This document shows positions 1 through 41,833 of a DNA stretch of 41,833 nucleotides, piece by piece. The stretch's first letter is position 1, and every line of letters starts with the position of its first letter. Position numbers and translations under genes: made by a program. Source of the DNA: a virus (taxonomy: Duplodnaviria > Caudoviricetes); the IMG/VR virus record IMGVR_UViG_3300025288_000041, positions 1 to 41,833 of that record. One strand, written 5' to 3'. Under the pieces are notes generated by a model. That model was not told the origin of the DNA. It did no database searches and saw only the letters and a program-made list of their open reading frames with translations.

Positions 1-309
1 ACGGCCATCCGGCCCACAAAGCCAAGAAAGTCCGCGAGTTCGTCGAGTCCGTGGCGCCGCGACTTGAGCTTCATTACCTTCCGCCCTACTCGCCGGACTT
101 GAATCCGGACGAACTCGTGTGGAACGATCTGAAGAACAACGGCATCGGCAGACAGGCGATTGCCGGACCGGATCACTTGAAGCGGGAGGTGATGTCCTTT
201 CTGCGTTATCTGCAGAAGACTCCCGCTCGAGTCGCCTCATATTTCCACGCCCCGACGATGCAGTATGCTTCCAAGTAAACGGGTCGTGACAATTATGAGA
301 CGGTTAGTA
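1..309 (+). mobile_element. IS630-family insertion sequence, 3' part of the transposase and right end
   Basis: Reads GHPAHKAKKVREFV...LELHYLPPYSPDLNPDELVWNDLK...YASK* (stop at 278), containing the IS630 DDE C-terminal motif LPPYSPDLNPxE. About 30 nt later the sequence ends ...GGTTAGTA with TA at 308-309, the IS630 target dinucleotide, and it interrupts a - strand gene starting at 323. Confidence 0.9.
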
Positions 310-323
310 ATTTCTCTCGGCAT
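310..323 (-). pseudogene. 5' stub (MPRE...) of a small phage gene interrupted by IS630
   Basis: SD AAGGAG plus ATG at 323 immediately after the upstream stop. The frame runs into the IS end at codon 5. Confidence 0.55.
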
Positions 324-325
324 GG

Positions 326-490
326 TCATGTCTCCTTCAATAGCTCGGCGGCTTGTTCGGGGGTGACTGCGTGGATCAGCTCTAACCAGGCCATGACGCG
401 CTTGGTCTGAGCCTCGGATACGTCCTTGTCAGCTGCTTTGTATTCAGCCAGGAGACGTTTGACCTCCTCAGCTTTTGTCGGCTCGGTCAT
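326..490 (-). CDS. small hypothetical protein (54 aa, MTEPTKAEEVKRLL...KET), not in the ORF track
   Basis: Translated by hand. AAGGAGG SD upstream and coupled to neighbouring genes. Confidence 0.7.
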   Translation of the reverse strand: MTEPTKAEEVKRLLAEYKAADKDVSEAQTKRVMAWLELIHAVTPEQAAELLKET

Positions 491-1157
491 TGTCATCCTC
501 CTTACCCTGTAGGATATTGATGGCCTTACGCAGGTGGTTGTTTGCTTCCACCGTGTCGTTCTCGTCCATCAGTTTTTGCGCATCTAGAACATACATGAGC
601 ACGTCTGGGTTGAAGGCTGGGTTGAATTCTTCGAGCACGTGGTTGGGAACCATGACCGGCATAACCACACCATGCAGCTCGCCACCTTTCGTGCGAATCA
701 GCATGGCGTCCCGGTATGTCTCGGTTGCTTCGAGGCGAATCTCTCCATCCAGCATGTTCCGGAGCTTCTCCAGGTATTCGTTGTTGATGGCCGAGACCTT
801 GCGTCCCTTCGGTCCGACCAGCAATCGGATCAGCCACGGGTTCATGGGATCCTTCCAGTAAAAGGAGGTGAGCTGAACGTCGACGTGCTCCCTGCTGGCT
901 TCCCGCTCAAGGAATTCGGCCAGGTTTAGGTGATCGACTTTGCCGGCGTGTTTGCCGTAGTCGATTCTCGTTGCGGATGCCTCGTCGTGATCGGGGAAGT
1001 AGCCCACGAAACAGTCCGGAACCTCGTCGGCCTTGAGTCGGAGCAGGAAATGCCCGTTGGTCACAAACAGGAATTCGCCGATCCGCTGGTAGCGGTAGTT
1101 CTCATTGCCCTTTTTCGTGGGATCCAGGAAAAAGGATAGGGTTGTTTTCTTGGCCAT
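468..1157 (-). CDS. DNA sliding-clamp (beta-clamp)-like phage protein, shorter than DnaN
   Basis: FVTNGHFLL resembles the clamp motif VATDGHRL. AINNEYLEKL...MLIR...GVVMPV resembles the clamp C-terminal FNxxYL...LIMP pattern. Confidence 0.55.
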   Translation of the reverse strand: MAKKTTLSFFLDPTKKGNENYRYQRIGEFLFVTNGHFLLRLKADEVPDCFVGYFPDHDEASATRIDYGKHAGKVDHLNLAEFLEREASREHVDVQLTSFYWKDPMNPWLIRLLVGPKGRKVSAINNEYLEKLRNMLDGEIRLEATETYRDAMLIRTKGGELHGVVMPVMVPNHVLEEFNPAFNPDVLMYVLDAQKLMDENDTVEANNHLRKAINILQGKEDDNDRADKS

Positions 1158-1160
1158 GGT

Positions 1161-1229
1161 TTATCCTTCCAGCTTGTTCAGCATGGCGCGAGCTGCTCCC
1201 GCTGCCGTGTGTCCGGATTTCAGATCCAT
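1161..1229 (-). pseudogene. 22-aa internally deleted gene remnant (MDLKSGHT-AAGAARAMLNKLEG)
   Basis: Strong SD GAGGAGG. The start resembles the M...HT(PGPW) beginning and the end resembles the ARAAxAKxEG ending common to small phage proteins, with the middle absent. Confidence 0.5.
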
Positions 1230-1230
1230 G

Positions 1231-1581
1231 TTAATCCTCCTCGACGGTATTGAGGATTTGCTGGATCAAGGTGCTGATTTTTTCCAGGTCGGTAGATGCT
1301 TCCGGTAGGCCCTCGGCGGCCAGGTCTTCGGCATTGGTGCTCGCCAGCTCGTGCGCTTCTTCCAGGATCGACCTGATGGTGCGCCCGGTGAAGCGAGAGT
1401 CGGCTCCGCTGCCGGCACTCTGTTCACATTCACCACAGAACAGCTCGCTCTTGTCGGAATTGGCGACTGCAAAGAACGAATCCGCTTCCGTCCAGGGATG
1501 GTTGGGGTCGGTCCACACCTGAGCTCGAAGCTCTGCGGTTGCGCCGCACGTGTCGCAGCTCCAGATGGTGAGGTTTCGCAT
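1231..1581 (-). CDS. zinc-ribbon-like hypothetical protein (CxxC...CxxC)
   Basis: CDTCG...AQVW...CGEC, SD AAGGAG. Similar pattern to 41249..41446. Confidence 0.75.
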   Translation of the reverse strand: MRNLTIWSCDTCGATAELRAQVWTDPNHPWTEADSFFAVANSDKSELFCGECEQSAGSGADSRFTGRTIRSILEEAHELASTNAEDLAAEGLPEASTDLEKISTLIQQILNTVEED

Positions 1582-1601
1582 GGCTTACTCCTTGCGGTGG
1601 G

Positions 1602-1630
1602 AAAAGAGGCGGGACCGATGATCCCGCCTC
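1602..1630 (-). terminator. intrinsic terminator-like hairpin
   Basis: GAGGCGGGA (1606-1614) / TCCCGCCTC (1622-1630) form a 9-bp stem followed by TTTT on the - strand. Confidence 0.55.
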
Positions 1631-1652
1631 CGGGTTGTGTCCTTGTCCCGGA

Positions 1653-1874
1653 CTACGCCAGGGCCAGGGCCAGGGCCTTCTGCGATACCTGCGCTCCGTT
1701 GCCGAACCACTGAGACTTGAGCCGTCCGGCATCGGTGCCGCGCTCGTGGTCCAGGTACTCGGTCACGGAGTTGTAGAGCGTCCAGTAGCTCCGCTTGAAT
1801 TGCTCCGGGATGGCGTCGTAGCCGAGCAGGTCACCTTCGAACTTGGTCAGGTCAGCGAAGGTCATGGTTTGCAT
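1653..1874 (-). pseudogene. DUF932/DUF945-like protein reduced to its C-terminal fragment
   Basis: SYWTLYNSVTEYLDHER...RLKSQWFGNGAQVSQKAL matches the DUF932 C-terminal motif (WxxxNAVTEyxDH...S.wfG.ga..K..A). Only 73 aa, whereas family members are typically about 300 aa. Confidence 0.65.
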
Positions 1875-1901
1875 GGTTTGCTCGCTTCCGGTTTGTTGGT
1901 T

Positions 1902-2078
1902 CTATTTGCGGTGGGCGAGTCTGCGGATCAGGTTCCGGGCCCTTGTGATTCTGTCGCGGCTTCCTTGTTGCAGTCGGCGAAATTCTTTTAGCGACATTCC
2001 TCGCTGGTCCCGTGTTTCGATCAGATAACGTTCCTGCATGATGATGGATCGCAGGTGATCGGCGTGTGTCCTGGTCAT
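1902..2078 (-). CDS. hypothetical basic protein (58 aa)
   Basis: Likely start MTRTHAD at 2078 with AGGAG SD upstream. Confidence 0.6.
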   Translation of the reverse strand: MTRTHADHLRSIIMQERYLIETRDQRGMSLKEFRRLQQGSRDRITRARNLIRRLAHRK

Positions 2079-2092
2079 GACCTGGTCTCCTG

Positions 2093-2371
2093 TTAGTGGG
2101 CTTTGACGATCCGCTTCCGGGCCGGGCGGCCTGCATTGCGCCGGGCCTGTGATTCCATGAAGAATTCCGGATGGTCCCGCTTCCACGACCTGGTGGCGTA
2201 TCCTGCCGGGTCCGGTTTGGTGGTCTTGTCGCGGATTCTCATGGTCGGCGAAAACTGGTAATTCTCGGTCCAGTGCGAATCCGTGGTTACTCCGTGTTCC
2301 TTGTCCGAAGGTTTCACGGCTGAACCTGGATGAATTCGATCATCCATTGTGGGCTCGATAAGGATTGACAT
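2093..2371 (-). CDS. hypothetical protein (92 aa), first gene of the leftward early cluster
   Basis: Start MSILIEP at 2371 preceded by AGGAGGG. Confidence 0.65.
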   Translation of the reverse strand: MSILIEPTMDDRIHPGSAVKPSDKEHGVTTDSHWTENYQFSPTMRIRDKTTKPDPAGYATRSWKRDHPEFFMESQARRNAGRPARKRIVKAH

Positions 2372-2389
2372 GGTTCCCTCCTGGTTTGT

Positions 2390-2870
2390 TAACGGGCCGG
2401 TCGGCACGAGTGTAACGGGGGATGTAAGGACCATCCGTGTTTTCGTGAAAATCCGACCGGCCAGATTATGCTCATTAGGTGGTGAGGGTTCAGGGTCTTT
2501 GCCCTCGATGTCGTCCGCCATGTATGCGACCCGGATCATGGATCCATCGCTTCCCTTGCTATAGGCTCCCCGGCCATACTAACGGCTCGATTATTTCTTG
2601 GCTTCAGCTTGCCATCCCTTGCCGCAGCTTGTGACCGCGACTCTCAGCGGGATCGTTTTCGTACCGTCTCACCCGGACGCTACCGGCGGGTGGCCTACTG
2701 CGGGCGCAAGAGATTATCTTGGCTTATCCCTTTCGGCGGTCGGCGTTGGCTTGATGTTTGCACGGTCTCGCCTTTGGTGCGGAATATCGGGGTTGGTTCC
2801 CGACTTGTGCCGCAAGGGTTGTCCCTGCCTCACCTTTCGCCTGTCCATCCGGGAACCCTCCCGGACCATG
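2390..2870 (-). ncRNA. candidate large structured non-coding RNA or 5' leader
   Basis: No convincing ORF. Dense nested inverted repeats: 2395-2404/2453-2462 (10 bp perfect), 2526-2550, 2622-2627/2698-2703, 2670-2675/2687-2692, 2778-2782/2810-2814, 2787-2791/2799-2803 and 2848-2854/2859-2865. Begins directly downstream of a sigma54-type promoter. Confidence 0.55.
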
Positions 2871-2880
2871 CCAAGAACAA

Positions 2881-2897
2881 AGCAGGCCTCATGCCAA
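2881..2897 (-). promoter_or_regulatory. sigma54 (RpoN) -24/-12 promoter
   Basis: TTGGCATGAGGCCTGCT has exact GG-N10-GC spacing (consensus TGGCAC-N5-TTGC). Confidence 0.6.
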
Positions 2898-3018
2898 TGT
2901 CCCATAAGTCCCAATAGTTACTTGATGTTCTGAATTGTGGAAAATTGTTCCTTGACAAATTCGCAAAATGCCCGCATATATTATAGATATGGGATATGGA
3001 TATAGATAACTTCAATGA

Positions 3019-3031
3019 TATCAATGGTTTA
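3019..3031 (+). promoter_or_regulatory. IHF binding site
   Basis: TATCAATGGTTTA is an exact match to WATCAANNNNTTR in an AT-rich tract. A one-mismatch site lies at 3440-3452. Confidence 0.55.
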
Positions 3032-3163
3032 AGGACAAGTCTGTTTGCAACGGATATTCGAGCAATCTGCAATGTTCCATGATTCCATGCCAGTTATGCG
3101 ATAGAAGGGTTGCGGATTTCTGGAGAATAGCTTGGAGATGCCGCTCCTGCAATGACTTACAAG

Positions 3164-3197
3164 GTTATCCCCCGTTGAAAATAAATCTGTGGATAAC
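3164..3197. promoter_or_regulatory. facing pair of DnaA-box-like sites
   Basis: TGTGGATAA (3188-3196) is a perfect reverse DnaA box, TTATCCCCC (3165-3173) has two mismatches, and TGTGGAAAA at 2936-2944 has one. Confidence 0.4.
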
Positions 3198-3258
3198 TTA
3201 TGTCCTATTGAGTAGACAGTATAGTTTGTCCATCGTTCAAGTATCATGCCAGTTTCGG

Positions 3259-3296
3259 TTTTGTTGGTCATTTTGTTGGTCATTTTGTTGGTCATT
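3259..3296. repeat. 12-bp tandem direct repeat, three copies (TTTTGTTGGTCA)
   Basis: Identical units at 3259-3270, 3271-3282 and 3283-3294. Confidence 0.95.
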
Positions 3297-3509
3297 CCCT
3301 GGAGTCCTTTGTTTGTTGCATGTTGCAAGGGTGTGCCGTGCAATTTGCAATGGGTGGCGACCGTCACGGGGTCCAGTTGATGAAACGGACTTGGGAACCT
3401 CTACCGCACAAGCATCCCCCGCCCTATAGGGGAAAAAGTTCTCAAGTGGTTGTAGTTGTGTGAGTTACGTTGATAAAGGCGTGAAATAGCATAATGGGGG
3501 TGAATTACG

Positions 3510-4379
3510 GTGTCTGAGCATCAAGACACAGGGGCCATGGTTGCGCCCAAGCGGAAGGTTGGTCGTCCGAAGGGGAGCAAGACGAAGAAATCTCGGTCGT
3601 CGTTGTTGGAATCGAAGGAGGGATTGTTGTCCCCTCGGGACCGCGAGACGATCGTGATGCTCTACTACCAGAACGGGTCTTACAAGCTGACGGCTTCTGC
3701 GTTGGGGATCACGCCGGCGACAGTTTCGCGGATCATTTCCGATAGCGAGAAGGATCCTCGCATGAAGGTCCTTCACGCCCAGGTGCTGGAGAAGCTGGCC
3801 GGTCAGTCCGTTGGTGTGGGCGTGAGGGTTCTGGAGTCGATCAAGGATGCCGAGCTCAAGACGACCTACCACAAGACCCACACCAAGGGAGGGGAGCTCA
3901 AGATCGCCCAGGAGGGCCCCTCGCTCGCCGACAAGGCGAAGATTGCCCAGGTGGCGGCCGACAGCGCCCAGAAGCTCACCGCCGCGGCTCAGAGCCTCAG
4001 AGGAGGCGGTGACGGGCAGGTCGGACTCATGCTGCCGACCGATATCGAGGCCGCTCGTCTGCTGTTGGCACAGAAAATGAAACGCCTGCGCATCCTGGAC
4101 GTCGAATTCGATGATTCGGAACCGGGCCAACTCGCGAAAAACGTGGTCAACCGGGCCGAACGAGGCGGGGTGACTGCCGAAATGGTGGCAGGCGTTCCGC
4201 AGGAGAGCCCCCTCGATCCGACATCCGGCCCAATCGTTTCACCCGAGCACGACCCTGATCCGTTTTCACAGGATCAGGAGCTCCCCGACAGCCTCGACTA
4301 CCTCAAAGAGCTCGGATTCGCGTCCGGGCCCTCCGTTTCTGACGCGGTGATCGACGAAAGAGGGCCATTTGATGCCTGA
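3510..4379 (+). CDS. terS: terminase small subunit (putative)
   Basis: Basic KRKVGRPKGSK segment, HTH-like SYKLTASALGITPATVSRII and a helical middle region. Lies just upstream of TerL. Confidence 0.65.
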   Translation: MSEHQDTGAMVAPKRKVGRPKGSKTKKSRSSLLESKEGLLSPRDRETIVMLYYQNGSYKLTASALGITPATVSRIISDSEKDPRMKVLHAQVLEKLAGQSVGVGVRVLESIKDAELKTTYHKTHTKGGELKIAQEGPSLADKAKIAQVAADSAQKLTAAAQSLRGGGDGQVGLMLPTDIEAARLLLAQKMKRLRILDVEFDDSEPGQLAKNVVNRAERGGVTAEMVAGVPQESPLDPTSGPIVSPEHDPDPFSQDQELPDSLDYLKELGFASGPSVSDAVIDERGPFDA

Positions 4380-4581
4380 TTTGCCAAAAATTCCCGGCGT
4401 GAAGTACAGCACCGATGGAAACGGGGACCAATTCGAAGGGCTTACCGCGAAAATCAAGGTTCCCTGCGACACCGGCGAAGGATTCGAGCTCCTCGAGCTT
4501 CCGATTATCATGAATCCGTACCTGCTGAGCCCACATCCCGGCTATGACCCGTGGTTTCTGAACGATACGGACGACGATTGA
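4372..4581 (+). CDS. small acidic hypothetical protein
   Basis: Overlaps the terS stop, and its stop overlaps the terL ATG (TGATG). Confidence 0.55.
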   Translation: MPDLPKIPGVKYSTDGNGDQFEGLTAKIKVPCDTGEGFELLELPIIMNPYLLSPHPGYDPWFLNDTDDD

Positions 4582-6170
4582 TGTACGAATCCACCGAAAT
4601 CGAGCTCAGGGCAGTCCAAGAAGCCCTGGTCGAGCTGCACAATTACGAGCAGCTGGTCAAAGCCCAGAAAATCGTCACCTTCCGGCCCCTCAAGCACGGC
4701 GATCAGGGAGTATTCTTCGCCAACCAGTGCGCCCGCGTCCGGGTCGTGCTCGGCAGCAACCGCTCGGGCAAAACCGTCTGCGGCGTGAACGAGGCCACCT
4801 CCCACTCGCTCGGATATCGGCCCTGGCTGCCCCAGGACCACCCGCTCAGAATCGTCAGGCTCACCAACGGCCAGCCGATACCCGTGCCCAACGTCGGACG
4901 GATCATCGCCCAGAACTACGAACAGGCCATTCGGCAGACCATCATGGTCAAAATCGACGAATGGGCGCCCAGGCAGGAAATCGACCACATCGAAAAGAAC
5001 ACCCGCGGGATCCCCGTGGGAATCCATTGGAAAAATGGATCGGTCATGCACCTGATGTCCAACGACCAGGACGACATGGCGTTCGAAGGACCCAGCGGAC
5101 ATTGGGCCTGGTTCGACGAACCCCCCGAACGCAACAAGTACACCGGTATCAGCCGCGGACTCGTCGACTACGAAGGCCACAGCTGGCTGACCATGACCCC
5201 GCTTACTCAGCCCTGGATCAACGATGTGCTGGTCTCCCGGTCCGGAGACCCGGACGGAGACATCCAGATGTTCCGATTCTCGATCTGGGACAACTGCACC
5301 GACCGCGGCGGCTACCTCACCCCCGAAGCCATCCGGGCCTTCTTGAGCGATCTGGACGAGCGCGAGATCGAGGCCCGCCTGCACGGAAACTTCCTGCATC
5401 TCGCCGGCCTGGTCTACAAGGAGTGGAAGCCGCGGCCTCCGTTCTGGGTCCCCTGGCAACCGATCCCCAGCTCGTGGCCCAGGGTCTGCGTCGTCGACCC
5501 TCACCCGCGCAAACCCATCGCCGTGATGTGGGGAGCCTGCTCACCCTCGAATATCTGGTATTTCTACCGCACCCTGTTCGATCGCAGCCTGGTTACCGTC
5601 CGGGACGTCGCCGACAAGATCCGGCACCTGGAAGGCTGGAAGAATGAACAGGTCCCGGGACCGAATGCCGATCCGGTCGTGCTCAGGATCATCGACACCA
5701 GCGCCGAATCCCAGGAACGCTCCAGTGACACCAGGGGCATGAACATCCGCAAGAAGTTCGCCGAGATCAGCCCCTTCCTGGCCCACACCAAAGCGAAGAA
5801 GGACAACGCGGATTTTGGCTACGATGCGATCCACCAGGCCCTCAAAATGCGCTACGAATGGGACACGCCCGGAATCGTGGTGATGAACACCTGCCCGCAG
5901 ATCAAGCAGAATTTTATGAACTTCTGCTTCGACGAATGGAATACCGGCCGGCTGCAGTCGAAAATGGGAGACAAGGAAACCTACCTCAAAACCCATGACG
6001 ATTTCATCGACGGGATTCGGTACATTTTCCAGATGGGCTTGACATATCAGATGCTGCGGTCGATGATGAACCAGTGGGCCCGCCAGTGGGACTCCGTGGA
6101 CGATTTCAATTTCAACCCCACAGGCTCGCTTCTGATGCGCACCGGAACTCGTACCGGGTACGGAACTTAG
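4581..6170 (+). CDS. terL: terminase large subunit
   Basis: Walker A GSNRSGKT, Walker B WFDE, coupling motif TMTP, nuclease motifs VVDPHP and HDDFIDGIRY. Likely ATG at 4581. Confidence 0.92.
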   Translation: MYESTEIELRAVQEALVELHNYEQLVKAQKIVTFRPLKHGDQGVFFANQCARVRVVLGSNRSGKTVCGVNEATSHSLGYRPWLPQDHPLRIVRLTNGQPIPVPNVGRIIAQNYEQAIRQTIMVKIDEWAPRQEIDHIEKNTRGIPVGIHWKNGSVMHLMSNDQDDMAFEGPSGHWAWFDEPPERNKYTGISRGLVDYEGHSWLTMTPLTQPWINDVLVSRSGDPDGDIQMFRFSIWDNCTDRGGYLTPEAIRAFLSDLDEREIEARLHGNFLHLAGLVYKEWKPRPPFWVPWQPIPSSWPRVCVVDPHPRKPIAVMWGACSPSNIWYFYRTLFDRSLVTVRDVADKIRHLEGWKNEQVPGPNADPVVLRIIDTSAESQERSSDTRGMNIRKKFAEISPFLAHTKAKKDNADFGYDAIHQALKMRYEWDTPGIVVMNTCPQIKQNFMNFCFDEWNTGRLQSKMGDKETYLKTHDDFIDGIRYIFQMGLTYQMLRSMMNQWARQWDSVDDFNFNPTGSLLMRTGTRTGYGT

Positions 6171-6179
6171 GAGAGCACT

Positions 6180-6542
6180 ATGGCCGATATCGTGGGACGG
6201 ACAATCCGGGTCTCGGTGATCCTGAAAAAGGACGCAAACCACAGGGTCGACACCGAGTTCCTGAAAGAGGGCGAGGACTTTACCAAGGAACATCACTCCC
6301 GATCAGTCCTCGGGACAGCGATGGCCTCGCCGAGCGTCCTGGATATGGCCGGCATCACCACGGGAAAGTCCCTGCTCCTGACCACGGACCGCAGCATCAA
6401 GGTCGGGGTGAACAGCTCCACCAACCTGATTACCCTCGCCGATAATGGCATGATGGCCCTCAAGGGGGACTTCACGGCCATCTACGTTCAGAACACTGAC
6501 GCCAACTACGAGGCCACCATCGAGTTCGTCATTACCGACTAG
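6180..6542 (+). CDS. small beta-rich virion protein, paralogous to the C-terminus of 13311..15008
   Basis: Good SD. By-eye alignment to the last ~110 aa of the 565-aa protein. Confidence 0.65.
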   Translation: MADIVGRTIRVSVILKKDANHRVDTEFLKEGEDFTKEHHSRSVLGTAMASPSVLDMAGITTGKSLLLTTDRSIKVGVNSSTNLITLADNGMMALKGDFTAIYVQNTDANYEATIEFVITD

Positions 6543-6553
6543 GAGGGTCGGAT

Positions 6554-9028
6554 ATGAATATTCAGCTCTCCGAAGAATTCCTGCGCGAACGCGGCATGGG
6601 CATGACCCGCCTTATCGAACAGGACATCACCGACAACTGGCCCCGCTACCAGAGAATCAAGCAGATCCGCTCCATCATCGACGGTTCGATCTCCAGCGAA
6701 ATGAAGCTGCCGTGGGCGGGCGCCAGCGCCATCAACATCCCGCTGATCCGCGAAAAAGAGCTCACCATGACCCCGCAGCTGATGTCCGCGTTCTGGGGCG
6801 TGGATCCCGTTATCACCGTTCAGCGACAGGGCGAGGAGTTCTACCGGCAGCAGACTGCCGAAGTCCAGGACTTCATGAATTTTGCCTACATGAAGGACAT
6901 CCCGGACCTGTACGAGACGACCGAAACCTGGTTGAGCGAGATGGTCGATTGCGGTCTGGCCACCCTCAAGCCCTACTGGAATAAACGCTACCGCCGAATC
7001 AGCGAAATGCACGTCGTCAAGCTGATGTACGTAGCCGGCGATGTGGATGCGGCCGAGCAGCCGGTCGAGCAACCGCGCGAAAAGACCGCCATGGAGATGC
7101 TGGTCGACGTGTTCGGGTTCTTCAACCCCACCGGAAATACCGAGGATGAAGTCCGCGGCCTGGTCGACGCGAACCAGCTCATGGACATGACCGATGCCGA
7201 GGTCGAAGGACAGGAACAGCCGGAGCCCACCGAGCCCTACAGCGAGCCACAGGACGAGATTTCAGCCCTGATGGACGAGATGGACGAACCGATCCCCGTG
7301 GGCGAGGACGTCATCGGCCAACGCTGGGACGTATTTTTCATCGAGGACCGGGAAAAGAATTGGGGCGAGGTCGAGTTCCTCGAGAGCACCAAGATCGACG
7401 AGATCCGGCTCAGGGTCTCCCGCGATATCATCGACCAGGATAACCCCCGCGTCGACCTGCTGGAGATCGAGGACTGCATCCTTCCGTTCCGCGCCAAGAA
7501 CGCCCAGGACGCTCAGCGCGTATCGCAACGGTTCTGGCTCTCGATGGAGGAGATCGAGGATCGCGTTTCGTCCGGGAAATGGAATATTACCGACGAGGAG
7601 ATGAAGGCCATCAAGGCCCACTCTACGAAGGTCACATGGCATGACCAGTACAACCCTGGCCTGCAGGAGCAGAAAGACGATCGGGCCGGACAGCGGGCGA
7701 GCGAGACCCAGGAGCGCCGGATTGATCGGCCCAAGGGATACAAGCCCTACAATGGCAATCTCGTGATGTGCTTCGAGGTCTATACCCGGGATGATATCGG
7801 TTATGGCCGGCGCGAGGAGGTCATCTACACCATCGTCTACGGGATCAAGAAGATTGTCCAGGCGCGACATCTTCACGAGGAATTTCCCCACGGCCGGCGC
7901 CCATTCATCACGGCCAAGTACAAGCCGATGGCCAACCGGAACCACGCCGAGGGCATGGGCGACCACCTGGCCGCCCTGAATCTCGAGATCAATACCCTCG
8001 TCAACCTTATCAACAACAACGAATCGCTGGTAAACAATCCCTGGTTCCTGTACGAGCCCACGTCGTTTACCGCCGGGTTGCTCGATGGCGTCAGTCCCGG
8101 ATCAGGGATCCCCTGCAACGATCCCAAGGGCGTCGTGTTCCCTCGATTCCAGGCGACTCCGCTGGCCGACATGAGCATGGTAACCACCCTGCTGATGTTT
8201 GCCGACCGGGTTTCGGTGACCCCGTTCATGGGCGGCAGCACGCAGATGAAAAATGCGCCCCGGACCGCCCGCGGAACCTTCACCATGCTGAACGAGGGGC
8301 ACCTGCGCACGGACATGCTGGTCACTCGCCTGCAGCGCACCGCCTGGATGGAGCTGGCCGAGCAGCTGTTCGGCCTGTACCGCGATTTTTGTCCGGACGA
8401 GAAGTGGTACTACGTCCTGCGCAAGGAGGAGCGGATCCCCAAGCGGATGACCAAGGAGCAGCTGCGCGGCCGGTACGAATTCTCCTTCACCGGAAACACC
8501 ATCAACACCAACCGGGAAGCCTTGCGCAACCAGGCTCAGATTCGATTCGCCAGCCTCATCGTGCTGCCCGACTACCAGATGGACCCGGAAGCCCGCAATG
8601 CCCTGATCGAGGATTTCCTGAATCATTGGGGAGATGGCGCCGACAAGCGCAGGCTGCTGCCGGCGCTGCCTGGACATGGATCCTTCGATCACCCGCCGTT
8701 TGTCCAGGAGAATGAAAACCACGTTCTCGAGCAGGGCATTCCGCTGATGGCACTACCCACGGACGACCATGCCGATCATCTGCGAAAGATGGCCACCTTC
8801 GAGAGAAGCCAGGCCTTCGAGCTGATGGATGTCAGCGCAGTTGGCGTCTGGGCCGCCCACAAACGGCAGCACCAGGTCTTCCTGGAACAGCAGATGCGCC
8901 AAAACATGCTCTCAGGTGGTGGCGCCGCCCCGGGTGGCGGGGGAGCCAACAACCTGCCAACCGGTGACACCATGGCCAATTCCGGTGAAGGAACTGGCCT
9001 GAGCACACTCCAAGGGGGAGTCTCTTGA
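6554..9028 (+). CDS. portal protein (P22-like), long, with an acidic insertion
   Basis: Follows TerL. LPWAGASAINIP, HGRRPF...GMGDHL...EINTLVN and TARG motifs and a Q/G-rich tail are typical of P22-like portals. Confidence 0.85.
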   Translation: MNIQLSEEFLRERGMGMTRLIEQDITDNWPRYQRIKQIRSIIDGSISSEMKLPWAGASAINIPLIREKELTMTPQLMSAFWGVDPVITVQRQGEEFYRQQTAEVQDFMNFAYMKDIPDLYETTETWLSEMVDCGLATLKPYWNKRYRRISEMHVVKLMYVAGDVDAAEQPVEQPREKTAMEMLVDVFGFFNPTGNTEDEVRGLVDANQLMDMTDAEVEGQEQPEPTEPYSEPQDEISALMDEMDEPIPVGEDVIGQRWDVFFIEDREKNWGEVEFLESTKIDEIRLRVSRDIIDQDNPRVDLLEIEDCILPFRAKNAQDAQRVSQRFWLSMEEIEDRVSSGKWNITDEEMKAIKAHSTKVTWHDQYNPGLQEQKDDRAGQRASETQERRIDRPKGYKPYNGNLVMCFEVYTRDDIGYGRREEVIYTIVYGIKKIVQARHLHEEFPHGRRPFITAKYKPMANRNHAEGMGDHLAALNLEINTLVNLINNNESLVNNPWFLYEPTSFTAGLLDGVSPGSGIPCNDPKGVVFPRFQATPLADMSMVTTLLMFADRVSVTPFMGGSTQMKNAPRTARGTFTMLNEGHLRTDMLVTRLQRTAWMELAEQLFGLYRDFCPDEKWYYVLRKEERIPKRMTKEQLRGRYEFSFTGNTINTNREALRNQAQIRFASLIVLPDYQMDPEARNALIEDFLNHWGDGADKRRLLPALPGHGSFDHPPFVQENENHVLEQGIPLMALPTDDHADHLRKMATFERSQAFELMDVSAVGVWAAHKRQHQVFLEQQMRQNMLSGGGAAPGGGGANNLPTGDTMANSGEGTGLSTLQGGVS

Positions 9029-9237
9029 GTGAACCATTGGGCGAATTGCCCCAGCATCCTCACTACCAGAAGCTCTATGTCATGATCGACTCGGAGATTG
9101 ACAGCAGGGTGGAACAGTTGTTAGGTAAGGCATGCACCAGCGATTTGACGGAGATCAATGAGCTGGGGGGAGAGCTGAGATGCTTGCGGGCGCTTCGAAA
9201 GCGCCTGATTGAAATCGAGGAGGAATCACATGGATAA
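9025..9237 (+). CDS. small helical hypothetical protein downstream of the portal
   Basis: GTGA overlap with the portal stop. Confidence 0.65.
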   Translation: MSEPLGELPQHPHYQKLYVMIDSEIDSRVEQLLGKACTSDLTEINELGGELRCLRALRKRLIEIEEESHG

Positions 9238-9427
9238 GAAGAAGAAGAAGGAAATGGCCGAGGAAGTCGCCGACCTTCAAGCCGTGAACAAGACCATGCG
9301 CGGAAGTGCTGGTGGAGAGCCGCCGTCGCACGCTGCCGCCGTTCGCACCGCGGAAGTGCTGGCTCGCGATCCCGGGTTCACTTCCAAGTCCCGGCCCCCG
9401 CGGACCCGCAAGTACGATCACCGGTAG
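9230..9427 (+). CDS. small basic hypothetical protein
   Basis: GAGGAGG SD before ATG at 9230 (MDKKKKK). Confidence 0.6.
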   Translation: MDKKKKKEMAEEVADLQAVNKTMRGSAGGEPPSHAAAVRTAEVLARDPGFTSKSRPPRTRKYDHR

Positions 9428-9432
9428 CTGTT

Positions 9433-9621
9433 ATGCCGTCGGTGAGCAAGAAGCAGGCACGAACCATGGCTGGAGCCTGCAACAACGAGGATTTTCGCAA
9501 GAAAGTCGGCATCTCCCGTGATGTCGCTTGCGAGTTTTTTCACGCCGATCAAGCCAAGAAGGGCAAGAGCGGCGAGAAAAAGAAGGGCCCGGTCAAAAAT
9601 CCGGGCCACAAGTACAGGTAG
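9433..9621 (+). CDS. small basic phage head-region protein (MPSxSxKQ...MA...KKVGI...EF..AD type)
   Basis: A pattern I recognise from short genes in head operons of uncultured podoviruses. Confidence 0.65.
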   Translation: MPSVSKKQARTMAGACNNEDFRKKVGISRDVACEFFHADQAKKGKSGEKKKGPVKNPGHKYR

Positions 9622-9667
9622 ACCCCGAGCATCGCGGCCCGGCGTCAAGGGCGCAAGGGAGACGATC

Positions 9668-10552
9668 ATGCCCAATCGAGAGCATGAGCTACTGCGGCAA
9701 GCAGACCAGGACGTACCGCCGGACCCGTCCTCCGGCAATTCCGGAAATCCGAACGATCATCAGTCGGGCACCAACAACCCTTCGGGCGGGGGTCAACCGT
9801 CGCGTGAATCGGGTGCCCAGGGCGATCCCAGCGGGCGCACGCCGGAGCAGGTTAAGCGGGAAATGGATCGAAAGTTCGACGAATGGGGAGATCGGTTCGG
9901 CCGGCTGGAAAACATGGTCTCGACGGTCCTGGAGCGGACAGCAGGAACGGGCTCGGCCCAACCTGCGGTATTGCCCTCGGGACAGCCTGACCTGAACAGT
10001 TATTCAGTCGCCCAGCTCGAGGCCTTCAAGGCCAGCGGGCAAGTGCCCGAGAACCTCAAGTCGACTTTCGACCAGCTGATCCAAGATCGGAAAATCAAGG
10101 AGATGGCGACATCCCTTGTCCGTCAGGAGCTGTCGGAACACGAATTCAAGACGCGCAAAAAGGAGTCAGAGGCCCTGGCTTTCAGGGCATATCCTGAACT
10201 GCGCGACAAGATGGGATCGTTTCGGCAGGTCACTAACCAGGCTCTCCTGGAGATGGGACAGGACGTCACCACGAAGAATCCGATGGCCCTTCTGCATGCC
10301 GCACAGATTGCGGCCGGCAGGCTGGGCATCAAGGGACGGCCGACCGTTAGTCATGATGTTGCCCCTGGTGGAACGGGCCCCGTGCCCAACGGCCAGGGCA
10401 GCAGCGAGATGTCTGACGACAAGATGCACGAGCTCGCACAGAGGCTCGGGCGCTCGATGCCTGGAGGGAAGTTCAGCGATGAAGCCCTCAAGCGCATCAA
10501 GGAAGCGTCCGGAATTTACCGCGACAACAAGCACCTGGTCATCAGGCAGTAA
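9668..10552 (+). CDS. scaffolding protein (putative)
   Basis: Disordered N-terminus, coiled-coil middle and short C-terminal helices. Lies between portal and capsid. Start MPNREH at 9668. Confidence 0.7.
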   Translation: MPNREHELLRQADQDVPPDPSSGNSGNPNDHQSGTNNPSGGGQPSRESGAQGDPSGRTPEQVKREMDRKFDEWGDRFGRLENMVSTVLERTAGTGSAQPAVLPSGQPDLNSYSVAQLEAFKASGQVPENLKSTFDQLIQDRKIKEMATSLVRQELSEHEFKTRKKESEALAFRAYPELRDKMGSFRQVTNQALLEMGQDVTTKNPMALLHAAQIAAGRLGIKGRPTVSHDVAPGGTGPVPNGQGSSEMSDDKMHELAQRLGRSMPGGKFSDEALKRIKEASGIYRDNKHLVIRQ

Positions 10553-10563
10553 GGAGAATCGCC

Positions 10564-11304
10564 ATGGCCGACAATAAGCCCCCCAAAGGGATTGACTCCG
10601 GTGAGTTCGAGAAGGTCCGCGAGGACCAGAACGAGCTCCGTCGTGATCTCAATACCGTGCGCGGAAGCGTGGACGAGATGGGCCAGAAGGTCAAAGAAAC
10701 CGGCGACCAGGTACAGGAGCTTTCGGGCAACTTGGACCGCGTTGGCGGGATGATCGAGAAGGTCCTCGGCCACATCGAATCCGAGCAGGTGGAGAAGGAG
10801 CGCCGGGATCGCCTCAACTCAGGCGCCGGCTACGCTCCTCCCGGTATTGAGGAAATGACGATTCTCCGCGATCCGTTCGACGAGCAGAACCCGCATGATT
10901 TTCTCGCACATCCCCCGGGATTCAAACTCGGGTGGATCAATCCTCGTTACCGAGAGACCAGGAACATGCGGGGCTGGATCCCCATTCAGTACGACGACGA
11001 GATCGGAAAACACCTGGATCAGTACATCCATGCTGCGCCGCCGCGTATGTCCAATGCGGTCGACAACATCGTCCGCAGGGGAGACGTGATGTTGTGTCGC
11101 TTGCCCAACGAGATTTGGGAAGCGCGTCAGCAGAAGCGGATTCTCAAGGCCATGCGCGGCACCAAGGCCTATGAGGCGTACATCCAGAACGACTCCCCCA
11201 ATCAGCGGGGAAATTTCCGCGAGCTCGGCGAACCGGTACTGGCCGCGAACGAGCGGCATCTCGGAGGACGGCAGCTGCACGATCCTGGCTCTCCTGACGA
11301 ATAG
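10564..11304 (+). CDS. head-operon hypothetical protein (coiled coil plus PPGFKLGWIN...GWIP...GDVMLCRLP domain)
   Basis: The motif resembles the conserved gene between scaffold and capsid-accessory genes in such podoviruses. Strong SD. Confidence 0.7.
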   Translation: MADNKPPKGIDSGEFEKVREDQNELRRDLNTVRGSVDEMGQKVKETGDQVQELSGNLDRVGGMIEKVLGHIESEQVEKERRDRLNSGAGYAPPGIEEMTILRDPFDEQNPHDFLAHPPGFKLGWINPRYRETRNMRGWIPIQYDDEIGKHLDQYIHAAPPRMSNAVDNIVRRGDVMLCRLPNEIWEARQQKRILKAMRGTKAYEAYIQNDSPNQRGNFRELGEPVLAANERHLGGRQLHDPGSPDE

Positions 11305-11315
11305 GAGAGACGACC

Positions 11316-11876
11316 ATGCCCGTTACTGGAAACATGGCCCTTCCGGGCCTGGTCCCGGTGCGCAACCCCAATGGCAACGCCCCGCAGATCACCTGGTATC
11401 AGGTGGATTCCGCTTACGGCAGCGCCATCGGAGAGGGCAATCTGCTGATCGAGACGACCGCGGGCGTGGAGCTCGCCGGCGCGACCGTGACCAACGGAAC
11501 CGTGCTCGGCGTCGCTGCTGCGAACGTCGCCGCCTCGCTCTCGGCCGATACCCCGATCCCGGTCTACGATGATCCGAACCAGATGTTCAGCATCATCGCA
11601 GACGGGGCGATCGCGGATACCAACATCATCCGTGGTCGCTTTGCCGGGATCGTCGCTGGGACCAACGTCTACAACTCGACGTTGAGGCAGGGCAACACCC
11701 AGCTGGACATTTCGGTAGCATCCGGGACCTTCGGGTCCGGGCTGCCGTTGCAGATCATGGAAGTGCTCAACAACATGGCCGACGACCTGACCGCTGCCAA
11801 CGTGGCTGTCATGGTTCGAATCGCCGCGGTTGTCCACTTCTGGACCTCGCAGTCCGGCACCACCAACAGGCCGTAG
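11316..11876 (+). CDS. capsid cement/decoration protein (putative)
   Basis: GLVPVR...AIGEG...VLGV...VYDDPNQMF pattern, immediately upstream of the major capsid gene. Confidence 0.7.
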   Translation: MPVTGNMALPGLVPVRNPNGNAPQITWYQVDSAYGSAIGEGNLLIETTAGVELAGATVTNGTVLGVAAANVAASLSADTPIPVYDDPNQMFSIIADGAIADTNIIRGRFAGIVAGTNVYNSTLRQGNTQLDISVASGTFGSGLPLQIMEVLNNMADDLTAANVAVMVRIAAVVHFWTSQSGTTNRP

Positions 11877-11891
11877 AAAGGACGGTGAATT

Positions 11892-12809
11892 ATGCCTTCT
11901 GCAGGAGGAATCCTTATGAGGCAGCATCTGTCCGATCTTTACCTGGACAGGCTGCCCTTCATCGACGAGATCCTGAGCTCCAACCTCGATGCGCCCATGC
12001 TGACTTACCCGCGCGTGTTCAACGTCAGGGACAGCAAGCGGGCCTTCGAGTACATCGTGGAAAAGACCGGACTCGGTCTGTTCCTCGAGAAGTCGGAAGG
12101 GGAAATGATCTCCTACGACAAGATTCTGCAGGGCTTCAACCAGAAGTTCACGCATGTTGAATTCGCCAAGGGTGTTGCGATCTCGAGCTCAGCGGCCGAG
12201 GACGACATCGACGGGGCCATCGACGACACGATGCCCGACCTGTCGTTCGCCGCGCGCGCTTCGATCGAGACGTTCATCTGGAACGTGTTCAACAATGGCT
12301 TCTCGTCGACCCTGTCGTCCGACGGCTCGACCCTGTTCAACGCCTCGCACACCTTGCGCGGCGGGGGGACGTTCGGCAACCTTCTGACGAACTCGGACCT
12401 CGCGGTCTCGACTCTCCAGACGGCGCTGAACATCTTCGACAACATGATCGACGAACGCGGCCTTCCGGTCGAAATGGAGGCGGCCAACCTGGTCTATCCT
12501 CCCGGCCTGCGTTGGCTGGTTCACGAGATCCTGCGGTCGGACCTGCGGCCGGACACCGCCAACAACGCCTCCAACGCCTTCAAGGAGGTCTCTCTCAACC
12601 CGGTCATGGTCAAATACCTGACCGGAGCCGACGACTGGTTCGTGACTGCGGATCCGTCTCGGGTGGGAACGATCGTCTACTGGCGCAAGGAGCCGTACTC
12701 CGATCACACCATCGACTTCGACACGGGAAACCTCAAGTCGAAGATGGGTTACCGCCTGTCCGCTGGTGCGAGCACCTGGCGCGGCGTGGTGGGTGCTCAG
12801 GGAGCGTAG
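11892..12809 (+). CDS. major capsid protein (Mu gpT-like, HK97 fold)
   Basis: SKRAFE...GLG...KSEG.MISYD, DG..LF.ASH, DERGLP and DFDTGNLKSK...WRGVVG motifs. Confidence 0.9.
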   Translation: MPSAGGILMRQHLSDLYLDRLPFIDEILSSNLDAPMLTYPRVFNVRDSKRAFEYIVEKTGLGLFLEKSEGEMISYDKILQGFNQKFTHVEFAKGVAISSSAAEDDIDGAIDDTMPDLSFAARASIETFIWNVFNNGFSSTLSSDGSTLFNASHTLRGGGTFGNLLTNSDLAVSTLQTALNIFDNMIDERGLPVEMEAANLVYPPGLRWLVHEILRSDLRPDTANNASNAFKEVSLNPVMVKYLTGADDWFVTADPSRVGTIVYWRKEPYSDHTIDFDTGNLKSKMGYRLSAGASTWRGVVGAQGA

Positions 12810-12812
12810 GCC

Positions 12813-13238
12813 ATGCGACCGCCGACACGATTCTACGATCCGGCATCGGGCCTCGATGGCCCGGTGTCCGGTGCGCTCGTCGTGATGACGGTTCATTTCG
12901 ATACGGCTCCCGGGGCCAGCGCGTCCATCAGTCGCCGAATCGACCTGCCTGCGGGCATGTCGTTCATGGTGACGGACGTGAAGGCTTTCGTTGGCACGGT
13001 CACCGGCAGCCCGACCCTCCAGGTTGGGGATACTGCCGGCGGTGTTGAGGTTGTGGCGGCGGCCGCGCTGTCCACGGGCCTGAACACCATGACCGTTGCC
13101 GACGGAACCATCGCTGCGGGTGGTCTGATCGACGTGACCATCACCACCGGAGCGGGCGAGGAAGTTGTTGCACCGTCCAGCGTGTCCATTGCGGGATACG
13201 TGACGGCGCCTCCGACCTCGGTCGTTCCCAACCCCTAA
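12813..13238 (+). CDS. virion structural protein (beta-sandwich, possible capsid accessory)
   Basis: T/G/V-rich protein directly after the capsid gene. Confidence 0.7.
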   Translation: MRPPTRFYDPASGLDGPVSGALVVMTVHFDTAPGASASISRRIDLPAGMSFMVTDVKAFVGTVTGSPTLQVGDTAGGVEVVAAAALSTGLNTMTVADGTIAAGGLIDVTITTGAGEEVVAPSSVSIAGYVTAPPTSVVPNP

Positions 13239-13260
13239 CCGGGCATAGGCCTATAACCTG

Positions 13261-13296
13261 GATGGTCGGCTGGCAGTTCGTCGGCCGGCCATCTTT
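13261..13296 (+). terminator. hairpin/terminator after the capsid block
   Basis: 13261-13274 pairs with 13280-13293 (14 bp including G-U pairs), followed by TTT. Confidence 0.5.
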
Positions 13297-13310
13297 CATC
13301 TGGAGTTTCC

Positions 13311-15008
13311 GTGCCGACGATCTGGCTCAGCACGTTAGGCAACAATGCGAACGACGGGTCGACGTATGCCCTGGCCAAGGCTACCCTGAACGGTGCCACC
13401 GGCGCCCTGAGCGCGGTCTCGCAGGGAGACACGATCAACGTCGTCAACGATGGAGACCATGCCTGCGTGACCTACGGAGGCACTACCGCCTGCCAGCTCG
13501 CCGGGACGGATTGGACAACGGACCCTGGGCTTACGATTCAGGGAACGGACTCGGCCGGTAACCCTGCTCTGGCGACCGTTAAAGCCGACACCACCAACAC
13601 CCACTGGCTCCGCACCTGGGCCGGCCTTTCCGGTGGTGGGGGCCAGTACATCACGGTCCAGGGAATCAAGTTCGATTTTACGGCCTGCTACAATGCCTCG
13701 GTCGCTGACATGAGACCGCTTTACTTCCACGGAAATATCGGTTCACACCGGATCTACGACTGCGAGTTCTGGTACACTCCGACCGTGGGTAGCGGGGTGA
13801 CCATCACCAACACCAACCACTTCACGCCGCTTTATTTCTCGGGGGCTTCGGTTGCGCTTTCTTCTGTTCATACGTTCGAGATGACCGGATGCCTGATGGT
13901 CAATGCTACTCGCTGCGACCTGCAGAGCATCAATTACCTGCATTTCGATATCCACCATAACGTCTGGATCAGGGACGCTCAGGGAATTCCGTCCTCGTCA
14001 GTCGTATTCGTCTGGCCCAACGAAGGGGCGATGACGGACTACGAGCGAGCCATCTACAACAACACATTCTATCAGGTCAGGTACGGATCTGAAAAAACCG
14101 ACCAGGAGATCATCACTTCTGGAATTGGTGATACTCCTTACTTGGTCCAGCACAGCAATCTTTTCTATGAGGAATGTGGTTCACTGGTGGTGGTTAACGG
14201 ATCCAACGGAGTTGTTCAGCAAGGCAACACCAGCGCATCCACCACAGGGACCGGTCCCTTCGGGTATAACACCATCGCGCTGGGACCATACCTCGATGCC
14301 TTCTATTCTGGCTGGTCCTCCTCGAGCCCAGGCCTGACGTCCTACCAGTTCAACGAGAACTACCGGGCAGGCCTGAGCTGGGCAGCCAGCGAGGTCAATG
14401 CCGGCACCAACCTGTACCACGCGGCCGCGCTCTCGGACATTTTCAGCGACGTCGCCAGCACCTACGCCTGGACGCCCAGCGGTAGCAGCTACTCGCATAC
14501 CGTTCCGATGGATCTGCGCCCAATCGTCGATCCCTACACCGCCTATGATGGGGGAATCACGGGCGCCCTACCGTCCGCGGTCACGGTTCCGGATTCCGGC
14601 GAGACCGGCGTCGTCGACCCTGGGGCCCTGCTGGATTCTCTGCCTTTCTACCGCCCGGTAATGAGCTGCAACCTCGAGGCCATGGTCCGGATCGACCGCA
14701 ACGGGAACATCGGCCACGTGGACGACCGCCACTACATCGTGGATCGAATCTACGATGAAGACGTCGGCCGAGTGTTCATCGTTCCTGCAGGAGAAACCTG
14801 GTCGGTAAATCTGAGTGGAGTCAACAAAGCAAGCCTGTTCATGGTTGAGGCTGATACCAGTGTCGTCTTGACCGTGACCACCGAAACAGAGAGTATGGAA
14901 TTGACCCTGAACGAAATGCTGGTCGTCGATGGAGCCGATGTGATGTCCTTTGATATCCAGAACAGCGGATCCACCGACGCGGAAATTCAGTTTTTGGCTA
15001 TTCAGTAG
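13311..15008 (+). CDS. beta-helix (pectin-lyase-like) spike protein with a C-terminal virion-anchor module
   Basis: GNNANDGST..AKATL...GDTINV N-terminus and IHHNVW / IYNNTF beta-helix rungs. Confidence 0.7.
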   Translation: MPTIWLSTLGNNANDGSTYALAKATLNGATGALSAVSQGDTINVVNDGDHACVTYGGTTACQLAGTDWTTDPGLTIQGTDSAGNPALATVKADTTNTHWLRTWAGLSGGGGQYITVQGIKFDFTACYNASVADMRPLYFHGNIGSHRIYDCEFWYTPTVGSGVTITNTNHFTPLYFSGASVALSSVHTFEMTGCLMVNATRCDLQSINYLHFDIHHNVWIRDAQGIPSSSVVFVWPNEGAMTDYERAIYNNTFYQVRYGSEKTDQEIITSGIGDTPYLVQHSNLFYEECGSLVVVNGSNGVVQQGNTSASTTGTGPFGYNTIALGPYLDAFYSGWSSSSPGLTSYQFNENYRAGLSWAASEVNAGTNLYHAAALSDIFSDVASTYAWTPSGSSYSHTVPMDLRPIVDPYTAYDGGITGALPSAVTVPDSGETGVVDPGALLDSLPFYRPVMSCNLEAMVRIDRNGNIGHVDDRHYIVDRIYDEDVGRVFIVPAGETWSVNLSGVNKASLFMVEADTSVVLTVTTETESMELTLNEMLVVDGADVMSFDIQNSGSTDAEIQFLAIQ

Positions 15009-15019
15009 GAGGAATTGCC

Positions 15020-15460
15020 ATGACGTCCCCGTTCCAAATTCAAGGTGGAATTAATCACACGGAAATCTACATCAAAGAATTTTCCGGAGATGGCGACACC
15101 GACGCCACGGTGGTTCTTGATCTTCCTCCGGGGTTCTACTATCTCGGGATCGCGCTGACCTGTGCCTCGATTGCCGGTGGCTCTGGGACCGTGGCGCTGA
15201 GCATGTTCACAGACCAAGCGCAAACCACGCTTCTGAGTGCGAATCTTGCCCTTATCGCCCAGGCCGCCGGAAAGCTGGCTGCCCTGGTTACCACCGGGTC
15301 GATTGGTTATGTGGCAAGCGCCATAGACCAACCGTCCTCCGCAACGGCTGAGTTCAATCATGTTTTGGCAATCCCGTTCGGCGTCAAGGTGATTATCAGC
15401 CATGGGACGATCACGAGCGGAACCTACAGCGGAGCGGTATTCGCTCAAAAGGTGGGATAG
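15020..15460 (+). CDS. virion structural protein
   Basis: AGGAGG SD, beta-rich composition, position in the structural operon. Confidence 0.7.
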   Translation: MTSPFQIQGGINHTEIYIKEFSGDGDTDATVVLDLPPGFYYLGIALTCASIAGGSGTVALSMFTDQAQTTLLSANLALIAQAAGKLAALVTTGSIGYVASAIDQPSSATAEFNHVLAIPFGVKVIISHGTITSGTYSGAVFAQKVG

Positions 15461-15461
15461 C

Positions 15462-16490
15462 ATGGAAACCGGGCTTTCCCTGATCCAAGAGATCCAGGAC
15501 CGCATCGGCTGGACGGTAACCGGAAGCATCGAGGGCAGCTACGGCAAGGATCCGGAGGTCCGCAAGGTTCTGCTGATCCTCAACCGGGTGTTGAAGAATC
15601 TGGGTCCCATGGACGATTGGCCCATGCTCAACACCGAGGGCACCCTGCTGACAAATGCGCCGGTGACCGGAAGCGATGTGCGTCTGGATTTGACCAACGG
15701 CTCGAAGACCGTTGCGATCTCGAGCTTCGACGTCTCGGACGGGGGAGCCCAGGCAACGCCGTTTTTGCAGGCGCATAAGGTCTGGGCCATTCAGATCGGC
15801 AGCGGCACTCCTATCTACCGGGTCGCATCCATCGACTCGCCCACGCAGATCACTCTCAACAGGCCGTGGATCGGTGACAGCAACACTCCCACCGGCGCGG
15901 ACAGCGACACCTTCTACGATTTCACGATGGCCATGGACCAGTACGCTTTGCCGACGGACTTCGACCGGCCCATCGACCAGTGGAAGGACTTCCTGGCTGC
16001 CTATGGATTGACGCCGCTGTCTCCGCGGCAATTCCGTGCCCTGCGCCTGGCCGAGGGATTCAGCCTGGACACGAGCGATCCGGACTATTTCACCGTCTAT
16101 GGGTTGAACGAGGATGGAACGTATCAGATGCTACACCTGCATCCGTTCCCCAAGCAGCAGACGATGATGGAGTACAGCTATGTACGGGACCACCCGACGA
16201 TCAAGAACGACAAGGATCTGGTGCTCTTTCCTGTGAGCCAGCACGGGATGATTGTCGAGGCCGTGATCCACCTGTCGCAGCGCGATTATGAGGATGACCA
16301 GAAGTTCATGGCCGCGCTGCAGGAGTTCATGCGGCAATTCAGCAGCAGCGTTGGGAAGATGTCCCTGGTTTCGGACGTCAAACAGATTCGACCGAAAATC
16401 TCGCGCATGCGCATGTTGCAGCAGTCAAGCCGCGTGAGGATGGATTGGGGCGACTTCTGGGACCATTACAACGAGGGACCGTTGCCGTGA
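15462..16490 (+). CDS. head-tail adaptor / tail tubular protein A-like
   Basis: N-terminal helices, DWP.L, QYALPTDF, LHLHPFP...YSY pattern. Start METGLS at 15462. Confidence 0.75.
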   Translation: METGLSLIQEIQDRIGWTVTGSIEGSYGKDPEVRKVLLILNRVLKNLGPMDDWPMLNTEGTLLTNAPVTGSDVRLDLTNGSKTVAISSFDVSDGGAQATPFLQAHKVWAIQIGSGTPIYRVASIDSPTQITLNRPWIGDSNTPTGADSDTFYDFTMAMDQYALPTDFDRPIDQWKDFLAAYGLTPLSPRQFRALRLAEGFSLDTSDPDYFTVYGLNEDGTYQMLHLHPFPKQQTMMEYSYVRDHPTIKNDKDLVLFPVSQHGMIVEAVIHLSQRDYEDDQKFMAALQEFMRQFSSSVGKMSLVSDVKQIRPKISRMRMLQQSSRVRMDWGDFWDHYNEGPLP

Positions 16491-18703
16491 AGATCCAGAC
16501 GCAGGTGTTGAGTCTGATGCCGTTCCGCGGAGGCCTGGCCACCGCCGGCAAGCAATCGTCCATCGGCGAAGACCAGCTTTGGGTTGCCGAAAATGCCATG
16601 CCTGGCCTGGATGGGATCATCTCCAGCCGGCCGGGCCTGGTACAGCATGGGCAAACCCTGACCTCGCCAAGCTCGAGCGCAAGCAATTCATTTCAGGATC
16701 TATTCGCGGACGTCAATTCCTGGGTGACCACCGAGTCGACCACCGATGCTGTCCTGACTCCGGGTCTCGGCGTTCTGGCCGTGACCCCGAGCACCGGGAC
16801 GGTCTACCTATCCCGGCGGGCCAATGACACATCCAGCGGTGGAAATTATAGTCTCAAGTTCTCGTTGCGCTTGATGAATCCAGACGGCACCGACACCACC
16901 GGTGGCGCCTTCCGGATCCGGGTCAGTGGAGACGGCGGGACCAGCTTCCACGAATATGCCATCACCGCCGGCGGGGTCTACGTGCTCGAATCGGCGGCCG
17001 ACGTGTTGAAGTACACGCCAACCTATGGTCTGGATCTGGGTGGATACCACAATTTCGAGATTTATTACTCGATGACCGACGACGAAACAACCCTCTGGGT
17101 TGACGGTGAAGCGCAGACGCCCTTTAGCATGGCCGCGGCCGATGATGTGGTCGGCTCCCTGGCGGCGAGCACAAACACCCTGGAGATGTACTGGACATCT
17201 GGAACCGATTCCTGGGCATCCTACCTGGTGGACTTGCAGTTCTGCGATCTGGTTTACACGACCAGTGACCCGCCGTTTGTGGCCGAGCGTCTCGTTGACG
17301 GGATTCAGTACCTGCGTCCGCGTACAGCCGGCGCCACGGCGCAGCGGATCCTCCTGGTGGCTACTGATTCCTACCTGTACGCGGACTTCGATGAGCTGGG
17401 CGCCTGGCGCCCGATCCGGTCGATCCAGCCCGGGCACACCTACATGCTGGGATATCGCGGGAAGCTGGTGATCTTCGACGATGACGGATCCAAGAAGTCT
17501 CAGGTGCTGTCCTGGGACGGGGCCGGAACGGTCCAGGCCGTTTCCGATGCCCCTCCGGTCAGGTTCGGCGCCGAGTACAAGACCAGGCTGTTTGCCGCTG
17601 GTGACCGTCAGTTTCCGCGCCGGATCTACTATACCGGCAGCCGGCAGCTGAACGTCTGGTTTGCCCCGGAATACGACTCAGACGAGACGTTCGACGAGAT
17701 CATCAACGCCGGCTACCTCGAGCCCCCCTGCCGTTCCGACGACACCGTCCTGAGCGTGTACGCCGATTTCTTCGGTACCCTGATTGCCCGCACCGAGCAT
17801 GGAACCTATCAGCTGCTGGGCTCGAGCCCCAGCTCGTTCCGGTTTGAAACGATCAGTCAGGATGTGGGGGGTGGTTCGCCGGAATCCATCGCCCAGGTTG
17901 GCGGTGAGCTGTTCATGATCGGACCCAGCGGGATCTCGACTGTCCAGACGGCTCAGTTATACGGAGACCTGCAGCCCGCCATGGCCAGCGGATCTATCGC
18001 AGATAAGTTCTCAAGTGTTCCAGGCATCCCGAATCGAATCGACCGCAGTCAGGTTGAGCATGCCTATTGCAAATATCTGCCGTCGCTGAATATCCTGGTG
18101 GCAGGCATGCGCGGGCAGGGCTCAACTGTTCTGGACCAGACGATGGTCTATGCTCCGCACCTGAAAAACTGGTTGGGGCCGTGGGACATCGGCCCGACGT
18201 TCTTCAACCTGGTTGAGATCGGTATTCCTCGTACCCAGGCACTGATGCACGGAGACGAGGACGGTAGGGTGACCTTCACAGGCCTGGGGCAAACGACAGA
18301 CCTGGGGGATCCGATCCCGCTTCGGCTGGTCAGCGCCATGATTAGCGGCCGGAGCGTTTCGCCTGAGATGGCAACGGCCACAAAAACATGGAGGACGTTG
18401 CGGGTATACATCTTGCCGCGGGTTAACAAGAACTTTTCGGTACGATGGAAGGCTGACGGTGACCAGTGGCTGCCGTCTGACGGCCCGAAAACCTACAACC
18501 AGAATCAGGCGGGGAAGGCCTATTTGAACAAGGGTTTCCGGCTGAATATCGACCGAATCAGTAGTGACGAAAACGTTGTCTGCATCACCGTGCCGCTGAA
18601 CGCCAGGGGCCGATACCTGCAATTCGAGATCACCAGCGACTACCCATTCGTGTACCAGGGTGCGGAGCTCGAATTCACATTCGACAGGAAGGAGGCCGAA
18701 TAA
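16487..18703 (+). CDS. tail nozzle / tubular protein B-like (P22 gp10-like) with a lectin-like insertion
   Basis: FRGGL..., AEN...G.I.SRPG, YKTRLF, RIYYT and ARGRYLQFEI motifs. GTG start at 16487. Confidence 0.75.
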   Translation: MKIQTQVLSLMPFRGGLATAGKQSSIGEDQLWVAENAMPGLDGIISSRPGLVQHGQTLTSPSSSASNSFQDLFADVNSWVTTESTTDAVLTPGLGVLAVTPSTGTVYLSRRANDTSSGGNYSLKFSLRLMNPDGTDTTGGAFRIRVSGDGGTSFHEYAITAGGVYVLESAADVLKYTPTYGLDLGGYHNFEIYYSMTDDETTLWVDGEAQTPFSMAAADDVVGSLAASTNTLEMYWTSGTDSWASYLVDLQFCDLVYTTSDPPFVAERLVDGIQYLRPRTAGATAQRILLVATDSYLYADFDELGAWRPIRSIQPGHTYMLGYRGKLVIFDDDGSKKSQVLSWDGAGTVQAVSDAPPVRFGAEYKTRLFAAGDRQFPRRIYYTGSRQLNVWFAPEYDSDETFDEIINAGYLEPPCRSDDTVLSVYADFFGTLIARTEHGTYQLLGSSPSSFRFETISQDVGGGSPESIAQVGGELFMIGPSGISTVQTAQLYGDLQPAMASGSIADKFSSVPGIPNRIDRSQVEHAYCKYLPSLNILVAGMRGQGSTVLDQTMVYAPHLKNWLGPWDIGPTFFNLVEIGIPRTQALMHGDEDGRVTFTGLGQTTDLGDPIPLRLVSAMISGRSVSPEMATATKTWRTLRVYILPRVNKNFSVRWKADGDQWLPSDGPKTYNQNQAGKAYLNKGFRLNIDRISSDENVVCITVPLNARGRYLQFEITSDYPFVYQGAELEFTFDRKEAE

Positions 18704-20355
18704 TGCCTTCCGCTATTACCGTTGCCGATTTTGAGGATGAACAGATCCTGACCTTCGAGCAGCTGAAGGCCTTCAAGGATGCGGTGATTGCCAGGTTCTC
18801 AGCAGGGATCGCCTCCGGTGACATCGGCTGGCCGCTTACCGCCCAGGGCAACCTGGACATGAGCATCTACAACCTCCTCGGCGGCAGGAAAATCTGGGGA
18901 TTCGTGAACACCGCGGAATACGATACCCTGTCCGATGCGATCACCGCCGCCGGGTCCGGTGGCGTGGTCCTGATCCCGCCGGAAACAACCATTACCACCG
19001 CCGGCGGCGAGGTCCACAACGGATCCGGGGCCACGATTATCGGTTCGGGGCCCTCGAGCGTGCTCAAGTTCGACGCTTCTCCCTCGGCCGGCTACCTGAT
19101 GCGCGCCGACACCGGAAGCGGCCTGATGTTCGCCAACCTGACCTTCGATGGCAACTCAGCGGCTGGGACCGGTCAGATCGGCCTGGACCTGCAGGGTGTC
19201 TCGAACGTCCTGATCGACAGCTGCTGGTTCCAGAACTTCTCGGGCCCGGCTCTGAACATCTCCAACGGCTGTTCTGGGATCATGGTCCGCGGCTGCTGGT
19301 TCACCGGTGGCAGCGCCGAACACATCTACGCCACCGAGAGTGGGCGCCTGGGAATCGAGGGCCTGCACAGTGTTTCGGCCGGAACTATTGCTTTGCGCCT
19401 GCAATCTGCCAGTGCCACCGCAGAAGTCATTGCGATTATTGACAATGCGTTCATCGTGACCCCCGGAAGCAATGGGATCAACGCCTACGGGGCCAATGCG
19501 ACGGGCAGCGCGTCTCCCGCGGAGGTCTACGCGACGGGCGTCAAGATCAAATCTGCTGGCTCTGATGCGGCCGTGTTGGGGACATCGGCGCAGGCCCTGG
19601 CCCGTGTGTCCTGGACCGGTGGCGTCGTGTACGGGCCGGCTGGGGACGGCCTGGTGGTCCACGCGAGCGAGGGAGCCATTAGTGGCGTCTCGATCTCTAC
19701 GCCCATCACAAACTGCATCGACCTGGGGACCTCGCGCCACATGCAGGTCAGCGGGAACACCTTCAAGGCCGCTACCGTGGGTGTGGATGCCTCGCTGACC
19801 GCGGCTGAATGCCGGATCACGGGAAACACCTGTATCAGCTGCACGGACAACGTTATCCTGGGTGGGACCGGACTCGTCCAGTATGGCAACGGGGACCAGG
19901 TAGCGGCTCCTCCGGCGAATTGCTTCGCGAATTTCACCGACTATGCCGTGGTTACGACCCTCAACCAGCTCGTCTTCACGATTCCCGGGGGAACCCTGCG
20001 TGTTGGCGACATCCTGAAATATTCGGTCTTCTACAGCGCGAACAATGGGACAGCAAACCAGGCCCTCGGATTGAGTCTCCAGTTCACTTCTGGAAAATAC
20101 CTGGGCCAGACCGATACCCACGGCTCCGAAGACGGAGTACTCCAGGGCGTTGCCCTGGTTACTGGTGCGACCACGATTCGCGGATTTGGCTGGGGATTCA
20201 CCGACACAGGGAACGAGGACGTGAACTATCACGACTTGACCACGATCGACCTGACTGCTGACAACGGCATCTATGCCGGGGCGACCAACCCGTCAGGGAC
20301 CACCGATGCCTATATTCGCGGTGTGGTTCTGGAAATCCTCCACGCGGAGGTATAA
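18703..20355 (+). CDS. tailspike, right-handed beta-helix (pectate-lyase-like)
   Basis: DAITAA..GGVVLIPP, TIIGSG..SVLK, NLTFDGN and NVLIDSCWF rungs. Confidence 0.8.
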   Translation: MPSAITVADFEDEQILTFEQLKAFKDAVIARFSAGIASGDIGWPLTAQGNLDMSIYNLLGGRKIWGFVNTAEYDTLSDAITAAGSGGVVLIPPETTITTAGGEVHNGSGATIIGSGPSSVLKFDASPSAGYLMRADTGSGLMFANLTFDGNSAAGTGQIGLDLQGVSNVLIDSCWFQNFSGPALNISNGCSGIMVRGCWFTGGSAEHIYATESGRLGIEGLHSVSAGTIALRLQSASATAEVIAIIDNAFIVTPGSNGINAYGANATGSASPAEVYATGVKIKSAGSDAAVLGTSAQALARVSWTGGVVYGPAGDGLVVHASEGAISGVSISTPITNCIDLGTSRHMQVSGNTFKAATVGVDASLTAAECRITGNTCISCTDNVILGGTGLVQYGNGDQVAAPPANCFANFTDYAVVTTLNQLVFTIPGGTLRVGDILKYSVFYSANNGTANQALGLSLQFTSGKYLGQTDTHGSEDGVLQGVALVTGATTIRGFGWGFTDTGNEDVNYHDLTTIDLTADNGIYAGATNPSGTTDAYIRGVVLEILHAEV

Positions 20356-20357
20356 GC

Positions 20358-21257
20358 GTGCCAAAGGGGCGCTATCGGGCAACTGACGACATCGACCTGG
20401 GCGGGAATCACCTGGTTGATTGGCGCCACCTTGAGGATATCCCCATGGTGGATAAGTTTGGGCATAAGGCGCTTGACGGCTATGCCATCGTCTCGGATGG
20501 TTCCACGTGGAACATCAAGCCGCTGACCTCTGGGGCCGATGGCCCGCTGGTTGTCAGCTGGGACGATCTGGCAGATATCCCCGCCGAGTTCACGCCCGCC
20601 GATCATACCCACCCACTGAGCGACCTGGAACAGAGCGCAGCAAATACAAACCAGGTTGCAAAGTGGAACGGTACGTCCTGGGTTCCGGCGTCGATCGTTA
20701 ATTCGGTGATCGCCGGCACAGGAATTGCGGTATCCGGGGCAACCGGCGATGTGACCATCTCCCACAACCTGTCAGCGGGGACCGGCATCAGCATTGTGGG
20801 CGCCACGATTTCCCACGCCATGACAGCGGGCGCCGGAATCGACATCACTGGAGCAGCGATCTCGGTTAAGAGCGCCCTGACCAACAACGTGAAGCGATTG
20901 GCCATCGAGGTCCTGGTCAACGGAAACGGTTCGGTGCTAACGGCCGGCAATAAGGGATACGCAGTCCTTCCCTGTGCGTGCACCCTGATCGAAGCGATCC
21001 ATATTTTAAACCTATCCGATACGATGACCTGGGAAATCAAATCCTGCAGCTACTCTGGCTACAATGGAAGCCTGGCCGACATCACCGGCGGTTCGAATTT
21101 CGGGGTCACAGGAGCCAACAAGAACAAGGATGCAACCCTTTCGGGATGGACAACCGACTTTGCTGCCGAGGACGTCTTCAAAATTTCGATCCTCACAGCA
21201 CCGAGTAGTGCGACCATTGCGACCTTGGTCCTAATTTTCGAGGCCGACATTACGTAG
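20358..21257 (+). CDS. tail fibre-like protein
   Basis: HTHPLSDL, QVAKWNGTSWVP and repeated AG(T/A)GI.I.G segments. Confidence 0.7.
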   Translation: MPKGRYRATDDIDLGGNHLVDWRHLEDIPMVDKFGHKALDGYAIVSDGSTWNIKPLTSGADGPLVVSWDDLADIPAEFTPADHTHPLSDLEQSAANTNQVAKWNGTSWVPASIVNSVIAGTGIAVSGATGDVTISHNLSAGTGISIVGATISHAMTAGAGIDITGAAISVKSALTNNVKRLAIEVLVNGNGSVLTAGNKGYAVLPCACTLIEAIHILNLSDTMTWEIKSCSYSGYNGSLADITGGSNFGVTGANKNKDATLSGWTTDFAAEDVFKISILTAPSSATIATLVLIFEADIT

Positions 21258-21267
21258 GGGGTGAGTT

Positions 21268-21753
21268 GTGCCGACATATCAGATTGCACCGCCGACCTCA
21301 GACGGAACCGATGGTTACGACACGGCCACAACCATGCGTGCTCGCTACGATGACCGAGCCTTTCCTGCGATCACCAATTTCATGAAGATGTCGTTCGATT
21401 TGTCCGCGTACAGTGGCACCATTACAGCAGCAAGGCTTAGGCTTAATGGACAATCGTATTCGGCCACCAAGGGCGTTGCGAAGACATTCAATATTTTCCA
21501 CGCTGCCGGAGTCAGCACGTTGCTTGCTACTCCGACGTATGCTGCAGCTGGAATGGCCTGGTACACGCTATCAAATTTCAGCGTGTTTACTTTTGCCGCG
21601 AATGTTATTCACGTCACTGTTAACAATCCAGGGACCCTGAAATACCGGGACTTCATTGCCTACACCAAAGAGCAGGCGACGAGTCCCGACAACTACGACC
21701 CGATGCTCGAGATCACAATCGGTGGAGAAACCGTTCAAGTAATAATGGTGTAA
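21268..21753 (+). CDS. DNRLRE/CBM96-like beta-sandwich protein
   Basis: FDLSAYSGTITAARLRL and ...PMLEIT pattern. Confidence 0.55.
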   Translation: MPTYQIAPPTSDGTDGYDTATTMRARYDDRAFPAITNFMKMSFDLSAYSGTITAARLRLNGQSYSATKGVAKTFNIFHAAGVSTLLATPTYAAAGMAWYTLSNFSVFTFAANVIHVTVNNPGTLKYRDFIAYTKEQATSPDNYDPMLEITIGGETVQVIMV

Positions 21754-21755
21754 AA

Positions 21756-22292
21756 ATGGATCTAAGGTTAAGCAGAATGAGGGCCGCTACTCCGGTAGTT
21801 GAACTGATTAACGAAACGGGGTATTTTGGGGATGTGGAGAAATCCGATATTGCCGGCACTGATGTCTGGGGATTAGCCGACCATGCCGTCAAGGGATTCC
21901 ACCTCGTTGCCTGCGTCGTGGTTGTTCGAAGCGGCGGGATGGCTTTTCTGGATTTCCTCTCCGTCAAGGCTTCTTACCAGGGTGTAGGAGTCGCCGAACA
22001 GTTGCTCCGGGAAATTATCCCGAAGCTACGTGCACAAGGTGTGCACCGAATAAATGCATCCATTTCCGGATTAAACGGTCCGGCGATGCACCTGGTCCGG
22101 AAATTTGGGGCAACCATCGGGTTCCCGTATATGAATGTGGTCTGCAGGTTGGAGGATAGCCATGGGTACAAAGAAACAAGAACAGACCCAGACGACTACG
22201 CTTCCCGGGGCGACGGCAAGCGAGCAGGAAGTTCAGCAGTTGCTTTTGAACCTGGCCAAGTCTGCCGGACTGCAGTCAGGCAACCTCAGTGA
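21756..22292 (+). CDS. GNAT-family acetyltransferase-like protein
   Basis: LSVKASYQGVGVAEQLL (motif A, QxxGxA) and N.PA..L..KFG. Sits just before the ejection proteins. Confidence 0.8.
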   Translation: MDLRLSRMRAATPVVELINETGYFGDVEKSDIAGTDVWGLADHAVKGFHLVACVVVVRSGGMAFLDFLSVKASYQGVGVAEQLLREIIPKLRAQGVHRINASISGLNGPAMHLVRKFGATIGFPYMNVVCRLEDSHGYKETRTDPDDYASRGDGKRAGSSAVAFEPGQVCRTAVRQPQ

Positions 22293-22764
22293 TCTGGCCA
22301 ACGGCAAGATGACTGTCCAACCACAGGACGCGGCCCTGATTAACGAGATCCAGAAGCTGACCGACCAGAACGCTCGTGTCGGCCTGCAGGAGAATCTTGC
22401 TCAGGTCATGTCCGGGGTCGAGGGAAACATGCTCGATCGGAATATCGCTGGTTCGACCGTCGAAGCCATGGGCAAGAGCCTTGCCGGTACGCAGGCGCTG
22501 GCCGACTTGAATCGGCAAACCATTGCTTCTGGCATCAATAATGCGCAGTCGTTGCGCCAGCAGACCCTGGACCGAGCCGGCATCACCCTGAATGCGAACC
22601 AACTCCTTCTGCAACGTCTACTCGGCGGTGCACAGGGCGTGTACCAACCCGCACTGCAGGCACGCCTGGCTCAGGGTACGACTACCGGTACTACCACGGA
22701 AAGCGGAATCACCACTGCAGAAGCAGCAGGGGCAGCGGCAAATATCATTCGTGCGGCAAGGTAG
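22162..22764 (+). CDS. DNA ejection/pilot protein (putative)
   Basis: MG..KQ.QTQTTT start, Q/A-rich helices, GGAGG SD. Confidence 0.7.
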   Translation: MGTKKQEQTQTTTLPGATASEQEVQQLLLNLAKSAGLQSGNLSDLANGKMTVQPQDAALINEIQKLTDQNARVGLQENLAQVMSGVEGNMLDRNIAGSTVEAMGKSLAGTQALADLNRQTIASGINNAQSLRQQTLDRAGITLNANQLLLQRLLGGAQGVYQPALQARLAQGTTTGTTTESGITTAEAAGAAANIIRAAR

Positions 22765-22775
22765 GGGTGATAACC

Positions 22776-24179
22776 ATGGCTGGAAAAATGGACGATATGG
22801 TAGCCCAAGTTTCGGGTGGGGCCGACACCAGGGCGGCAGCAGCGGCGGCGCCGGATCCGCAGTCGACTGACATGGTCGATCAGCTGACGCAGCAGCTGGC
22901 AAGTATGGGGGAGTCCCGCAAGAAACTTGTCGATCAGAGGGACCAGGCCAGCGGTGGCTTGGGCAACCTGAAAAGCCCGGAGGGAATCCTGTCTCTATTG
23001 ACTCTCCTCGCCGGCGCCGCAACCGGAAACACCAACCTGGCGGCCGCCGGTGTTGGTGGAGCCACCGGTTCGATGTCTCCGGACCAAGGGTCCATCGCTG
23101 CAGCTGATGCCGGAATCAAGGCAATCGACAAGCAACGAGGAGACATGGGTCAGCGGGTCACCACGCTGCTGTCTTCTCAGCCTGGCATGTTCGTCAACCC
23201 AGACGATCTGAGCTCCTCGGTTGACCCGCGGCTTCTGGGCGTCATGGTCTCAGGCATGCCTATTCCCATCGACCCCGGCGCAAATTTCGTTATCAAGCGG
23301 GACGGCGAGGAAAAGAAGCGCCAATACGATGCGGGACTGCAAATGCTCAGGTCCGATGATCCGTACCAAAGGTCCATGGGTGCGGTCATGGTCAACAATA
23401 CGCTGGATCTCGGCTGGAGCGAGGAGCAAATGCAGACCCTTGGCAACGTCGACGAGTCGCAACTGTTGGTCAACCTCATGACCGCCAGCAACCTTGATCC
23501 GCTGTCCGTCGGTCGTGCCTGGATCTACCACATGCGCAGCGGAAAGCCTATCACCGATCCGGACGTCGTCACTCTGATGGAGGGCAAGAAAGCCGGCGAG
23601 ATCAACATCGAGCAGAGGCACCAAGACCTGCTTACGAAGTTCGGGACCGCCATTCAGAACGCCGGATCTGAAATGCTTCGGCAGCCGATCGAGACCCAAC
23701 TGGCCTATGCCTTCTCCGATCAACCAGGCGAGTTGACCGAAATGAAGCGTTGGCTCATGGGCACGCGCGCCTTTGCTCCCGGCCTGGATCCGCAGGATCT
23801 GGCCAATGGAATCCTGTCTTCCGGATTCAATATGCTGCAGCTGTATGCTATCGCTCCGCAGCTGTTTAGCGGTATGGACATCAACAGTGAGGGCGACGTC
23901 TGGAAATACACCGCCCGTAATGCTGGGACGATGATCCAGAACCTGCAGGAAAAGAGCAGCCACGAAATTGCCAGCGAGCTCGGTTTCGACATGACTGATC
24001 TGTCTATACTCTACGGCAAGAACGGAGTCGATACCGAGGAGGCGCGCCCCATGGCCATGACCAAGATCCTCGAGCTGCGCGACCAGGCGACCGAGAATGG
24101 GGTTTTCGATGCGGCCAAATACAAGGAGCTGTTGAAGAAAGAGCGCGGCCAGTACACCGGCCAGGAAGCGGGCAAGTAA
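22776..24179 (+). CDS. internal virion/ejection protein (putative)
   Basis: Helical protein with a hydrophobic G/A-rich segment. Position between pilot and large ejection genes. Confidence 0.65.
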   Translation: MAGKMDDMVAQVSGGADTRAAAAAAPDPQSTDMVDQLTQQLASMGESRKKLVDQRDQASGGLGNLKSPEGILSLLTLLAGAATGNTNLAAAGVGGATGSMSPDQGSIAAADAGIKAIDKQRGDMGQRVTTLLSSQPGMFVNPDDLSSSVDPRLLGVMVSGMPIPIDPGANFVIKRDGEEKKRQYDAGLQMLRSDDPYQRSMGAVMVNNTLDLGWSEEQMQTLGNVDESQLLVNLMTASNLDPLSVGRAWIYHMRSGKPITDPDVVTLMEGKKAGEINIEQRHQDLLTKFGTAIQNAGSEMLRQPIETQLAYAFSDQPGELTEMKRWLMGTRAFAPGLDPQDLANGILSSGFNMLQLYAIAPQLFSGMDINSEGDVWKYTARNAGTMIQNLQEKSSHEIASELGFDMTDLSILYGKNGVDTEEARPMAMTKILELRDQATENGVFDAAKYKELLKKERGQYTGQEAGK

Positions 24180-24180
24180 T

Positions 24181-27100
24181 ATGCCGACTCCGCTGCAGGA
24201 ACGTGCGAGGATCTTCCGGGAGGCGCGAGACAAGGGCCTGACACCTACCGAGGCCGCTACCATGGCGGTTCCCGGCGCCAATCCGGTGATGATCCAGAAC
24301 TTCGCTGACGTGACCGGCAATCTGGTTAACGTTGACGGATTCTCTATCCCGATGGGCGTGGTGGCTGCAAGGTTTTCAGCCCCCGGCCTGGGCCGTCGCC
24401 TTGCCGCAGATACCGGGATTCCCGAGCAGGCCGCCACCGACCACATGGACCGCGCCGTGAGCAAAATGCCGACGGCCGGAAGTGCTCCCGACTACGACCG
24501 CTTCGATATGATGATGACCAACACCAGACGCAACACCGCTGGGTCGATTACGCAGACTGTGGCCAATTTCAAGGACGTCGGCAAAGACATCGAGCTGGCC
24601 GCGGCCGCCGGCATGGCGTTCCCCGGAAACTTCCAGCAGGCCTTGTTCGGGGCTGTAATCGGTGAATCTCCCGCCGCTGTTGCCGCTCGTCTGTGGCCGA
24701 CGGCCGACATTGGCGATAGCCCCGAGAATCAGCAGAAGAAGGCACTGATTCCCATGGCCATCAAGGGTGCCTCGATGTCCCTGATCGGAAACATCATCAA
24801 GCTGGGTGGGGCCGTCTCTCCTATTGGAGGGGAGATTGAGGGCGAGGCCATGATCCAGAAGGCGCGAGGCACGCTGCAGCCGGTTCTGGAGTCGGACTAC
24901 AATCAGAACCTCATCAGCGGATCCGACATTCTTGAGCATGCAAACTTCAATGCGCAGCAGGCGGCCGATGCCGTGGCCAACGGTGATCCGGAAGCGTTTG
25001 TTTCGTATTTCAGCGCCATTCCCGACCCCGGAACGCCTGAGCGACAGGCCTACGATCAGGCAGTCAGGGACTATGCAGCCGAAAACTACGCATACCTGTC
25101 TACGGTCAAGCGCCCAATCGGTCCGTCAGTCATCGTAAGCGGGTTAGGAATCAAGATCCCCAATCCGACGCACCTTTCCCTCGGTGACGTGCACATGGCT
25201 GCTATGGCGATCGGTGGTTCGTTCCTGGACGTATTCGCCGATCCGCTGCTTCTGACCAGCGATGCTCCTCCGGCTGCCGTTGAAGCAATCCGCTCCGCGC
25301 TTCCGGCATCGTCTCGGGCTCGGGTTACCGCTGCAATCGCTACCAAGGGAAAGCGCCTCGAGGATCTCCTGGTCGCATCCAATGATGCGAACAAGTGGGC
25401 CGAAAAGGCGATGGAGACTTACCGCAAAAATCCCAGCGAGGAGAACCTGGCTCGCCTGATTCATGCGCGAAAGAATGCCGCCCGTGTCGCCTCGATGCAC
25501 GATGCCGGCCGAATGGGCGGTCCCGGCGAAGCGGTCGTGTTCAACACCAACCCCAAGATTCGGCCGGAGCATATCCAGCCCGTCGGCGACGCATTCCTCG
25601 AGGCGCCAAGTGGAGCTGGGTGGTCTGCCGCCAGCGATTTCATCGCCGATCAGATCAAGGTTGCACGCAAAGAGGTCCAGGGCCTCGAGAAGATGGTCGA
25701 GCGGGCGGGAGAGAATATCCCGGAGGGACAAATCTTCACACCCGAGCAGCTGGGCGAGAACATCGACGATCTCAAGAAGCAACTGACAGCCAAAAAACAG
25801 GACCTGGATCAGTGGCGAACCACCGGTCGGTGGCTGAAATCTCGCGAGAGTCTGGCCGCCAATCATGAGGTCGATCCGACACGGACCGCGGCTTTCTTCA
25901 AGGAGGCCATGAACGAGCAGAGCCCCTACGCGGCCGATGCCTTCAAGCTGGGCCCAGACAGCTCCAACGAGGAGGCACTACGCGCTGTCCATAACAATAT
26001 CCAGCGTGGGCTTGTCCAAGGCGCTCCGCAAGAGGAAATCAACCAGTGGCAGCGGACGTTCAGCGACATCGTGGCCGATGGTGCTCCCGTTGACGGGGTG
26101 ATCCGGCGCAGCGAGCTGACGCCAAAGCAGCTCCTCGAGGATTCTCGAGACGCCACGCGCCGGCGGGTGCTCTCCAAGAGCAACGAGCCGATCGGAGACT
26201 TTCGCCAGGCTGATCCGGGCCAGATCGAAAACCGGATCGCCTTCGGTCCGGACGAGAGCGAGTCGGCCGGCGAGGCAGCGGCGATCCTGGCCTCCGGAGG
26301 CGAGATCGACGACATGAGCTACTACGGGATGCCGCTGGGGATGTATAACACATCCTATGGCCTGCGCCCGTATCCGCACTCCGGCACCGAAATGCGCGCG
26401 CTCGAGAAGACTCTGACCGCAGACAATGAATGGCTGGGGATTGGTCCTGTCCGCACGAAAGTCGAGGCGGCTGAGTGGCAGCAAAATCTCGGCGAGAAGA
26501 TGGGGGATTTTTGGGCCAAGGGATTCTACCCGCGCACCTGGAACCTGCGCCCTGCCGCGGCGATCTACAAGATTCGCGAGCCAATGCGGTTGCTGCAGTC
26601 TGCCCAGCCCGAGCTCTATACCCGGATCCATAACGCTTACTCGTCCCAGGATTTCGAGCTGGCCCGCATGTACTCGATCTTCCGGCGCGAGATGCGCAAC
26701 TTGGGTGTGCACCGGGTAGCCGGCGATGTCGAATATGTCGACAAGGCTGTCTCCGAGAAGTTCTTCCATTTGATGAATATGGATCCAACCGGCGAGGATT
26801 ACATCGCCGAGCTGGCCAAGCTCCCGGAGTCCCACCGTCGCAGTATCAGCAACCTGCGTCAGGAACAGAACTTCATCCGGGACAAGCTGGGCCTACGCAA
26901 TTCCGACATGAGCATCAGTGGTTTCATTCACCACACGTTTGACCCGGAGATGTTCGCCAATGGCGCCAGGCCTCTCGAGTTCCTGGGTCTACCCGTTTCC
27001 GGAGATGTGTTCACTCCTACGCTGCTCAACCGCAGCGGATCGGGTGAGTTCATTCCTGATTTGAGTCTGGCTCTGGACATATACGCCAGGTCCGCAGCTC

Positions 27101-28926
27101 GTAAGCTAACCATCGAGCCGGTGCTCAAGGACCTGGAGTTCGCCACAAAGCGGATCGCGGCCGAGAAGCCCGAGGAGCAATGGCTATCTCTGGCGCTCGA
27201 GCATATCGTCAGGAACATGAAGGGCGAGCCGAGCAACCTGGGCCGGGACGTTGACGCCACCATGAGCTCGTTGAATGCCAGGATCCGCGCGAACGCCGCC
27301 ATCCAAGGAGTTGTCAAGGCAGCTGGGAAGCCACGGGCGGCTCTTGGTCGGGGTCTGACCTCTGTTGGCCAGGAGATCGAAAAGGTGCCCGGCCTGGGTG
27401 GTGTTGGTGGACGGATCTCCCGCGCGGGCATCGAAGTCACCGACCGGGGCAGCCGGATGATGGCCAACGGCTTCCCCATGTACCGGCGTGGGGATGTGGG
27501 GCGCACGGCCATGGGCGTCTCGTCGCTCGTCTACAGCTCCGTGTTGACCGGCAGCGGGCGTTACTTCCCCATGGCCGTGTCGACAGCCCTGGCCACGACC
27601 GGAGGCCGCTACGGGCTTTTCAGGACCGCCGAGAGCATCCTGCGCATGGGCACCGCAGATGGCAGGGCCATGGCAAAGTCCTCTGGCGTGGGGCGCCAAT
27701 GGCAAAAGATTCTTGAAAGTTCTGAATGGTCGACCATAGGCCGGCTGGCTTCGGATCTGCCGTCGTTCAACGGTGCGACCGTCGTTGGCCCCTCGATCTC
27801 TGCGACCGAGAATCTGATCCGCGGCTGGACGATGCACGCCTGCCTTGGGGATCTGATGCGAAAGTCCGGATACAGCTCATGGCTCGACGTGGAGCGGAAC
27901 GGAATGGCTCACGCCTTCATGCACGAGGCAGTCAGGACCACCGAGGAGGTCAATCACCTGTTCGGGGTCATGGGCAAGCCGGCCGGCTGGGTACGCAAAT
28001 CCAAGTCCGGCACCGCTGCGGCCACGCAGTTTTTGAGTTTTGTTCCGAAACAGACTGAGGAGCTGCTCTCCCAGGCGATGCGAAACCCTGGTCACATTGG
28101 CCGGTATATGATGATCTCCGGGTATCTGCAGCGCACCGCGTCCAAGGCCGGCATGGACATCTCGAACTACGTGGGCCTGGGTTACCTGCCCAAGTCTCCG
28201 GACGAGGCGACATCCGTAATCTTCGACACGATCGGGTCCACGCTCCGCATGGGTGGCGAGCACCTGGCGATGATGTCTGAATACGGGGACGAGCAGAGGG
28301 CCCAGCGAGCTACCGACGAATGGCTTCGCAGCATCGAGAGCTTCATCCCCTATGGAATCGCCATCAAGCGGGCCGCTACCGGATACGAGACGCTGCGCAC
28401 GGGGTCCGTTTTCTCCGGCGGTCGCAAGGTGCGTCAGGCTGACCTTGGCGAATTCAAATGGGATCAGAGCAAATCCTTCATCGAAAACTGGATGCAGCTC
28501 CCGAAGGGTCTCGTTCCTGCCGACGGAAGCACGGCCCACCCGACTGAGCTCATGGCCCTGCTGTCCGGGCTTCGCAGCCCGCAGTCCCAGCTCGAGCAAC
28601 AGAGTTATGCCGCGCGCCTCGAGCAGCAGAGCCGGCGCAATCGTCAGAACCAGAACCTCGCTGAGGCTCTGGATCAGGCGGTGATCTCCGGAGACTACAC
28701 GCGATACAAAAAACTGCTGGCACAAGCGATCCAATCTGGCCTGATCGACCCGGTCAAACTTGGTGGAGTCCAGCGCGGGGCGATGGAACTTGCGGTTCCG
28801 CGCCTGTTGCTGAATCAGATGCGCGGCGATCAGCAGCTGCTCGACTCCTACGAGGAAGACCGCCGCAATCTCATTCTTTACCAGCTCCGCTTTGGTCGTG
28901 AAGGAGGATCCGCTAATGGCAGGTGA
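24181..28926 (+). CDS. large internal virion/ejection protein (1581 aa)
   Basis: Size, helical composition and position at the end of the podovirus structural operon. No catalytic motif recognised. Confidence 0.7.
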   Translation: MPTPLQERARIFREARDKGLTPTEAATMAVPGANPVMIQNFADVTGNLVNVDGFSIPMGVVAARFSAPGLGRRLAADTGIPEQAATDHMDRAVSKMPTAGSAPDYDRFDMMMTNTRRNTAGSITQTVANFKDVGKDIELAAAAGMAFPGNFQQALFGAVIGESPAAVAARLWPTADIGDSPENQQKKALIPMAIKGASMSLIGNIIKLGGAVSPIGGEIEGEAMIQKARGTLQPVLESDYNQNLISGSDILEHANFNAQQAADAVANGDPEAFVSYFSAIPDPGTPERQAYDQAVRDYAAENYAYLSTVKRPIGPSVIVSGLGIKIPNPTHLSLGDVHMAAMAIGGSFLDVFADPLLLTSDAPPAAVEAIRSALPASSRARVTAAIATKGKRLEDLLVASNDANKWAEKAMETYRKNPSEENLARLIHARKNAARVASMHDAGRMGGPGEAVVFNTNPKIRPEHIQPVGDAFLEAPSGAGWSAASDFIADQIKVARKEVQGLEKMVERAGENIPEGQIFTPEQLGENIDDLKKQLTAKKQDLDQWRTTGRWLKSRESLAANHEVDPTRTAAFFKEAMNEQSPYAADAFKLGPDSSNEEALRAVHNNIQRGLVQGAPQEEINQWQRTFSDIVADGAPVDGVIRRSELTPKQLLEDSRDATRRRVLSKSNEPIGDFRQADPGQIENRIAFGPDESESAGEAAAILASGGEIDDMSYYGMPLGMYNTSYGLRPYPHSGTEMRALEKTLTADNEWLGIGPVRTKVEAAEWQQNLGEKMGDFWAKGFYPRTWNLRPAAAIYKIREPMRLLQSAQPELYTRIHNAYSSQDFELARMYSIFRREMRNLGVHRVAGDVEYVDKAVSEKFFHLMNMDPTGEDYIAELAKLPESHRRSISNLRQEQNFIRDKLGLRNSDMSISGFIHHTFDPEMFANGARPLEFLGLPVSGDVFTPTLLNRSGSGEFIPDLSLALDIYARSAARKLTIEPVLKDLEFATKRIAAEKPEEQWLSLALEHIVRNMKGEPSNLGRDVDATMSSLNARIRANAAIQGVVKAAGKPRAALGRGLTSVGQEIEKVPGLGGVGGRISRAGIEVTDRGSRMMANGFPMYRRGDVGRTAMGVSSLVYSSVLTGSGRYFPMAVSTALATTGGRYGLFRTAESILRMGTADGRAMAKSSGVGRQWQKILESSEWSTIGRLASDLPSFNGATVVGPSISATENLIRGWTMHACLGDLMRKSGYSSWLDVERNGMAHAFMHEAVRTTEEVNHLFGVMGKPAGWVRKSKSGTAAATQFLSFVPKQTEELLSQAMRNPGHIGRYMMISGYLQRTASKAGMDISNYVGLGYLPKSPDEATSVIFDTIGSTLRMGGEHLAMMSEYGDEQRAQRATDEWLRSIESFIPYGIAIKRAATGYETLRTGSVFSGGRKVRQADLGEFKWDQSKSFIENWMQLPKGLVPADGSTAHPTELMALLSGLRSPQSQLEQQSYAARLEQQSRRNRQNQNLAEALDQAVISGDYTRYKKLLAQAIQSGLIDPVKLGGVQRGAMELAVPRLLLNQMRGDQQLLDSYEEDRRNLILYQLRFGREGGSANGR

Positions 28927-29257
28927 GAGAAAAATCGACTTCTGGCAAATAGTGCTCAAGTGGCTCGTGCCCGGTCTTGGTATGCTGGTCGTGGCTGGGG
29001 CTGTTGCCCTGGCCAACCGTGATATGTATACCAAGCCACAGATAGACGAGAAGGTCCGGGGAGTGAAGGATCGCGTCGAGCAGGTCGATAAGAGGATCGA
29101 CGAGCGTTTCCTAGCGGAGCGAGAATGGTCGAACGCCCAGGACCAGGCGATCATGAGGAACATCGAGAATCAAAACAAAGCCATCGACAAGCGTCTCCAG
29201 CTGATTCGAGAGGACCAGCAGGAAATCAAGCGCATACTCCAGCGCAGGGAGAATTAA
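28916..29257 (+). CDS. single-TM coiled-coil protein of the lysis cassette (holin/antiholin-like)
   Basis: TM segment WLVPGLGMLVVAGAVALA followed by a charged coiled coil. AAGGAGG SD. Confidence 0.6.
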   Translation: MAGERKIDFWQIVLKWLVPGLGMLVVAGAVALANRDMYTKPQIDEKVRGVKDRVEQVDKRIDERFLAEREWSNAQDQAIMRNIENQNKAIDKRLQLIREDQQEIKRILQRREN

Positions 29258-29259
29258 CC

Positions 29260-29772
29260 ATGCCCATCTGGCGCCCGGTTGAATCATTTGATCTGCGGAG
29301 GATCGACGAGATCCATGTTCACCACTCGGCCGGTACTGATCGCTCGTTCCTCCAGGATTGGAAGGCGATTTGGGATGAGCATGTTTTAGTGAATGGGTGG
29401 TTCGATATTGGATACCATGCGGTGGTAGAGATGGACGGCGGCATCCCTATGGCTCACTTTGGCCGGCCCGAGCACGTGATCCCGGCCAGCGTATTCCGGC
29501 ACAACTCGCACGCCATGGCCATCTGCATCGTGGGAAACTTCTCCTTGGAGCCGCCTTCGAAAAGGCTGCTGGTCTGCGCCGCTCGCCGAGTCGTCGCTCC
29601 CTGGTGCGTGCAGTACGATGTCCAGATCAACAAGGTGTTGGGTCACCGGGAGATCCCTGACACCAACACTGAATGTCCCGGGCTGCTGTTCGACATGGAC
29701 CACTTCCGGGACCTGGTAAGTGGGTTCATCCCGCTGGCCGATGCGGAGCGTGATCCCGAGACCTACAGATAG
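29260..29772 (+). CDS. endolysin, N-acetylmuramoyl-L-alanine amidase (Amidase_2, T7 lysozyme/PGRP-like)
   Basis: HVHHSAG, GWFDIGYH, AICIVGNF, GHRE and TECPG zinc-amidase motifs. Start MPIWRP at 29260. Confidence 0.9.
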   Translation: MPIWRPVESFDLRRIDEIHVHHSAGTDRSFLQDWKAIWDEHVLVNGWFDIGYHAVVEMDGGIPMAHFGRPEHVIPASVFRHNSHAMAICIVGNFSLEPPSKRLLVCAARRVVAPWCVQYDVQINKVLGHREIPDTNTECPGLLFDMDHFRDLVSGFIPLADAERDPETYR

Positions 29773-29780
29773 GAGAAGTC

Positions 29781-30008
29781 ATGAGTAAGTTACGCGCCCG
29801 GATGTTCGAAATCCTTGTGTCCCAGAAGGTGTTCCTTGCGGCCTTCTTCGCCGCGATCATCTGGCTGGAAATCCCGCCGGAGAATCGGTCCGGGAACCTC
29901 AACACCCTGATGCTCGGAATTCTTGGCGTGAAGGCCTTTGACTACGGCCGCGCGGCCGCGATCTCCGTGGCTGAGAGCATCAAAAATTCCAAGAACGGTA
30001 CGACATGA
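29781..30008 (+). CDS. holin (putative, two hydrophobic segments)
   Basis: Small membrane protein with a basic C-terminus next to the endolysin. Confidence 0.65.
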   Translation: MSKLRARMFEILVSQKVFLAAFFAAIIWLEIPPENRSGNLNTLMLGILGVKAFDYGRAAAISVAESIKNSKNGTT

Positions 30009-30292
30009 ATCTCGACCACAACATCTTGCTGATCCTCGGCGGCGGGCTGCTGGCGATGATTCTCAAATTCCTGTGGGGTGAACGGCCACGAAAGGGTGTC
30101 ACGCGAAATCCTGTGATCCCGCGGCCCCTGCCACCGGACGTGCCTGTAGGAGTAAACCATGATCGAGAAAAAGCCGACGATGCGGTGCTGGATGACATTG
30201 CTGGCCGTCCTCATTCTGATGATGCTCTGTCCGATCTGCAGGACCGTCTCGATCGCCACCGGCCAGACGATCCCGGCGACGGCGCCGCCTGA
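30005..30292 (+). CDS. spanin-like inner-membrane protein
   Basis: N-terminal TM plus charged tail. Overlaps the next gene out of frame, as spanin pairs do. Confidence 0.5.
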   Translation: MNLDHNILLILGGGLLAMILKFLWGERPRKGVTRNPVIPRPLPPDVPVGVNHDREKADDAVLDDIAGRPHSDDALSDLQDRLDRHRPDDPGDGAA

Positions 30293-30566
30293 TACCACAG
30301 TCAAGATGATTCTGGTCCCGGAGTCCAAGATCCGGCAGTCCACCGCCCTGATCGACGACCTTGATCGTCGGCTGGGGTTGGCCCTCAACCGGATCGCCGA
30401 ACGTGACAGCGTGATTCAGAACCGGGACACGATGTGGGGCCAGCAGGTCGACGGCTGGAAGGCGCAGGCCGAGGCTGCATGGGAGAGGGCCGACTCGTTC
30501 TGGAACAAGAACCAGTCAGCCTTCTGGGCTTTCCTCGGAATGGTCGCTGCGTCGTTGCTTCGCTAG
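30159..30566 (+). CDS. spanin-like protein (signal/TM, coiled coil, C-terminal TM)
   Basis: Hydrophobic N-terminus with Cys, coiled coil and C-terminal AFWAFLGMVAASLLR. The start may be at 30180. Confidence 0.55.
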   Translation: MIEKKPTMRCWMTLLAVLILMMLCPICRTVSIATGQTIPATAPPDTTVKMILVPESKIRQSTALIDDLDRRLGLALNRIAERDSVIQNRDTMWGQQVDGWKAQAEAAWERADSFWNKNQSAFWAFLGMVAASLLR

Positions 30567-31088
30567 TTCTAGATCCGATAGGCGCAAATACCCTCTGCCG
30601 TCGGCCCCCTCCATGAGCTCAAGCAATGGGAAGTACCACGACTGACCCCAGGAAACATGCAGTATCTCCATGCCCCATTCGTGCAGGAATTTTAGTGCAA
30701 GATCGCCAGGAATTACGTCCTCGCCCTCCTTCGGCTCGGCGTCCTCGGCGCAGTAGCAGCCGTCCGCATCTTCTCCGCACTCCGGGCACGACCAGTTCGA
30801 ACACTCGCCCCTTTCGTCCTTCATTACGATTACCCGCACCGGCCCGCAGTAGTCTCCCCTCGAACTGTTCGGCTTTTCCGAATACTTGGCGCACCAGTCG
30901 TCCGCCTTCGTAAACACGCCGGGGCCGACACCAACGACGAACCTCTTGCTACGCGCCCCTCGCCGTGGCCAGTAGTCATACGGTGACCATTGGCGGCAAA
31001 AACCGCTTGTAGCGCCCCTCTCCATTGCGCCGGAATGGCTCCAGTGACGGCACGACCGGCACGCCTCGCTAAGTATGTCACGGTCCAT
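30516..31088 (-). CDS. Cys-rich hypothetical protein, possibly a fusion of several small genes
   Basis: Start MDRDIL at 31088 via TGATG coupling. CRSCRHW...GFCR...DDWC module followed by a CPECG...CYC module. Confidence 0.6.
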   Translation of the reverse strand: MDRDILSEACRSCRHWSHSGAMERGATSGFCRQWSPYDYWPRRGARSKRFVVGVGPGVFTKADDWCAKYSEKPNSSRGDYCGPVRVIVMKDERGECSNWSCPECGEDADGCYCAEDAEPKEGEDVIPGDLALKFLHEWGMEILHVSWGQSWYFPLLELMEGADGRGYLRLSDLELAKQRRSDHSEESPEG

Positions 31089-31777
31089 CACTCGCCCCCT
31101 TTGATAGCATCGAACACCGCCGGGATGACAGCGGCATAGGTGTGGCGGCCCTCGTTCCGTGCTCTCGCAACAAAGGCTTCTACGGTTCCACGCCAACATC
31201 CTGCTTCGACCATTTTAGTGCCGCACTTGCCGAGCACGCATTTTACCTGACGGCCCGATCCATCAACGTTTGATATCGTAAGCCATGCGGACACTATGAC
31301 CCCAAGCCACTTGCACTCGTCGCCAAGCGTGCACCTGTTGCCAAGCGTGCACCTGGTGCCAAGCTTGCACCTGTTGCCAAGCTTGCACCTGTTGCCAAGC
31401 TTGCACCAGTCGCCAAGCGTGCACTCGTTGCCAAGCGTGCACTCTTTGCCAAGCGTGCACTCTTTGCCAAGCGTGCACTCGTTGCCAAGCGTGCACTCTT
31501 TGCCAAGCGTGCACTCGTTGCCAAGCGTGCACTCTTTGCCAAGCGTGCACTCGTTGCCAAGCGTGCACTCTTTGCCAAGCTTGCACCAGTCGCCAAGCTT
31601 GCACCAGTCGCCAAGCTTGCACCAGTCGCCAAGCTTGCACCAGTTGCCAAGCGTGCACTCGTTGCCAAGCTTGCACCAGTTGCCAAGCTGCGAATAATCC
31701 GGGATGGTCGTACCGTCTTTTATTCTCGCGTTAGGCGGTACGATCCAGCCTCCGCATTCATTCAGTGGGTAATCCAT
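31088..31777 (-). CDS. hexapeptide-repeat (left-handed beta-helix-like) phage protein
   Basis: 21 LGxxC(K/T) repeats, then a C-terminal VEAGCWRGTVEAF domain. Start MDYPLN at 31777. Confidence 0.8.
   Translation of the reverse strand: MDYPLNECGGWIVPPNARIKDGTTIPDYSQLGNWCKLGNECTLGNWCKLGDWCKLGDWCKLGDWCKLGKECTLGNECTLGKECTLGNECTLGKECTLGNECTLGKECTLGKECTLGNECTLGDWCKLGNRCKLGNRCKLGTRCTLGNRCTLGDECKWLGVIVSAWLTISNVDGSGRQVKCVLGKCGTKMVEAGCWRGTVEAFVARARNEGRHTYAAVIPAVFDAIKGGE
31310..31687. repeat. 18-bp coding tandem repeat, 21 copies
   Basis: Unit CTTGGC-NNN-NNG-TGC-A(A/C)G on the - strand. Confidence 0.95.
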
Positions 31778-31973
31778 CACTCGCCCCTTTCGTCGGGTTT
31801 CCCGCCGTTGAGGTAGTGCAACAGCCGTTTGGACTGCCACTCGTGTTCAGCGGCCGCTGCGGCGGCCCGTGCGGCGGCCCGTGCGGCCAATGTGGCCTCT
31901 GCGGCCAATGCGGCGGCCAAAGGAGGTTTTGGAACGGAGATTTTCCTTCGGTTGATAAAAACTTGAGGTACAT
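31777..31973 (-). pseudogene. Ala-repeat phage protein with internal deletion and frameshift
   Basis: MYLKFLSTEGKSPFQNLLW is followed in another frame by LAAALAAEATLAARAAARAAAAAAEHEWQSKRLLHYLNGGKPDERGE*, whose TGA overlaps the next ATG. Confidence 0.7.
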
Positions 31974-31996
31974 CACTCGACCCCCTTGCAGATCAT
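31973..31996 (-). pseudogene. 7-codon minigene MICKGVE*
   Basis: ATG overlaps the upstream stop (ATGA) and its TGA overlaps the downstream ATG (TGATG). Confidence 0.5.
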
Positions 31997-32193
31997 GGCT
32001 CGTCCTCCGGCTTGGGGATCGGCCCGAAATACTGCGTGCCGACAGGATCATCCGCCACCTGCCCACCATCTCCAGACCAGATCAAAAAGCCCACGTCGTC
32101 CTCGGCGGTCTCGTCAAGGTCGATCACAACCCCGGGAAGCCGAACCAGCCATATCTGATCAGGCTCTTTAGGCTGTTCGGTTGTCCAGTTCAT
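31993..32193 (-). CDS. small hypothetical protein (MNWTTEQPKEP...YFGPIPKP)
   Basis: WTTExP...W...GPIPxP pattern common in small phage proteins. Confidence 0.7.
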   Translation of the reverse strand: MNWTTEQPKEPDQIWLVRLPGVVIDLDETAEDDVGFLIWSGDGGQVADDPVGTQYFGPIPKPEDEP

Positions 32194-32210
32194 TCCATCT
32201 GCCTCTCGTT

Positions 32211-32411
32211 CTAAATTTCAACCTCTACCGCAACGCGCCTACCTCCGCGCCGCGGGTTTCCATCTCGTTTAGCTCCCCAGTGGAAACCGCCCACAGCTGT
32301 CTCGCCAGCGCCCGGAGCGACCTGGTTTCCCAAGTCACTGCATCCGATGCTCATCCCCTTAAATAACGGACTTTCTTGTCCAAATTTGTTAATTGCCATC
32401 ACCTCAGGCAT
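32211..32411 (-). CDS. hypothetical protein or degraded remnant
   Basis: GAGGGAG SD before ATG, but the product is unconvincing. Confidence 0.3.
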   Translation of the reverse strand: MPEVMAINKFGQESPLFKGMSIGCSDLGNQVAPGAGETAVGGFHWGAKRDGNPRRGGRRVAVEVEI

Positions 32412-32468
32412 TTGCTCCCTCGATCTGCGAATTCAGCCCCGTCAGAAGTCGGCACACGCGGCGGATGA

Positions 32469-32846
32469 TCATGGGCGGACCTCCGATATGGTGCAGATCG
32501 CCTGGCCGCCACGAATCACGTCTCCGAACACGGTGCGTCGGTCGATCACTTGGGAGTCGTCCCCCCAGACCCCAGCTGCCGTCAGGCTGTCGAGAATGGC
32601 CTTGTCGAAGTTATCCACGTCCCTGCGCCGTCTGTCCGGCGGGCATAGCTCGATGGTCATGGCCAGCGCACCCTGTAGCGGTATCGGCCAGAATCCGATG
32701 GTCCGCTTCACGTCGGACTTGTAGCCCCGGGCCCGCTCGGTGAGGATATTCACCGCAATCCTGCCGCGAGGAATGGCCCGGACCCAGGCATTGACCGATG
32801 GCGGCCAGGGAAGGACCAGGCGTTCGGTGCGTGAGGCTGTGGTCAT
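32469..32846 (-). CDS. rusA: RusA-family Holliday junction resolvase
   Basis: LPWPPSVN, PPDRRRRDVDNFDKAILDSL..AGVWGDDSQV with catalytic Asp and Lys residues intact. Confidence 0.93.
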   Translation of the reverse strand: MTTASRTERLVLPWPPSVNAWVRAIPRGRIAVNILTERARGYKSDVKRTIGFWPIPLQGALAMTIELCPPDRRRRDVDNFDKAILDSLTAAGVWGDDSQVIDRRTVFGDVIRGGQAICTISEVRP

Positions 32847-33379
32847 TCGACCACCGCTCCTTGTCCGGCCTCGAGCTCGTTCAGGTGGACCAGCAGGGCT
32901 GTCCTGATCCGTTCTCCGTGATCCTCGCTGTCGATCCACTCAGCGGCCGCATGGGGCCCGTCGTTACAGAACACGGTCTTGAGCTGGTTCTTGAGCCACG
33001 CCAGGGTGGCGTTCCTGGCCCGGATCCGTTCTGCTTCGGCCTGGTCTGTCCCTGCTCTCCCCCCGTACTCGGCCCGGATCTCGGTGATGTGGCGATCGAG
33101 GGTTAGGGTGACCCCGTGCTTGGCCTTCCAGTCGTCCAGGGTGGTTCCGTGCTCCAGGAGGAGCCGGCTTGCGAATCCGAGTTGCTTGGGCGTGGCTGGT
33201 GGGGATTTTTTCCGTGGGTCCGGAGGACCACCCGGGGGGGGGTCCGGGATCGGCCGGATCCGAGGTGGGCGAAAGTTGATCAGCCTGGGCCTCGCGCGCG
33301 CGCGCCCCACGGGCTGACGGCTCTGCGGATCGATGATGAATTTGCCTTGCGCCTGTGCGCTGATGAACACTTTGGCCAC
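32843..33379 (-). CDS. hypothetical protein (Pro-rich linker, ATPKQL motif)
   Basis: GAGGAGG SD before GTG at 33379. Stop overlaps the rusA ATG. Confidence 0.65.
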   Translation of the reverse strand: MAKVFISAQAQGKFIIDPQSRQPVGRARARPRLINFRPPRIRPIPDPPPGGPPDPRKKSPPATPKQLGFASRLLLEHGTTLDDWKAKHGVTLTLDRHITEIRAEYGGRAGTDQAEAERIRARNATLAWLKNQLKTVFCNDGPHAAAEWIDSEDHGERIRTALLVHLNELEAGQGAVVE

Positions 33380-33436
33380 GAGAGCCCTCCTCACAGGTTG
33401 CGGGGGCGGAAACCGCCCCCGGTTGTGCGGCCCTGC

Positions 33437-33499
33437 TTATTTACGGAGCCACCAGAACAGATCGATCAGGGCCAAGCCCAGGAAGATTTCGTAGTGCAT
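33437..33499 (-). CDS. 20-aa hydrophobic peptide MHYEIFLGLALIDLFWWLRK
   Basis: Perfect SD AAAGGAGGTGA, extended -10 upstream and a 9-bp GC hairpin (33401-33421) downstream. Confidence 0.6.
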   Translation of the reverse strand: MHYEIFLGLALIDLFWWLRK

Positions 33500-33526
33500 C
33501 GCTCACCTCCTTTGGGTTGGGTGTCC

Positions 33527-33535
33527 ATTATACCA
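33527..33535 (-). promoter_or_regulatory. extended -10 promoter (TGgTATAAT)
   Basis: Exact TGn-TATAAT in an intergenic gap. Confidence 0.55.
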
Positions 33536-33556
33536 CAAGCGGAGCAGCCAGTGTTG

Positions 33557-33745
33557 CTATTTTGCCCCGTCCTCCAGCATATCTTGCAGCAGCGATAGTG
33601 CCATGCACGCCAGCCGGACAGACACTGGGCCGTCGATCTCGATCTTGCCCCCGCCCGTTTTCAGGTGTCGCCGGTCGATGACCAGACGCACGTAGGGCAG
33701 GCCGAGGCGCTTGGCGGCCTGCAGTGGAGTTTCTTCACGGATCAT
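33557..33745 (-). CDS. small hypothetical protein
   Basis: ATGA coupling with the upstream gene. Confidence 0.6.
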   Translation of the reverse strand: MIREETPLQAAKRLGLPYVRLVIDRRHLKTGGGKIEIDGPVSVRLACMALSLLQDMLEDGAK

Positions 33746-33960
33746 GGCGCTGCTATTGTGGGCTGGAGATGGTTATAAACATCAGCCATGCTCTCCAAAG
33801 TGATCTTATGCATGTGCCCAGGAACGCGGATTATGAATGTGCCGGTGCGGATGTGGTAGGACAGTTTCATTCTTGCAGGGGAGACAGCAATGCCTCTCTG
33901 CTCCAGTATCGCCAACGCTGCCCGGCACAGTTGATCATCATGAATTTCTAGTTCTTCCAT
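33742..33960 (-). CDS. hypothetical protein (72 aa, MEELEIH...)
   Basis: Probable internal ATG of the track ORF 33742..34272. Confidence 0.5.
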   Translation of the reverse strand: MEELEIHDDQLCRAALAILEQRGIAVSPARMKLSYHIRTGTFIIRVPGHMHKITLESMADVYNHLQPTIAAP

Positions 33961-34075
33961 GTTGTGCCCCCCAATCGGTGGGACGCCCGTGGACTTTGCG
34001 CTGCCCTTTACGGCAAGAACGGCCTTGGTCCACCAATCGTAAAAGCGACCGAAAAACTGGTGGTCTGTTTCTCCT

Positions 34076-34375
34076 CTAATCACGACTGCAAAACCTCCTG
34101 GGACTTTTATTGATCTCCGGTATTGGACAGCACTCGTCGGCGTCTTTCTTTTTCCAGTGATACATGCCACATGTGGTGCACCTGAAATCTCCAGACTGCA
34201 CCCGCTCTTGACGGGCCACATCAGGAGGCAAACGCCCTTCGCTCGCTGCTTTCTGGAGCAGCTTGCGTTCACCGACCAGGGCCTCGTTGACCAGTGAGGA
34301 CTTTGCGCTACCCTTCGGTCGACGTTTGGCCCTGGTCGGTTTAGCTGCCGTTGCCTGCCTTTTGTTTCGCCCCAA
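34076..34375 (-). CDS. basic protein with a C-terminal CxxCGxxH...CC metal-binding motif
   Basis: FRCTTCGMYHWKKKDADECCP. Probable TTG start after AAGGA. Confidence 0.55.
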   Translation of the reverse strand: MGRNKRQATAAKPTRAKRRPKGSAKSSLVNEALVGERKLLQKAASEGRLPPDVARQERVQSGDFRCTTCGMYHWKKKDADECCPIPEINKSPRRFCSRD

Positions 34376-34658
34376 GGTTTTTCCTTCTTGGATTGTAGAC
34401 GCCATAACAGGAAAAATGCTCACCGCTATGGCGCTTGCCGCCCTCGAATCGAACAAACCGGAGCCCGCGGTCTCCGTAATTCCGGAAACGAGAGACGGGA
34501 ATACAAACCCGCAGGTTGGTGTACTTGATGCGCCGATCGCTGCACTCGATCAGAATGCAGTAGGCAGCGTACCCGCTGCCAACCCTCTCGATCAGAAACC
34601 GGTTGCCGGACGCGATGTGCTCCCATATCTGGGAGTGGGCCGGGATCGTCTGCTCCAT
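34341..34658 (-). CDS. hypothetical protein
   Basis: AGGAGG SD before ATG at 34658 (MEQTIP). Confidence 0.6.
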   Translation of the reverse strand: MEQTIPAHSQIWEHIASGNRFLIERVGSGYAAYCILIECSDRRIKYTNLRVCIPVSRFRNYGDRGLRFVRFEGGKRHSGEHFSCYGVYNPRRKNLGAKQKAGNGS

Positions 34659-34662
34659 GCTG

Positions 34663-35016
34663 CTATTCCTCCTGCTCCTTGGCCTTGAGGTAGACCTGAC
34701 CGGCATGCAAAACGACCACGACCCAATCCTTGCCGCCGGCCTTGATGGAGTGGTCCACTCCATCGTAGGCGTTGAAGGTGATCCAATCCCCCACCGAAAG
34801 CCCGGCTACTCCGAGCTTTGTAGCTTCGGCCCGGTAGCTCTGCCCCAGCTGGAGGATGCGCCCGGTGCTCTCTCGACGTTTGCCCTCGTCGGGGACGATG
34901 ATGTGCCCGATTTTTCCTGGAGTCTCGTCCCTCAAGAGCAGAACCCTGGGTCCCATGATCTCGATGTTGGCCAGAGCCACGCGGGCCTCATCGAAGCGGT
35001 CCATGTTCGACGGCAT
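34663..35016 (-). CDS. groES: GroES-like co-chaperonin
   Basis: GPRVLL, GHIIVPD mobile loop, TGRILQLG and VGDWITFNAYDG match the Cpn10 pattern. AGGAGG SD. Confidence 0.85.
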   Translation of the reverse strand: MPSNMDRFDEARVALANIEIMGPRVLLLRDETPGKIGHIIVPDEGKRRESTGRILQLGQSYRAEATKLGVAGLSVGDWITFNAYDGVDHSIKAGGKDWVVVVLHAGQVYLKAKEQEE

Positions 35017-35018
35017 GC

Positions 35019-35588
35019 TCAACCTCCTGTGAATGCTTCGGTGTAGTAGGAATCGAGGAATGGTGCGTCCTCGACGGTAATCATCGTTGGCCTGCACACG
35101 CTGGCGGCCTGGGCCATGGCCAAGATCGAACGCTCCCGCTCGAACTTCTCTCCGCGGGATCGCTCCCACTTTGAGGCCAAGATCAGCTTGGTATTGGAGG
35201 CGTTGCCGTCTCCGGTAAACACGGCCTTGGCTGCACGGTATCCGATGCGGCCAAGCCGGATATCGCACTCGAGCGTTCCTGCTGCGACCAGCTGGTAGAT
35301 GCCCGTCTCCATGGCGCCGGCCAGACGTAGCTTGAACTGGTTGCTGGCGGTTCGGGAAAGCCCGTCGGGATCGTCCTCCACAAGCACGATGCCCAGCTCG
35401 GTGATCTCGTGGGCACGAATCCATCGCACCAAAACGAGGTTCATCCATCTCTGCATCCGAAAAAATATTCTGGCTCGGTCATGCTCTGAGCGATCCCGGG
35501 CCAGCTCGGCCGCCAGCACGGTGTCGCCCTGGCTGAGCACCAAAGCGGATGCGTCCCGTTTCACGATGGCTCCGACGTAGTATTTCAT
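35019..35588 (-). CDS. RuvC-like protein, apparently catalytically degenerate
   Basis: AKAVFTGDGNASN matches RuvC KxxxTGxGxAxK and VLVED retains the Glu, but the N-terminal GID and C-terminal DxxD acids appear replaced. Confidence 0.55.
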   Translation of the reverse strand: MKYYVGAIVKRDASALVLSQGDTVLAAELARDRSEHDRARIFFRMQRWMNLVLVRWIRAHEITELGIVLVEDDPDGLSRTASNQFKLRLAGAMETGIYQLVAAGTLECDIRLGRIGYRAAKAVFTGDGNASNTKLILASKWERSRGEKFERERSILAMAQAASVCRPTMITVEDAPFLDSYYTEAFTGG

Positions 35589-35674
35589 CACTCAGCTTTC
35601 TTGGTGGTGGGCGCGCGTGGTTCCTCCGGGGGGGATTTTGAGGGAGAATCCCGAAGGCGCGCGCCCATCATGTT

Positions 35675-35709
35675 TGCTCCTGGCTGGATTCGAATTGAGC
35701 TACAGGAGC
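35675..35709 (-). pseudogene. internally deleted tRNA gene remnant
   Basis: GCTCCTG-TAGCTCAA-TTCGAATCCAGC-CAGGAGC-A: 7-bp acceptor stem, start of the D arm, T loop and 3' T strand, with no anticodon arm. Confidence 0.7.
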
Positions 35710-35715
35710 ATCATC

Positions 35716-36456
35716 CTAAAACGGCAGCCCTCCACGACTGCCTCGTTCGGGCGGGGGATCGCCGATGGGCGGCTCCTCGCTCGCGGGTCCCGCATGGCCC
35801 TGCGGTGCCGCTCCGCTGCCGGGAGGCGGCGCAACAGTGGAGGTCGCGGCGCTCCTGGCCGGGGGCGGTGCATCCGTATCGTCGTGCTGGAGATCCGGGC
35901 CCGGTCCCGCCTGCCTTTGGTTGAACGGCCATGCTCCAGGGGCCCGGCCTTGCGCCGGCGGTGCGCTCCCTTCGGCCTCAGATGCGGCAGCCCGCAGTTC
36001 GGCGCCGAACGCTGCATCCAGATCCTCGAGGTCGGCCATCTTGCGGCCGCCGATCGGCCACATGTTCTCGATCGTGAAGTCTTTACCCTTGGGGCGAGTG
36101 TTCGGGATCACGTCGAGCTCGCAAACCTCGCCCTGCGGCGGGCCATCCTTCAATGCAGCGAAGGAATGGAATCGGAAATTGATGCAGTCAGCGAGCTGCT
36201 GAATCGAAAACGTATTGGCCTTGCCATTCTTGGTGATAAGGTTGAAGTAGCCCGAGACGGTAAAAAGCCCATTGGCTTCTTTCCATTCGGTCGACCAACG
36301 AGCGTCCCACTGTTCGTTGGTCTGGTCGTCGAAGTAGCGTTGGGCCAGGATGTGGAAATGAATCACCAACCCGACCGACTTGGTGGTGGGGTTGCGAACA
36401 ACCTCCCAATCGAAGGGCGTGGCCCTGAATCGTCCTGATCTGTCAATGACCGGCAT
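35716..36456 (-). CDS. single-stranded DNA-binding protein (putative)
   Basis: Beta-rich N-domain, long P/A/G linker and terminal LPF tip. Follows the Sak4-like ATPase. Confidence 0.7.
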   Translation of the reverse strand: MPVIDRSGRFRATPFDWEVVRNPTTKSVGLVIHFHILAQRYFDDQTNEQWDARWSTEWKEANGLFTVSGYFNLITKNGKANTFSIQQLADCINFRFHSFAALKDGPPQGEVCELDVIPNTRPKGKDFTIENMWPIGGRKMADLEDLDAAFGAELRAAASEAEGSAPPAQGRAPGAWPFNQRQAGPGPDLQHDDTDAPPPARSAATSTVAPPPGSGAAPQGHAGPASEEPPIGDPPPERGSRGGLPF

Positions 36457-36457
36457 G

Positions 36458-37345
36458 TCATCCCTCCAGGTTAAAGAGCGTCTTCCAGAAGTTCACCCCG
36501 GATGCGACATCCGTAAACGGAAGCACAAGGCCGGGATGGTCACGTGACCCGGCAATATGCGTCGCAGCAGACGTGGTGTAAATGGTTCTTGTTTTGCCGC
36601 CGGTGCCCTTTCCAGAGCGATCGACGGAAACGTCGAAGTCCAGGAACACGATATGATCGGCCCACTGGATCACGTCGTTGCGCACGTTGCTGTTCTTGAT
36701 GGCCTGCAGGTTCGGCTCGTGGCGCAGGTACGAATCCCCGTTCGGGTTCGGTGCGTCGGAGATTACCTCGTGAGCCACGGCGATCACAGGACGGCCGCGG
36801 GCCACGTGACGGTCGAGCTCCTGCAGCAGCAGGGCCATGTTGTCTCGGTTGTAGCGGTAGCCCTTCCCCCATCCGTAGTCCTCGATGAAGCGGGGCTTCT
36901 GGCATTCCTTCGTGGTGACGGTGCCGATCACGTGGTTTTCGGACATGGCCTGTGCGTTGGTCAGGTTGTCCAGCACGGTGATGCCCGGCCCCTCGAACAG
37001 GGGAGACCGGAGACACTCGAGCAGATCGTCGAAGTTCTGGACCTGGTCCCGGCCGACCCGGTTCAGGTCCATGAAATTCGTGCCGCCCTCCAAGTCGATG
37101 AAAGCACAGCCCGGGGCGAGGGACGAGAGCGTGCTCTTGCCCACCTTCCCCGGCCCGTACAGAATCGCTCTCGACGCCGAGGCGATCCGTCCGGACGTGA
37201 ACGTGAACTGCTTCGACTCAGATGTTGCTTGCCTTCTGGCGGGTGGCGGGCTGCTACCCATGCCAGGAGGCGCAGCGCCGGGTCCGGCGCCAGGTGCGCT
37301 TGGCTTACCCAAGGTTTTCCTCCAAAAGTTCAGGGTGGACGTCAT
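36458..37345 (-). CDS. Sak4-like AAA_24 ATPase / single-strand annealing recombinase
   Basis: LYGPGKVGKST, FIDLEGGT, VLDNLT, GWGKGY, VAH and WADHIVFL motifs. Confidence 0.88.
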   Translation of the reverse strand: MTSTLNFWRKTLGKPSAPGAGPGAAPPGMGSSPPPARRQATSESKQFTFTSGRIASASRAILYGPGKVGKSTLSSLAPGCAFIDLEGGTNFMDLNRVGRDQVQNFDDLLECLRSPLFEGPGITVLDNLTNAQAMSENHVIGTVTTKECQKPRFIEDYGWGKGYRYNRDNMALLLQELDRHVARGRPVIAVAHEVISDAPNPNGDSYLRHEPNLQAIKNSNVRNDVIQWADHIVFLDFDVSVDRSGKGTGGKTRTIYTTSAATHIAGSRDHPGLVLPFTDVASGVNFWKTLFNLEG

Positions 37346-38360
37346 CTACCAGATGGAACCCATCGGGGATCACCTGGCCGATGTCTTTGTTCATGCAACA
37401 CCCGACGTATTCACAGGACCCGAACATGGTTCGGCACGATCCAGGGTTGCGGTAGTAGTATCCGTCGTTCATGGCCATGCGGATCATGCGCTGGGTTTGC
37501 CAGACGTCGAGCGCACATTCCTTGAGGTCTCGATCCGTTCGACCGATGGGCAAACGGAGATACCATTTGCTCGGATCCTCGTCGATCGCGGCCTTGACCC
37601 GTTTGCCGAATTCTTTCGGCGTCTCGGGCCTGGTCTGCAGCACGTACCCCTCGTCCTTGTTCGCTGTTTCGCGCCATTTGCCCTTGCTGGTTTTGACCCG
37701 CTCTCCGTTGGCATCGTGGACGATCTTCATACCGTTTTCATCCAGCACCGGCACTTGACTTGGCCTTTGCATGGGGCGCTTGGTCACATCGTAGAGGATG
37801 GTCGAAACGTCGTGGCCGGCGTCGCGCGCCGTCTGTAGGTATATCGAAACCTGCTGCGACATGCGGACCTCCATCCAGTAATCCGATCCTGGAGAGAAGT
37901 CCCGAACTGTGGTCTTGTACTCGAGCAGGGCCAGTGATCCGTTGGGGATCGCGGGGATCCCGTGCAGCCTGACGATGGCGTCCCGCTTCCCGCCAAGAGT
38001 GAAGCTCTGCGTGGGCCTCCCGGTTGTCGGGTTGCGCAGGGGCATCTCGAACATTTCCTCTGCCGCCAGCACCGACACGATTTCCTCGGGCCTGTTCCCG
38101 TAGTATTCCAGCCGCCCGGCAACCACCGCCTTGACGGCCTCATCCAGGAACTCGTCCTCTCCGGTGAAAAGACCCATCATCGGTTCCTGTTTTCCGATCC
38201 GCTCAAGAACCGCATGGTAGAGGCTCCCGAACTTGAGAGCGTATCCCTTTTCGTTCTCCCTCAGACCGTAAACGTATTTCAGCCACCACTTCCAGGGGCA
38301 TGACCGGAAGGTGCCCATGCTCGAATTGGTCAGGATGGATTTGCTAGGATGCTGCTTCAT
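37305..38360 (-). CDS. PD-(D/E)XK nuclease (RecB/Cas4-like with Cys cluster)
   Basis: SSMGTFRSCP, FGSLYHAVLE, GKRD..., EYKTT, QVSIY and C-terminal C...CEY..CC. Start MKQHPS at 38360. Confidence 0.88.
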   Translation of the reverse strand: MKQHPSKSILTNSSMGTFRSCPWKWWLKYVYGLRENEKGYALKFGSLYHAVLERIGKQEPMMGLFTGEDEFLDEAVKAVVAGRLEYYGNRPEEIVSVLAAEEMFEMPLRNPTTGRPTQSFTLGGKRDAIVRLHGIPAIPNGSLALLEYKTTVRDFSPGSDYWMEVRMSQQVSIYLQTARDAGHDVSTILYDVTKRPMQRPSQVPVLDENGMKIVHDANGERVKTSKGKWRETANKDEGYVLQTRPETPKEFGKRVKAAIDEDPSKWYLRLPIGRTDRDLKECALDVWQTQRMIRMAMNDGYYYRNPGSCRTMFGSCEYVGCCMNKDIGQVIPDGFHLVDDVHPELLEENLG

Positions 38361-38469
38361 GATGTCCTTCTTTTGTTGATGCCCGGCGCCAGCTTGACTC
38401 TCCGCAAGGTCAGAGCTTCGGCCACACGCCGGGCCGTAGTTGAGGTTGCCGGTATTGGCAACCCATTGT

Positions 38470-38691
38470 TCACCAGGGATAATCCCACCAGGCGTCAACC
38501 ATCCACGCGATCTCGCACAGCCACGCCTCGACCGGAGCCATGTACCCATCGTGGTCGGGATCACACGATGTTTCATAGGCGAAAGCAGGACTGTCGTTGC
38601 CGTCGATGGGCTCACCCACCTTGATAGCCTGGGTTGCGGTTGCGCCAACAACCATGACCACCAGCACCAGGGCAAGAATCAGTTTCCGCAT
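38470..38691 (-). CDS. small secreted protein (signal peptide, Trp-rich acidic C-terminus)
   Basis: MRKLILALVLVVMVVGATATQA signal peptide and GGAGG SD. Confidence 0.75.
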   Translation of the reverse strand: MRKLILALVLVVMVVGATATQAIKVGEPIDGNDSPAFAYETSCDPDHDGYMAPVEAWLCEIAWMVDAWWDYPW

Positions 38692-39266
38692 CGTTCAACC
38701 TCCGTTCGGTTGGCCAGGGGCCACACGTCGAGGATGTCCCACGACTTGCCTCCACCTGGTAAATCCCGGTCAGGCAGGTACATCAGAATCCGGACCGGGA
38801 GCGGACCCTGCCAGCCATGGTCACGTGCGTTGCGCTTCATATCCCCATCATCAGACCAATGGACCACGGCCTCGTCGCCGAACAGGGTATCACGCCAGCC
38901 ACCGATTGTGTTGGCCTCTCTGACCATGATCCCCCGGTCTTGAACGACGATAGTCTCTCCGCTGCGTCTGTTCCGGAGCTTGGCCGAGAATGAGGCGGCC
39001 CCTCTCACACGCAGGCAGTATCCATCATCGAGTAGAAGATTGACCCGGATCGTCCAGCAATTCGGGCGAGCGAACTTGTCGCTCAAAGCCCAGAAGTCCA
39101 TGGTCGGACGGTAGAAGCTGGCATGCGCCTCGTGGTAGACCAGCTCCTGCGCATGGGCACAGGAATCAACGACCAGGACCCACACGCACAGGAGAAGGAA
39201 CGTCACCACGATGGTCAACATAGCCCATGCTGTTGTCGCCAGCAGGCTGCGCGATTGCCGCCTCAT
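38679..39266 (-). CDS. membrane-anchored or exported hypothetical protein
   Basis: Long N-terminal hydrophobic stretch ending in AHA. ATGA coupling upstream. Confidence 0.65.
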   Translation of the reverse strand: MRRQSRSLLATTAWAMLTIVVTFLLLCVWVLVVDSCAHAQELVYHEAHASFYRPTMDFWALSDKFARPNCWTIRVNLLLDDGYCLRVRGAASFSAKLRNRRSGETIVVQDRGIMVREANTIGGWRDTLFGDEAVVHWSDDGDMKRNARDHGWQGPLPVRILMYLPDRDLPGGGKSWDILDVWPLANRTEVERCGN

Positions 39267-39502
39267 GATCGAGCCTTCGGCTTGAGTCCGGCGATCTGGG
39301 CCTGCATCGCCGTCTGCATCAGATTCATGGTGAACTGGCCGTACAGGTAACAGATGTCCTCGGCATTGAATTTCGGCGAGGAAAAAATAAATTTTTCCCC
39401 GGTCCCCTCTTTCACCCCATAGACCATGAAGCGTTCGAACTGCGTCATGTCGATGACATCGTCTTCGCCGGCGTTCGTGGTTGGTTCATTAATGTCAGGC
39501 AT
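39263..39502 (-). CDS. hypothetical protein (79 aa), first gene of the leftward operon
   Basis: AAGGAG SD before MPDINE at 39502. Confidence 0.7.
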   Translation of the reverse strand: MPDINEPTTNAGEDDVIDMTQFERFMVYGVKEGTGEKFIFSSPKFNAEDICYLYGQFTMNLMQTAMQAQIAGLKPKARS

Positions 39503-39571
39503 CACTTCTCCTTGATGTTGTGGGCGCCCCGTTTCGATATCGTGAAAGTACGACGGACGCCCAACGGAAGA

Positions 39572-39600
39572 ATTGTAGCGCGTGCTACTGGTGGCGTCAA
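39572..39600 (-). promoter_or_regulatory. sigma70-type promoter (TTGACG-N17-TACAAT)
   Basis: -35 at 39595-39600 and -10 at 39572-39577, with 17-bp spacing. Confidence 0.7.
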
Positions 39601-39626
39601 CAGGAAATGTAGCACGTGCTACATTT
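39575..39626. promoter_or_regulatory. two operator-like palindromes (GTAGCRCGTGCTAC)
   Basis: Perfect 22-bp palindrome AAATGTAGCACGTGCTACATTT (39605-39626) and a one-mismatch copy of the core at 39575-39588. Confidence 0.75.
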
Positions 39627-39631
39627 TTTTC

Positions 39632-39660
39632 TTGCTGGTTCTGTGCTGGTGGTGTAGTAT
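39632..39660 (+). promoter_or_regulatory. possible rightward sigma70 promoter (TTGCTG-N17-TAGTAT)
   Basis: Spacing fits and it points toward the replication gene, but the match is weaker. Confidence 0.4.
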
Positions 39661-39975
39661 GGTTTTGGTAGAAACGGAGCGCAGTGCCCAGGGATGGAAC
39701 GCCGTGACCGCTCCGGCGCTGGTGTGGGGATTTGCGTTTCCTCCAGCATCGGCGTCCGGGGAGAGTGATGCCAACCATCGCTCTCCCTTGGAAACGGGGG
39801 GTTGACTGCCCTCCCCGGGGGATCGGTACGCCGCGACCGTACTGGTTCCCTGCTTGGCGGCGGGTTTTCGGTGAGTTCACCCGCCGCCATTCTTCGGTGG
39901 GGTCGGGTCGCTCCCGATCTCAGGGGGGCACCGTGACGGGCGGTGCTCCCCGCTTCTTCCCGTCAGGAGGTTCCC

Positions 39976-40776
39976 ATGGCGAAGGACAGCTGGTTCAAGG
40001 CCTACACGTCGATTTTGCTTTCTGAAAAATATGTTACCCTCCCAGATAACGATCATCGCCTGGTGTTTTGGCACTTCCTGGCTTTCCAGCGCAAGGGCAT
40101 CCACCGGCAGCCGGACTACTTCCTCGCGCCGCTATGCCATTGTGATATCCCCAAGTTTTCCACAATACGTGCGACACTTATAAATCATAACCTGTTAAAT
40201 AATGAAGGGGGTGTTGTTGGGTTCGATGAAATGCAAGTAAACAAAGAAGCTATAAGGAAACGACGGCAAAGAGACGGGACACGTCACGGGACAAGTCACG
40301 GGACAAGTCACGGGACTGTCCCGGGGGATGCAGAGGCAGATGCAGAGGCAAAATCAGAAGCAGAAAAAGAACCCCCCCTTACCCCCCCCGCGGGGGGTGG
40401 TGCATCTGCAGGAAAAACGAAGCCCAACGGGAAGTTTTCTCAGAAGCACCTGGACGTGGCCCAGCAGCTGACCGATTTATGGAACGATCACTTCGGCCGC
40501 AACCTCTCGATCACCGACAGCCTGACCTCAGCGGTCCGGGCCGCCTGGCGCAAGATGCCGGCCGCCACGGCCTCCGACTTCAAGGCCGTTTTCTCTGACC
40601 GCCTCAAGGGCCAGTGGGTTGACCCGGCCGAGCATGTGCCGGCCTCGCTGATCCGGGCCAAGGACTTCGAGGCCCATGTGGCCCGCATCAAATCAGCCGA
40701 ATCGTTCCGGGTGCCGAACGCCGAGGCCCTCGAGGACCAAATTCATCGAGAATTCGGATGGGATGACGAATCATGA
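39976..40776 (+). CDS. phage replication initiator (replisome organiser / lambda O-like)
   Basis: SWFKAYTSIL N-terminus, RKRRQR, internal direct repeats, EAEKEPPLTPP linker and a DnaD-like C-domain. AGGAGG SD. Confidence 0.8.
   Translation: MAKDSWFKAYTSILLSEKYVTLPDNDHRLVFWHFLAFQRKGIHRQPDYFLAPLCHCDIPKFSTIRATLINHNLLNNEGGVVGFDEMQVNKEAIRKRRQRDGTRHGTSHGTSHGTVPGDAEADAEAKSEAEKEPPLTPPAGGGASAGKTKPNGKFSQKHLDVAQQLTDLWNDHFGRNLSITDSLTSAVRAAWRKMPAATASDFKAVFSDRLKGQWVDPAEHVPASLIRAKDFEAHVARIKSAESFRVPNAEALEDQIHREFGWDDES
40274..40320. repeat. 12-bp iterons, about four copies (ACGGGACAAGTC); probable replication origin inside the initiator gene
   Basis: Units start at 40274, 40286, 40298 and 40310, followed by purine-rich GATGCAGAGGCA repeats. 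Confidence 0.75.
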
Positions 40777-41252
40777 ATCACGAGCGTGTTGACGCTACTG
40801 TCGAGTGGGGCCACAACATCGAGCACCTGCGCCGTTGGGATGGTGCAGCGATCCGAGATAGGATGGATGCTCTGTGGGAATCCGGTGGTGGTTATCGAGG
40901 CCGAATTCCCGGGGCCTGGAATATTCAGTATTGGCGTATCCATGTTTGGCTTCGAGAGTTCTTTTTGCGCTGGCCGTTCACGACAGAGGAGGAGCGGTTA
41001 CGCCTGTCTCGGCGAGCAATCGGCGAGGAGCGCATCGTTTCCTTTCTTTGCTGGCTTCGCGGAGCTGATCGTTGGAAAAATGGTGGTGAGATGTGGCGCA
41101 CATCAGAGCTTCCGCAAATTTTGCACGAGTGCAGGCTCCTGGATGCCCGGCGTCGGACCGACCTTGGGGTCAAAGAAAGCCCGCCGGCCCGACCGGACGC
41201 CGGTCCGGAACAGCCCCACGCCAAGCCGGACGCGACGGACTTCCTTTTCTAG
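40773..41252 (+). CDS. hypothetical protein coupled to the initiator
   Basis: ATGA overlap. No P-loop. Confidence 0.6.
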   Translation: MNHERVDATVEWGHNIEHLRRWDGAAIRDRMDALWESGGGYRGRIPGAWNIQYWRIHVWLREFFLRWPFTTEEERLRLSRRAIGEERIVSFLCWLRGADRWKNGGEMWRTSELPQILHECRLLDARRRTDLGVKESPPARPDAGPEQPHAKPDATDFLF

Positions 41253-41446
41253 GGTATCTCGTGTTCCTCGAGCTCGCTACGCTCGAGCTCCAGCCCGCAT
41301 CCATGGCAGATCACCGGGACTTCGCTGTCCTCCAGGCCCTGCTCGAACCATTCCTGAGCGGTCACGTCCATGGTCTGATTGACCCAGACACGAGCGGCGA
41401 TGTCGTTGCTCCCACAGAAGCGGCAGGTTTATTCCTTCTTCGGCAT
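41249..41446 (-). pseudogene. zinc-ribbon-like gene with an in-frame TAA at codon 6
   Basis: AGGAGG SD, then MPKKE*TCRFCGSNDIAARVWVN...CHGCG...EIP*, with the stop at 41429-41431. Confidence 0.75.
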
Positions 41447-41455
41447 GGCATCCTC

Positions 41456-41671
41456 CTAGTTCGGCCGCACCTGGTCAGGGCCCGGCGCCGGCGGTGCTGG
41501 TTCGCCGACGATCTCGGCTTCCAGGTTTGGGCATCCGGTCACGGTATCGTCACATCGTTGGTCAATAGCCCGGTCGATGGCGTGCTCCGGTGAGCTGGCC
41601 AGGATCCGGAGCTCGTGCTCCAGGGTCTCGGTCAGCTTCACGGTGTAGACTCGCAGGGTTGGTCCGGTCAC
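41456..41671 (-). CDS. small hypothetical protein
   Basis: AAGGAG SD and GTG overlapping the upstream stop. Confidence 0.65.
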   Translation of the reverse strand: MTGPTLRVYTVKLTETLEHELRILASSPEHAIDRAIDQRCDDTVTGCPNLEAEIVGEPAPPAPGPDQVRPN

Positions 41672-41709
41672 AACGTCTCCTTTGCCTTGGCGATGGCGGC
41701 GCGGGCTGC
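41668..41709 (-). pseudogene. 3' stub of a small phage gene (...AARAAIAKAKETL*)
   Basis: Typical ARAAIAKA C-terminus, cut off upstream by IS sequence. Confidence 0.65.
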
Positions 41710-41833
41710 GTGAACCGATCCACCGTGTATGGGTGGTTGGCCCTGTACCGCAGCGGTGGCTGGGACCGCTTGGACGCCAAGAAGCGGGGTGGGCGGCCTC
41801 CGCTTCTTGATGCCAAGATGATGAAGTGGATCT
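41710..41833 (+). mobile_element. IS630-family transposase N-terminal HTH fragment, 5'-truncated
   Basis: VNRSTVYGWLALYRSGGWDRLDAKKRGGRPPLLDAKMMKWI is a typical IS630 HTH plus GRPP segment. No left inverted repeat or native start upstream. Confidence 0.85.

Follow-up and report, generated by a model that had tools for sequence, protein, structure and literature searches.

What occupies the 480 nt or so (2390-2870) that precede the first early gene of a tailed phage and appear to hold no gene? In the window, i.e., the whole 41,833-nt stretch of viral DNA analyzed here, an earlier note had singled out this region as a minus-strand RNA filled with nested stems and expressed from a -24/-12 promoter, either a new class of large noncoding RNA or a complex leader heading the early operon. 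The leader is supported by related phages and by a real first gene at 2371, while the new class is not shown, the folding being unremarkable and both a homologue and a minus-strand terminator being absent from our searches. We consider it somewhat probable that the stretch is a cis-acting 5′ untranslated leader of the early operon, made from a sigma-54 promoter that would need a host activator of the NtrC family.

The stretch lies at the head of the early arm

In the tailed-phage genome of the window, the plus strand encodes terminase, an SU10-type portal, and capsid from 3510 onward, and the minus strand to the left of that position carries small genes. The stretch is bounded by the first conserved early gene on one side and by the point at which both arms diverge on the other. 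A second assembly links both ends of the window through an IS630 element of the early arm (window 1-310 and 41700-41833; also L085:8094-9050), which breaks assembly, and the genome therefore maps as a circle of ~42.3 kb. The phage is listed in 24 groundwater or aquifer sequencing runs; no RNA dataset is among the runs listed, which has no bearing on expression. In a search for the host, the terminase gave matches of only 21-28% in cultured phages and two bins among genome contigs, and the IS630 element matched proteobacterial plasmids at 64-69%. The description of the genome as tightly packed was overstated, since 2900-3500 and about 39510-39940 are gene-poor as well. The features that frame the stretch are as follows.

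2093 to 2371, minus strand: first early gene, encoding a basic 92-aa protein of no known family, with five homologue clusters (P0002-P0005 and P0008)
2377 to 2382, minus strand: AGGAGG, the Shine-Dalgarno (SD) sequence of this gene
2372 to 2870, minus strand: predicted 5′ leader of the early operon, ~500 nt, between the promoter box P1 and the first conserved gene

The gene at 2371-2093 is real, to judge from its homologue clusters and its strong SD sequence. The protein has no Pfam or PHROG match, its structural model is of low confidence (pLDDT 60), and its Atlas matches stay under 0.9.

A predicted sigma-54 enhancer cassette is shared with related phages

Sigma-54 polymerase opens a promoter only with an ATP-dependent enhancer-binding protein. 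The -24/-12 promoter proposed for this locus is borne out by a perfect box, which is found at the same place in relatives. Two boxes face the early genes.

2881 to 2896, minus strand: sigma-54 -24/-12 box P1, gene-proximal, with a predicted start near 2870
3236 to 3251, minus strand: second sigma-54-like box P2, with a mismatch at the C of -12

P1 has the GG at -24 and GC at -12, at exact spacing, that define a sigma-54 box. It is the sole perfect match in the window and ranks top when scored with a matrix derived from 39 sites in relatives. With one mismatch allowed, there are four matches in the window versus 2.56 expected, and judged from the window alone P1 would be weak evidence for a promoter.

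Comparison with relatives is more telling. At the exact spacer of 5, box matches number 45 upstream of the terminase gene versus 2 downstream (57 loci, which are non-independent), and seven other spacers give 1-5 matches upstream in these loci. When loci were grouped into lineages at 80% terminase identity, a strict box was found on the early strand in 11 of the 19 lineages, the window counted, for which 2.5 kb or more of upstream sequence is available, and the 201 kb of upstream sequence hold 38 boxes versus 0-3 in 20 shuffles. A GCA-N3-TGC dyad lies within -130 to -40 of the gene-proximal box in 11 of 15 lineages (a set that excludes L039, L016, L070, and L083, and in which L009 represents its group), in a count that relied on boxes selected by eye, a relaxed pattern being used for some, and on a dyad discovered in the same data. 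Shuffles gave a mean of 0.27 and a maximum of 3 (1000 shuffles), and an equal-size downstream window gave 0 of 15. The distances (-63 to -65, -75/-76, -85/-87, -95 to -99, and -109) advance in steps of about one helical turn. The window itself has the following elements upstream of its boxes.

2963 to 2971, either strand: GCA-N3-TGC dyad, 75 bp upstream of P1, a predicted activator site
3019 to 3031, plus strand: match to the IHF consensus, the sole perfect one in the window
3062 to 3070, either strand: second dyad, 174 bp upstream of P1
3318 to 3348, either strand: two TGCA-N3-TGCA dyads, at -75 and -97 relative to P2

Four of the 26 dyads of the window fall within 2900-3500. Both minus-strand boxes (2896 and 3251) carry a dyad at exactly -75, giving two tandem cassettes that face the early genes. 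The dyad upstream of P1 has the form of an enhancer-binding-protein site, as a prediction from a motif derived from the same data. Promoters of this kind may also have an IHF site between enhancer and box. The IHF match here sits between the two dyads, upstream of the proximal one, and 16 related loci hold no match to this consensus with up to one mismatch. Across eight DNA runs, the sole variant found affects position 2883, where two of seven covering runs, one of them at depth 2.2, have lost the invariant -13 G of P1; no variation was found within the leader where these runs cover it. The change may be a low-depth error or a silenced promoter copy in phage that carry the early-arm insertion.

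The sigma-54 activator domain (PF00158) was found in none of 17 related virus records and in none of the 47 window ORFs scanned, a subset of all ORFs. With no activator of their own in these records, early transcription in these phages would therefore be gated by a host protein that recognizes sites of the LuxO/AlgB type. On sequence grounds, we regard the enhancer cassette and the position of the leader as well supported.

The arrangement resembles known host systems. The LuxO site is TTGCA-N3-TGCAA (PMC3352281) and the AlgB site is TGCANNNTGCA (PMC12780092), and the LuxO/VanO qrr promoters and the AlgB site of Pseudomonas aeruginosa dimA combine, as here, a -24/-12 box with an upstream dyad of the TGCA-N3-TGCA type; LuxO promoters likewise drive noncoding RNA. 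The NmpR site (PMC11841059) has N5 spacing, unlike the dyad here. In contrast to the LuxO and AlgB cases, the match here is by predicted site geometry, in a phage in which no activator gene was found, the proximal dyad is the shorter GCA-N3-TGC, and the transcript would read through into genes where theirs stops at a terminator. Among phages, Pseudomonas phage YuA has a sigma-54-like promoter, P015 (PMC10914365). That case is a single promoter in an unrelated phage, whereas here a box-plus-dyad cassette is found clade-wide and heads the early arm. In the phage sigma-54 promoter literature, largely that outside subscription papers, YuA was the sole precedent found, and a clade-wide enhancer cassette did not appear. 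If the cassette works, the early genes of a whole clade of uncultured phages start only while the host has an active two-component activator with LuxO/AlgB-type sites. The phage would then read the state of its host directly at the first step, and the 9-bp dyad would be a handle on both host and signal.

Several other features of this intergenic region were seen in passing. Between both promoter cassettes lie a DnaA-box-like word at 3188-3196 and three exact 12-bp tandem repeats (3259-3294), possibly an origin or terminus feature. Among relatives, L083 has seven perfect sigma-54 boxes in an array with a period of ~27 bp (435-618, minus strand), L043, L045, and L059 have facing box pairs, and tRNA genes lie between the early promoters and terS at L058:1913-2067, L066:8865-9056, and L083:2407-2489.

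The folding of the leader is not exceptional

The stems described previously are real as base pairing, in that all nine pairings checked by coordinate are perfect Watson-Crick complements. The predicted minus-strand ensemble contains these elements.

2865 to 2870, minus strand: predicted 5′-end helix, 6 bp with 2369-2374, which covers the start codon (probability 0.82)
2848 to 2865, minus strand: first hairpin of the leader, present in the ensemble, in a layout common to L043/L044/L045 and L046
2778 to 2814, minus strand: nested stem-loop (probability 0.82-0.98)
2481 to 2834, minus strand: predicted long-range helix of 2823-2834 with 2481-2495, 7+5 bp, closing ~330 nt (probability 0.58-0.69)
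2395 to 2462, minus strand: long interrupted hairpin just 5′ of the ribosome-binding site (base probability about 1.0)

The hairpins at 2395-2462, 2778-2814, 2526-2550, and 2848-2865 are kept in this ensemble with probabilities of 0.66-1.0. Two other proposed elements, the 2484-2506 hairpin and the multiloop that 2622-2627/2698-2703 closes around two inner stems, are absent among minus-strand helices above a probability of 0.15. The long-range helix found no comparative support.

That the stretch is unusually structured did not survive comparison with dinucleotide shuffles. Stems of at least 5 bp number 78 versus 88 ± 10 in 200 shuffles, and local stems 24 versus 30; 16 of 200 shuffles contain a perfect 10-bp stem, and 39 of 100 equal the best 70-nt window. 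The 68-nt hairpin taken alone has a z of -4.7, but it was selected as the best one; the 2395-2462 hairpin, which has a 5-nt bulge after 10 bp, is not exceptional once selection is allowed for. The stems are no more than a sequence with a GC content of 59% yields. For folding energy, z was -2.33 (minus strand) or -2.55 for the whole region and -1.69 for the 499-nt leader; the plus strand gave -1.45. Ranked among 30 genome windows the region is seventh, six of 29 other 481-nt windows folding better (20 shuffles each). The 259-nt leader of the related locus L044, which is truly structured and contains a hammerhead ribozyme, has a z of -0.78, so that a functional RNA in the stretch can be neither established nor dismissed on folding energy.

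Searches for a known RNA and the RNAs of related phages

The earlier note could not place the sequence by eye in a known RNA class. Rfam searches, run on the whole window at gathering score and on 2000-3600 at E up to 10, agree, with four chance matches, none of them in the leader. Neither Rfam nor ARAGORN returned a group I or II intron, RNase P, tmRNA, or riboswitch, and the covariance models of GOLLD and ROOL and that of manA (RF01745) gave no match in the window. GOLLD, ROOL, and manA are alike to the leader in size range and phage location. In contrast to them, the leader has no model match, no tRNA neighbors, no terminator, and no homologues that could be aligned for covariation. GOLLD and ROOL are often near tRNA genes (PMC12286853), and the window has no tRNA gene. 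A hammerhead descriptor (conserved core, three stems) found six matches in L043-L045 and none in the leader, where models and core motifs of twister, twister-sister, pistol, hatchet, hairpin, and HDV-like ribozymes did not match either, the descriptors being used without positive controls. A boxA-like word is absent. On the minus strand, 1-4500 contains no terminator, and a discrete RNA would therefore have no defined free 3′ end.

Homologues were sought widely. Phage and plasmid records gave three 29-nt chance matches at first and then none, the whole records behind 28 loci gave 0 of 28, and nhmmer against the fetched loci (64, terminase-related) returned only the leader itself. Of the motif scans of viral contigs, one likewise returned only self and the others 3, 5, and 41 non-self matches without further similarity, 39 of the 41 lying in long open frames. 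Viral and metagenome scans with the DNA of the first gene's homologues returned only this phage.

Related phages do carry RNAs in the same slot. Six type II hammerheads are found by the descriptor on the minus strand (L043:386; L044:6136 and 5605; L045:1711, 1161, and 598), each shortly before the SD sequence of an early gene. Three of the six lie just below the Rfam threshold (E 0.0004-0.019), and L043-L045 are one lineage. The first hammerhead follows a ~170-nt leader segment, unmatched in Rfam at gathering score, that shows compensatory changes and a possible pseudoknot; between the L044 leader and those of L043/L045, compensatory changes affect 6 of 59 pairs (three sequences). Outside L043-L045, a model of this leader matched neither the window nor any of 29 other sources. 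The presence of hammerheads in this slot makes a functional RNA in the leader of the window plausible. Type II hammerheads have been described in phage polycistrons (Perreault 2011, PMC3088659), and those of L043-L045 occupy the same slot, whereas the leader of the window has none.

Of 30 loci, the window, L043-L045, and L046 share a layout of box, second TGGCA(T/C), and hairpin. When the first hairpin was tested for covariation on four distinct rows, pair counts did not exceed controls. In L062, a manA RNA (65 bits) lies at 4772-4976 on the plus strand, on the terS side, just upstream of the small-terminase region. This neighborhood is an unusual context for manA, a family now reported to form cages. 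By a single rule, the distance from box to first SD-backed ORF is 41 to 758 nt in 11 loci, and a long leader is therefore not unique to this phage. In L022 (3466-3510) and in L040/L012, the box is followed by a short leader of two hairpins, the first of which has a compensated stem, and then by homologous small Arg-rich first genes.

These observations bear on whether the leader represents a new class of large elaborate RNA, be it an ornate leader, a cage RNA like ROOL, GOLLD, or manA, or an undescribed self-cleaving ribozyme. The nested long-range helices of the ensemble and the z values of -2.3 to -2.6 favor it, as do the hammerheads and manA RNA of the clade and the low score of the L044 leader. 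So does a repeated motif, both copies of which are present as first described.

2712 to 2725, minus strand: motif copy 1
2589 to 2604, minus strand: motif copy 2

The repeat occurs in 1.9% of 2000 shuffles, in a test designed after the motif had been seen, and is modestly unusual. A larger tandem duplication within the leader is nonsignificant (258 of 500 shuffles as good). Stem counts at shuffle level, the better folding of other windows, and homology searches that yielded chance matches only argue against a new class, together with the lack of a terminator. Also against it, a likeness between the leader and the N-terminal extension of P0002 (15.8 bits) failed its control, as high a score being reached in 15 of 60 shuffles and in 12 of the 82 windows taken from the genome. 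Overall, we judge a new RNA class unlikely. Because hammerheads fill this slot in relatives, the importance of the RNA would rise considerably should it turn out to be a new ribozyme or a new cage-forming class.

A predicted release of the start codon

For the cis-acting leader that we favor, the predicted folding suggests how it might act. The transcript would begin near 2870 and, with no terminator on the way, continue into the 92-aa gene at 2371. In the full-length leader, its 5′ end is predicted to pair over the start codon, in a helix that 0.7% of the 12-mers of the genome could form and for which the best counterpart in 11 related loci has 0-5 bp. The predicted unpaired probability of the start codon is 0.0 in the full leader and 0.9-1.0 when the leader is cut at 2480; the SD sequence is predicted to remain partly paired even in cut forms. 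Removal of the 5′ part would thus free the start codon, and cutting or refolding of the leader would therefore switch on translation. The hammerheads of L043-L045 appear to bring about such a release in the same slot. In the window, the 2395-2462 hairpin is a candidate processing site or 5′-protecting stem, as far as the model goes. A bolder version, in which an undescribed catalytic or ornate leader detaches itself from the early transcript by cleavage, thereby exposing the start codon, and, jointly with a host quorum or stress activator, gates the start of infection, seems to us quite unlikely.

T7-like phages have long early leaders with RNase III hairpins, as in T7. As here, such leaders depend on host promoters and comprise several hundred noncoding bases with a long hairpin before the first ribosome-binding site. 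They differ in that the promoter here is of the sigma-54 and not the sigma-70 type and the hairpin is bulged, and RNase III cleavage is only a candidate. In LUZ19, early promoters lie upstream of gp0.1 (PMC10914365).

Coding potential of the stretch

The claim that the stretch has no convincing ORF stands in part. All six frames of 2390-2870 score negative in a codon model for which 17 long phage ORFs served as the training set, but two reading frames are open, a 56-codon extension of the first gene (2539-2372) and the following ORF.

2714 to 2848, minus strand: 44-codon basic ORF in the leader, doubtful, with its SD sequence inside the first hairpin

The stretch might accordingly be coding in part, with a 44-aa basic first gene (2848-2714), a first gene that is 56 codons longer (from 2539), or both, leaving only short spacers. 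One SD rule makes the 44-aa ORF the first downstream of the box, and small Arg/Lys-rich ORFs come first in the relatives L040, L022, L059, and L065. Its codon score, however, is -0.12; 5% of real pieces score as low, and open wrong frames score as high in 37% of cases. A database search gave no candidate with words in common. As for the extension, its codon score is 0.08 versus 0.09 for the gene itself, a value reached by only 10% of open wrong frames, gene callers place the start of the first gene at 2539 on 18 contigs (P0007), and P0002 likewise has an N-terminal extension. Against it, homologues align only from the 2371 start onward and none over the 56 upstream codons, four of the five homologue clusters begin at about 2371, and this start has a strong SD sequence. 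Partial coding is thus decidedly unlikely in our view.

The stretch as DNA

Alternatively, the stretch might act as DNA, as spacer DNA heading the early arm, with degenerate sigma-54 sites and operators, the hairpins being by-products of a GC content of 59% and the repeated motif the reverse of a -24-like word. One further box is relevant here.

2747 to 2762, plus strand: sigma-54-like box inside the leader, facing P1, with no dyad upstream, overlapping a third partial copy of the motif

This box is a good one, all three motif cores read TTGGCTT on the plus strand, and facing boxes and arrays are found in L043, L045, L059, and L083. The gap between terS and the early genes is, moreover, long and unalignable across the clade. 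However, only the copy at 2747 has a correctly spaced -12 element, the conserved TAATC part of the motif is left unexplained, and if P1 works, the stretch is transcribed regardless. A role purely as DNA is, we think, very unlikely.

A sponge RNA like CsrB or CrcZ would carry many unpaired GGA or AANAANAA motifs and a terminator, and such a product of an activator-dependent promoter is most improbable here, for although ANGGA is enriched (8 versus 3.7 expected; 2.3% of shuffles), GGA overall is not (15 versus 12), AANAANAA is absent, most ANGGA sites are predicted to be paired, and there is no terminator.

Additional features of the genome

Elsewhere in the window, the gene-poor stretch at 39510-39940 has a sigma-70-like promoter overlapped by two palindromes (~39575-39620), together with GC-rich hairpins, and the window at 39700 folds with a z of -3.2; a divergent 277-aa ORF without a Pfam match follows at 39943-40776. 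The best-folding window sampled (z -5.3) is at 11200-11680 on the plus strand, around the start of the 11316 ORF and before the capsid gene. A type I hammerhead match within a window gene looks spurious. On the minus strand, the phage encodes a GroES-like co-chaperonin (34663-35016) and a hexapeptide-repeat protein (31088-31840).
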